Shown piece by piece: positions 1 through 64,000 of a stretch of 64,000 bases of DNA. The stretch covers positions 1,137,334-1,201,333 of the forward strand of contig MU004185.1 in the NCBI GenBank assembly GCA_010093605.1, given 5' to 3'. Numbering within the stretch: the first letter of the stretch is position 1; each line of letters opens with the position of its first letter. Source of the stretch: Lophium mytilinum (taxonomy: Eukaryota). A program made the position numbers and the translations under genes. The notes under the pieces are model-generated. The model ran no database searches. It had not been told where the DNA came from and worked only from the letters and a program-made list of their open reading frames with translations.

Positions 1-828
1 GAATCTCCCAAACCCTCACCAAACCGCTCGAGCAGCCCCGACAGCAGCGACAAGCGACGCAAAGTCCTGGGACCCGCACTACCACCAGCTCCTTTAGATG
101 AACGACCGCCAGGGAATCCATCGGCCTCAGATTCAGACGACAGTAGCAGCGACGACGATGACTTTGGTCCCGCGCCGCCTCCAGCCAACGGCGCAAATGT
201 ATGCAGCTCCAGCACTCTCAGCCTTTGGAGTGGCTCCCACTAATTATCTACGTAGACATCAAGCTATGAACCCTCTGAATCTAAATCAGCCTTCGACACC
301 GACCCCGCATATGCGCCCGCCGCACCCTCCTCCAAACCCCGCCGCGACGAATGGATGATGGTGCCCCCCAAAGCCGACGACCTCGCCGCGCGCATGGATC
401 CGAGTAAGCAGCGCGCACGCAAATTCAACAGCGGTAAAGGGGCACGCGCGCCCGGAGCTGCAGACGGCGACAACGCTATCTGGACAGAGACGCCGGAGCA
501 GAAGCGCAAGCGGCTCGCAGATGAAGTTATGGGCGTTGCGCCGGCAGGGAAGGCGAATGTGTCGGCGCGGCAGCAGGCTAGGGATCGAGAGGCGGAGGAG
601 ACGGCGAGGAGGGTGAGGGAGCACGATGAGCGGCATCGGGGGAAAAGTCTGTTTGAGCGGCATCAGGCTAGTACCACTAAGGAGAAGGAGGATGATCCGA
701 GTAAGAGGGCGTTTGATAGGGAAAAAGATGTCGCGGCGGGAGTAAGGCTAGGGACGAAGGAGAAGAAGGAGATGCTGAGCAAGGCGGCAGATTTTGGATC
801 GAGGTTCGAGAGGGGCAGTTTTCTGTAG
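1..828 (+). CDS. GPALPP-motif / DUF3752 family protein (5' end outside window)
   Basis: Frame 1 reads KRRKVLGPALPPAP...DDDDFGPAPPP. Intron 199-255 (GTATGC..CTAAT..TAG) joins it in frame to RDEWMMVPP...IWTETPEQKRKRL...DDPSKRAFDREKD...FGSRFERGSFL*, the typical DUF3752 C-terminus. Confidence 0.88.
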
Positions 829-1557
829 TGGCTTGTGAAAGTGGGAGGAGTGTCTTAAGGGAACTTGGTGATGCTTGGCACGCTGCACACGGCACCTATC
901 GTAAAACTAGCCCTAGAATCGAACTCTGAACATGTATATGAAGTTCGCACTGAGCCTTACTATACACTGTATGCATGTGAAAAATTTGCAGTATGGCCTC
1001 ATTCAATAGATGCATTTTTCGAATACTCGGTGGTTCACCGCAGGAACTACACGTGGAAACCCTCAGCTTTAAAATATCATGGAATCTACAAGTTGCTAGT
1101 GGCTATCTCAGTTGAATTGAAAACATGCCATGAGTAAAGACGATCAACGCCAAAGCGATTTAAAATGTTGGTAGCGATAGGTACTATACGTACGAGTGGA
1201 GTTGCGGAGCCCACTCCAGCACGAAATAAATTGGATTAAAGAAAGATTCTCCCCCCGACTCGATTCTGAGTTACTAGAATTGAGGAGTGACCTCTCCTGA
1301 ACAGCATGATGGCTCGTTATGTGGTTGCAAACGACGAATACCAAGCCATCCTTTGAAGTGTTGTTTCAGTGGGGCCGATTGTCCACCCTCTGGACCTATC
1401 AATTGGCCGAGACGCTTTGACACACACACCCATGGTACCCTTGTAATTTCACTCACTCCCGAAGGTCGGCTGACTGTTCTCTAGGGTTGGTTTTCGCTCT
1501 AGTTTGTCATGGGCTATATACCAACTATTTTTGCCAACTCTTCATCAATCACCAACA

Positions 1558-1688
1558 GGCGTGGTGGCGGAGTGGTTATCGCGCAAGCCTAGAAAGCTTG
1601 TTCCTTCGGGAGCGCAGGAAAGCGATTTGATTCCTAGCTTCAATACCATCAACTAACAGTGTTATAGGTTCGAGTCCTGCCCACGTCG
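1558..1688 (+). tRNA. tRNA-Ser(AGA) gene interrupted by a 50-nt non-canonical insert (1618-1667) in the T-stem
   Basis: Acceptor GGCGTGG/CCACGTC plus G discriminator; D arm GCG-GAGTGGTTAT-CGC; anticodon arm CAAGC-CTAGAAA-GCTTG; Ser-type variable arm TCC-TTCG-GGA. The full 5-bp T arm GCAGG-TTCGAGT-CCTGC forms only after removing 1618-1667. TATATA at 1515-1520; T6 run at about 1697-1702. Confidence 0.92.
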
Positions 1689-1696
1689 AAATTATC

Positions 1697-1702
1697 TTTT
1701 TG
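1697..1702 (+). terminator. RNA polymerase III T-run terminator of the tRNA-Ser gene
   Basis: TTTTTT beginning 9 nt after the discriminator base. Confidence 0.75.
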
Positions 1703-2053
1703 ATTTTCCACATATCTTTTTGCTCCCACGTTGCTCCGGACGGCCAGGACATCAGCAATACGTTTGAACAGTGACTGATAAGCGTGTGCATTCTTTTTGC
1801 CCTTGTGCAATGTGATAGCCGGGGTAATGTGACAACTTTTGCTCGGCTAGCAGCATATGCGCCTATCATCAGTGAATGACATCTACGTGACATCCGGGCA
1901 GGCGAACACGGCATGTCGATAATGTGATGTGATCTTTATGCAGGAAGATGACGGAAGTAACGATGTTCAACCTATAAATCAAGTTCTATGTTACCACAAG
2001 ACGGGACGCGGGGAAGTATATCACACGTTCCGAGATACGGGAAACTGCATCAT

Positions 2054-2360
2054 ATCGATATGATGCACCAATTATCGGCAGATCGAGAGTTTGTACATCG
2101 ATATGAGCGCACCAATGAAAACCCTGTACTTCAGAAATAGAATGGTCTTTTGCTATGTCACTGCTTGGTGTCCTCAGATACACGCCCAGAAATCCAGACC
2201 AGATGTCGGATTATTCGCGGTACTAATCAGCCCGACGATATGGGGTGACTGCATGGACATCATAGATCGGAACGCTAACCTTCCATTATGCCTCTCGTGC
2301 TATGTCACTGCTTAGTGTCTTCCAACACGATTTCAGATATCTGGACAGGATGTCAAGAAC
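2054..2360. repeat. Degenerate local direct repeats
   Basis: ATCGATATGA(T/GC)GCACCAAT at 2054 and 2097; TGCTATGTCACTGCTT(G/A)GTGTC at 2151 and 2298 (147-nt offset), with looser similarity continuing downstream. Confidence 0.7.
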
Positions 2361-2592
2361 GGTGCAGCGTGAATCGAACAAGGCAAAATAGCTCTGAATA
2401 AGATCTTTGACGATTCCTTTACATCAATAGGAGCGCTTCAGTTAGCTTCAGTTATCGTTGATTGCAAAGTTGTACCGAAAAGTCTCCTATGTTGCTTTGC
2501 CACTACTGAGAGTCCCCCAACACACTCCAAAAATCTAGCCACGATGTAAAAATAGTCCTCTCACAAATCAAGCCATCCGAAACCAAACCGCT

Positions 2593-3396
2593 GAGAACGT
2601 CCGGGGCGCTCCAAAGGACCACAGAAATCCACCGGATTCAACTCTCCATCATCTTAATCCCCAACCAATCACGCGCCGCACACCCACTCCTCACCAACCC
2701 CATCACCACATCCACATCCCCTTCTCCCAATCCCCCCCATCCCTAAACCCCACAGCGCCATCCCCGCCCTAGAACATTCCAAACCCCCAATCGGCGCTCG
2801 CCTCTCGCCAAAACCTCCCACCGCCGACCTTCCCAAACCACCACACCCACCGGCTCGGCTCCGAAACTCGGCTTCCAGCCAAAACCCAAATTCTCTAAGC
2901 TCAGAACGTCATCTCCGCCGAAAAAAGGTAATTACATATCTGGCGTCTGTCTTAGAACGACGTCGGTCGGTCGTCCAGCGCCACGGCAGCGGGACAGCAA
3001 GTTGCTGACGCGGGACGGCATGCCGCGCGCCACCCAGCGAATGGGATGCCGCGGAGCGCGAGCTCAGGGGGTTGTGGATGCCGCGTTCGACATTTCTCGA
3101 GTCTGAACCGTCTCAACAGTTTCGCCTGAGCGGGACGGATGGGGGGGTGGGGAATGTGGGTAAAGTGTGGATCATGGATTTGGGGGTGAGACACGCTGCG
3201 GGTTCCTGAGCTAGAGGCGTTGCTTTAGGAAATCACGGTGGGCGGAGGGAAGCGCGTGTCAGGCGCGTTTTGGGCGGTGTGGGTTGGTAGTCAAGGATGA
3301 GTATGGAGGCTATATAGCCAGTGACGAGTGCATATACGTGCCGAGGAGTGGTGAGAGACGGTGGGTTTGGGTGGAACCAATGCCCGGTGCGTTCTC
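2593..3396. ncRNA. Candidate long structured non-coding RNA (nested imperfect fold-back, identity unknown)
   Basis: More than ten nested complementary segment pairs, e.g. GAGAACG 2593/CGTTCTC 3390, ACGCGCC 2671/GGCGCGT 3262, CCCCCCCATCC 2732/GGATGGGGGGG 3137, AACCCCC 2782/GGGGGTT 3067. No credible ORF. Confidence 0.45.
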
Positions 3397-6300
3397 CCCA
3401 TGTATGGGGATTCATTGATACACAAGAGCTAGTTCTATCGATGGTGTATCGCTACTGGGAACTCGCATGGCCAATACCCTCAGCTGAAGCTACAACTGCC
3501 CTCCCCGAAAGACGGGATTGGTGAGTACGAATGCGGCATCTTCAATAAGTGAAGAAACGAGGCCTATTTAGAGAGATGTGACCGGTGACAGATCCTGGTT
3601 GTGGTGGCCGCAGGGCAGCTCAAATTATGCAACGCACGTGAAATAAAAAGATAGTGAACACCTTACTACGACGTGATTAAGGTTGCGGTGTTCTAGAGGG
3701 TTAAAGTTTTCCGGACCGTGGCTCACATGCAAATTGCAAATCGGCGAATGGATCCGCGCACCCGAAGCGTAACTAGCCTAGGTACTGCGAGTTCACACCT
3801 CTCGGAGATACTCCTAGCCAAGCCAAGCTCAAGATCGAAGTTGACTTTAGCAAAGAAGTTCCGCAGCTAATGCGCGCATGCACCCGGTACTCAATCCGTA
3901 GGCAGATCCGGGGTAGAAGCAGGCGGGGTAGACATGACGGAGAAGGGGTGGTCAACGACGTATGGCCGGTCGACGCACTGAATGTCCTTGTGATTTTGCG
4001 ATGGGTCTACAAAATGCGTGGCGTTTACACATGACAGAGACATGGGACGACTGAGATGCAGGGGAAGGCGAAAATGCGAAAAACTTACAACGACCTAAGA
4101 GATTCCTCAAATGCATTGCCTTTGTAAGTGGTTTCTTCAGAGGTCTCCGAGACTCTGGGGAAACACAAGGTTACTATGAAGTAGGACTGGATCTTAGAAT
4201 CGGATCGGAGACTGTGCACGAATCGTGTAGGAGATAGAAGCATCCTCGTTTGAGATAGTACTTTAGATAGCTGTTAAAATAAAAAATTCGCACCAACTTA
4301 CGGCTTGCGTTCACAGTGAAAATCCTCGGATACAGAGTTCAATAGTCCGTTCCCGGTCGTTGTCAGCAAATGTAATTTCGTGAACATGGGATGCATTTAG
4401 TCGTCTTTTCTTCCCGAAACTGCAAGGAGGCCGTGGCTCGGACAGGTTTTTGGAAAGGCACTTTCTCCGGTCAGATCATTTGGTGGCGTGCAATCGCTGT
4501 CTAGCTTTGCATTTCGAAGGAGTTTCGAAGCACTCCCTTGCCGTCATTCTCACCTCCCTGGTAGAGTAGTACCGGGCATGTGGGAGGCGATGCAACAGCG
4601 CACAGCAATTGCGACTGTGTGAGGAACCGAACGTGCTGAATCTCTGCGGCACGGAAGGTCGTGCACGGCGTGCAAGTCCAGGATGGCGACCAGGATGGCG
4701 AGCTTGGGTACATAATGTTCGTCTCTCACGGGAATGATGGTTGGAGTAGTCGGTCGCTAGGCATGCGACGGGCTTCTACACACCGAAGTGGCCAAGCTGA
4801 GTAGAAGCTGACTTGGAGGAGCACAGCGCATGTTAGTCTCAGAGTCTTCAGTTAGTTCAGCTGAGGATTTGAGCAAGGAGTGGATGACGATGGATAAGTT
4901 TCTTAAGGTGCCATATTGATGAGATGCAGCTGCAGTGTCAACCTGCAGGCCGTTCGCGAGGCTAACGGGTGACGCCAGGACGTGTTGGACCAACTCCGTG
5001 CCTTACGATCGGTAGAGAGGTGGACGTGTGTTTTGCTAGGGAGGGGAAACGGTTCGCTCGTTTGTGGTGAAACGTCGCACTTGTTCAACGGCCTGCACTG
5101 ACCCATGCACCCGGGTCTTGACACACCTTCGAGAAGACCCAAGAGCCGCGACCTAGACTCGGGATAGGACGGCTGGTGCCCAGCGTGCAGGATCAAGGCG
5201 GCAAGGATAAAGTTCGTATTCGAGGAGTGGGGAGCACTACTTCTTGAAACCTCCTAGGTTGATGCTGTTGATAGTGGACGTGGAGGTTGGCGATCCGGCC
5301 GGAGTTGCGAAAGTATTTCAGAAGTCCGCGAATCCTGCCGCCACCTGGGAAGTGCTTCATGATGCGCTTCATATTGAAAGCGAAGCTACGTGGGAAGACT
5401 CGGCATGAGTTCTGAGAATGGCAGCTCGTCCTCGGTAATGTGATGCTGAAGTTGAGATGACGGATGTCGATGCCGATGGCACATCCGGCAGCGAGGAAAC
5501 AGTATAACACGAGTCCGGAAGCGGTTCAAGGTCCGGCTGGGGTGGCCAGCTCGGGCTAGATACGCAGTGGGAGCGGGATGCCATGCACGGAAGATCGGGC
5601 TGACAACCTTCTGCAGGAACCTCTCCTCTGCATCGCAAGACGACGCGGGTGGTGGTGTAGAGCGGGTCAGGGGCACAGGGGCTACGCGGGTTTTCGACTT
5701 TGCCACGAACGGCAACCTTGCAACCGGCCTTGGATTGGGGGGCCTAAAAACGGGGGAGAGTGGTGGTCGAAAAGATTTGGCATCACTCTGGCATCATCGA
5801 CAAGCTCGCACGCGAGGCACGACGAGGTGGTTCGATTGTTGGAGAAGCAGAGGAGTAGCAAGATCATTCGACGGCCAGTCTGACAAAGCGGAGTTTGCAA
5901 TGAGGCGTGTAGCCAATTCGAAGGGTCATCAACAGAAAGCACGTCTCGACGCGTTGATAGGCCGACTTGACGCCGCCGCAAGGAGGGACGGGTAAGGGTC
6001 GGGGCGTGAAGAAGAACGAGCCGATGGGGCGCTGTAATGGCGGCATCACCTTGACCCAGCTCGGTATGGTCCGTCGGGGCATTTCTGCAAGGCATCCAGG
6101 TCGGAGGAGCCCGCCCGTTGAGGACGACCCCGCTGCTGTACCTGTGGCCTACTGGGGACACGGCGGTGGATCAGAATCACGGCGAGTCAGGTCATCGTCC
6201 CCGAATGCCCGGCTGAAGGATGGCTGGGCCTGGAGTATGGTTGAAGCCTGAAAGACGACTGAAAGGAAACTCGATATGCACGACGCTGGGCCTTGACTGG

Positions 6301-7721
6301 ATATGAAGAGGCCGAACAGTCAAGCTGGACAAGCACGCGGCCCGACAAATATCGATTCATGCTCGCGACCACGTGAGCAGCACGAGGGCATGGCAATTGG
6401 GAGGATCTGGCAAGCTGAGGCGGGCTGACCGGCCGCCACACACTTCGCTCTCCACCAACCACCACGCAGAAGGCACCCCAAAGCCATGCGCAGCAACAAC
6501 GCGAACACGCTCATCTTGCTTGGGGCGCGTCCAGGCATCATCAGGATCCGTCGTCATCGAACGCGGCGTCAGTGATCGAGCTGCTGTCAGCCCAGCCTCA
6601 GCATTCTCCTCGTCCCGCCAGGGTCTCGATATTGCCGGGCCGTCGTCGCCCTCAGATGCATGCCGCGATATTGGGCTCTTGGGACGGTGTCTCCCAATTG
6701 CCGCCACTGTGCTGCGCGAGACTCGTCGGCGGCGAGCGCACTGCATGATCTGCGAGAGTGCGGGCGTCCCGAGGACTGATGCTCGCTGCTGTGCCACTTC
6801 GCCCGTGATGGCAAACAGCACGAGCAAAACCGCCGTAGTGGAGCGAAGCCCTTCGCGCCTGGAGAGGCCGTAAGAGGCCGCGACATGAAGTCGGCTGCGC
6901 GAATCAGCATGCAGAGCAGCGTGCTGCGCCGACTGCGGGCTCGACGGCGCCGCCGTTACGACCACTCGCAACACCGAAGTGCCTGTACCTGGCCCCGGCT
7001 GTCTCCCGTCCCCACTACTACGCCTAGCCCTTTCACCGTCCGCCATGCCTGTCGTCCCTTTCAGGCCCTGCAACCCGCGCTGCTCCCCCGGAGCGCCATG
7101 GGCGACTGGCTTGGGCATCTCGGATCGTCGTGCTCTTGGTCAAAGGGCACGGCTCCAACCAGGCGGCGTCTCTCCATGTACCCCCCCAGCAGCTGGTCTG
7201 CGTCTAGCTCTGCCTTGCGGCCCGCCTGGATACAATACTGTACCCCGTCCCGCGTCTCTACATTTCTCGTGCTTTTGCTCTGCTTCCATTCTGCGGTCTA
7301 TTCATACTGTTCCAGTTTCACCCTCACTTGCGTAATCAACTCGTCTGTCTGCGCCCTTGCAAGCCACCACCAACCCAATCGATCCTACGTACTCCCCCAT
7401 CTCCGTTCCAACCTACCGTCACAGTCTTTTCTTGACTCCGAACCTCCATTGTCTCATCCTCTGCGTGCAATAAGGCCCTTACCCACCTCCCTCGCCATTC
7501 CATCGCCCGAAACACTCCAATATCCCTCTTCCGGCACGGATCCCGTCCCCGTTTAAAGCATTGACTACTTCCCCATACCGTCGACTATTTTCTTTTTGCG
7601 CATTTGGTCGGTCTATCAGGAACCTAGGCATCCCACAATAAGCTTCGCATCTTCGTCAATGTTGCACAGCGTATAATCTGAGTTTGGTCCGTTGCGGAAC
7701 CTGAATTGCAAGAACATCTCA

Positions 7722-9573
7722 ATGGCAAACGTCACTTTACTTCGAGGGCTCTGCCCACCTCCATTCTTCGATCTCGCAGCTTTCGGTGCGGATGGCGGAT
7801 GTGAGTGATTTCTTCGTGACCAAAGCGAGTCAGAGACCTAATCACACCACAGACGTCGATGGGCGTTTCTGCGCACCTGCATCCGAAATTCGAGCTGGTC
7901 TCTATTGTTGTGTACCATGTCCTATCACCGACTATCTCTACCCCGAGAGTGAGAACATACCTTTATTGCCTTTCGTAGTGCTCGTCTGACACCATTTCCC
8001 AGGCTTCGTAACATGGTACCGAATCGCAGAGGGACTCAGCATTGGTGGCGTCGTGTCCTGTTTATTCCTTCTATTATCATTCATCATTCTTCCCATAGAG
8101 AAGACGCGTCGGCATTATCTGAGTTACTGTATGGTCGTAGGTATATTATTCGTCGGCGTAAGTAATCCCAATACCGCGACCTTGATAATTACTGACACGA
8201 ACATAGCTGGGTTTCGTTGTCCCACTCGCTGTGAGACCACCGCAATGCTACGACGAAGTCACACCGAATGACATGTATTCGAACCTGACATGCGCCTTTT
8301 CGGGTGCTTTCATTATAGCGGGCGGCTTATCAATGACTGTCTGGAGTATGTTCACCACTTCGTACGCTACGAGCATTACTGATTTTTATAGTCTTCGTTC
8401 GCGTTCTCTCCATGCACCTTCAAATTGTCTGGGACGTACTGCCCGGAAAAAAGTTCATGTACTTCGCCCAAGGCCTGGGCTGGGGGATCATTGCCACCCT
8501 CTTCACAGTGACTATTACTTTGACTGGTGTCTCATTCCGTTTTGGAGACATCTGCCATGTGAACGCTCAGGATTCGGTAAAGCTCTTTTGGGGGCCGCTC
8601 CTTGGGATTGGTTGCGCATCCACGGCGATACAGCTAGCCACGTAAGTGACCAAGTCAATCGTCATTCGGCCTTTGCTAATTGTTGTTAGATTCGCGTACT
8701 GTATCAAAGTTTACGTGAAGAACATGTGGAGCGACGACGCTACGGAGACCCAGAGCTCTGGCGGCCTCCCTTCCTTTACCAACTCGAGCATCCGAACAAA
8801 GTCCGCCAAGGCCGTCTATCGACGAGTAAGAAAGGTAGTGTGGCTGCAGTGGCGCGGCATGACCATCGTTGCGTTCATGCTAGTAGACGTCATCTTTCTT
8901 TCCGTGGTATTCATCTATCTCAACCAGATCGTTGGGAATCTCAGCCATCATGTGGACTCCATATTACCCTGGACGCTCTGTCTGATCTCCAACCCCGACC
9001 ACCGAGAAAAGTGTTTCTCCATGGGACAGGACCTATTTATGAACATGCCAACAATCATCGCGGTATTGGTGCTGCTATCGGTACGTTCAATTACTCCATG
9101 TTTTCGTAGTACCGACTGACTCTCTACAGCTTGCCGGCCTCGAATGTCTGCTACTCCTAGGACGAGGCTCCATCTACACAGCATGGTGGGATATGGTCCG
9201 ATCCAAATTTGGATCCAAGCGAGAATTCGTGTCGCTCGACGCAAAGCGCTTCTCCTCCGATGCGCGTGCCTACGAGCTTCTCAAAATTGGGAACACGCCT
9301 CAGATCAAATCACCTGAAACCGCAATCACCAGCCCGATTTCAGGACGCGACATCGATCGCGATGCAACTGGTACCCCGGATTACTTCGGCAAAGAGGTAC
9401 AACGAGAGTACCGCAGTCCTACTCTTAGCTTCTCTACTCCTCGCGCTCCGTCTCAGGCCACGTTACGTGTTGAATGGGATCCGCGCAACACACACGCAAG
9501 GGGTGGACTTGGCTATCACCCTCCTGTCACCGAGGATGAGATTGAACGTCCAGGGATGACGAACAAGATATGA
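7722..9573 (+). CDS. 7-TM G-protein-coupled receptor, fungal GprM-like (family-2/frizzled-like) with Cys-rich N-terminus
   Basis: Multi-exon gene: MANVTLLRGLCPPPFFD..|..GRFCAP..CCVPCP..|..SFIILPIEKTRRHYLS..|..QCYDEVTPNDMYSNLTCAFSG..|..MHLQIVWD..GVSFRFGDICHVN..|..YCIKVY..VYRRVRKVVWLQWRG. Introns start GTGAGT (7801), GTGAGA, GTAAGT, GTATGT, GTAAGT, GTACGT. Confidence 0.8.
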
Positions 9574-11544
9574 AGACCAGTCTCAGATGGAAAAGTTCCA
9601 GATTCTTCGTTCCACTCTACAACTTAGGATTAGAGAGCATATGCTCATCAGTTCCACCCTTTGCTTTACAGCCAAGCAAGGAACAACACGCGAGAACGGT
9701 ACAGAGTGCGATTAGCGACATCGCATGCCCTCTGCAGCGCACGAGAGATACCCGGGCTACGAACGCCACCTTCTTTATGTCTACACCACCAGCACCGGCG
9801 TTTTGGATGCTTTGGACCGGTTGGAAAAAGCCGCTTTACTTCTTCATTATGGACTAGGGGGTAACGGAACGATCATAGCGAAGGAGTTAATGACAGGCGG
9901 ACTTTTGATGGATTTCTAACGGCTTCGCGCAGCCGCAAGCGCGCATTTACTTCCTTTCTCGTCTTTCGCTACAACCACACTCCACTTCACTACTACGCCT
10001 TTTCACACCCACGACAAGAGTTACAGAGTACGCAGGCCGACCCTGCCGTTACTCGCACCAGCGCCCTTTGCCTTGAAAGGAAGGAGGGGGTGTGCTTTAC
10101 TCTAGTGTCTTGTCTATCGACGAATGGATGCGGTAATAGAGCTTCCCAAGAGGGAAACGAAACTTCGACTTTTGTCGCACATATATTGTACCAGCGGAGC
10201 GATCTGCGCAAAACTTAGTAGCCTTTGTAGGCAGCTGCACTGCGCGCCAGGCAGCATGTATAGAATCTCTCCTAAATGAACGAATACTAGATGTTCGATG
10301 ATACCTCTTCAACCAACCTTGCTGCATCACTCCGCAACTGCATGTGACACGGATTTGTTGGGACCTCGCTGAGACCTCTATCACATCTACCCCCCTGGAA
10401 GTAAGCGTAAGCAAGCTAATTAGCACAGTGACATCCATTTCCAACTGCATGGGTTGCTGGGTTGTGTTTCGTCTACCCTGGTACCCTGGGACTTTGGGTC
10501 GAGTACCCCGCCCGTCTCGAACTGCCTGACACTGGTTCTGGCGAAGACTTCGCTGCCGGTACCTATTTCCGTGCCGTCCCGTTCGTAGTGACATCGGTAG
10601 CGAGTTTAATACAGCCTTGGTTCATGGCGTTCGGCGTCATGGCACGGTCGCTCTCGACATGGCACGCGGGGCATGAAGAAGCCGCGAGGGTTATGTACGT
10701 ACTGTACACGTCGATGCCACAGGTTGAGTTGCTTCAATGCATTTTCTTGAATCTGAACAAGATAGAAGCTCTACACTTTAGGTTATTTGGAACTCAATCA
10801 AGCAATTCGAGCAGTGGACACGCGACAGGGTGCTTGGATACTGCCCATCTTTGGCAATCTGGGGATTACTCTGTGGCTGGATCTGAGGAAATTTGGGCTG
10901 CCTGAATGGATAGGGGCGCTCGTGTCACTGTCGTGGGCGGGTATTTGACGCGTGGTGGTAGTTGGGGGCCGATATCGCGGGTGAAGGCACTGAGCGACGC
11001 GCATGGTGGCTTCGGCTTCACTTGCTCCGACTATCCAAGCTGGAAATCAGTCAGCGAAGGCCCTAAATTACCCATCAGCCCCCTATCCAGATATCGCTTC
11101 TTGGGATTGCAATATCAACATCATCTTGCAATTCGTGAGAGGTGTCTCGAATCCAGTTCCGGTAAGCTGGGCCAAAAGCTTGATGATGAAGGATCGAAGC
11201 CTTGACCGCGGGACGTTCACTACGCCGCGGGGCGTATCGTAGAATATCGCCGTATCGATAGCTGGCCGCGCTCTAGCTAGTGACACGGTGATCACGACTA
11301 ACAGCACTAACAGCACGACATCCTCAGTTTGCATCCTCACAGCTTCATCGCGACTCTCAGTGCTTTTTAGTGCGCGAGTGACAGCTTGTGAAAGCCATTT
11401 GTAATCAAAGACTGCTACCTCTATCTACAAAGGTATCTAATTCCCGTACATTGCCGTGTCCTGCCACCTCTCTTTTCAGCTATCTACAGTCCGCTTGAAC
11501 TTTCATTCAACTACCATCGGTTACTTTTACTAGACCCTGCAACA

Positions 11545-13353
11545 ATGGGCGGTGGATCGGACAGCCCACTTGTGGAGAGCAAGAAGGAGGTGCTGCTCAT
11601 TCTGATTCCAGCGCCGGAGTCAGTTGCGGCCCCGAGCATCGACAAGTTGCAGAAGAAGTTTCCCAACTTGGAAGTTGAGTATATAAATGCTGCTAAAACT
11701 GCAGCGGCGTGGGACCTCGACGCAGGCATTCCCAAAGGTATGTTTCTTACCGTCTCACAACATGCCCGACTTTCGGACCCAGCTCTCTTTCCCTTCATAC
11801 TGCAATACCAACGTCAAAGGTAGTGTCACTAGTTACGATTTTCATATTCTCTAGCAGGAAGTCACATCTAATACCTTCAATCTGTGAAAAGATGTCTACA
11901 AAAGCGCTACATTCATCGCAACCGTCGCCGCCCTGCCCCCTTCACCCTCACTGGCCCCCAATCTTGAATTTGTCCAGTTCTTCAGTGCCGGCGTCAATCA
12001 TGTCATGAAACACCCTATCTACACCGATACTAAGATCCCGCTTTGCACGTCCTCCGGCATTCATCCCCCGCAAATCGCAGAATGGGTCTTTTTGACCACC
12101 CTGGTCCAGAGTCATAAGTACAACGGCCTCTATGAGTTGCAGAAGAGGCATGCATGGGAACGAACAGAGGAATCCAATAGAGTAAGAGACCTGCCAGGTC
12201 AGCGCGTAGGCGTACTGGGTTATGGGAGCATCGGACGACAAGGTGAGTGCTGCAACTTCCATGATCGTTTCTGCCGGTGTGGGACTCGGATCCTCCAACT
12301 CCCATCGCACATCTTCTCCGCACATCCGAGACATTCACGACATCTTCAACCCACAATGAACGCTTGTGCACTTTGAAAGTTTCTTTCGAAGATGTCTCAG
12401 CGCCTCGCCACGCTCGGACGCCCCGAGATCGCTGCGCCGTACGCAGGATGGCGATCCCGGACTCGACGCAACGGCCCCATCCGCTCAACGCCACAGCCGC
12501 CATGCATGATGCCTGAGGCACAGCAGGCATGGCTTGCATAGAACATAGAACTTTCCATCCCACGCAATCGATAATGCTAACATCTGTGCCGCAGTCGCGC
12601 GCGTAGCCCACGCCTTTGGTATGGACGTAATCGCCTACACGGCATCACCGCGCACCACGCCCGAGTCCAAAAAGGATAGAGGCTTCATCGTGCCCGGCAC
12701 CGGCGATCCCGACGGCTCTATACCGAGCGCCTGGTATAGCGGAACTAGCAAGGAGGACCTCCATGCGTTCTTGAAGCAGGAGATCGATCTGCTGGTGGTC
12801 AGTGTGCCGTTGACGTGAGTCGCTAGATTCAGTTTCCCCAACTCCGTAGCCCTCTTAGATCCCTACAAACCCTTCTCTCGTTCAGTGCTCTGGGTTAGAC
12901 TTTCCTCCTATCCTCTCCTCTCCCCTCCCCCCCTCACGAATGCCGAGGCGCAGATATCGGATCACACCCCTTTCAGCAGGTCACTAAAACTCACACAGTC
13001 CTGCAACCCACCACTTCCTCAGCACTGCCGAATTCGATATCCTCGCCGCTTCGAATCCCAACCTAACCTATGTCGCCAACGTCGCGCGTGGCGACCTTAT
13101 TGATCAGCCCGCGCTCATTGATGCTTTGAAATCCAACAAGCTCCGCGGCGCCGCTCTCGATGTGACGAGTCCCGAGCCGCTGCCGGCGGATCACCCGCTG
13201 TGGGAGGCCCCGAATCTGGTGCTGACACCGCATGTGAGCGGGAATAGTATAAGGTATTTCGAACGCGCGTTCCAGGTGCTGGAGGAGAACTTGGGGAGAA
13301 GGGAGAGAGGGGAGGAACTGGTCAATGAGGTTGATCGAAAGAGGGGGTATTGA
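11545..13353 (+). CDS. D-isomer-specific 2-hydroxyacid dehydrogenase (NAD-binding)
   Basis: Motifs VQFFSAGVNH, SGIHPPQIAEW, VGVLGYGSIGRQ (Rossmann), VSVPLT, NVARG, GAALDVTSPEPLPADHPLW, LTPHVSG. Introns 11738-11891, 12243-12594 and about 12816-12998. Confidence 0.92.
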
Positions 13354-13469
13354 GATATAGTAGATGTGGGATCGTACTGAATTTTTCAGGTATACAAGTC
13401 TAGCTCACGTGCTGCTAGAATGGCGTGTTTCAGGTAGATTTTACTGGCTGGAAATCTGCAGCGCCCAAT

Positions 13470-16400
13470 CTATCGCCGCGTTCTCACCCGGAACAGTTCT
13501 GCGATTCGTTCACCACATCCTGCGTTTTCAGCCGCGATCTCAGCTATGGTGTCTGTAACCCGAAATTTATCATCGCACTCTTGTAAAAGCAAGTCGATGA
13601 TTTCGTCGCCGCTATTTCTATTCCTAGCCGCTGCTTCTATAAGTCTCTCATTTATCTGTATCTCGTCGCTCTGACCTCGCTCCCGGAGAAGGACGGCTAT
13701 GATGTGCGCACCACTTCCTTCGTTCCCAGCAGCTTTTCTCATTATCTTCTCGGTGATCCTAAATTCGTCACCACGCTCCTCAAGGAGCATTTTGATGATT
13801 TCGTCCCCCAATTGCTCATTTGCAGCGGCAGCTTCTAAGACACGGGTAGTAACTGGACATGGATCTGCACGAAGAAGGCGTTCTAGGCTTTCTCTCTGGT
13901 CGCTGTGCTCGCCTGCGGCAAATTCTTCCAACAATCTCTGGGTGACTTCAATCTCTTCTTTTTTCTCCTGGAGAAGTTCCTTCAATATAAAGGGCCAAGC
14001 CCTTGCAATTAGCTCGATAGCCCTTTCAGTGAGTTGAATGTCGTCGATTCGTGAGCGAACGAACTCAAGCAGAATTTCCCAACCCGCGTGTGCTCTTCCG
14101 CTATCGAAGTCGTCTCTTGTACAAGCTTCTATTGCACGTCCGGTGAGCTGGACCCGATATTTGCACTTCTGCAGAAGCGTCATTACGACACTTCTATTGT
14201 TTTTTATAGCGACTTCTAGCACTTTGAGTGTCATCCGTATCTCGGTGTCCACTTTATCAACAAGTCGCACGATATCGTCGCCACATTCTGAGTTCCCCGC
14301 TGCTGCCTCCAGTACTCTTTCGGTGATTGGAATGTTCTGCTTCGACAATCGGAGAATGATCTCGGTAATCTCTCCGCCTTTCTCTTTGTTCTGGCATGCT
14401 GCCTCGAGCACCCTTTCAGAGATCTTGATATCATCACCGTATTCCCGAAGAATATATTGCATCATCTTGTCTCCAACTTCAAAATTACCCGCTGCGGCCT
14501 CCAGAACTCTCTCTGTTATTTCGGCCTCGTCGGATCGCGCCTTAAAAAGCATGTCTAAAACTTTTACACCACTACGGGTGTTCCGGGCAGCTGCTTCCAT
14601 AATTCGTTCGGTGATGTAGAAATCGTCCCCTCGCTCATTTAGAAACCATCGTAGGATCTCTGGTCCTTTTCTCGCGTTTCCAACAACGGACTCTAAGACT
14701 CTCTCGGTGATTCGGACTTTGTTATGATCCCGGCTGAGTATTTGTTCCAATATCTCTTCAACAATCCACTCTCCGCTGACGACTCCTTCGACAACGCGCT
14801 CACTTATCTGCATACCTCGGTCTGATTCCAAAAGAAGCCAGTGCCAAAGACGTCGCGACTTTCGACAAGCGTATATCAGGAGTCTTTCGGTGACTTGAAT
14901 CTCTTTCTCGCATTGAGCCAGCAGCAAGACAAGGATTTTACCGCCCGCCACTTCGTTGCTCGTGGCTGCTTCTATTATATCCTCTATAATGCGTAACTCG
15001 GTCCCGCGCTTTCGGAGAAAAAGCTCCATGAGTTCATACCCCTGCTCCTTGTCTCTAGCGGCTGATTCCATCATCTCCGAGGTGATTCGAATGTTACTCT
15101 TTTTTTGCAATATCATTTGAACAGTATTGAAACCGTATCGCTCTACAATCGCCTCGAAGGCCCCTTCACCGAATTGGACCGCGTCCTCCCACTTCTGAAG
15201 AAGCTGCTCTAGTAAGATTTCCAGCCACACCCTTTTATAGTCACCTCGATCTGTGGTCATTACTACACGCTTAGTTACCATCACGCTTTTCCATTTCTGC
15301 GCAAGAAGTATGTCCATAATCTCCTGGCGCTGGGAAGCTAAGATCGGCATCGCTGCGATCAGCATCGCCTCTCTTAGATTCTCGTCCTCGGGGATCTTCT
15401 GGAGAAATAGGGCTATCATATCCGTATCGCGAAACTTAGCGAAAGCCAGTGCTGCTTCTCGGCTTACACGGAGCCCCTGGCCCTCTTCTAGCAGCATCTT
15501 GAGTCTCGTCTCGTAGCCATACCTGCTGTAGCGAATTGTGAAATAATCACAGGCCTCATCGACCAGCTTTGCCGTAATCTGTATGTCGTGCGTCCCTGCC
15601 TGAAGCAAGATCGCGAGCACTTCATCACCTCTGTATTCGTTCAGGGCAGCGTTTTCCACCATTTTCGTCGTAATGCGCAAATCAGCCCCAGCGTGGCTCA
15701 GGAGTAGTTTCAGCATTCCAATATCTCCATCTTCATGTCCACAGGCTACGATCTCCAGCATCCTTTCCGTGACACGTACCTCGTCTGGACGCTCTCGGAG
15801 CAAGAGTTCGACGATATCCAACCCAAACCTCTCATTGCCCACGGCGGCTAGGAGCACTCTTTCGGTAATTTTAATCTCGTTCCCACGGTCGCGAAGTAGC
15901 GTCCCTACCATTTTCATCCCCGCATCCGGATTGGCAGCCGCAGCCTCTACCATACTCATGGGGATATCGAACCGTTCCGTCGGCGCTGCGTTCGACAGCC
16001 AATACTCCAGCAAATTAGCATCTTCCAGCCCTGCGAGGGCGCTCAGCGCCTGCGTCGTAAACCTTGCGTTATCACCAAATCGGCTGATGATATTCCTAAT
16101 GGTCTGCTTCATCACATTGCCTTTATCCGCGTCTTCCTGATTTCCGCTCATCCACCCAGAAGAGTAGTAGTACGGATTTCTAGCCGACTTATCCTCTTTT
16201 GTTGCCTCCACCATGCTCTCAGTAACTCGGATTTCCTTCCCTTCATTCGCTCGAAGCAGCATCTCTACGACCGCCTTGCCAGACTTCTCGTTATTGCAAG
16301 CGGCTATCAGCACTTTAGGCGTAATGAGTAGCTCGCCTCGTCTCTCCCGGAACAGCAGCTCGAAGATCTCTCCCGCGGCGCCCGAATTTTCTGCTGCCGC

Positions 16401-17150
16401 TTCCAACACGCCCTCTGTGATGCGCACATCGTCCCCGTGGCCCTGCCTCTTCAGCAGCAGGCCCAAGAGCTCTGCTCCGCTCTCGTGGTTCTGAACGGCT
16501 GCTATCATCCACCCCTCCGTAAGACGAACCGCATTACGATAGTCGTCGCGGTCCTGCAAAACCGCCTCCATCACCTCCAGCCCCTTCCCCGACCCACTCA
16601 CCACCTGCTGCAGCTTGAACACCGGAATCGCAGCATGCCCCCAGAAACCCCGCACTTGCAAAATCCGCCTCATACCACGGTACGATCGGTATTCGTTCAG
16701 TATCGCTAGGTCTGGGTTCAGGATCGCGAGGAGTGCTTCGTCCTCAACAACCCATGTCCCCGGCGCGAGTTTGGGCTGCCTGGTTGCATGGCGCAGTATC
16801 ATACGCACTAGCTCTACCCCACACCACTTGTTCTGCTTTGCTGCAAGCTCTGTTGCTTCTGCGAAGCTGATTTGGTCGGCGCGCCAGAGGACTAGGGCGC
16901 GGTTCTCTTGGTTGATGTTGGTGTCCGAGGATGAGTCTGCGGAGTCGTCGGAGTCTGATGCAATGCTGTAGGTGTCGCTTGCGTTGATACTGGAGGGAGC
17001 GGACCGGTGGGTTTGTCCACGGGTTGTCGGTGGTAGGATTGCGGTTGCGTAGGACGTGGATGTTGTGGTTGGGGCGGGGGACTGGGAGGACGGGGGTGTG
17101 GTTTTCTTGTTTCGGAGACGGATTTTGAGGAAGCGGGTGAGGGGATCCAT
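13470..17150 (-). CDS. 1226-aa intronless protein made of ~37-aa ankyrin-like helical repeats (DUF7104-like), no NACHT/HET domain
   Basis: About 20 or more degenerate repeats of consensus ITERVLEAAAxNxxxGxEIxxLLLxERGDE(I/V)x after a Ser/Thr/Pro-rich N-terminus; no P-loop seen. Confidence 0.85.
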   Translation of the reverse strand: MDPLTRFLKIRLRNKKTTPPSSQSPAPTTTSTSYATAILPPTTRGQTHRSAPSSINASDTYSIASDSDDSADSSSDTNINQENRALVLWRADQISFAEATELAAKQNKWCGVELVRMILRHATRQPKLAPGTWVVEDEALLAILNPDLAILNEYRSYRGMRRILQVRGFWGHAAIPVFKLQQVVSGSGKGLEVMEAVLQDRDDYRNAVRLTEGWMIAAVQNHESGAELLGLLLKRQGHGDDVRITEGVLEAAAENSGAAGEIFELLFRERRGELLITPKVLIAACNNEKSGKAVVEMLLRANEGKEIRVTESMVEATKEDKSARNPYYYSSGWMSGNQEDADKGNVMKQTIRNIISRFGDNARFTTQALSALAGLEDANLLEYWLSNAAPTERFDIPMSMVEAAAANPDAGMKMVGTLLRDRGNEIKITERVLLAAVGNERFGLDIVELLLRERPDEVRVTERMLEIVACGHEDGDIGMLKLLLSHAGADLRITTKMVENAALNEYRGDEVLAILLQAGTHDIQITAKLVDEACDYFTIRYSRYGYETRLKMLLEEGQGLRVSREAALAFAKFRDTDMIALFLQKIPEDENLREAMLIAAMPILASQRQEIMDILLAQKWKSVMVTKRVVMTTDRGDYKRVWLEILLEQLLQKWEDAVQFGEGAFEAIVERYGFNTVQMILQKKSNIRITSEMMESAARDKEQGYELMELFLRKRGTELRIIEDIIEAATSNEVAGGKILVLLLAQCEKEIQVTERLLIYACRKSRRLWHWLLLESDRGMQISERVVEGVVSGEWIVEEILEQILSRDHNKVRITERVLESVVGNARKGPEILRWFLNERGDDFYITERIMEAAARNTRSGVKVLDMLFKARSDEAEITERVLEAAAGNFEVGDKMMQYILREYGDDIKISERVLEAACQNKEKGGEITEIILRLSKQNIPITERVLEAAAGNSECGDDIVRLVDKVDTEIRMTLKVLEVAIKNNRSVVMTLLQKCKYRVQLTGRAIEACTRDDFDSGRAHAGWEILLEFVRSRIDDIQLTERAIELIARAWPFILKELLQEKKEEIEVTQRLLEEFAAGEHSDQRESLERLLRADPCPVTTRVLEAAAANEQLGDEIIKMLLEERGDEFRITEKIMRKAAGNEGSGAHIIAVLLRERGQSDEIQINERLIEAAARNRNSGDEIIDLLLQECDDKFRVTDTIAEIAAENAGCGERIAELFRVRTRR

Positions 17151-17690
17151 GAAAGTATGAGATTGGGAAGTTGAAGGGCCTCTTGATTCTGGGGTTTTTG
17201 GAGTTACGAGAGGTAGGACGATAACGACGAAGTGCGACTTCTAACGACGAAGTGTATTGAGACTTGGAAGATGCACCATGTGCAAGAAAGTATTGCGAAC
17301 GAACGAACTGGAATTGCCAAACCTTGTAGCAAGAACGGGACCTGATCAAATCTAGGACGTGACTTGCGGCTCAAAGACTACATCCGATCAGTGACGTGGC
17401 GGCCCGCCCAATGCGCATTTTCGCCTATCCCTGGAGTAAGACGCCTTTCATTTCAGTGGGGATTGAAGGAGTCAAAGTACCACTACTGGTTGCGTTACGA
17501 CTTGCTTTGATGTGGCTAGCTGAAGCACATCCTCAAATCATCGACGTGCATTCGCGAGGTGCTGGGGTCAACATCAGTCTGACAGGGGACATCATAATCT
17601 CAGCCTTGCGCGAATACCATATAGTATCCCCTACCTCAGAAAACCCTCATCACATTTCCCAAAACATACAACAGGCTGTCAGACAAAATC

Positions 17691-19216
17691 ATGGGCAGAG
17701 GAGGAGCGCGCCAGAAAGACGCCGAAGAAACCGCCGGAATAAAATGCTGTTTCCTTCAGAACCTCTCCTTCACCGGCCCCGCAAACGCATCCAAACCCTA
17801 CGTGTCGATCTCCATCCTAGATCCTATCATAACCATTGAGCGCCACCATGGGAAATACCACATCGCAGCTCGGTTCAACCTCGAAACCAGCATCTTGAAT
17901 TACGAGAACCACACACGGTTAGCCTAGCTCCCTCCCCTAATCACCGCCTTAACCCCTTTATTAACCGTTTGGTTTGATCGTGTGGTCTAGAGATGGACAT
18001 GAGGCTTTCTTCCACTCCATCTGCCTCCAGTACCTCTCCCCCTGGGTCAACGAAGAGCTCTCCATGAAGCCCGAATCCGACCCCTCCGCCGCACTGACCG
18101 TGACGCGAGGCACCGAAACTGGCGTTTCCGGAACCGCTGGGCTTTCGCTCTCGCAGATGCCGTCGGCGAATGTTTCGTTGGGGTTGAATCGGTCGAAGAC
18201 GCTGACGGTGGAGTATGCATTAGCGACGTGGAGTCTGAGTGCGCATTGGATTACATCCCCGCCGCCTATGAGAGGGTTCGCTCCGCCAGCAAGGGCTAAG
18301 GCGTTTGATGAGGCGGGGGAGAAGCCAGTGTATCAGTGGTTTTGGGCTGGGACCCATGGGGATACGAAGACGCTGACGCCTGATCTTAAGTACACGGTTA
18401 AGAGGCATGTCGTTGTGAAACGTGCGATTTTGGTAGCAGACTTCCCTAGCCCGGAAGCGAAAGAAGGGGAAAATGAGCCCAAAGTGACGAAGTCAGACGA
18501 AGATAGCATTACGAATGGAGATGTCGCGGTGCGACCAGCGGGCGATGGAGTAAAGAGCGCTAAGGATAAAATCAAGACTGTAGAAGGAGACGACAAGGAA
18601 CTAAATACTCTCGAAAGCTTGCTCGACTTCAGTTTCCGCGTACAAGTATGTTGGCGTCTTCATACGGTTGAACCCTCCCCCCAAGACTGACTCGAAATAC
18701 GACTCAAGGTTAGAGTAAAAAAACGTTTCGGACGCTTCCATCGAGTCGTGATCCTGAGCGGCAACGAGGTAAAGGGAAAGCTTATAAACCCATTGTACGA
18801 TCAAGTCTTCCGACTACGCGGGGAGCCAAGCTGGGAAGGTGTGCCGGAGAGCGATACTGATGATATCAATTCGTTGCTGGGTCAGATCAAACAGGATGTG
18901 AGATACTTCTCGAATCGGTGACCGAAAGGAAAGAGGCTGAGAGGCTAACGAACGGTAGTATGCAGGGAACTACGACGACCTTGACGATAAGGACTTCTTT
19001 GAACTATCGAACGCGTACATGGTGAAACAGGTATGCTGAGTCTTAGCTAGAAAGGAGAAAACATGCTAACGAAGGCAGCGACGAACTGTGGTACACGGGA
19101 GAGATGAACTCCGTGAGAGAGATGCACCTCGTGAGAAAGCTATCATGCGGCCTGCGCCTATTCGTCCGACACATGAGCGTACGCAGCCAACATGGGAGAC
19201 TACGCGTTCTGGATGA
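17691..19216 (+). CDS. Hypothetical protein with Ser/Thr-rich amphipathic beta-hairpin (beta-pore-forming-toxin-like)
   Basis: Exons joined by plausible introns (GTTAGC about 17918, GTATGT about 18646, GTGAGA about 18898, GTATGC about 19031, the last three with CTRAC-type branch sites). Contains LTVTRGTETGVSGTAGLSLSQMPSANVSLGLNRSKTLTVEY. The 3' exons are less certain (alternative stop at 18921). Confidence 0.6.
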
Positions 19217-20332
19217 CCCCAGATTATCGTCCAATTCGAAAGTCAGACTTATCTTACTCGAGACCTCGGCTGGTTTGTTGTATCGGCGGCCTTTTCGTGT
19301 GCTTAGAACGGGTCGAAAAGTTGGAAATACACCGACATAACCAGCCAGGTGGACTCCTGTGATCCTAGATGTTGACTCAATACAACGCGTTTACCCAAGT
19401 TTCTCTGGCGAAGCTTTTACTAGCAAAGCTACGCTCTTGCCGAGTGCTCTCACAGACCGAAGCAACTTCTCATTTTCAGTCAACGTCCTCGCTAAACTCA
19501 ACCTTTTCTCTACGCTCGGATGAAATGTATCGGTCCATATGGGTGTCTTTCGAATCCATCGTCATCCCACTTCGTGTGGCTATACAAATAACACGTTGAA
19601 CTCTCATGCTATCAGACCCGCAAAATCAACTTGCCTCTATACTTTCGGTCATCTAACTGCCGATACTGCCTTACCGTTTCAGACATACCATTGTGCGATC
19701 CAATATCATCATGTACTCATTAGCTCTTACAGAAGGTCCACCGATTTTATCTACTTGGTGGTTGGACACATCTACCTTCTTTCGTGTATCTCGTTACTCG
19801 ATTCGAAAAGACTTGGCATACTGGCAAAGCGTAGAGCACAGACGCGTGAAGTGGTGGAGTCTCAAACACGTAAAGTAGTAGATTCTAAAGGCGGTTTGCG
19901 CGGCGGGATCAAGCGACGGAGCATTACGGTGGTTGGAAAAAGTGACAAGACCGGTCAGAACTTCAGCCTGATCAAAGATAAGAGGAGCAATTCTGTAGGG
20001 TAACATCGCCTAGGTTCATGTTGCGCGACGGTTTTAGATTGACTTACGAGTAGATCATCGAACTGATCCAATAGGAGTAAGAGCATATTAGATTCGATAA
20101 CCAGCGACTGAACACTGTCTGCTTGAGTACTTACAACCCCATACGTCCTTATAGTCACGCTCACAACTAAGCTGAATTCTTGAATACATTTTGATACAAG
20201 AGCTCGCGAATATCAGTCAGACCCCCAGCGTTTAGTAATCTTACAGACTGATTCCCCAAAACTCCAATAGCACACTCCATGGAAACGTCTCCTTTCTTGA
20301 CGGCTTCAACAGCGCATGTCTTCGCCCGCTTC

Positions 20333-21144
20333 TCACCGCCTGAACCAACTACTAACCATGCCTCCAGCAAGATTCCGTGCCAAACCAGACCCATACACGG
20401 CACTGGACGCCATGCTGAACTTATCGCAGCGCGAGAACGCAAGAGTATTTGTCATCGTGAGAACGAGCGCAATGACTATCAACCATGTTAGCCTTGTCCA
20501 TTCCATACCTCCCTTAAACCTCTTCCAATTTTGTACTCACCAACCAACGTCAACCAGATAGGCTCCAAGCTCACCAATGCTACGATGGCTAACAGCACCC
20601 ACAGCACAGGCTGTGCGTATAGTGCGATCCAGAAGAACCGTTTGTCCGTTGCGTTGATAGTGCGTGTCTCGGGATCGTGGCTTTCGAACACCCAGCGCGA
20701 GTCCCCGGTTGCGGTGTCGACCTCGTTCCACCACCGCAACCCAACTAGTCGTCGTCCGGCGATGTTTTTGAGGTAGTAAAAGTCGGTGGCTAGAAGGAGG
20801 ATGGTGATTATGAAGATCATGACACTGGAAGGGTGTTAGTCTGGGCTTGGTAAGGTCGTAAGATTCCAAGTTCGACAGTTTGAAAAGGGACTGGAAGGAG
20901 GAAGCAGTGAGGGAAGAGGATTTCTGGATTGAGAGGGCCGTACAAGCTACTTGTGAGCAGGCGAAGGCCGAGGAGGTAGACTACGAGACTTGCTATAGAT
21001 TTATTAGCTGTAGCCTGAGAAGTAACAAACGGGCAGAAGATGCATACAGATCCGGAAGAAGAGAAAGGTGAGGAGGGTAATGGGATGGCTGCTCAACCTC
21101 CAGCTGAGCGAGCCCGGCGGGGGTGCAGTTTGGGCGTTCTCCAT
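20333..21144 (-). CDS. TVP23: Golgi membrane protein TVP23 (FAM18 family)
   Basis: [25 protein letters not shown]...[23 protein letters not shown]...WVFES...DKRFFW...[13 protein letters not shown]...WFRR*; three introns. Confidence 0.95.
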
Positions 21145-21574
21145 GGCGGATCGTGGATAGCTGTAGCTGGCGTTGTCGTGGTGTTGAAGCTAACGTTGCT
21201 CTTCCGCCAGCGACGCACGTGATGCGGCGGCTTGGCATACTCAGCTATTTATATATTCAGCTTCCACATAATCTCTAACTTATAGGCTTTGCCCACTTGT
21301 GCCCATTCTCTGAAACGGTATATGTCAATGTATAACGCATTGTTTTTAGTACGTCTTATAGGTTACCGATGGTGCTAGACTGGCCAATTGCGTCCGAGGA
21401 GCCGCGGAGCAGCACACGAGTCATGCGACAGCAGCTCGACCAGCTCCGCGAATGTGGGGAAACCTCATCGATCACCTCGGCCATGCCAACTACATTCGAC
21501 AACTTCCTTCTCCTGCTTGTTCTATTCAGTTTCTATATTTACGTGTTTCATATTAGACCTCAATTGCATCCAAC

Positions 21575-22689
21575 ATGGCTGCTCCAATAATCCGCCGGGC
21601 GCTTCTATACGGTACTTTTACTTTTCAGTGGTTTGACGCAGTCAAACTAATAGCTACCCAGTGCCTGGATCCTCCAAGAAGATGCTTGATAAGTCACGAG
21701 GACTGAAAGTTGATACGATAGCATACGACCTCGAAGACTCCGTCACACCAAACAAGAAAGAAGAAGCACGGCAGAACCTACGGCATCTCCTGCAACAACC
21801 GCGAGCAGCTGGTATACGGGAACAAGCCGTGAGAGTAAATTCGGTAGAAAGTGGCCTAGCATTGGCAGATCTACAAGAAGTGGTACATAGAGATCTCCTG
21901 AAATCCAGACTCTGTCATATATACTCCCCCCAAATGATGCTAGTAATCTACGATACCCGCTAACCACCACATCTTTCACAGCTCCAGTCCCCCAACCTCG
22001 ACGCCCTCGTCTTACCCAAATGCAATTCCGCCTCAGACCTCCACTTCCTAACCGACGTGCTACGCCAAACCCTCCCAGCACGACACCCCTCGACCCCCTC
22101 CTCCTCCACAACAGATCCTCCACCTATCCGCCTCATCGCTCTCATTGAGTCCGCAAAAGCCATCCAGAACCTCCCCTCTATCTGCGCCGCCTCCCCCTAC
22201 CTTAGCGGCCTGATCTTCGCCGCAGAAGACTTCGCGCTCGACCTCAGTATAACCCGCACACCCTCCCTCCACGAGTTCCTCTACGCACGCTCTGCCATCG
22301 CGACTGCTGCGCGCGCCGCGAACCTCGCTAGCACAATTGATCTGGTGTGTACGGCATACTCGGGTGCGCAGGGGCTGAAGACGCTAGAGGAGGAGTGTCT
22401 AAATGGGAAGGGGATGGGGTTCAATGGGAAGCAGGCGATTCATCCGAGCCAGGTGGAGGTGTGTCAGCGAGTGTTCTCGCCAGGGGAGGCGGAACTGGAG
22501 TGGGCGGTCCGGATAGTGGTTGCAGACGAGAAGGCTGCGGAGGCTGGACGGGGCGCATGGACGCTAGATGGGAAGATGATTGACATCCCGGTTGTTGGGA
22601 AGGCGAAGGCGGTGGTGGAAAGGGCGAAGTCCTGTGGAATTGATGTTGATGGTGTGAGGGAGAAGTGGAAGGGTCAAGAGCCGGAATAG
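21575..22689 (+). CDS. Citrate lyase beta-subunit-like (CitE / HpcH-HpaI family) enzyme
   Basis: MAAPIIRRALLY|VPGSS, YDLEDSV, AVRVNS, LVLPK, ALIESA, LIFAAEDF, GFNGKQAIHPSQV, LDGKMIDIPV; two introns. Confidence 0.93.
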
Positions 22690-24244
22690 GCATAGGAATG
22701 GACCGCAAGTAGAGAAATACACACCAAAAGGGCGGTATATACTGGGTAGGATATTCTAACTACCTCAGATATTGGAGTCAGGAGTTTAGGAGGGTCTGGA
22801 GGGACAAACTGTCGTACACGAATACACGACTCAGCATGCTAATGTCACTCAAAAGGGTTCTACAGGGCTGCAATCAATCAAGGACAGTAGGTTGCCCTTT
22901 GGATTAGCTAAGACTTCGAATACATATCGCGGTCTTCATCGGCTATATGTGAGCACGTAAGCAAGTCTCAGCCTCCATTTCCTAAAATCTTCGTTACTAT
23001 ACGCTTTTCATGGGCTATATAGATATAGGGAAATTCCCGTTGTTCAAAATGAACGAACATCAGCAGCAATGTGGAAGTGATTGGTGGCTTCAAGAAAATG
23101 TAGGGAACAAAAACCATGGGCAGTCTTTGTGATTCTGGGAGTTATGGATACGAAACTTCATATCAGCACTACGATCTCATGAGGGGGGTCCGACTATCTT
23201 CGATGACGCTGATCTACGGCATCAAAGGAAATGAATTCGATCGTTTTGGGTTGTCCCCGATTGCAGAGGCCAGAGAAGGCAAGACATGGCGAGTCAATTT
23301 TCCCAATGGACATCGCCATCATTATCTTCGGCCTTTGCTATCAGAACTCCGTCCGCATCGAATAAGAGTCGTCAGCTATAGAAGACCGCTGACAAACCAC
23401 CACATCGATCGCAGCCTCTCGTTCTTTTAATCGCGAATCAAACTGCCTCCGGCCGCCCGGAGCCATGGCTTCCTGCTATCCCAAGGTTTGAACCATGGCT
23501 CTACTCTGCCGATTTCTGAACTAGTTCCCACCATCGAAAAAGAAGAAGCTTCAGAGCCACTCCACAGGTTTCTTATACCTTCCTTCAACCCCGACCCCAC
23601 CTGAAGCTCACGTGAGACACCACGCGCGGAGCGTCTAATGTACTTCTGTTTATGATCAGGCGCCGAGTGTTGCTGAACATCGTCATCAAGCAAGGAAAAA
23701 TCGTACTATCCACCATGTAGACGCTCTCTTCGGCCGTTGAACATCACACCCAAAACTAGTAGTAACAACCATGGAACAGTCTATTTCAAAGTGTTTCAAT
23801 GTGTCGAAGTCGACGAAATGGAGCCCGCCGGGCAACAATATTCATACCCAAGTTCAGCAAGCGGGCACGTGCAGTCACGGGGGAAATAACGCAGCATTCT
23901 CTACTGGCTATATATTATAGCCTTATACGTGCTTTGCGGATATGCGTCAATTAGCAACGTGACAGCACATCGCTTGCTTTGGGAAAAGAAGGATTCTCAA
24001 TCCGTTCGTTGGTGCATATCATCCATGCTTCGTCGCTTAAAAACCTCGAATCAACTGGCAAGAGTCTCCAAGGTTACTGCATGTCAGCTGCATCTGAGCA
24101 AAGGGAAAGACGCCACAAAGCGTACTTCCGGTGAGGCTGAAAAGACAGGGCCAGCATTAAAGTGAGGGAGGATCCTGCCGAGATCCTGTCAGCGTATCTT
24201 ATCTCTTGAGTGTCAAGCTCTAGGATCATTGTATTTTTTGAACG

Positions 24245-27200
24245 ATGTCAGACATCAACACGCAACAAAACCGCAGGAAAAATCCCCAGGGTCAGAAAGG
24301 CAACAAACAAAGCAGCAAGAACCGCAAGAAGTTAAGCGATGAAGAGTCAAAGAAGGCAAGAGAGGTAGAGTTGGAAGCAAAGATCAAGGAAATTTGGAAA
24401 GATGTGAATGAAGATGTCGAATGGCTTTCTCAGCCTCCTTCCGATAGTAAAAGCAAGAAAAGATGGAGTTTCACGCGCATCTTCCATGGCGGAGGTCCAG
24501 GCAATGGAAAAGATGATGCAAAGTCACCGCCCGAAAGCGAAAACAACGAGCACCAGGACGACATAAAAATAACAACTGTGAAGATTCTCGGGATTTTGCA
24601 CGAAGCTAAGCCGGAACCGTCCAAGGATACTAGCGATAAATACGAGAAGTTGAAGAAGACCGTGGCCAATACCATCAAGTGTATCAACGTGCTGGGTGAG
24701 CGTGTAGCCGGGGCGGCCTCACTGGTATGCGTCTGCTCAAATGTATCCGGTGTCGCGAACATGAGCGGGGATGGGTGTTTGTTCATGCTAACTCGAAGCC
24801 AGACGTTCGCACCAGCACCCTCATGTTTCAATGCAATAAGCTTCTTCCTTCAATTCTGGATCAACTACGTCGAAATGTTCGATAAGATCGACCAACTTCT
24901 CTCAACCTGCAACGACTTCATCGGCCGCCTCCACATCTACAAAATGGACGATTCTGGAGAAAAGGTTATCGAGCTCCAATACATCGCGGCGCAACTTCTG
25001 CGCAGCACCGTTAAGGTTTTCCGATTCAGTATCTCGATTTCTTCTTCGAAAAAGGACATCATGAAAAAGCTTGCGAAGCAAAGTTTTTTGGGCGAAAGTG
25101 ACATTGATGAGTTAATGGGTGGTATGGGGAAGTTGGTGGAGCAGGAGAATAACCTTCTGACGGCCTTGTCGTATGGTAACGTCCGAAACATCCAGCAGAT
25201 ACTAGCGCAGCAACAGACCACAGCAGACGCGAAGGGGTGGCGTATAGCCATCGCAAAAGCTTTGGGGTTCGGAGATGAAGAACCCAAGCGCGCATGGAAA
25301 AATAGACTCGAAGAGATCTCAGGGTTGCTAATCCCCGAGACCGGGAACTGGGTGGAGAACTTGGAGGAGTTCGAAAACTGGGTCGCGCTGGATGATGATA
25401 ATGCTGCTAGGAAAGAGAAGGGCTCTGAGCATACGCGGCCTATACTGATTGTTGAGGGCGCGGAAAACACTGGGAAGACGTATTTGATGGCGAACATCGC
25501 GAGACATCTCGGCCGCATCAGGCCAAATCACTCAGTTGCGTATTATTTCCATGAGGGCGGTTCCGATCGGCACATGGACCGCTCCCGCCTCCTGTCTTTA
25601 GTGTCTAGGAGCTTGCTTTGGCAGTGTTCTACTTTCTCCGGCCTCTTGATCAAGTCAATGGCTGAAAGATGCCAGAAAATGGGGTACAACCCCAACGTCT
25701 ACGACATATGGAGACAGCTCTTCCTTCAGAACGAGGAAATAAGGAAGGTCAAGCAGCCGTTCTACATCCTGATCGATGGGTTGGAGGGTATGTTGTTGGA
25801 AGATATCATATCTTTTATAAATCAGCTCGTGGACAGAGGAGAGCAAACCTTTCGTGTCCTAGTGAGCAGAAGGAACTCGAGCGTGCAGGAGCACCTGAAA
25901 AAGGGATCGTTTGGACGCATCCGCCTCCGTGACGAGAACACAGTCAACAATCGACTCGACATCCAAACGTACATCCAGCACAGTCTGAGGAACATGTCTG
26001 CATTCGATGAAACTCATCATCCCAAAGCCGAGGAGTACAGAAATAAGATCACAACGATACTCAAGGAGAAGACGGAGGGCAATTTCGCATGGATGACGGT
26101 TATCCTAGACAAACTCCGTTCAAAGCATCATCTGGCAGATATCGACATGATTCTAGAGAATGTGAACGAGCCAAAAGAAAAGCAAGCCAAAGACGAAATT
26201 GAGAGACTAAACCGAGAGCTTACGTCCGAGGAAATCAAGGAAATCAACGAGGTTATTCTTTGGGTATTGACAGCGCAAGTCACACCATCTGTTGATGATA
26301 TGGCGGCAGTGCTCTCTCTTGGACCGCATACTGACTCTTTGATGCCGCTACGTCGTCGGTTGAATCCTCTTCTCAATGTCAATGAGTCGGGCAAAATTCA
26401 TTTCAAGCTCAGCGAGTTCAAGGACCAGATCTTGAAGAACCAAACACTGGTGTTGGAACTTAGATCGGATGAGACATCCGTTACTTTGCTCCCCCCAAAA
26501 GCAGAGATGGAAGTGGTCCACCGCTTCTTGATACACGTGTTCCCGCGAAGGGAAGATTATGAAAAGGAGGCATTGGAGCGCATCCTGTGGGGCGAGCCTT
26601 CGAAGTCGTTGAAACCTGCTATCTGTTATGATAATCAGAATGCTCATATCAAGATGGCCTTGACATACCTGAAGGTACTTACGAATGGGAGCAATGAACA
26701 GACTAACGCACTTCGTTTCGACGCCGGGAGATATTTGCTGTATCACATCAAGAAGGCGAACCAGAAGACGGCAGATAAAGATCTGAAAGCAAAGATCGGC
26801 CTGCTTCTGGTCAAGCTGTTCACGGAAGGCGATTGCATCGACACATTATTTTGGACGAGAGCAGAACACATGAGCCATAACTCCTGGGAAGAGAGTGAGG
26901 GAGCGTGGCTGAAGGAAAATCGTGAGCGCTGGCTATATACGTCAACGGGGGTGATCGAGATGGCGAAGTGGTTTTCAGATGAGGAAGTAACAGGCGATAT
27001 TGTGGGCCCAGGCAAAGATTTAGTGAAGTCTATAACCGACAAGAAAAATATTGCTGGTCGCCATGAAATCCTTTTACGGGCAGTAGCTGAGCGGTTGGCT
27101 ACGCATTTGTTGCTGGAGAACATATATACTCGCCGGGAACAACTCACAGCGGTCTATTTCCTCAATGGGTATGTCACGAGGGTATGTACATCCGATGTTC

Positions 27201-29365
27201 ATGAATGACATGCCTTGCTGACCACTACAGATTGGCAATCAAAAGAACATGACACCATGCCAAAAAGACCGCGATCGACTCCCATGGAAAGAGTTCTGTC
27301 GTATCAAAGACTGGGCTACTAGACTGCACGGATTCCACGATTCTTGGTTGTGGAAGATTCAGGTTGCCAGAACTATATTCACCGTGTGCGATGGATACGA
27401 CAATAAAGCAAACAAGGCAGCAGAAGGTCTGCTTCACGAAGTACAGGAGCTAGACGGAGAGATTTGGGAGGGGAGTATTTTAGCCTGTCAGACCATTGCT
27501 GAACACCTAGTGACAGAGAATTCCTATGCGAAGGCCCAGAAAATCTTAGAAAAAGCAACGGAGAGATTTTACAAAGACCAAGGTGGGGTGCAGGTCTCAA
27601 AGTCTGACTCAATGCTTGTTGCTATTGCTTTCCTCGATTTGGGAGACATATATTGGAAACTGGAGCAATATGATCGAGCGGTGGCAACGAATCTCCAAAG
27701 TTTGAAGTACGACACCACTCGCTATGCTCGGTATTTCGATATACTTCGCGAGTACAGTAAGAAGGAGGAGACCTGGCCCAAAACCGTCGAATTTCTCGAT
27801 GAACTCACAGTGGTAAAAGAGTTCGACAAACTTTACTTGAATCGATTGGTATACGACTTCCTGGCTAAAGACGATTTCCGAGAATTCATGGCTAAAGCCA
27901 AAGAGCACAAGGACTGGAAGAAAGTGGTCGACAAGACTTTTACACAGGCAATTGAAGTAGCGAATGGAAGCCCTGCCGAGCTGTTTCACATCAGGAACGT
28001 GTACGGCCGCATTCTACACGAGTGCGCAGGCGCGAGCAGAGAGGAAGAAGCTGTCCAGCAATGGGAGAAAGCGCTGGAGTCCGGGAAGCCGCTAGCAGTT
28101 ATCGGGAGTGATATTCAGTGGTCCCATATCGCCGACATCATTGAGCCACTTGCAAAGATCTATTTGAGGCGTGCAGAGGACGCGCTCGCCAAGGCAAGGT
28201 CTGTGAACATCGATGATTACAGACCTGCTGAGTTCGTAAAAGAAATCTTTGACATGGCGAGCCACGATTTTGACTTGCTCAAGAAACTGGAGCAAAAGAC
28301 AGATATTTGGGTGAACACAGTCGTGTATTGTTGTTTGGCTCGCTATTACAAGGTTTCCAAGGACGAAACAAAAGCGAAGAAAGCAGTCGCGAAGGTGATC
28401 GCAGCCTCGATAGCTGTACTGTCAGACTCTGACGAGTCAAACGACTGGTTTGCGTTCATTCAACTAGGAAAGGTCTTCAACGCGCTTCAGGACGCAGAAA
28501 ACTCTGAGGAGGCGTGGGAAAGATTGGACGTCTTTGGGAAGTCGCCTTCGGATCTGTGGCCCCCATTTTATTGCGCTGGATGCAATACGAAGGTCCCTCT
28601 TGCTGAAGGCGTCTGGGTATGTACCGAGTGCTTTGGACCCAAGTATTTCGACGCGGAGTGTTACGGCAAGAGAGAACTTAATGGATGTTCTACAACGCAC
28701 AAGGGTGTTAATTTCAATCCTGAAATCCAGGACTCTGACATTGGCACATCGATGGGCAATTTGGATAGAAAGAATGATCTAAACCGGTGGAAGATACAGC
28801 TTCAACTAGAGTATCTTGAAGGCGAAGATATTGGAGATGCTGCGAAACTTGCTCCCATCGATCTGCTACCTACGCGGATGTGGAAACCGAAAATGACGCT
28901 CAAACCAAGCATTACTCGCGCCGATTTGTCTCAGATGTTGAGAAGAGAAGAAGAGCTTCATGCAGCGTGGTTAGTAGGCCGTCCGGTTGATTGATGGCCA
29001 TAAGACTGGATTAGACTGACTAGACTAAGATAAGAATTGACTTGAATCGGCCGGATGAAGAGACGCAGGCCCAAAAGGCGGTGGACAAGGTTATTGTGAT
29101 GATAAATGACCAAAATGATGCCACTGATAACAACAAGGACCGTGGCAATGAAGATAGTGCCGTAGAGCAGCACGTTGAAGAGCTCGATGAGAATGAGGAA
29201 CGCGAGAATGAGGGCGAAACCGTACGACCACGCGTTGAAGGAGACGGCGAGGACGAGGACTCCCGTGAATTGGATACTTACCAAAAAGACGGAGCTGTAC
29301 AACAGCGTACTGACGCATATCAGGAGCTTGTGGATAAATACTGCTTTTACGGGGGCAGGGTTTGA
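24245..29365 (+). CDS. Fungal NLR-like STAND protein: Goodbye-like N-terminus, NACHT, TPR region, ZZ-type zinc finger, acidic tail
   Basis: AASL|FAPAPSCFNAISF segment typical of Goodbye-type N-termini; Walker A GAENTGKT; Walker B YILIDGLE; GNFAW; TPR-like LGDIYWKLEQYDRAV; CAGC..WVCTEC..DAEC..C..H. Introns about 24724-24801, about 27182-27230 and probably 28974-29029 (otherwise the stop is at 28994). Confidence 0.85.
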
Positions 29366-29641
29366 GCAGATAGTCTGCGGACCCTTCCTGCCAGTACACA
29401 CTCGCCGTACACTTTTTCCACTTCATCGTATAAGTAAGAATCTAGACGTAGGCCTCTGTATATGTAGTTGAATCTGCGGGCGTCAACGTGATTATCAGAT
29501 GCCTTGAGCAAGAGGTAGTAATCCACGGATCCGTGGTCCTAATCTCGGACTGCCTTTCTACGGTACACACTCTTTCTGTGCTAGTACACTCTTGTCTAGC
29601 TCCGCTCGAGGTGCTCTAGCACGTTATTAAAGGCGCAAATG

Positions 29642-30154
29642 CTACTTTTGGCTATCAGACCACCTCAGATGGTGTTGTGCTGCCACCTTATGTTCAGCGG
29701 CGTCTACATATGCCAATTGGAAAACGCGTTCATCATACTTCTTCTCCATACTCTCCCCGTACATATGCCCATGGCAATAGGCATCCACAGCGACCATATG
29801 CCCCCCGTCCTCCCGAACCCTCGGTATCAAAAGAGCAGGCGACCCATACAGAAAACAAACTAGGTCTCCCTTCCTCATCCCATCAACGCCCCACGGACGA
29901 GCGAAAAAACCTCCCGTTATAACATCTGACATTCGCCCTCCCAAACTCTGAGACGCTTGATATACTATCTTCTCTCCCGAGTCCCCTTGCTCCCCATCTT
30001 TGACGCAAACTTCTTTTGAGATTCTACGGAGGTCCATTTGGATCCTCATCATTGCTGACGAGGGAGTAGGCTCGCTTCCAGTAGATCGGTAAGGATTGCT
30101 TTCACTCCTTGTGTTCATCTGATCCTCCTCGTCACATGGACTACTGAACGACAT
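29642..30154 (-). pseudogene. C-terminal relic of a HET-6-type heterokaryon incompatibility protein
   Basis: RKGDLVCFLYGSPALLIPR..DGGHMVAVDAYCHGHMYGE matches the GDxVxxLxGxxxPxxLR...GxxYxxGxMxGE tail of HET-6-like proteins; no upstream HET domain visible. Confidence 0.65.
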
Positions 30155-30425
30155 ATTTCGCCTACAGCTATTCGCCTAGTCCGAGACCTCACAAGAATGT
30201 ACAGGTGGAGCGTACATGACCAGGACGCATTGCAACCCAACGGGGCGTACTTCGACCCAACAGGCGTAGCTTCCCCGCACGAGGCTATCACTCAGCCTTC
30301 CCTCCAACTGCCATAAAAACAGGTCGCCCTCCCTCGCCCTACAGTCCCTCCCCATCTCCAGCAAGTCCCTCTGACTCCACCAGCTTCTCACACGAACAAT
30401 CAAGAGACCTCATTCATCATCCATC

Positions 30426-30710
30426 ATGCCCTCTGAATCCGCAACTATCAAAGATGGCAAGGTCGAGCGTACCGGGTACTCCAACGTCACGCCCTTTAGC
30501 GGTAAAGGCTATACTACCGGCAGCGGCGACGGTAGTAACGGGAGACAGATCTGTGCGTGCACTCCTGTTTGCTTCGCCGCGTGAGGACTACTCTCGAAGT
30601 TAACGTTCATAGCTGGAAACTCTCGAACGCGTGAAGCTGGCAACAAGGCTCAGGCTGCGGCGAAGTTCACGCCCTTTAGTGGACAAGGCAATGTTTTGGG
30701 CAGTAGATAG
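30426..30710 (+). CDS. 74-aa microprotein with two SHP-box-like motifs (putative Cdc48/p97 binder)
   Basis: ATCATG start; intron 30553-30612 (GTGCGT..GTTAAC..TAG). Spliced product MPSESATIKDGKVERTGYSNVTPFSGKGYTTGSGDGSNGRQISGNSRTREAGNKAQAAAKFTPFSGQGNVLGSR*. Absent from the ORF track. Confidence 0.75.
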
Positions 30711-31139
30711 GGGTTGTACTATGCGTGGAAATGGGCGGCGCAGATTGTCTTGGAAGGATTGAAGTTTGTCACAGGATTTTTAAAAGAGTAGGGAAGCAAT
30801 GGAGATTATGAGATATCACCTTCAAGTCTAAGCCACACGCGCATATGTTCAGCCGTTGATACGTGATACGTACGTGATGATTGGAAAGCAGATTCCTCAG
30901 TCCCTGAAGGAGGTCGTTGAGCTCCTGGGTTGCCTGTAGGGCTGCAGTGCGCATACTTGTGGACGTGTCCACTGTGTGAGTAATTTCCCCTAGAAAGATC
31001 GAGGTCATGTTGTTCCGAAAGCTGTGGTAGATTTACTGTCTGAGAGCGTGGTCTGGATTCTTCTGTGCATGGCGAATTCAATCTACAGCCTCGCATTAAC
31101 TCCTATTTCGGATTCTCCACTCATATCCAGAATTTCCTT

Positions 31140-31440
31140 TATCACATATGCAGCACTCATCCACTCAACCGCACTGGCTAATCACTGCACCACCTACACC
31201 AACTCCTCCTCGGTAATCGTGAATGGCGGTGTAATAGCAACCGTATCAATCTTCAGCATCCCCGCAAAGCCCATATTGCAGAGCACATTAACCCCATAGT
31301 CCAGCGCCGTATCTTTTACCTTGCTGCTAAAATCGTCATCCATGGGAAACGCCACCATCTTCTCCGGATTTTTCATGAACTTGACCGCCCAGAACAGCCC
31401 TTTACCTCTTACATTCCCCAGTGTGCTGAAGACGCCGCAG
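31140..31440 (-). pseudogene. C-terminal fragment of a class-III PLP aminotransferase
   Basis: LGNVRGKGLFWAVKF...AITPPFTITEEELV*VVQ*LASAV with two in-frame stops; no N-terminal part or PLP-lysine motif upstream. Confidence 0.8.
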
Positions 31441-32478
31441 TTGCTTGCGTTGAGGAAGAAGAAGGCTTTGGATCGGGGGTTGATTGAGATGGTGCTTGCG
31501 ATGCAGAGGTGATTGGAGGTTGAGATTGGATGGTTCCGTTGCTTCATGTTTAGGTTTGAGCGGCTTTCACATTCATATATCTTGCTTGGAGCAGCGGAGC
31601 CTCATGATTCATATAGATTCGCGCTGTCTTTATTTTGTTAGGCAGAATTGCTTTTCAACCTGATTCGTTCTGTGTAGGCATAGACAAAAATCGGTGTTTT
31701 GTGGGCTGATATAGCAGACTCATCTCTTTTAATAGCTTAATTCCGCAGCTCCGTACTTCAGTGGTTCCCATCTTTCGTCCGCATTTCTTCAAATGCAGCA
31801 GAGACTTCATCTGTATTAGCATGATGAGGCGAGTGATAATGCTAAAGGATTTTATGCCGGACAAGCTCTATGTAAAGCGCCGCTTTATGATTCGAGCCCC
31901 TACTAGGATGGAAGACAGCAACATCAGCTGCGGCCATCCGTGCTTGAGGTATCGAGGCGAATCAATTTGGCTTAAAACAGTTCCCTTACAAGAGATTAAG
32001 CTTAATGCGTGAGATCGGTTTGATAAGGTCGAAGTCCGCTCACAAGACTTCAAGTGATAGATGATATTTAGACTGTATAGCAACTGGCGTGAAGCCCCAC
32101 CCAACTGCCATAGCTTGAGCAGAGCTGATTGCTAATTTTCCACTAACCGGGTTCCTGGTCTTAACTGTTCAGAACGGCGGATGCCTCCCACTGGTCTAGG
32201 AGTAAATGAACGTAGCGAGCGTGAAGGTGCGTGATAACGGTGAGACTCTACTTATATTACTGCCTTCCTCATAAAACGTCTCTTCACCTTGATCTCACCC
32301 CCCCGGTAGCGTTTGTTCTGAAAGTGCAGCACAAGAATGAGAGAGCTAAGGTCGGAAATTGCATGCACAGCACTCGATTCTCAAACTCTCAGAACCGGTC
32401 GTACCGTTCGAGATTGTGCTTCATTCAGAAAGGCCGTCTCCTCAACCGCATAAACCCTCGCCATCCCCCACCCTCTTC

Positions 32479-32906
32479 CTATGGAAAATAAAACTCCTTA
32501 CTAACCCCCACCCACTCGCCCCCCGGCATCCCCTCCCACACCTCGATCTCCTGCGGCTTCGTGTACAGCGGCTGCACCTTCTCAGCCAACTCCGCGTAAT
32601 ACGGTTTCTTCAGTTGCACCTGCCCTTGCTGTTAGCCGCGGATTCGACTCCATTCAAGTTCAAGTAAATATGAATGCAGTGGGGGGGACGTACGGTCTGC
32701 AGCCACTCCATCGTCGCATTCCACGTCTCCACGATCTTGAACACGCCGGGCTGCGCGGGGGACTGGAGGAGCTGGACGAAAGTGCACTCGGGGGTTGAGG
32801 AGATGCTGTTGTAGATGGGCTTGAGGGCGGAGAGGAAGGCGGCGGTGTTGGAGGGGTCGATGGTGACGGTGAGGAGCATGGTGAGGGTGGGGGTGGTGGA
32901 GGCCAT
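32479..32906 (-). CDS. ABM (antibiotic biosynthesis monooxygenase-like) dimeric alpha/beta-barrel protein
   Basis: TVTIDPSNTAAFLSALKP..PECTF..PGVFKIVETWN..WLQT|VQLKKPYY..EFYFP*; one intron (GTACGT..GCTAAC..CAG). Confidence 0.85.
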
Positions 32907-33832
32907 GTTGACAAAGAAGATTGTGGGGTTTGAGATGGAAGGAGGTTGTGGAGGAGAGGAAGGGAAAGAGAGATGTAGATGAAGAGAGTAGTGGGAGGGG
33001 TGGGTTGATTGTCACTTTATAGGTGAGCTGGGGAAGCGAGTCAGCCCTATGTCAGCTTAGGAAATAGGCGAAGGATTAGATGGATGCTATGTAGCTAGTG
33101 AACAAGTGTGTGCTTGTTCCGTTTGTGGGTTGCGTACCGAGATAGAAGTAAGCTAGTCACTGGGGCATGAGAGGGCTGAGGTGGAGGGTGGTAGGGTCTG
33201 ACCTCGAGGTCGGAAAACCCCAGCGGACGATCTTCATGGAGTTTTTGTATGGGGTTAGCGCGGTCGCACAACGGCAATTCTTACTGGCTTATCTTAGCTT
33301 CTCTAGTGTACTATATAGCACTAACAATCAGGAGCGCCTCGAACTTTGTGATTCATTGTACCCGTATCATTGTTCCTGTAGTGTAAAAGCTAGATATACT
33401 AAGTTTAGGTAGACGATGTCGAGTAACGTATTAGTACACCACCTTACAACCCGGCCTAAGCTCATGCGTAATTCATGCTCATATCCAATCGCGAACTGCA
33501 CAGCACGCCGCACAAAAGCCGAAGCCCGGGGCATCAGAGAACAACAATAGAATTCATCTCTACCTAGCATCAAAGAATCCTAGCAGCAAAGGGGTAGTAA
33601 AACGAAAAAAGGAGGGATGATTCCAGCGAGCGAACGATAAAACGCAACCCCCTCTCCTCCCCTCTCTGTGCATGCCATCATCCTCACGCACCAACAAAAG
33701 AAAGTTGCAATCGCCAAGTTTCGTCACCCTTGACAACGTTTCGCTTCCGTTTCGCTCACCAAGAGACCAGACTCCGGACTCCATCCACCCACCCTACTCC
33801 CTATCCCTCTCCTCTTTACTCTTCTCCCCCAC

Positions 33833-36800
33833 CTAATCGCTATCCTCGAAGAAGTTCATAATCGCCTTCACCCCCAACGGCCCCAGCCCGTGCGGTGGAT
33901 AACACAGATAACTCGGATCCTCTACCGCACCTAACTTCTCCCTAAACTCCGTCTTCTGCGTGAGCTTCAGCTCCGAGGCGATGGCGTGGTACGCCCGACT
34001 CAGCACCTTAACCCTCGTGCCCTTCAGATTATGCCCCGGCGAGAAGCGCGCCGACGCGCCGCCGCCAAACGTGACCGACGTTGCGCCCGCCGCCGCAACG
34101 ACTTTGAGCGCATGCGTGACAATCTGCTCGATAGCGCCCGACGGCGAACCGGGGAAGTCCATCGAGTACTTGACCTGCCAGCCATGGTCCGGGCTGAGCT
34201 GGGCCATAACGACGAGCGCGCAGATGGTGCCATCCTCGGTCGTCGAGTAGTGGTACTGGCGATGCTCCATGTCCTGCCACGGGTGGATGTCCGTGAGATG
34301 GACCTGGCGGCCCTTGCGATTCGCGAGCCAGTCCTTGACCCGCGCGTCGATTTTGTCGCGGACCTCCTGTGGTACGGGCTCGCCGAGCATGAACTCGTGG
34401 ATCTTGACGCCTTCTTTCTCGGCGTGGCGGATCTTGCGCTGGACATCTTTGTCGTGGGCGGCTGGGTTGGCGACGGGGTCGACGCGCTGCTCGGCGACGA
34501 CGGAAAAGGTGCGCCAGTTGAGCTTTTCGGCGAGCACTTCTTCCATTTCCTGGCCGACGAGGAGCCAGAGGGGCTTGAGCTTGCGCTCTTTGGTGATGTA
34601 GCGGAGGTAGCCGTTGATAGTCTTGAGGTACTGCTGGGTGTGGCAGAGGGGGTTGCCAACGGTGATGGCGAAGCCGTCTTGCGGGACGAAGCCGACGGCG
34701 GCACCGGTGAACGGATCACGCCACACTTCGGTGCGCTCTTCGAGCCAGGAGGTGTTGGATGCATCACCGTAGTTTGCGATGAGCTTCTCGAGGGGCTGGA
34801 AGTCCAGACCAGCGGCTGCTCGGTCTTGGCCTTCCCATGGAGGGTGCATGGTGCTAGCTTCCGGATGCCTAAGCTGCTTGATGACCGGTTTGGCGGGCAA
34901 GCTCTTGGGATCTCGAGGGAACATGGAAGCGTGACGGATGTTTCCGAGGTTGAGAGCAAGCATTAGAATACGTTCGAGACCGATACCTCCGCCACCGTGG
35001 GGAGGAGCTCCCCATTGGAATCCTTGGATATAGTCTTCCATCGACTTGGGGTCTACCTTGAGCCTCTCCATCTTCTCTAGCAGCATGGCGGCGTCGTGGA
35101 TACGCTGTCCACCGCTAAGAATTTCTTGTCCGCGGAGGAAGATATCGAAGGAGTTGGTGACTTCGGGGTTGTTCGGGTCTGGCATGGCGTAAAAAGGACG
35201 AGCTGAGACAGGAAACTTATCTAGCACGTAGTAATCTGTGTTGTACTTGGCCTTGATCACCCTGCCGAGCTGAACTTCGTCTCTCGTACCAAGATCCTCA
35301 TTCAGCGGTAGTGGTTTGCCGTGTTCGTCTGTCCACCCAGAATCGTTCAACAGCTGAACAGCTTCGGAGAACGGAAGGACAAGTGTCTCCTCTAGCCAAA
35401 CGAGATCCTCGTGGGGGAACTGCTTTTTAACAATCTCAATTTCATGCTTGTAGCGGTCGTAGATGCCCTGGAAGATCGCCTTAAACGTGCGGTCCAGCAC
35501 ACGCAAGACTTCGTAATAATGCTCGTCGATCGCCATTTCAATATCCAGACCAGTGTATTCAGTCAAATGCCGGTATGTGTTGCTGTTCTCGGCACGGAAG
35601 ACAGGGCCAACCTCGTAGACCCTCCCAAAATCTGCCGATATACACATCTGCTTTGCCAGTTGAGGACTCTGTGCGAGGAAAGCACCACGGTTGAAGTATT
35701 CCACCTTGAAGACACTAGCACCGGACTCTGTAGCTCCACCTTGCAGCTTGGGGCTGTGAATCTCGATGAATCCCTCGGTGTCGAGGTGAGAGCGGAAGAG
35801 GTTGCAAATGCCTGACTGGATACGGAAGATGCCTTGGGAGGCAGTCGTTCGCAAGTCGATGACACGGCTGTTGAGACGGGTTCGATCTGTTATGTGGACG
35901 CGGTGGTGTCCCTCCCTGTGATGTTCCGTCTCTTCAGCCTCTTCTTCAATATTCTCCTCAGCTTGTGTGACTTCTGCCTCGTAAACAGTGAACGCCATGT
36001 GTTCCGTCACGGCCGCTTCGACGTGCAGTCCATGCACTGATATCTCGATGTCGTGTATTGAGGCCCCCTTGACCTCTCCTTCCTTTGCCTTGGGCTCTTG
36101 TACCACGCCCTTCACCAACACAACGGTCTCTGGATCTAGATGTTCAGCCCAGTATAGCATGTAACTCGAGATAGCCCCGTGTTCCATCAGCACGCCCTGT
36201 ATAGTCGCCGTCTGCTGTCGGAAGAGCAAGAAGACAAACTTGGCGCTCATCTTCCTGAGATGGTGCAACCGCGCGCGAAAGGTGACCTCACGGCCAATAT
36301 CCTTCGCACTCAGGGTGAGCAGCTGGACGCGCTCTTCGTGCTTCCACTCGCCGGCGTAGCCATTGACGGGGAGCACGCCGTAGCGGCTCTTCTGGTCCGG
36401 CGTGAGTTCGCGCTCGGCCTCGACCTCCATCAACTTGCGCCGCGCTTTCAGCTCCTCCTCTTTCTCTACACTCTCCTTCTTGCGTATCTCTTCGGCAACC
36501 TGCTTCTCGTGCTTCTTGAGCTGGTTGCGGGACATGGGCTCGCCATCTCGGTTGAGGGGCAGCTCGCTGGTGGAGGAGGACGAGGATTCGACTTCGCCGA
36601 GGCCGAGCTTCTGCCTCACGGCGCGGATTGGGCTGTGGGAGATGCCGCTGGAACGGTGGCCGCCAAAGGTACCGCTGCGGCGGACGGGGCTGTCGGTCTT
36701 GTCGAAGGTGCCACTGTGCTTGGGACTCTCAATGCCGCTGAGGTCTTTCGTGGTCGACTTACGGTGGCCGAATGTGCCGCTTCGGCGGGGAATGTCCTCG

Positions 36801-36964
36801 CTGTTGCGGTGGAAGATGCCCGAGGTGCGCGGTGAGGCAGTGCCGGGCGAGGCGGCGCCATTCACAACGGCAGACTTGGGGCTGGTGATGCCACTCTCGT
36901 CGTCGCTCTGGGGGTTGCTGTGCGAGACCTTCAGCTTCTCGAGGGCCTTTTTTAGCGAGGACAT
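33833..36964 (-). CDS. erdS: Ergosteryl-3beta-O-L-aspartate synthase: aspartyl-tRNA synthetase fused to a DUF2156 aminoacyl-tRNA transferase domain
   Basis: OB fold (VTFRARLHHLRKMSAKFVFLLFRQ), AspRS motifs GGATESGASVF, AFLAQSPQL, FRAENSNT, GAPPHGGGGIGLER, MFPRDP, then a ~350-aa C-terminal domain (LIANYGDASNTSW..VGNPLC..VTFG..FREKLGA) of DUF2156 type; intronless. Confidence 0.93.
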   Translation of the reverse strand: MSSLKKALEKLKVSHSNPQSDDESGITSPKSAVVNGAASPGTASPRTSGIFHRNSEDIPRRSGTFGHRKSTTKDLSGIESPKHSGTFDKTDSPVRRSGTFGGHRSSGISHSPIRAVRQKLGLGEVESSSSSTSELPLNRDGEPMSRNQLKKHEKQVAEEIRKKESVEKEEELKARRKLMEVEAERELTPDQKSRYGVLPVNGYAGEWKHEERVQLLTLSAKDIGREVTFRARLHHLRKMSAKFVFLLFRQQTATIQGVLMEHGAISSYMLYWAEHLDPETVVLVKGVVQEPKAKEGEVKGASIHDIEISVHGLHVEAAVTEHMAFTVYEAEVTQAEENIEEEAEETEHHREGHHRVHITDRTRLNSRVIDLRTTASQGIFRIQSGICNLFRSHLDTEGFIEIHSPKLQGGATESGASVFKVEYFNRGAFLAQSPQLAKQMCISADFGRVYEVGPVFRAENSNTYRHLTEYTGLDIEMAIDEHYYEVLRVLDRTFKAIFQGIYDRYKHEIEIVKKQFPHEDLVWLEETLVLPFSEAVQLLNDSGWTDEHGKPLPLNEDLGTRDEVQLGRVIKAKYNTDYYVLDKFPVSARPFYAMPDPNNPEVTNSFDIFLRGQEILSGGQRIHDAAMLLEKMERLKVDPKSMEDYIQGFQWGAPPHGGGGIGLERILMLALNLGNIRHASMFPRDPKSLPAKPVIKQLRHPEASTMHPPWEGQDRAAAGLDFQPLEKLIANYGDASNTSWLEERTEVWRDPFTGAAVGFVPQDGFAITVGNPLCHTQQYLKTINGYLRYITKERKLKPLWLLVGQEMEEVLAEKLNWRTFSVVAEQRVDPVANPAAHDKDVQRKIRHAEKEGVKIHEFMLGEPVPQEVRDKIDARVKDWLANRKGRQVHLTDIHPWQDMEHRQYHYSTTEDGTICALVVMAQLSPDHGWQVKYSMDFPGSPSGAIEQIVTHALKVVAAAGATSVTFGGGASARFSPGHNLKGTRVKVLSRAYHAIASELKLTQKTEFREKLGAVEDPSYLCYPPHGLGPLGVKAIMNFFEDSD

Positions 36965-38317
36965 GGCGGGCGTTGAGTGCCCCGCTGAGGCAATGGGGGG
37001 GTATCTGACGGTGTCTCGTGTGGTGTTTAAGGGGGAAACGAAGGAAGCAAGTGGTGGACAACAAAGACAGTGCCGGGAGCGGGCAACGCGTGAGTTTTTA
37101 AGAGGTCGGGCTCGTCGGCGTAGCTTGGTGCAGCGAGTGCAGTGGTTTACTTGGTCGGCCTAGGAATAACTAGGGACGCTCTTATGCAGCACAGGGATGA
37201 TGTAATGGCGAGATATTTGGGGAGACGGCTGGAGACCGTGCCTTTATCGGCGCGCGAGAGAAAGCTTGACCCGCCGGACGTCGCGCTACCAAAGATATGC
37301 TCTGCTGCTCGTACGAAGGGCAATGCCTCTCCACAATGCCGTGAGGTCTTTAAAACACGCCTCTCCCAGCGACACTGCTGCTCGGACACGGCTGTCGGCG
37401 GGTTTTTGATCGTCTTGTTCATCTGCTGACGCATCCGCGCCATCCGGCGGCATCTGATATGTAGCCAAAGAGCCATTATGGCCCCACCACTCACCAGAAC
37501 CGTAGAGACGCCGCCGGTCCCTTCTGCTCGTCTCCAGCACCGCCTATCTGCAAGCTTTTGCGGCTACAGAGAAGGCCTTGTTCGTCTACTTGGCCTGCCG
37601 TCCTCAATTGCCCGTTTCTTGAAGCCTCGGAATGCTGTTGCCCTTGTAGTCTGCCTCTCCTAAACCTAGGTAACCTCTGTACTCTGTCTCGTCTATGCAG
37701 AATCCGGGATGGGAATCTCAAAGCAGCAATAGGCCGATCACTCAGCCGCCGAGCCGATGACTGATGCAGCGACTCCGGCCTATTATTTTACTTACATACC
37801 TAGACGGCGCCCAAGACAAGGCAGCCAAAAGACCTGACGGCCCGATTGCTATGAGCCAGTCCTCTCGGATGACTACAAAGTACTCAGATTTGCAGACCAG
37901 CCACGTCTCATCTCAGAGAACAAGTTGAGGAAAAGCCAGGCCAAGTTTCACGTCCTTCCGAGCCCCGAATTGACATCTGTCTGACACTGTCAACCGCGCC
38001 ACGTCGCCACACTTCCAAGGTTTTGCTGCCCGCCACAACCTGATATCAACCCAGTTGACGCCTCATTCACTCTCGAACCACCAATTTACCCGCGGAGCCG
38101 TCAATGTGAGACACGCTCGACACACCCGACACGAATCACGCTTCAAAGTGATGTGCATCGCATACATAACTTACCTCTTAGCCACGTACCTCGGCCAATC
38201 CTCGTGTGCGCCATGGGATTTGCAGCCGCCCCCATCGGATTTTCGCCTCGTCATCAGGAATTCCATGTTTCCCAGCACGGGCTTCATGTGCTACAACCCG
38301 CAGCCTGCACGCGAGCG

Positions 38318-39919
38318 TCAATAATGGTATCTGACATCATCGCCGTCCGCATTCGACGCGGCGAAACCTCCCCAGTCGGCGAAGCTGTCCGCAAACCGCA
38401 CCGCCGCTTTCAGGTAGAAGTCTTGCGGGTCCCCCCAGGTTTCGGACGCGACTTTCATTGCGCGGAGCGCTGTCGCAGATATTGTCAGTCTGATAACCTA
38501 GCGAGATCATAACAGTGCAAATATAGGACGCGTACCTTTGACGAAATGTGCATCCAGCGCATGCTCCGACTTCAACGCCTTGTCAACCACAAACTTCCAC
38601 CCTCTCCCCTCGAGCTCGTACCCCGTAATTCGCTCCAGCTCCACCTTCGGCCTCAGCTGCGCGATATACACCGACAGCGTGAATAACCACCACTGCCGCA
38701 CCAAACTAACATGCCACCTCGCCGGCACCAATGGCAGCAGTATCCGCACCGCGTGGCTCGTTGTAAGCAGATGCACGGCAAAGAAGTCGAACTTCTCCTT
38801 GCCAACTTCCTGCGTCGCGACTAGAAGCGCAACTGCAGCCTTTTGGCTATCCTCGAACTGCTGACGCGGGTCCGACAGTTCCCATGCGTTCCAGTATTCC
38901 AGCACCAGGTCTTCGTGCTCGGCGAACAGCTTGTCAATATTGTCTGAGCCGCCATGGTCGAAGAGACCGTCGAATCGCGTGTCCGCGGATAGTCTCTGTA
39001 TAAGTTCGAGAGGGGCGGTAGAAGTGAATGGCGCCGGGCGCGTATAGGTAGGATCGTCGAGGTACTTACGGATGGGCGAGTAGAAGCAGGCTGCCAAAGC
39101 CAGCGCTTCGATAGCGAGGCTGCTCGAATTGAGCTCGTAGGCATATCCGAGATGGATTAGAGGATGACCAACTATACATCCATAGATCAATTAGCACAAC
39201 GCTCTTTCGCAAAACAGTCTTTGACGCAGAGAATGAAACAGGGCTGCCCATACGTCCAGATATCAATCCATTGACTAACGGCTCTTTCCCCTCAAACATA
39301 TACTCCCCAAGCAACGCCTTCCAATCGTACCGCTTCAGCACGAGCTGGTCCTCGAAGAAATCCACAAACGCGCGCTGGTACCTGTGCACTCTATTAGCTT
39401 TCCATCCCATCCCTCACCCAATCCTTAGGAAACGGAAGCACTCACGCCCTCCCCCCCAAAAACTCCCTCCAATCCTCCTCACTCACCTCCCCCGGACTAT
39501 CCACCCACGGCTCCAGCCCCGCGGCCTCCGTGTCATACACCTCATTCAGATGCTCCTTCGTGCCTCCTAACACATACGCGGATCCCAGCAACTAAAGCCA
39601 CCTATCAGCATTGCCTTTAACCTTCCAATTCCATGGGTGGGCTGGGAGGGTGGGAGTTTATACGCACATGCGGCATATGATTATGAAACCTAAGCTCATG
39701 ATAAATAACACTATAATTCGCATGATTCGCCTTAACCAGATGCTTCAGCGTCCTTCCCCTTGCCGCCTTCTCTGTTTCGATATCGTGCACCGCGACCGAG
39801 GGGAGCTCGATCCGCCGGCCCTGGTCGCCGGCGGAGCTCGAGCTCCCGCCGCTGCCGCTGCCGCGGAAGAAGGGTAGGCGGAAGGAGAGGGAGGGGAACA
39901 TGTGCGAGGAGTCGGACAT
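38318..39919 (-). CDS. Questin oxidase / AflY-like (DUF4243) oxidoreductase
   Basis: LKHLVKANHANYSVIYHELRFHNHMPH, YQRAFVDFFEDQL, HPLIHLGYAYE, FDFFAVHLLTTSHAVR, DAHFVK|ALRAM; four introns. Confidence 0.88.
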
Positions 39920-40462
39920 CGTGGCGGGAGTTTGGGATTGGTAGTGGGAGGAAGGGAGAGGTGGAGAGTCGAAAAGCTGGGATGGGGGCGAGCTTTCTTC
40001 AAAGGTGCGGAGGTGCCTGCGGGGAACGAACAGGTGATGCTTTGACTTGAGCTTTTGGGCGGCCTAAAGCTCTTTAGTGCGAGCCCAACCGTTTTTAAGC
40101 TCCCGCGCGTCGTGGCATGGGAGACCCTGTCAATCACGACTATGGGAGCATGGTGGGTCGATTTCACGGTTTCCGTTCACGGGTTGCAAGGAGCCGGCAT
40201 GCATTGGAGTTTACCTATACAGCTTTGGATTCCCTCCCTCCACAACGCTTCGCTAATCACAGGACCAAGAACACCAAATCACCCTATGAAATGCTTGAAG
40301 GAGAGGAGCAGAAGGGTACCATTCAGCCTACCTACACGAAGCCAACCCGTTTTCCCAGCGTGTCGCTACGCCCGCGGAAGTGAAATGAGGCTAAGAAGAG
40401 CACCAACACAGCTTTTCCCAACCACATGGCCTCGATTGGGAGCACCCACTTTTTTGGGAAGT

Positions 40463-42278
40463 CTAATACTCTGCCTCGCCCTCATCGCCATCATCCAGGC
40501 TGTCGCTGGCAACCTCTTCGTAATCCTTCTCCAGCGCAGCCAGGTCCTCGCGCGCCTCGGAGAACTCGCCCTCCTCCATACCCTCGCCGACGTACCAGTG
40601 GACAAAAGCGCGCTTGGAGTACATGAGGTCGAACTTGTGGTCAAGGCGGGACCAGGCTTCGGCGATGGCTGTGGTGTTGCTAAGCATGGCGACGCTGCGG
40701 TCGACGGAGGCGAGCTCGCTGCCGGGGACGCTGATGGGCCTATCTGCAGTCAGTATCGCGTCTAGAGCGGAGTGGCACTTTGACGTACTTAGTGTAGTTG
40801 ATACCCAGCTTGAATCCTGTGGGGCACCACTCAACCAAGTTGAAAGACTGTTTGGCCTTGAGAGCGCCAGCGGCCGCAGAGCAGTCGCGAGGAACGATAT
40901 CTCCACGGTACAGCAGAGCGACGGCCATGTACTTTCCATTGCGGGGGTCGCAGACGACCATCTGGTTGTTGGGCTCGAAGCCTGTTATTATCAGCATGGT
41001 CTTCATAGCTAGAATGGCTTCGAAAGAGCGTACATTGGAAGGTCAAATCATGGACCTTGAAGCTTTCATGGGAACTCTTCTTAGCCGAGATGACTGGCGC
41101 ATAGCTGATGAGCGGGTAGTGAATACGCGGGTAGGGTACCAAGTTGGTCTGGAACTCGTTCAAATCCACATTGAGGGCACCGTCGAAGCGCAGACTGGAG
41201 GTAATGGAGCTAACAACTTGCGCAATCAAGCGGTTGAGGTGCTCATAGTTGGGACGCGGGATATCAAGGCTGCGGCGACAGATATCGTAGACGGCCTCGT
41301 TATCAACCAAGAAGGTGCAGTCAGAGTTCTCAATGGTGCTGTGAGTCGAAAGAACAGCATTGTATGGCTCGACGACCGAGGTGGACACGCGAGGTGCAGG
41401 GTAGACGGCAAACTCGAGCTTGCACTTCTTGCCGTAGTCAGTGGAGAGACGCTCAAGGAGGAGAGCGCCAAATCCGGATCCAGTGCCGCCACCAAACGAG
41501 TGGAAGATCAAGAAACCTTGAAGGGAGGAGCAGTTGTCTATACATGTTAACGAATGCACACTATGCAATTGAGGGGTGATTTCGTACCAGCAACACGTCG
41601 GATCTTCTCAATGACACTGTCAACCATCTCCTTGCCAATGGTGTAGTGACCACGAGCGTCTGTTGCTATTCGTCAGCGTGTGTGTTTCGGCCGGGGTGGA
41701 CGGAACAGACAGTTGTTGGCGGCATCCTCTTTGCCACTGATCAGAAGCTCAGGATGGAAGAGCTGGCGATAGCTTCCAGTTCGGATCTCGTCAATTGGCT
41801 AGTATGGGGGTCAGTAAAGTGAGAGTTGTGCAATCTACGCGCTGGCCTACCGAGGGGTCGAGATCCACAAAGATCGACCGCGGGACATACTTCCCGTTGC
41901 CAGTCTCGGTGAAGAAGGTCTCATAGGAACCAGTATCAGCAAGGTCCTTGGCCTCGGGATCCGGGCGCCCATCGGCTTTCAGGCCATGCTCCAGGAGGTA
42001 CCTGAAGCCCCAATGTTAGTGTCTTGTCGCTTGTCGTCCGTGTCGCTGGGGTTGGTGGTGGTATGAGGGGGTGTTCGAGGGATGAGGAGAGGCTTACAGC
42101 TCCCAGGCACTGTTGCCGAGCTGGGTACCAGCCTGGCCGATGTGAAGGTGGCAGATCTATAGCAAGAAGCACGGTTAGCTGGGGTCTATACTGAGGATCT
42201 GGAGTCGACGGGCTGTTTATCGAGGGGTAAAAGACCAAACGCGAGCAAGCAAATGGAAGAACACACCTCTCCCCTCAT
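40463..42278 (-). CDS. tubB: Alpha-tubulin, divergent MRGE-type paralog (Aspergillus tubB-like)
   Basis: [31 protein letters not shown] signature, [27 protein letters not shown]-terminal EGEAEY; multiple introns. Confidence 0.93.
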
Positions 42279-42798
42279 GATTTCTGATCAGGCGAACGGA
42301 TCGCGGAATTGTACCAGACAAGTGTGGCGGAAGGAGTGGTTGAGCTTGGGTTCGGTGTACAACAGTCTAGGAGTAGAGTAGCGGTCAGTCGGGAGGAAGC
42401 ACTGGTGGGGTGTGGAGAACATTTATCTAAACCCGTCTAAGACACGCTTGGGCCAATCCGACGCGTTGAGTGCATAGCACATGTTCATGCACATGAATTG
42501 AGTGACATGGCAGCTATCTTGCCGTAGGGAGTCTATCTAACACGCTCACATACTGTTCTATACCAAAACTTTCACACGATCATCAAACAGAGGTTCAAAA
42601 CGCAGCGGAAGTCAGTAAACATCACGTGACGGTATCAGTATAGGACATCAAGGGTTGAAACACTTCTCAGCCAACGCCGAACAGTGACTCATTGGTATGG
42701 AAGGTCTACAAAGGAGTACCACGCTTTCTGTATCTTCTGATTCCTATGATACCCGGATTGTGCTAATGTACACCTTGCTGGCGCAGGCTCATCAGATA

Positions 42799-43791
42799 CT
42801 AGCAGTTCAGGGTGAGATCCTCATCCTCGTTGTCAGACACGTTCTTCGAGCTTTCAGCGCTCATCCTCGCAGCCTCAACCTTGGCGGCCTCATTCTTCCT
42901 CGCCAAGCTCATCGCCTTCGCAGTGATGCCTCCCTTCTCTGTAGATCCGTGAGCACGAACCTCGAGCTTGTGAAGAAGGTTCGCTTCCTCCTTCGTGATT
43001 GTTTCGGGCGCTTCTTTGATCTTCGGTTCGATCGCGGCGGCGGCTTCCCTGAAGCTGGTTTGTTTGGCCTGTTGTGCTTGCAGCTTCGTAAGGATTTTAG
43101 CCATGTTGGGAGCGCTCCGAGAAGATTCGTGGCCGGCGCGGAGAAGCGAAGCTATGTCGGAGGAGCTTCGAGAAGACAAGCTTCGCAGCATCGCAGGCTC
43201 TCGGTCAGTGGAAAAGCCACGAGGTCTAGTATCCTTTGCCGAAGTACCCTCCGCAAGAGCGGGTGGGACTCCGTAAGGCAGGAAAGCGATGGGGTTAGGC
43301 GTGGTTATATCAACCATGGCGGCCGGGAGATAGTTTGGCACCCAAGCTGCTTCACGGCTAACCGAAGAGCCTCTTGACCTGGCCTTCTTCGCCGCAATGC
43401 TCTGCGCATGAGCCGTGACCCCGCCCTTCTGCGTACGTCCATGAGCTCGAGTTTCGAGGCTATGGAGGCGATTGGCGTCCTCTTCGGTGATGGTTCCGTC
43501 CCCAATCTTCGGCTCAACCTTCGTAATCTCCCTCTTCAACTCATGCTCCAGTCGCGTATTGGGAGCCCCTGCGCTTTCCATGACTCCTTCTGAAGCAGCC
43601 ATCGCGGCCTCCATTTTCTTTTGCATCTTGGCCACAACATCCTCAAACAGCTTCAGATCCTCAAGTGTGACACCGTCGGTGGCGGCATCAAGTTTGGCGT
43701 CCACCATCATGGCAAGATCCGTGAAGCTCTTCATATCGAGTCCTGCCGTTTTGCTGCTTGCAGCCTCGTTGGCGCGAGTGAGGCGCTCCAT
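42799..43791 (-). CDS. SMP/LEA-like stress protein with two IT.E.AN.LH.LE.RAHG.T.KGG repeats
   Basis: Internal repeats ITEEDANRLHSLETRAHGRTQKGGVTAHAQSIA and ITKEEANLLHKLEVRAHGSTEKGGITAKAMSLA; probable 5'-UTR intron just upstream of ATG 43791; exact exon structure uncertain. Confidence 0.7.
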   Translation of the reverse strand: MERLTRANEAASSKTAGLDMKSFTDLAMMVDAKLDAATDGVTLEDLKLFEDVVAKMQKKMEAAMAASEGVMESAGAPNTRLEHELKREITKVEPKIGDGTITEEDANRLHSLETRAHGRTQKGGVTAHAQSIAAKKARSRGSSVSREAAWVPNYLPAAMVDITTPNPIAFLPYGVPPALAEGTSAKDTRPRGFSTDREPAMLRSLSSRSSSDIASLLRAGHESSRSAPNMAKILTKLQAQQAKQTSFREAAAAIEPKIKEAPETITKEEANLLHKLEVRAHGSTEKGGITAKAMSLARKNEAAKVEAARMSAESSKNVSDNEDEDLTLNC

Positions 43792-44578
43792 GCTGCTATG
43801 TATATTTAGTCTTTGAATTCGGGGTCTTGCGAGGGTAGAACATGACTCACCGATCGATCGCTTCACGGATGGAGCTTCGATAGGAGCAGTTTTAGAAGCT
43901 GGTGATACACTCTCCAGGTGGTGTTGAGGTGACTGTCCTGATGACAGCCACGTGTAAACGACGATAAGATATCAGCGGCCTTCACGACACGCAAGCGCTT
44001 TCCGTCGGCTTTCACTATCATCAAATTCAGATGAACTTTCTTCGGTGAATTGGATAGGTATTCGTGCACTGGTTTACCGCTGCGTGACGGGCTTTCACCA
44101 TCTCAAATCTGAAACAAGCTCGGCCTTTTGTACAACAAGCAAACTGGTCAGGGCACCCCAAACAGCGTCAGCACGGTGTACGTAGGCTAGAAGCGTAGCC
44201 GCTACCCCCGGTCCATGTTACTATAGCAGGTTCTCAGGCTGGGCACACCTATATGCCACCGTTCTGTCTTCGCTCTTGCCATATCAGCACCACTGTGAGG
44301 AGTGCCCTAGGTAGCTTGTCTCGAATCGGTCAAGAAGTAGTGTAATTTCCACTGTGTTGACCTTTACATCGTATCCCAGAGTTTCCAGGGCCTGCTGGGG
44401 CGCGCCAAGCAGTAGTAAGAGGTTTCCAAACTTATATATACCTTCACAGATTCTAGAACAGATCAGAAAGCGTGAACTAAGCGAAGGCAAGGCGCAGTGC
44501 CTCACAGAATAAGAGAGAAAAATAATAGCGCTACACTGCCTCTTAGTAAGAGATAGAGCAAAAGAATATTGAAAGAGC

Positions 44579-44870
44579 AAAAGACCACCCTCCCCGATGG
44601 AAGGCGTAGAAACCCAACGAGGGTTTACTCCGTAGCCCGGTTCACATGCTCACGTATCAATCGACGCTTATTGCATGTACCGTAATGGCTAATTCTCGAG
44701 GTGGGATTCGAACCCAGGGTTCCTCGAGTTGGCGACGTCGGCCGGTTCGGTTGGCGAGGGGCGGTGTGTCAGCTCGGAGGGAGAGCAGGACCAACTGGGG
44801 AAACCTGCTTGTTAGTGGTAGGTGAGCAAATTAATGGGAAATATATACCTTAGTTCAGAAATCGGTTCAT
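44579..44870 (-). ncRNA. Candidate structured ncRNA containing a tRNA-like minihelix / perfect B box
   Basis: Minus strand CTCGAGG-AACCC-TGGG-TTCGAAT-CCCA-CCTCGAG (44728-44695), followed by three hairpins and a T4 run; intron-like segment 44848-44805 upstream. Confidence 0.4.
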
Positions 44871-45245
44871 CTCACCGCGGGATCTATCACACTAACTATC
44901 TCACCGCGACGATGTCGTCCCATTTCGCGTCTGTGATGTTGTCTCACCTTACGTGTTATTTCAATTCACCTTGTTATATCTCATCTTATCTCCGCACGTT
45001 TTTATCCAGGCGCCCGACTGTACCTATAGGGAGACCTGCTACTTGAACTGATCAGCAACGTTAGGAGTGAAAAGCTCCAGAGCAGCTCTACTTACAATCA
45101 ACTACTACAGCTCCCTCGCAGCTCCGCGCGAAAGTCTTTCAGACTTCGAACGCCCACCATACTACATCACAACGAGAGAAGCGAAAGATACCTGCCACGA
45201 ACCCTCCTGATTATAAAGATTGAACGCGACTGCCTACCATACCCA

Positions 45246-46054
45246 CTATCGCACGAACATTACGTACACCGTACCCATCTCTTCCGCCCTCCTCCCATCC
45301 CGCCCAAGCCCAAACCCCGCCCTCCACACCTCACGCGTATACCTATCATTCCCACCTACTTCGCTCCGCTTCCACCAATCGACAAAGTCAAGCCCCCGCT
45401 CCATCCGCCACTTCGCCAGCGGCGTCCAATACCTAATCTTCAAGATACGGCACTCCACAAACGTCCTGATATCAAGAAACATCGTAAACAGAGGCCTCCG
45501 CATACACCTCCAAGAACGCAAACCAGACCTCGCGGAGCCCGCCGCTCTTGAAGGCCTCCGGGATACATCTGCACAGCTCCCAGACCTCCTTGGAATGCGC
45601 GCCGCGGTCATAGCGAGCATAGGAGAGCTGCCCAGCACGTGCGAAGGGGTCGTCACGCGTTGCTAGCGTGACGGAGGTGGGCGACATGGCGGTGAGAAAC
45701 GCGCGCATCGCGGTGCTGGAGTGGCGGACGCGGTATGAATCGAGGTTTAGTGGTAGCGTTTGGACTTACTCTGTGAGGTGGACGCTCTTGAGCCGAATGA
45801 GGAAGGCGCGGAGCAGCTTCAGCAGAGAGTCCCAGCGGGGAGTCGCGAGAATGATGACGGCGTTGATGAACAACTTTTGGTCCTTGTATATCTCCGAAGT
45901 GTGCCTGCAATAGTGCCGGTTCGACGCCCTGGAGGTGGCAGATTTTGGAGACGGCAGGGGTTGGTGTTATCGTTATGGATTCGTGGAGACAGAAGGCGTG
46001 GGTGAAGATTATGTCGATGAGTTCTTACGGTATTCTAGGGGATAGGAAAGCCAT
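45246..46054 (-). pseudogene. Disabled F-box-like hypothetical protein, paralog of the gene at 46484
   Basis: MAFLSPRIP*ELIDIIFTHAF..CHLQGVEPALLQ has a premature TAA, frameshifts and further stops; the tail NDRYTREVWRAGFGLGRDGRRAEEMGTV matches the neighbour. Confidence 0.7.
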
Positions 46055-46483
46055 GTTGATGGTTTGTTTCGGAGTGGAAGTACTCATAAGGGCCACGGCC
46101 GGAAGTGGTAATACGTATGGTTTTGGGGTCTGCGCGGAAAGGAAAAGACCTGGTGAGACAGGATGAGCAAGATGCATGAGTTCATCACAAATGTATGAGA
46201 CTAGAACACGGGGGAATTAGGGCGTGGTGAGGATACGGAATCGGACCCTTACCAAGGGCTCCCGGTAGTGTCAACCACGGCACCACATCGTCAGAAAAAT
46301 TTTCTACCTATCATGATTCGACCCCACATGCGCTCTAATTGCAGCTTTTACTATATTTTCTCGTCGTCCCTCGAACTAGCCGATACGATTTCGTCTCACA
46401 ATTACACAACACGAACTTACAACTGCTTTTTAACCGACGACACACCAACAAACCCTCTATAGAAATAACTGAAGAACAACAAA

Positions 46484-47331
46484 ATGGCTTCGAGCTACCA
46501 TCTTCCTCATCGGGGTCTGCCCCAAGAACTCCTCGATAAGATCTACGCCTACGCCCTCCGCCCGAACGAAGGTCTGACGATACGATGCAAAGGAGAGAAC
46601 CAACCCTACAATAGTCCCCAACCTGAGCAGGATCCAAATGAAAGAGCACAATGCTACATCCAAGGCCTTGCAGCTGGGCTATTGCGGACGAACTGGAAAA
46701 CTTACTGCGACACCAAGCACATGTTGTATAGCAACACTTGTGTCACGATAGCCACACGCTCTATAGACGCGATCGACTTCATCGTGGAGTTGCCTCTCCA
46801 GATCAGGAGCGTCATCATACCCGCCGAAATTACGTTAATGTGCTCCCCTCGAGCCTGGATTGATGATCTTGATACTTACGAGGATTGGAGCTATTACCTG
46901 AAGAAGAAAATGCCTTCCGCTGAGGTCACGATCGTGGTGAAAGACGCTAGAGCCCGCCGCAGCGGCGATTCTCCGACGGACTGGTATGTGGTATCGAGCA
47001 TTCTGGTAGGATTGCCAGAAGGTTGCTTTAGCGAAGTCCGCTTAGTATTTGAAGGGAACTTCGACAGTGTGCCTGTTTATGAGTTCGCCGACATCGAGGC
47101 GAGGTCGAGGAGGTAGTGCTGAAGTGGGAAGTTGCTAAGAAGCTATGGCTGTTGAGACTTGAGGGATTTGGTTGCTCCGATGAAGACGAGCTCGGGCGCC
47201 GGGAGGCGAATGAGAAATACTCTCGCGCAGCATGGGAAACAGAGGGGTTCACTCTTGAACGGGATGCCAATCGCGCTGGAGAAACGGGTACAGTGCTGGC
47301 TATCCGACGAGTGCCCGCCGCGAAAGAGTAA
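46484..47331 (+). pseudogene. F-box-like hypothetical protein with a frameshift near 47100
   Basis: GLPQELLDKIYAYAL (F-box-like start), AGLLRTNWKTY..TKHMLYSNT; the homologous C-terminus (NEKYSRAAWETEGFTLERDANRAGETGTV) lies in a different frame with no evident intron. Confidence 0.65.
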
Positions 47332-48918
47332 GAGCGTGGCGCGGAAACGTCAGCGATGAAGTTCATCAGAGTTACAAGAGAAGAGAATGAAGGGAACGAT
47401 GCGTCTGCTGGACACAAAGGACAGACATGATATACATCTCAAGGGCGAGGAGAGTGCGAGGAGCGGGGGGTTTGGGTGCCGCGTAGAACCGCTATGTAAT
47501 ACTCTCAACGATAGACTGAAATGTATCATAAAAGACGGACTAAAGACCAAACTGATAGACGTGCTTTCTGAGCCGACTGAAGCTTTCAAACGTCGTTCCC
47601 TCTTCATAGACAGATGGCATACAAAGCTGGTGGTCGGATCCCCAGACCTTCGACCAGGATGGCGATCGATGATCAGAGCAAGCCAAGCTTCTCCTCCCCA
47701 CCTGCGTCGTGTCCCCAGTGGAGCACGCCACGGTGGTGTAGTTCAGTTGGGACAGAGAGCTCCGATGGCGACGACTGAATCGGTCTTACGCCTGTACTAA
47801 GTGGAACAGGTGGAACCAGGCAAGACGTCATACAGCACCGGTTCCCACGACCGTCCGCTTCGTACGAGGACGAAGACGAGTACCAGCGGCTGGCAAGCGC
47901 TCGCGATATAGAGAGGGTCGTAGATAGCGGTTGGCATGGCGGACTGGCGGTTTGGGAGTTCCAGAAGGGAGAGTGAGGTGGTCGTATCAGCACGATGTTT
48001 CCAACAAGCTTGGGATGGGGGTTTCGCAACCCCACGCCATCTGCACTCCAAGCAAATTCAGGGGGATCCAACCAAAATGGCTGCAGGTGTCAGCGTGCGG
48101 CGAGGCTTGGCCAGTGCTGTGAGCGCCTCTGCCGGACGCCACGAAGCAAGCTGAAACGGTTCCCCTGGCCCGATAAGAGTGAATTGCAGCACCTGCACAC
48201 CTGTGAAAGAAAGGGGTCCTCCGCAGCCACGTCTCGAAGTTTGCATGTCTCGAAGTCTGCACCAGCGAGTCTGGCTTCACAATTGGCCACCCGGCGAAAA
48301 ATTAGCAGTCCCTAGCTCGACAGCTGGAACCAGAGCCATAATTCTCCCGAGTAGCGGCGCCCGTTGGGGCCCAGCACTTCTAAACGGGAATGCCGCGCGA
48401 CTGCATGCACGCCAATGCTGCACCTCGACGACATCGACGTCCAAAGTGAGAAAATGGCTGCAAATTGTGCGCGGCCCTGCTGCTATTTTGAACCCCAGAC
48501 CCACCCCGTGTTATCGGGGCAGCCATTCACACGAATGCTGCCTCGCTTCTCTGCATCGGGGATCAGCCCGCGGCTGCCAAGGGACGACCATCTCCTACCA
48601 AAGAATAATCCTTTGGGCCTTTAAGAGATGCCCTGCATCGACTCCCATCCGCCCACCTCCTTGTGTGCTGCTTTGTTTCATTCATCCGCCCGAAATTCCA
48701 CTACATACTATTGAATGAGTTCTCTGTGAACCGTGCTGCCTCAAAGACTGTCACTCGCTTCAGTCTTGTTCTCCCCGAGCTCATCCATTCCTACAGCCCC
48801 TTCCAACGTCATTTGTGGTCGAGCAGTTGATCAGCTCCCGCAGCAAACGACGCGCTCCCGAGCGGATTAACACGGGTTCCGCCAAACTTCTTCGCCTACC
48901 CTCTCCACCTCCTTCACT

Positions 48919-51900
48919 ATGACGACGCCAATCGCCGAACTTCCTGAGCCCCAGTACAACATGCCGACCGTCCAGGACCAGCGTTCATCGGACGAGGATG
49001 GCACCGTGGTGGGAGAGGAATCCTTGCGCGAGGACAATACGACTACCGGCAGGGGACGAAGCAACAGCCGCTTGACTCTCAACACAGAAGGCCATCTGCG
49101 GCCAATGGACTCCTTGGTATCTCCGTCAGCGTCGCGCGAGCAGGCTCACCGACTAGACGACGACTTGGCCATGCTACAGGTGGAGCGGCAAGTGTCCCAG
49201 CAGCAGAGCGAGGAGCTTGGCCGAAATGACTCCCAGACGCGTTCCATGCATCGCTCAAGGTCGCGTCGGGAGGACCCAATTGACGACTTCGATGCCGCTA
49301 CCAACCCTCTACACGAGAAGACCGCTATATACAAACCGCCTGAGAACCCCTCTACCACCTTTGCTAAGTTCATCAAGAAAGTCCACCACTCCAGCTTCTT
49401 GGTCCGCTACTTCGTCTACATTACGCCCGTTGTCCTGATAATCCTGATTCCCTTGCTACTGGGTGCTCTTATATTCAAGAAAGCTTCGGTTGGCGGTGTT
49501 TTCCTGGTGTGGTTCTGTATCTGGCTGGAAATAGTCTGGCTCACCCTCTGGGCTGGCCGAGTAAGTATCACAGAGCACTACTGTTGAACGTAACTAATGT
49601 TGCTATAGATCCTAGCGAAATGTCTACCTTGGCCAATCGGATTAGTTTCCAGTCTCTTTACTAACAACAGCAAGAAGTGGAGGGATATGGGAAAGCAGCT
49701 CGAAGTGCCCGCCACGCTGTTCTTCTGGTGGCTTGCTATCGAGATTTCCTTCTTACCGACTATGAAGAACCACCACTCCAACGGCAACAAGGCAACAAAG
49801 GGCTGGGAGAAGACGATGAATAAAGTGCTCATCTCAATCTTCGTGGCCATGATTCTCAACTTTGTGGAGAAGATTATCATCCAGCTCATCGCCATCAGCT
49901 TCCATCTGCGGACATACTCAGATCGAATCGAGCTCAACAAGTTTCAAATTGGCAGCTTGGCAAAGCTCTACAAATTCTCAAAGGACAAGATTGCCATGGA
50001 AGACTCGGAATTTGAGCAAAAGTCGGGCACTGCTTCTGGCGCACGCACACCGGGCCAACTTGTCAAGGAAGCTCAGAAGAACACAAAGGAAGCATTCAGC
50101 AAGTTCGGAGATGTTGCTGGTAAGATCGCCGGTGATTTTACCGGTCGCCAGATAGCGCAAAGCAACCATCCCAACCAGGTTGTGTTGACCCTCATGTCCA
50201 CCACTCCTGGAAGCCAAATATTAGCCCGCCGAATGTACCGCACTTTTGCACGGGAAGACACCGAAACTGTTCACTCAGAAGATTTAAAGAGCGCCTTCGA
50301 AAGCGAGGAGGAAGCCGATGCGGCGTTCTCCATGTTTGACAAGGACATGAACGGAGATATCTCCATGGAAGAGCTAGAGGCCGTGTGCGTAGAAATTGGC
50401 CGAGAACGCAAGTCGATCACCGCGTCTCTCAAGGATTTGGACTCCGTTGTCAGCAAGTTGGACGACGTCTTCATGTTTGTGGTCTTCGTCATCACGATTC
50501 TGGTGTTCATATCGCTCATCTCGACTTCGGCTGCTGGTGTCCTTACGTCTGCCGGTTCCACAGTTCTGGCTCTCTCGTGGCTCTTTTCAGCAACCGCCCA
50601 GGAGTTCCTTCAGTCCGTCATCTTCGTCTTTGTCAAGCATCCATTCGATGTTGGTGACCGCGTTGGCATCTATGGAAACACGGGTGCCCTTGGTCGCGGT
50701 GATGACTACTTCGTCAAAGAAATTGCTCTTCTCTATACCGAGTTTAAAAAGATGGAAGGTCACGTTGTCCAGGCTCCTAACAGCTACCTCAACACCCTTT
50801 TCATCCTCAATCAACGCCGGTCCGGAGGTCTTGCCGAAGCTGTTCCTGTCATCATCAAATTCGGCACCACCCTCGAACAGATCGAGAGCCTCCGTTCACG
50901 GTTACTTGCTTTCGTCATAGAGGAGAAACGAGAATACCAGAACAAAATTCTTACGGAATTGCGCGAGGTCACTGAAGCCCACTCCATCACCTTGAACGTG
51001 GTGTTCTTCTACAAATCCAATTGGCAAAACGAATTGCTACGTCTTCAACGTCGGAACAAGTTCATCTGCGCCTTGATGGTGACGATGCAGGAACTTGGGA
51101 TCGAAGGTCCTCGCATGCGGTTCCCTGGCCAAAAGGAGTCCTTCCCCGTATATATGCAGAACCTTCCTCATACTGCGACTCCTGGTACTGGCCACAATGG
51201 AAATCCTGACAACCCTAACGGCTTCCGTAACAACGAGTCTCAAGATGCACCGTTCGTTCCCCCGATGGATAACAACTCCCAGTCAGGACATAGCCCTGCT
51301 CCAGCTCGATACGGTTCTATCCTTCGTAATGGCGGCACCCGTCCTCGCGGTGAATCCCTTGCTGCCATGGGCCGACGAGTTGATTTTTCCCTCGGTATGA
51401 AGGACATTTCGTCTGGTGATATGGCTGGCGACCTCTTTGAAGATCGTGATTCTAGAGACCAATCCCGTCTCGCTGCACTCCGACTGAACAGTCCTTCACC
51501 TCGCGTTTCGCAAGAGACTCGCTCGCGGTCGTCGCGCGACACAGAGCGCACCACCAGTCACACCACTGCCATAGATGATTTCGCTTTGAAAGGAAGGCTC
51601 AACCGCATCAACACCGATAGCTCTGCTGCTCGCGACCGAAGCAACCACCGCAATCGCTTCTTCGGACGAGGCAGAAAATCTGAGGATGAGGCCCGTATGA
51701 TGGAAACAGGCATGGCCGAAATTCCTGAGGATGGCAGGCAAACAGCCTCCAGCGACCGCCATCGCCTCGACCCGCGTACGGGCTTGGTCAGCCCAGTAGC
51801 CATCCGCCTACAATCGGACGAGAACCACTCGCAGTACCACGCTTCAGGTGGTCTTCCACCGTCCTCCCACTCTCGTGACCTCGATCTCCATATGCCTCCA

Positions 51901-51942
51901 CGGAGCCAGACGGATACCTTCGAGATGCGACGACTCCACTAA
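48919..51942 (+). CDS. MscS-like mechanosensitive ion channel with EF-hand (fission-yeast Msy1/Msy2-like)
   Basis: [17 protein letters not shown]-hand [48 protein letters not shown]; intron 49561-49608. Confidence 0.93.
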
Positions 51943-52482
51943 ATGATACTCCTAGATCTTTCGTTTATTATAGATTGTGTGTTTTGCGGCATCAATGGCG
52001 CAGGCTTTGCAATGGACGTTCGACTCCAAATTCTGCTTTTAATTGTATTCAGCCCATTTGTAGATTTTCTTTGGGCTACGACTTCATGCTGGCGCATTCT
52101 GGCCTGCTAGACCTTTGATTTTTCTTCTCTGTTCTGTTACTGAAATACCCGTTCGATGAAGAGCGAACGAGCGGGTACTTTTCTATAGCTGCATTGGCTG
52201 AATTAGCATCGACTTTGAGCAAATGACCATCTTTGCTACGTATTGATATTTGTGATCATCCTGTGAATTGAGAACGAATGTGAACTTAAGTAAGGAGGTA
52301 GGATTTGATACATCTACACTGCCCTTATAATACACTCCTCGTCCTGATACTCTCCGCCAACGCCAAGCCCATGCAAATATTTATATACCTTGATCCCACT
52401 ACTGTGCACATCATCTACACCCCCCTTCCCGTCCTATCTCACAAGTCCTCAATTCTCCCTCTACCCTTCTAGTAGACCGCTT

Positions 52483-52820
52483 CTACGCACGCGCGGGCTC
52501 TGTCGGCTTATCCGGGACCTTCACATCAGAGAACTCGTCCTGCGAGACCGCCTTGATCGTGAATGCATCTGCCCAACACTCGTCAGCTCTCGCCTATGCT
52601 CCAATCTCTGACCACCGGTAACGTACAAACTGAGATTGTGAAAGCGAAGATAGCGGCGCCGGTTGCGATATTCTTGAGCAGGAAAGGTTGCCGCGCGCGG
52701 ATGAGGGCGGCGGATTGCTTGTAGTTCTTGTCGTAGTAGCTTGAGCGGGGAATGCTGAAGGAGACCGGTTAGACAAAAAGTATATAGATTGAGACTGGGA
52801 GGTATGACTTACATCGGCAT
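52483..52820 (-). CDS. COA3: Cytochrome c oxidase assembly factor 3
   Basis: Introns 52812-52755 and 52626-52569 give MPIIPRSSYYDKNYKQSAALIRARQPFLLKNIATGAAIFAFTISVYAFTIKAVSQDEFSDVKVPDKPTEPARA*; not in the ORF track. Confidence 0.88.
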
Positions 52821-53261
52821 CCTGGCGGTTTGACTATGATTGTGGTTGCGGAGAAGCCGTGGTAACTGAGTAGAGGCGTCGTCAAATGTGAAGCCCTGGT
52901 GGTCCCATCTCTCATCCATGAGAGTCCACCATAAATCATGGGCCCGTGCGTTGGACCGCGTGCTCCAGCTCTTTCACGTCGACTTCATTGTCCTCTCCCC
53001 ACGCGACCTCCATCACTAACCCGCCCATCAACTTGCCCGCCTGCTGCTCTGGACCCGGAATGCGGTGGCCGCTTGACTACACCACTGCTTTGACAAGCCT
53101 AAGCTTTTGCTGAGGAGGGTGCTGTTCTGCGAACCAGCTTTCACTGCGCGTGCTTCGCAACTACACCCACGACCCGCCAAACCACCTCTGTATCTCCTCA
53201 TTTGCCTACAGTAGCTTAGCTACCTCTACTGCTGCCCTCCCTCTCTGTAGCCCAAGCAATC

Positions 53262-56017
53262 ATGGCCACCAACCCACCCCCCGCCACTACAGCGACTATC
53301 GCCCAACTTGAAACCGCCCGCAACCTCGCGCTCGGCGACGTACGCTACTACAACCAAATTCTGCTAAGCATCCTGCCCATGATATCTGGCGCGACTATTC
53401 CGGTGGAGCTGCAGAGATGGGGCGCCGATTTCATTGCAGAGGCGTTCGCGAACCCGGTGCTCAATCCGGGGGAGAAGCAGGAGATGGCGATTAAATCGAC
53501 CAAGGAATCGCAGGGCACAACAGTACTTGAAGCACTAAAGGGATATTTGGAGACCAGCCAAGACGCGGCTGTCTTGAAGAGCGTGGTGCAGGCGGCGGCG
53601 AGCGTGTATCCGCTCGTGTTTCGGCATACGTGAGTTGCTTCCCCGTGAATTTGGGCCACCGTGAGGCTTCTTATACTCGTGGTGGAAAGTTCTTCTAGCG
53701 TGCAATGCGACCTAACATGAAATGTGTCTTTAGGATAGTCACTCCCTCTGATACGCAGAATTGGCAGGTCATCGCCGCTATCAAGTCGAACATACTGCGC
53801 AGGATGGACTCGGCGCCGCCTGGGGTCAGGGTCTGCTGTATCAAGTTTGTGCAGCGCGTAATTCAGGTCGAGACTCCAGGCTTGATATCGGATCCGCGAC
53901 GTCCTGAGCAGAATGAGATTTCCCTTGCTCTCGTACCGCGCGACCATCCGTTGCTACAACTGCCAAATCTAGAGGCGGAGGCCTCGGGGCTTCTAGATCG
54001 GCTGCTCGACATACTACAGAGTGATATCAGGTCAGCCCAATTAGAAGCATACTCTGGGACAGTTCTGACGATGAACAGTGATGCACTACTGGTTACGGCG
54101 ACGCTGAATTCTCTGGGAACGCTGGTTCGCTGTAGACCCGTTATTGCGAACAAGATCATTTCGGCAGTCCTCAATTTCAATCCCTTCAAACCTGCAAATT
54201 CGCCCCTTACTTCCAAGTCGAAAGTCGAGATGAAGGCAATGGAACGGACAACGCGGGCTCTTCTCGTAAATCTGATGAAGAGGTATGCTACCCTACGACT
54301 ACAGAATCTCCTGTCTATGGCTCACAATGTTTAGGAACCCCGAAAACCCCTTCAATGCCCGAATACAGCAATACGTAGAACGCATGGCCCGTATGCGCAT
54401 CGAGGTATTAGACGACACTAATCGCAAGCGCCCAGCGCCTTCAGAGCCTACAGATGGATTCGATCCATCCAAGCGACCACGTCTCGAAGCTCATGGCCAG
54501 GTGATGGCTGCACCGCCGCCAGGCCCAGTCAGCTTTGCGGACCTCTACACGTTGACCCATGATGCGGGAGCCAAGAGCTTCGATGTCCAAGTGATTCCGA
54601 TTGACACGGTGGTTCAGATCATTGTGCCAATGTTGATGCGAATCGACAAGGGGAAGATGGACGATGCAATTAACGTATGTGACCATTTTGCTCGAATCTT
54701 GTTTCGTGCCCCTCTTTGCCCCCTGGTGCAGCATCAGCATGCATGCGTCGGTGTCACGTGCCCTTATATCCCATCCCAAGATACATGAAATCCAGCATCA
54801 CCTGCCTTCTCAAGCATCAAACTACGATAGTATAATCTCGAAACAAATAGCTAACTCCTTATAGACCGTCCGCGCCCGCCTCCTCACCCTCAGCAAACTA
54901 CCCCCACAACCTCCCGCGCCCCTTTCTGGCCCCGACGACGACGAGTACGAGCCCGACTTCGCGCCGCGCGAAGATGCCGAGCAAATTTCGAACAAGCTCG
55001 CGAATGCGCCCCCTGAAGGCCTCGACGTCCGGCCGTCCACCTCTCTCGCCCCTTTCAAGCTCCCTCAGGCTCCTCCCATCACCGAAAAGGAACTGGAAGA
55101 CTATGGCAGCTCGACAATCCGCCGCGTGTTTGACACGATGAATGCGCTATCTACACCTGCGAAGAAGACGAAGCCAGGATTCAACCGCTGTGCGGCGAGT
55201 AGCTATGACCGGGAGGCGTGGATGACGATTATCACGCGCCTAGCAACGCGGGCGGGGATTGGATTAGGCGACGAGGAGGAGGACGAAGCCGCCTATGCCG
55301 GTGGACCAGTCAAGATCAAATCAGAGGGAAAGCGGGTCGTAAAAAGCGGCTGGAAACTCAACGAGGCGATTCGCGAGATGCTCTACCAACACATCATGGC
55401 CGACTGGCGGCGACGTATTGATTTCGCGACCAGCTGGCTTAGCGAGGAGTGGTACAACGACCGGATCTCTGGTGACTTCTTCGCTGCGCAAATCAAGAAG
55501 CAGAACGGCAACGGGAATGGCAATAGCGCGGTAACTACGCCGCAAACCCCGAACTACACGAAATGGGTCCTGAAGCTGCTGGATAGTATGCTGCCGTATC
55601 TGGAATCTAACGACAAGGGCATCATCCGCTTCCTATCCGAAATCCCGGCGATTGATGAGCAGATCCTGACTAGGGTGAAGCGGATTGCGGAGGATCCGGA
55701 GAGGGTAGGGTTGACGGTGAATGTGCTGCATTACCTTATTCTGTTCAGGCCGCCGGTGAGGGAGATGTGTGTCGGGGCTGTGGAGGATCTGTGGCGGAAC
55801 TGTAAGTGGCAACATGCCCTCGAGATACAAGAAGCTTGAACGATGACTAATTGTGAATATAGATGACGGCGCGAAGACGAGTACGCGGAAGCTGCTGCTA
55901 AAATGGCGGCCAGAGGTTCTTCAAGAAGAGCTGGTGAAGGCCGAAGATGCGAAGGTGAATGGGGAGGCATCGGGCGTTGGGGGACCGGTGACGGCTCAGG
56001 ACGAGATGAAGGCGTGA
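53262..56017 (+). CDS. PTA1: mRNA cleavage/polyadenylation factor subunit Pta1 (symplekin N-terminal domain)
   Basis: ELQRWGADFIAEAF, VLKSVVQAAASVYPLVFR, GVRVCCIKFVQRVIQVETPG, LEAEASGLLDRLL, MERTTRALL, WLSEEWYND, IRFLSEIP; five introns; divergent from COA3 across about 440 bp. Confidence 0.92.
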
Positions 56018-56907
56018 AAATTGGCGTCTGACACGGGGATTTATTCAAGATGAAGTGGGAAATTCTCCATTCGACGCTGATACGGACAGGATCAGCTACT
56101 AGGGATACAAGTTCTCTGTATGCATAGACGCATCAGTGGATGCCATAGGGTTTTACTGGTCAAGGGAATGGGTTTTGTAACAATAGTACCGGATACCAGG
56201 GGCATAGCAGCGTCTGCGCGTCTGCGAGTGGAGAACCTGAACTCTGGACTGCGCTGAGGTGGACGGTTCAAGGGGATTGGCAGTGCATGAACAGTAAATC
56301 CAAACATATCTAACTAAATTTCAGGGCCTTCATATCACGTGATGAGCATATGCTCTTAGCGTCCCTCATACCTTACTTGATGTACTCTAGTAGGCGCGGC
56401 CTCCTCTCCCAAAGAGACAAGCCGGCCTCTGAATCGAACTTCGGGCCGAACTTCGTTTTCCCGCAATAGGGTACCTTACCCCTTACGCCCTAGATCTTCT
56501 CGAAACGTTCCAGCCCTATCACTCTTCAACACTTTTGTCTGACCGTTTGACTCGCATACACCTAGTATCTTTGAAATCGAATAGCTTATCACCATGTGCA
56601 CACTCGTGGTTGGAGAGAACCGCCTTGACATGCTGCGAACAAACGCTGGGGAACGAACCACGAAATCCGGGGTCTCCACTCTGGCGCAGAAATAAAATCG
56701 GGTCTTGCAGCTTGCGTTATCAGCAACGTTTTCACGCACGATGCTGATATGGTACGCTTGGAGTAGTTCATAAGGGAGTAAAATGCCTGGCTTTGCATAG
56801 TATCTCAAACGTCCATTCCTTTCATTTCTACCATCATCCCTATTCAAACTCAGACATCCACTTTTATCATCATCAGCATATCAAAAAGACAACCCCCCAA
56901 CACCACC

Positions 56908-58461
56908 ATGATGGACCCCAAAAAACGCCGCGTCGTCCTAATCGGCTGCTACATCTCCCTCTCCGGGCTCCTCTACGGCCTCGACACCGGCTCCATCGGG
57001 CCCATAACCTCCATGACCCAATTCACCGCCTCCATCGGCCCCCTCACCCCGATCCACCAAGGCCTCTACGTCTCCAGCTTCCTCCTCTCCGCCGCCCTCT
57101 CCTCCCTCGCCTCGGGCCACGTCGCCGACAAGATCTCCCGCAAGTACGGCATCCTCACCGGCGCCTTCCTCACCCTCGCCGGCACCGTCTTCAGCGCCGC
57201 GTCCCCCAACCTCGCCGCGCTGATCTGCGCGCGCCTGCTCACCGGCGTCGGCGCCGGCCAGGCGATATCGGTGACGACGGTTTATTTGGTGGAGATCGCG
57301 CGCCCAGAGGTCCGCGGCACCCTCGCCTGCCTCATCCAGTCGTACATCGTCTCCGGCGTCGCGCTCGGCTACTTCATCTCGTACGGCACGCGGGGGATCG
57401 CGGGCAGCCTGGCGTGGCGGGCACCTTTCATCATCCAGGCGGTCGTCGCGGCGTGCTTATGCGCGGGGGCGGGCTTCATGCCGTTCTCGCCGCGGTGGCT
57501 GGTGCGGTCGGGGCGCAGCGAGGAAGCGAAGCGCGTGCTACTACGCCTACGAGAGCCGCTGGAGGCAGAGCAGGAGCTGGTGGAGATCAGGGAGGGGATT
57601 GATGCGGAGCGGCAGCGGCCGGACGCGGGGTGGAGCGAGATGTTCGCGCGGCGGTATGTAGGGAGGACGGCGCTGGGGTGTTTCCTGATGGCGTTTCAGC
57701 AGTTGACGGGCATTGATGCGATTCTGTATTATGCGCCGATTGTGTTTCAGCAGGCGGGGTTTACGGCGGAGAGGGCATCGTTCTTGGCGTCGGGCGTGTC
57801 GGGGATTATTATGGTGCTTTGTACGGTTCCGGCGCAGATTTGGGTGGATAAGTGGAGTAGGCGCAAGACGCTGGGGATTGGAGGGATGGCGTGCGCTGGG
57901 TGCTTCATCGTTATCGGGTCTTTGTATGCGAAGTACGGGAGCGTGCAAGACGGGGGGGTGGTGTTGAGTTCGAAGCCGGCGCAGTGGACCGTTATTGTCC
58001 TGATCTATGTCTTTTCGGCCAACTTCTCGTGGTCTTGGGCGGTTGTGAGTTCATCCTTCCCTTCCGTTGTTACATCAGTGCGTTGCTAATAACCTGGTAT
58101 CTAGGTTGGCAAAATCTACGCCTGCGAAATCATCCCAACACGCTTACGAGCGAAAGTTTGCGCCGTTGAGCAATTAACGAACTGGCTGGTGAACTTCACC
58201 ATTGCGCTCACCGCGCCGCTCTTCCTCAGGTCATCCCCTAGCGGGCCGTACTTCCTCTTCGGATTCTCGACCCTGCTGGCTGCTACGGTGTGCTTCTTCA
58301 TGCCTGAGACGGCGATGAAGTCGCTGGAGCAAATTGAGGGGCTGTTTGAGAAGGGGCAGAACCTACGTTCCTCGGTCGAGCTTGAAGTCGGAAACCCTCC
58401 CCAGATGAGTACTGCAGAGGATATGGTGAGCGTTGTTCCAAAGGGAGGAATAGCGGTATGA
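56908..58461 (+). CDS. MFS sugar porter family transporter
   Basis: GLLYGLDTGSIG, ADKISRK, VYLVEIARPEVRG, PFSPRWL, FQQLTGIDAILYYAP, EIIPTRLRAK, PET; one intron about 58045-58104. Confidence 0.93.
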
Positions 58462-59436
58462 AAGTAGGGTAGCAGATAGACAACCGTGATAGATGAAAGA
58501 CAGATTGAATATGCTTCGTTAAAGTGCTTTCAAAGCGGCTACAAGACGGAGAGGATGAACGCTTGATCGTTGGACATAGAAACAACTCGTAGCCTAGCGT
58601 AGATTCATTCGTCGACTTCTGAAAGCTAAATTACATGGAGGCACTTTTGCAGTCCAATCCAGCCATTGCACGTCTCCCACCCGCTAGCAGTAAACGACAC
58701 ATATCACGGGTTAGAAACAATGTTAAGAAGTCTTGGTTGCAACTCCGCTCTAAACACGAGCTCAGACAGACGTCCCAACCCCTTTCCAGTCAAGACGAAA
58801 GAGAAAAGAGAGAGAGTATGCCGGACAATTGCAATAAGGAACGAGAAGGCAGCGGGCAAGTAGCACAATCCAGCCCTGTTTCGACAACGCCCATATTCTA
58901 GAAGTACGTCCATAGGACCCCCCACTAAAAGTAGCTAGACCGCCGCTTAGTCTATCCCCCTGCCACCCACCCGCCCCTGAAACCCCTGCTCGACGCACGA
59001 TTATAATATCAAGATAATCAACCGGCATCAAGATTCCTCCGCTTAGCGGCTGCTCGCCAATCACGACCACCGTGTTGTAGCAACCACCAATGCCATCCAG
59101 GACCCGCCATCGGTTGCGAGGAGTTAGACGGGTTTAATGAGCAAGAAAGACAGTCGCGCTGTGAGGATTTGGGAGCTCGAGTTGCGGATTTAAGCTTGGG
59201 TAACGCCGCCGGCTCATAAGGCGCGTAGAAAAAAGTTTATATGTATATTAGGTATAAGGAGGCGGGGGGAACTGGTTTTGATTGTATCTATATCACGCAA
59301 CTATCCCAGGTACTACCATCCGCTTTCCGCTTTCTCTAAAGAGGTTTCTTTGTTCTCACCGCTTTCCTCAACATATCCCTCAACCTCATTCTAGGTATTT
59401 TCCATACTACTCAATCTCTTTTAGAATATAAGCGTC

Positions 59437-60473
59437 ATGGCCTCCCTCTCCCACTTCCTCCACTCCCAACTCCGCGTCACCCTCCCCACCCCGACCACCT
59501 CCTTCACCAACCAAACCGTCATCGTAACCGGCAGCAACACCGGCCTGGGCAAAGAAGCCGCGCGCCACATCGCCGCCCTCAACTGCTCCCTCCTCATCCT
59601 CGCCGTGCGCGACGTCTCAAAAGGCGAGGCGGCGAAGCAGGACATCCTCGCGACGACTAAGCGCCCCGCCGCTACTATCGAGGTCTGGCCGCTCGACATG
59701 GGCAGCTACGCCTCCGTGCAAGCCTTCGCCGCGCGCGCAAACAAAGAGCTCGAGCGCGTCGACGTGCTGCTCGCCAACGCGGGCATCTCCACGGGGGTGT
59801 ATACGCGGCTTGAGGACAACGAGAGCACGATTACCGTGAACGTGGTTTCGACGTTCCTGCTAGCGCTGCTGATGCTGCCAAAGCTGCGGGAGACGGCGCA
59901 AAAATTTGGGACGACGCCGACGCTGACGGTGACGGCGTCGGAGGTGCATCACTGGACGAAGTTCGGGGAGCAGAACGCGGAGGAGGGAAAGATTTTTGAG
60001 ACGCTGAATGCGGAGAAGACGGCGAAGATGGGGGAGCGGTATATGACGAGTAAGCTGCTGGAGGTGTTTGGGGTGCGGGAGATGGCGGGGAGGGGAGGGG
60101 CCGCGGTGACGGTGAATTGCGTAAATCCTGGGTTGTGTTATTCGTGAGTTAGAGCGTGTAGCTGTCTTTTTTGGGTGGGAGGGATGGCTGACATGGTTAT
60201 AGGTCGTTGACGAGAGACAAGGGGTTCGCGGCGTGGGTGATGGCGGTCATGTTGGCGGCGCTTGCGCGGACTACGGAAGCTGGGAGTCGGACGTTGGTGC
60301 ATGCGGTGAGCTATGGGCCGGAGTCGCATGGCAAGTATCTTAGTGATTGTAAGATTGAGGAGCCGAGTGCCTTCGTGAGGAGCGAGGTGGGCCAGAAGAC
60401 TCAAGTTAGGGTTTGGGATGAGTTGACGAAGAAGCTGGAGGCCATCAGGCCAGGTGTGACGAAGAACTTGTAG
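59437..60473 (+). CDS. Short-chain dehydrogenase/reductase (retinol-dehydrogenase-like)
   Basis: VIVTGSNTGLGKEAARH, DVLLANAGI, YMTSK catalytic motif, VNPGLC; one intron about 60144-60202. Confidence 0.93.
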
Positions 60474-60754
60474 ACGCGACGTTGGTAGTGGATATGTAGA
60501 TGATGTTTTGACCTTTTTCCAATACCGGCAGAAGTTCCGGTATGCTAGTGAGCTCTTTCTATAGCGTTGTGTTGCCCGACTATAATCTTATGCACACTGA
60601 TTCGCCACCGCTTGAGATAGACCCGTGAAGTCTGAAATACACTAAGCAGAGATTTAAAGCTTCATACGTAGATATAAGTAAATTTAAGGTCGGCTGCCTT
60701 GCAATTCGGCTCTCGACAGTGATTCTGAAAAAAAAAAACAATTTTCCACTTTTC

Positions 60755-60900
60755 CACCCCCACCAGGATTCGAACCTAGCACCATTTAATTCTAAAGACG
60801 AGTCGATTTCGAATCCGCTTGACTTAGTATGGGAGCGGCGACTGATCGGATGCTGTATAGGTCGCAAATCCGGGGGTCAACTCCACTAAGCCATTGAGAG
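60755..60900 (-). ncRNA. tRNA-like Pol III element (degenerate tRNA or tRNA-derived ncRNA)
   Basis: A box TGGCTTAGTGG (60893-60883), B box GGTTCGAATCC (60776-60766) in a CTAGG/CCTGG T arm, T11 terminator (60738-60728); acceptor and D stems pair poorly. Confidence 0.6.
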
Positions 60901-61186
60901 ACCTTACGGGTCGTCTTTAGAATTGGTAGTGGAGAAAAATTAACTACTACTTATAGCCTAAAAATCTGTGCCACAGTTTAGCTTAGCAAAGCAAATGTCT
61001 GCCGGATGACGCTAAGAGGTGAATACATACCATGGTGACTCACATAGTCCGCACGTTCTACTAATAGGGCCGGAAAACAAGCACGCCCTTCTCGAAGCAG
61101 AAACACACCTAGGAGAGTACCCCATCTGTAGCTATTATGTGCTCTGAGCTATGGCCTAGAACATTTACTATTGACGAACTGTGGTA

Positions 61187-62794
61187 TTATAGCTCAACAG
61201 CAAATCGCTCTCTTAATCGGGCTCCAAAAGCGTAGAACGTCAACGGAGCCGGTGCCAAGAGTAGGCCCACGAACGCGAAGACCGAGATGCCCCATCCGTA
61301 ACCGTACTTGTCGAATAAAGCTGGCATGAAGAGCGGGACCACACCACCGGTAATCGATCTTACCACTGTTCCAGCGGCGATGGCGGAAGCCGCATACTTC
61401 TCGAAAGAATCGATGAAGTAATTTTGCGTCGTGTTAAGGATCATCACCTGACCAATCCCATAGAAAAAGGTGCTCGAAATGGAAGCGAGCCAATGGACTC
61501 GATGTCGTTCCTCGACTGTCCAAGCGAACCTTTACAACGTGAGTATTCACTACCGGAAGGTTGAAGACGAATCCGTAGCTTACCAGAAGAGAGACACGGG
61601 AATGAGAACGGCACCAATGTTGGCTAGTGGAAGTCGAAACTCCGGCCTCGCTTTATCGTCGTTCTCTCGGGTAAGCTTCTTGTACACTGTGTCAATCTTC
61701 GGAACCAAGAACCAAACAGCAGTCAAGCTCCCGGCGCCAGGCGCTAGATAGAGGAGTCCAACTTGCTCTGTACTCAAATTGTATGGCGATCCCGAGTAGA
61801 TGTCTTGCATATTAGTGTATATGCTGTACGTCGTAGCGAATACGAGAGCTTGGTAGATACCCATAGTTGTCACGATAGGCTGCGCGAAAATGCGAGCAGG
61901 GCGGAGACAGGACCGCGCAAGCTTCACTCGTAAGGGTCGGGAGTCTTCGCCCTCATAGCGGTACTGTGCATCCTTCGACTCGGTTTCGAGCTTGACTTTT
62001 CGAGCGGCAAGTATAGTTGGTGCGTACGTTTCTCGTAAGAAAAAGTATCCGACAATCGTGTTGACGCCGCACACAATAGCCAAGATCCAGAACACCCAGC
62101 GCCATCCCAGCCTCATGACAGTTATGCCCCCGAAGAGTGGACCTAGCGTTGGTCCAAGTAGTGGTCCTAAGAGATACCACCCAAACACTCCAGCTCTTTC
62201 TTGCGGCACAAACATATCACTTATGGTTCCGCCACCATTGGCAATTCCCACGGCCCCAAAGAAACCTGATATTGTGCGGAAGGCTATGAGGGAGGCAATG
62301 TTCGGCGATAAGGCGGTCGGCATCTGAAGGAGCGCGAACATCGTGAAGCACACTAGATACAGACGCCTTCGACCGAAGGTTTCTGACAAAGGCGCTAGTA
62401 TGAGAGGCCCGAGGCCTAGCATTACCAGGAACCCAGTCGTTGCCGCAATGACAGCAATTTCGGAGGCGTCAAACTCGTCTGCGATCTCAGAAATTCCTGG
62501 CGTAAACATTGCGCTTGCTAGAGGACTCAGGACTGAAGCCATATCAGCTAATTGGCCCTTGTCCAAAGGAAGCGTTGACATCTAACTAGCCATGAGTGCA
62601 ATGATAGCTACGTTGATGAGCTTTTTATGCCTCGACCACGCCCGCGGGTTTTCTGGGTCATCTTGAGAGAGCTCAAGAAGCTTCACGAAAGTTAGTTTGG
62701 GCTGGAGATTTGAGGCATTAGAACTTACGTGACGCTCATCAATGCCTCCTTCTTGGTTAACCTCTAAAAGCGGAGAACGCTCATTATGTGACAT
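61187..62794 (-). CDS. MFS drug:H+ antiporter (DHA1 family)
   Basis: DDPENPRAWS, GPLILAPLSETFGRR, GGGTISDMF, GPTLGPLFGG, ETYAP, PEFRLP, YFIDSFEKYAASAIAA; three introns. Confidence 0.93.
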
Positions 62795-63490
62795 ATTGTA
62801 CCGAAACGAAATGCTATCCAAAAGGGTTGTGTAGCGGGACAAAAAGCTACCTGAAACAATGATCACAAGTGAACAGAGGCTACAACACGAAGTTTGAGAA
62901 AGCTATAATGACGCAGAAACCGCTAGAACGTATCGGGAAAAGACCATCGGGCAGCGAACCTTGGGATCATGACGTGTAAGTGTCATCGATGTGAGAGGTC
63001 AGAGCTTCGACCAATCACATCTACTACCGATGTTTAGTCTTCCCGATCGAGAATGCATGGTGCAGCGATGTGTGTATATTGCTTTACTACTCCCGATTAT
63101 GCTATGTGAATCTCCTGTAGTACAGTGACAGGCCACAAGTCTGGGCACACTGGTACGCCACTGTTTGGGGTAACCCCACAGAGTTTTGAAGACTCAAGGG
63201 CCATGTCAAGCTTCAAGCAGTGCAGATTGGACTGCTTCTTGACTAGTCGCCTGCTCAGCAGCCAGGCTACCCCCAACAGCGGTGTTGGGTGGGCAAAGTG
63301 GAGCGAGCCCGTACCCAGACTTGTGGCCTAAGACTGTAAGGCATTAAGAACTCGCACAGCATTGCAAGCACCTGTCGAGGCATTCTAAGTGTAGTAAAGA
63401 AGTGGACGAGCCGATTTTGATGCCTTGGCCAATTTCGCGAGGTTGGTTTCTCGAATCAGTCAATTTTGCTTGTGGCCGCATCTTCTTAGG

Positions 63491-64000
63491 CTATGCACGT
63501 CCGTATCGATACTGGCGATGGTACTTGATCCTTTCAAGAACCGGTTTGGCAGTATGGCACCCTTCGATAAGGCAGCGATCGGTAAACTTGATTTCCGCTT
63601 CCTGAAAAGCGTCGTACACGTTTGGAGTAAAGTTGCCATGGTCCAGTATTGTGACGCTTTTAAGGTTTGGAAAGTCGGAGGGTCTTGCAAGTTGGGTGAT
63701 TCGAAACCCAGAGACCGGCTCGCCAAACGTTCCATGAATCGTTAGATGCACTAACGATCTGGGTAGGCTCTCAGCTAGAGCTGGAGGGCGACCAGCGCCG
63801 CTGTGTCTAAAGATGAGGGGCGTCGGGACAAAAATCGTGCGCAATTGTTGAAACTCGCGGAAGTTAATTAAGTGAATGGTTTCGGTCACTTTGCCGTGGT
63901 CTGCGTAAGAGACGTGGAAGCTCTCCAGCGAATGCTTCTGCACTTGAAGGCTATCCACAAGAGCGTCTACACATACCTTTGGAGGAAACATCGGTGTTTT
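63491..64000 (-). CDS. 3' part of a hypothetical protein (F-box/LRR-type C-terminus); start outside window
   Basis: Open frame to the window edge with QKHSLESF, FREFQQLRTIFVP, LAESLPRSLVHLTI, FPNLKSV, typical of fungal F-box/LRR-like tails. Confidence 0.55.
   Translation of the reverse strand, partial: KTPMFPPKVCVDALVDSLQVQKHSLESFHVSYADHGKVTETIHLINFREFQQLRTIFVPTPLIFRHSGAGRPPALAESLPRSLVHLTIHGTFGEPVSGFRITQLARPSDFPNLKSVTILDHGNFTPNVYDAFQEAEIKFTDRCLIEGCHTAKPVLERIKYHRQYRYGRA

Follow-up and report, generated by a model that had tools for sequence, protein, structure and literature searches.

Positions 1558–1688 on the plus strand of the window, by which we mean the whole stretch of 64,000 nucleotides analysed here, hold a tRNA-Ser(AGA) gene that is interrupted in its T-stem by a 50-nt insert. 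The insert is probably of the spliceosomal-intron type, whether it is spliced out of RNA or varies between strains in DNA. Our leading explanation, to which we give a rough probability of 0.45, is that it is a U2-type intron with GA-AG ends, located between T-stem positions 52 and 53 of a nuclear tRNA-Ser(AGA), and that it is excised from transcripts by the spliceosome. The original prediction had set such a spliceosome-matured tRNA beside an insertion with a decayed donor; these are still the two best readings, and the intron anatomy behind them stands, the first being somewhat the likelier.

A serine tRNA gene split between positions 52 and 53

The tRNA family of Rfam (RF00005) matches 1558–1688 on the plus strand over model positions 1–71 of 71, with 41.3 bits, the gathering score being 29, and an E-value of 2.5e-05 for the whole window; this is the sole RNA-family match in the 64 kb. 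The alignment gathers about 60 surplus bases into one insertion ahead of the T-stem and flags one T-stem pair as non-standard. ARAGORN finds no tRNA gene in the 64-kb window when run without its intron option, and calls tRNA-Ser(aga) at 1558–1688 when run with it. Lowering the ARAGORN threshold yields 17 further intron-bearing ‘tRNAs’, with introns of 65–1902 nt or odd anticodons, which we took as noise, Rfam seeing one tRNA only.

The AGG repeat on either side of the insert allows 50 nt to be excised in four registers, from 1616–1665 to 1619–1668. When carried out in silico, all four excisions give a single, identical 81-nt product, which ARAGORN calls as tRNA-Ser(aga) without the intron option and in which every stem is paired: the acceptor stem has 7 bp including one G-T, the T-stem has 5 perfect base pairs (GCAGG with CCTGC), and the variable arm is of the long, Ser type. 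G+C content is 63% in the spliced tRNA versus 36% in the insert. The proposal that removal of 1618–1667 restores an 81-nt cloverleaf with intact stems is thus borne out by the excision and the ARAGORN call, and the 3-nt ambiguity of the border attributed to the AGG repeat appears here as four equivalent registers with one product. The parts of the gene are as follows.

1558–1617, plus strand: tRNA exon 1, comprising the 5′ strand of the acceptor stem, the D arm, the anticodon arm (AGA), the variable arm and T-stem bases 49–52 (Rfam, ARAGORN)
Between 1615 and 1618, plus strand: border of exon 1 and insert, ambiguous with AGG at both flanks
1618–1667, plus strand: 50-nt insert between T-stem positions 52 and 53, starting GAAAGC and ending TATAG, 36% G+C
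1652–1657, plus strand: branch-point-like ACTAAC, followed by the acceptor TAG/G (the slash marks the exon border, here and below); its presumed branch A, 1656, lies 11 nt ahead of the final base of the insert
1668–1688, plus strand: tRNA exon 2, comprising G53, the T loop, the 3′ strand of the T-stem, the 3′ strand of the acceptor stem and the discriminator G (Rfam, ARAGORN)

A script-based motif search placed promoter and terminator elements in and around the gene.

1515–1520, plus strand: TATATA upstream element, 38–43 nt ahead of the mature 5′ end
1565–1575, plus strand: A box, TGGCGGAGTGG
1667–1677, plus strand: B box, GGTTCGAGTCC, straddling the border of insert and exon, with the insert ending on its first G
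1697–1721, plus strand: cluster of T runs, presumed Pol III terminators (T5 at 1697–1701, T4 at 1704–1707 and T5 at 1717–1721)

The TATA element, the A box and an intact B box had all been predicted and were located at these positions; the T6 terminator predicted alongside them was not, the first run being a T5 that is followed by a T4 and a second T5. The A box fits the consensus TRGCNNAGTGG, and the TATATA element is a predicted promoter element for Pol III or Pol II. The spacing between the A and B boxes is 91 nt with the insert and 41 nt without it. Because both boxes are intact and the insert contains no T run of terminator length, the longest being 3, transcription through the insert would appear possible.

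Intron-like signals in the insert

The donor context, CAG/GAAAGC, fits the splice-site consensus in the exonic CAG, in the G at +1 and in the AAG at +3 to +5, and departs from it at +2, which is A and not T. A GT or GC start is absent: the sole register with an AG acceptor begins GA (1618–1619), and the remaining three give AG..AT, GG..TA and AA..GG ends. The A at +2 is not an assembly error, because the DNA runs from which the window probably derives (X1 and X2, below) agree with the window there and show no other letters. On the minus strand GT-AG ends occur in none of the four registers, and an antisense spliced RNA was ruled out since that strand carries no splice signals in any of them. 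The ACTAAC, the TAG acceptor, the length of 50 nt, the CAG/G context and the GAAAGC start, each of them named in the original prediction, are present in the sequence as described there, and the position of ACTAAC was confirmed by script.

In its length, G+C content and lack of structure the insert fits short fungal introns; no stable fold was found for it (minimum free energy (MFE) −2.3 kcal/mol, z 0.77). To gauge chance, we scanned the 127,900 50-mers of the window on both strands for a GNAAG start, a CTRAY with its branch A 6–30 nt from the end, and a YAG end, and exactly one of them, the insert itself, carries this set. The marginal frequencies among the same 50-mers are 5.0e-3 for the GNAAG start and 4.3e-4 for YAG together with CTAAC, and the probability of a chance origin of the motif set stays below about 1e-3 after allowing for four registers and a tenfold post hoc margin. 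The distance of 11 nt from branch to end falls at the mode (11–12 nt) of the 72 candidates in the window that have the form GTRNGY..CTRAY..YAG and a length of 40–100 nt. The insert is flanked by AGG as a direct repeat (1616–1618 and 1666–1668). Further copies of it do not occur in the 64-kb window at up to 3 mismatches, and the window holds no source for a local duplication, the best other blastn-short match being 12 nt.

A joined form in a public sequencing run

A search of public sequencing runs with window positions 1–4000 returned three matching runs, here called X1, X2 and X3, none of them on record as RNA. X1 and X2 are DNA from one sample of one organism, contain all of the sampled words and are probably where the window comes from, whereas X3 belongs to a separate study, is labelled with a different organism and contains a fraction of 0.70 of the words; its ‘RNA?’ label is a guess. 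The contigs of all three were aligned to window positions 1200–2100. X1 and X2 each have one contig across this region, in which the insert is covered and which shows 0 differences and 0 joints. A second contig of X1 and X2, 6326 nt long, matches the 5′ half of the tRNA (1565–1609) with 8 differences in 45 nt and has unrelated flanks; a further tRNA gene of Ser type, at another place in the genome, presumably accounts for it.

In X3, one contig of 157 nt, at depth 4.4 and with 0 other letters, aligns to 1582–1615 and 1666–1788. It joins 1615 to 1666 and so skips exactly 50 nt, and because three letters at the joint are ambiguous, this skip equals removal of 1618–1667. The shorter side of the joint measures 34 nt. 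On the longer side the contig runs to 1788, 100 nt past the 3′ end of the tRNA and through the three T runs, and the junction that had been predicted for the spliced form, GCAG/GTTCGA, is found in continuity with the locus-specific 3′ flank. This junction, together with the perfect stems obtained on excision, also agrees with the placement of the insert at 52/53 and not at 37/38. Only the joined form is seen in X3, and no contig with the insert. From a start just ahead of the joint, a word of 31 letters already extends 7 nt into the locus-specific trailer, and a contig assembled in part from another Ser gene is therefore unlikely. Template switching by reverse transcriptase across the 3-nt repeat, an artefact source considered from PMC7072748, is unlikely too, a joined-only contig being hard to explain in that way.

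Over 546 aligned bases, intergenic DNA included, X3 shows 0 differences from the window, so that it comes from the same strain or a very close one. Its coverage of 1200–2100 has gaps at 1309–1581, at 1789–1820 and in the interior of the insert, which by themselves prove nothing. The mean depths of its neighbouring contigs are 177, 4.4 and 4.1, over DNA that is unbroken in X1 and X2. The contig at depth 177 is 1006 nt long; its end, at 1308, lies past the stop at 828 of a plus-strand gene and follows an AATAAA (1225) by about 80 nt; a further low-depth contig lies at 1821–2115. Given these uneven depths and a contig end near AATAAA, which looks like the 3′ end of an mRNA and not like genomic coverage, we infer that X3 behaves like RNA, although contig depth is a poor measure.

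Proposed removal by the spliceosome

Whether X3 speaks to splicing depends on its DNA: if the X3 genome is without the insert, the joined contig is uninformative. The odds are about even that the strain of X3 does carry the insert and that the joined contig is a spliced transcript, the spliceosome accounting for the rough 0.45 given above and SEN, the tRNA splicing endonuclease, for a small share. On the best reading, the joined molecule is a spliced, 3′-unprocessed transcript from a run that is guessed to be RNA. The fuller proposal, in which maturation of a nuclear tRNA depends on the spliceosome and the GA-AG intron in the T-stem is removed in the nucleus before 3′-end processing, is more tentative and falls somewhat short of an even chance.

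In such a pathway, the gene, with its intact A and B boxes, would be transcribed through the insert, and U1 would pair with CAG/GAAAGC, which agrees with the consensus at 7 of 9 positions. The branch would form at A1656 within ACTAAC, and ligation of the exons after TAG would recreate G52–G53 and the T-stem. RNase P, RNase Z and CCA addition would then yield a normal 81-nt tRNA. In yeasts, SEN is a cytoplasmic activity acting on pre-tRNA whose ends are already mature; the joined molecule retains a long trailer, and nuclear splicing ahead of end processing therefore fits better than the cytoplasmic SEN pathway. As far as contigs, which give no strand, can show, the molecule may have come from Pol III reading through or from Pol II starting near the TATA element.

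Splicing is favoured by the complete match of X3 over 546 bases, by an anatomy that function would explain, and by the mutated donor, which is not expected of a young insertion. The donor also weighs against it, being GA: a U-to-A change at donor +2 stalls the second splicing step in yeast, and that a tRNA should be efficiently spliced at GA-AG ends is improbable a priori. Further points against are that X3 has no entry as RNA and that its organism label differs, that the basis is one contig of depth 4.4 from one run, which is not a mature tRNA, and that this contig crosses three T runs, an oddity in a product of Pol III.

Alternative explanations

The alternative that survives best is a polymorphism for intron presence and absence, in which a spliceosomal intron landed recently in the tRNA gene and the DNA of X3 is without it. 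The intron would be introner-like, or would have been transposed by reverse splicing or DNA repair; in the sequenced strain it would be unspliced or poorly spliced, given the GA donor, and the tRNA gene would be dead but young, its loss being tolerated thanks to other Ser(AGA) copies. We consider this a real but lesser possibility, well below even odds; the strain of X3 being without the insert in its DNA, mostly as such a transposed intron, has a little under an even chance. The anatomy of the insert would then be explained by its origin and not by its present function, and the undecayed tRNA body is what a young insertion would show. X3 is not recorded as RNA, has the joined form only and differs in its organism label, but its sequence, intergenic DNA included, matches at 546 of 546 bases and marks it as the same or a very close strain, and a strain-private insertion together with a mutation of the key donor base would be two rare events in a very short time. 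Conspecific polymorphism of this kind has been reported in the class Dothideomycetes, and the AGG at both sides fits the 3–8-nt direct repeats around introner elements, both as described in part of PMC5647799; an intron in a CAG/G site, however, produces AG/G...AG/G automatically, so that the repeat is no proof of target-site duplication, and the 64-kb window contains no second copy of the insert, its best match elsewhere covering 12 nt. For an insertion in the T arm, a reviewer following passages of PMC4090602 would by default assume a pseudogene.

A non-canonical tRNA intron that is cut by the SEN endonuclease and joined by a Trl1-type ligase is improbable. A joined form does exist in X3, and T-arm introns are known from archaea (at 53/54, 56/57 and 59/60), a red alga and nucleomorphs (PMC4090602, in part). 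We looked for a bulge-helix-bulge of canonical geometry, with two 3-nt bulges cut after the second base and separated by 4 bp, and found none around the insert: whichever of the four registers is taken, no more than 2 of 4 pairs form in the central helix and no more than 3 of 4 in the outer helices. The free fold shows none either: the precursor gains no stability over shuffled sequences in its MFE fold (z −0.70), which buries the 3′ junction in a helix. The endonuclease reading thus fails its defining test and is not supported by the fold. In addition, the insert lies at 52/53 and not at the 37/38 expected of a eukaryotic tRNA intron cut in ruler mode, the splice-signal anatomy (1 in 127,900) would be a coincidence, and the joined molecule retains its 3′ trailer.

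Chance insertion of unrelated DNA, such as repair filler, would have made an ordinary tRNA pseudogene here, X3 then coming from a strain that does not have it. Parts of PMC4090602 treat such genes in this way by default, and the motifs were chosen after the fact by a reader seeking them; nonetheless the motif set occurs in 1 of 127,900 window 50-mers, below about 1e-3 after margins, and no donor DNA for the insert was found in the window, and we regard chance insertion, too, as improbable. Least probable, and rejected, is an intron at the canonical position, as in the drawing given by ARAGORN with its intron option, which cuts 41 nt (1595–1635) after position 37 and leaves 1641–1663 as a long variable region, and in the similar Rfam parse, which takes the extra bases as a variable-region insertion before the T-stem: in this model the anticodon stem has 4 bp, 23 nt of variable region stay unpaired and the T-stem contains a mismatch, where the 50-nt removal gives perfect stems, and the X3 junction is 1615/1666, not 1594/1636.

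Comparison with known introns

The U6 snRNA introns of fission yeast and other fungi resemble the insert in combining internal Pol III boxes with an mRNA-type intron. U6 introns, as far as is known, have normal donors, whereas the insert has GA. U6 also sits where the spliceosome has its active site, which provides a rationale for reverse splicing that a tRNA is without, and its splicing was shown experimentally, against one joined contig for the tRNA-Ser insert. In Schizosaccharomyces, the U6 intron contains a B-box match, according to a title cited in PMC5855946, while in the tRNA-Ser gene the B box begins on the intron's last base.

Besides the Pol III gene U6, spliceosomal introns occur in U1, U2 and U5 snRNA and in rRNA genes (PMC5855946, in part), and fungal U3 snoRNA genes carry them as well (PMC5832005, in part). 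The U6 and rRNA cases in the former source agree with the earlier statement that such introns occur in other non-Pol II RNAs of fungi. The introns in U1, U2 and U5 of Rhodotorula hasegawae, in ascomycete rRNA and in fungal U3 are, like the insert, short U2-type introns in structured RNAs; most of their host genes are Pol II or Pol I genes, and tRNA is absent from the intron lists in the portions of these two sources available to us (PMC5855946, PMC5832005).

Non-canonical tRNA introns of Crenarchaeota, Cyanidioschyzon merolae and the nucleomorphs of cryptophytes and chlorarachniophytes share with the insert a place in the T arm and a cloverleaf that is restored on removal; they rely, however, on bulge-helix-bulge or relaxed forms of it and an endonuclease (PMC4090602, in part), where the insert has the signals of a branch point and an acceptor. 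The accessible part of that source makes no mention of a fungal non-canonical intron in the T arm, and states that eukaryotic insertions in the T arm or D arm of tRNA genes outside nucleomorphs and Cyanidioschyzon are usually deemed pseudogenes (PMC4090602).

Dothideomycetes show intron presence/absence polymorphism and transposing introns with flanking repeats of 3–8 nt (PMC5647799, in part). The insert lies in a fungus of this class and is like these introner-like elements in being intron-sized, in its splice signals, in its short direct repeat (3 nt here) and perhaps in varying between strains. Introners, however, form many near-identical copies in unrelated genes, whereas the insert has no second copy in 64 kb, a tRNA as host and a GA donor.

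Introns with GA-AG ends are rare outside two animal species, according to sections of PMC7072748. Those of human FGFR, Eurytemora affinis and Oikopleura dioica resemble CAG/GAAAG in the A at +2, in the AG upstream of it and in the A downstream (PMC7072748, in part), and lie in protein-coding genes transcribed by Pol II rather than in a tRNA gene. According to the same source, the FGFR donor needs a canonical site that lies 6 nt upstream (PMC7072748, in part); there is none here, the nearest upstream GT being at 1600.

In the full-text literature, from which subscription journals were mostly outside our scope, we came across no description of a tRNA gene with a spliceosomal intron. The two splicing systems are set against each other in a 2023 review on tRNA biology, which, in the portion available, leaves an overlap between them unmentioned (PMC10275265). 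tRNAscan-SE 2.0 seeks non-canonical introns in its archaeal mode only (PMC8450103, in part), so that fungal genes of this kind would be missed or scored as odd in annotations. A metagenome scan for Ser-type T arms split by an insert of 30–60 nt, run with a loose pattern on a mostly bacterial collection, gave at least 120 loci and no split Ser tRNA among the matches listed; 54 of the listed loci have an ordinary, uninterrupted tRNA over the T arm, and after in-silico excision two have ARAGORN calls across the joint (Phe of 91 nt and Pro of 85 nt), both bacterial-looking. The result carries no information on fungi.

Neighbouring features of the window

The plus-strand gene upstream of the tRNA (1–1308) has an intron of typical local form at about 199–255 (57 nt, GTATGC...CTAAT...TAG) and its stop at 826–828; the end at 1308 of the X3 contig of depth 177 suggests a 3′ UTR of about 480 nt. 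Downstream of the tRNA, no open reading frame in the roughly 4.5 kb of 1700–6300 is tied to a protein family, the family scan having covered large reading frames elsewhere, and a proline-rich, C-skewed stretch lies at 2500–3000.

Farther along, an open reading frame of 1226 codons (13470–17150, minus strand) encodes seven DUF7104 repeats and an ankyrin repeat. A fungal protein of STAND/NLR type, with a Goodbye N-terminal domain and an NPHP3_N NTPase, is encoded at 24245–27208 (plus strand); 40 nt after it begins a 581-aa reading frame (27249–28994, plus strand) with a weak TPR_12 match, at 21.3 bits against a Pfam cut-off of 30.1, and a single gene, divided by an intron or a frameshift, probably underlies both. 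At 33833–36964 (minus strand), a reading frame of 1043 aa encodes a class II AspRS (tRNA-synt_2 with an OB anticodon-binding fold) fused to LPG_synthase_C. Some relatives of this fusion are named ergosteryl-3beta-O-L-aspartate synthase; its closest named relatives, in Pleosporales (Dothideomycetes), are 72–75% identical and its best overall match 85%. The STAND/Goodbye, ankyrin/DUF7104 and AspRS–LPG-synthase domains mark the host as a filamentous ascomycete, and the relatives of the fusion protein mark it as a member of Pleosporales. Finally, a 751-aa reading frame at 49687–51942 (plus strand) combines a mechanosensitive channel domain of MscS type with EF-hand calcium-binding motifs.

Implications

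The introns of tRNAs and those of mRNAs are the textbook pair of separate splicing systems. If the insert is removed by the spliceosome, this gene would provide a first link between the mRNA splicing machinery and the biogenesis of a tRNA, and would show that spliceosomal introns are able to colonise Pol III tRNA genes and to persist in them. It would also present a natural and efficient GA donor in a fungus, together with a B box that is completed by the last base of an intron, and so a compact natural substrate for studying how GA donors are used. If instead the insert is polymorphic between strains, the locus would be a case of intron gain caught in the act outside protein-coding genes, and would bear on how introns spread, whether by reverse splicing into an abundant RNA or by insertion into DNA at CAG/G.
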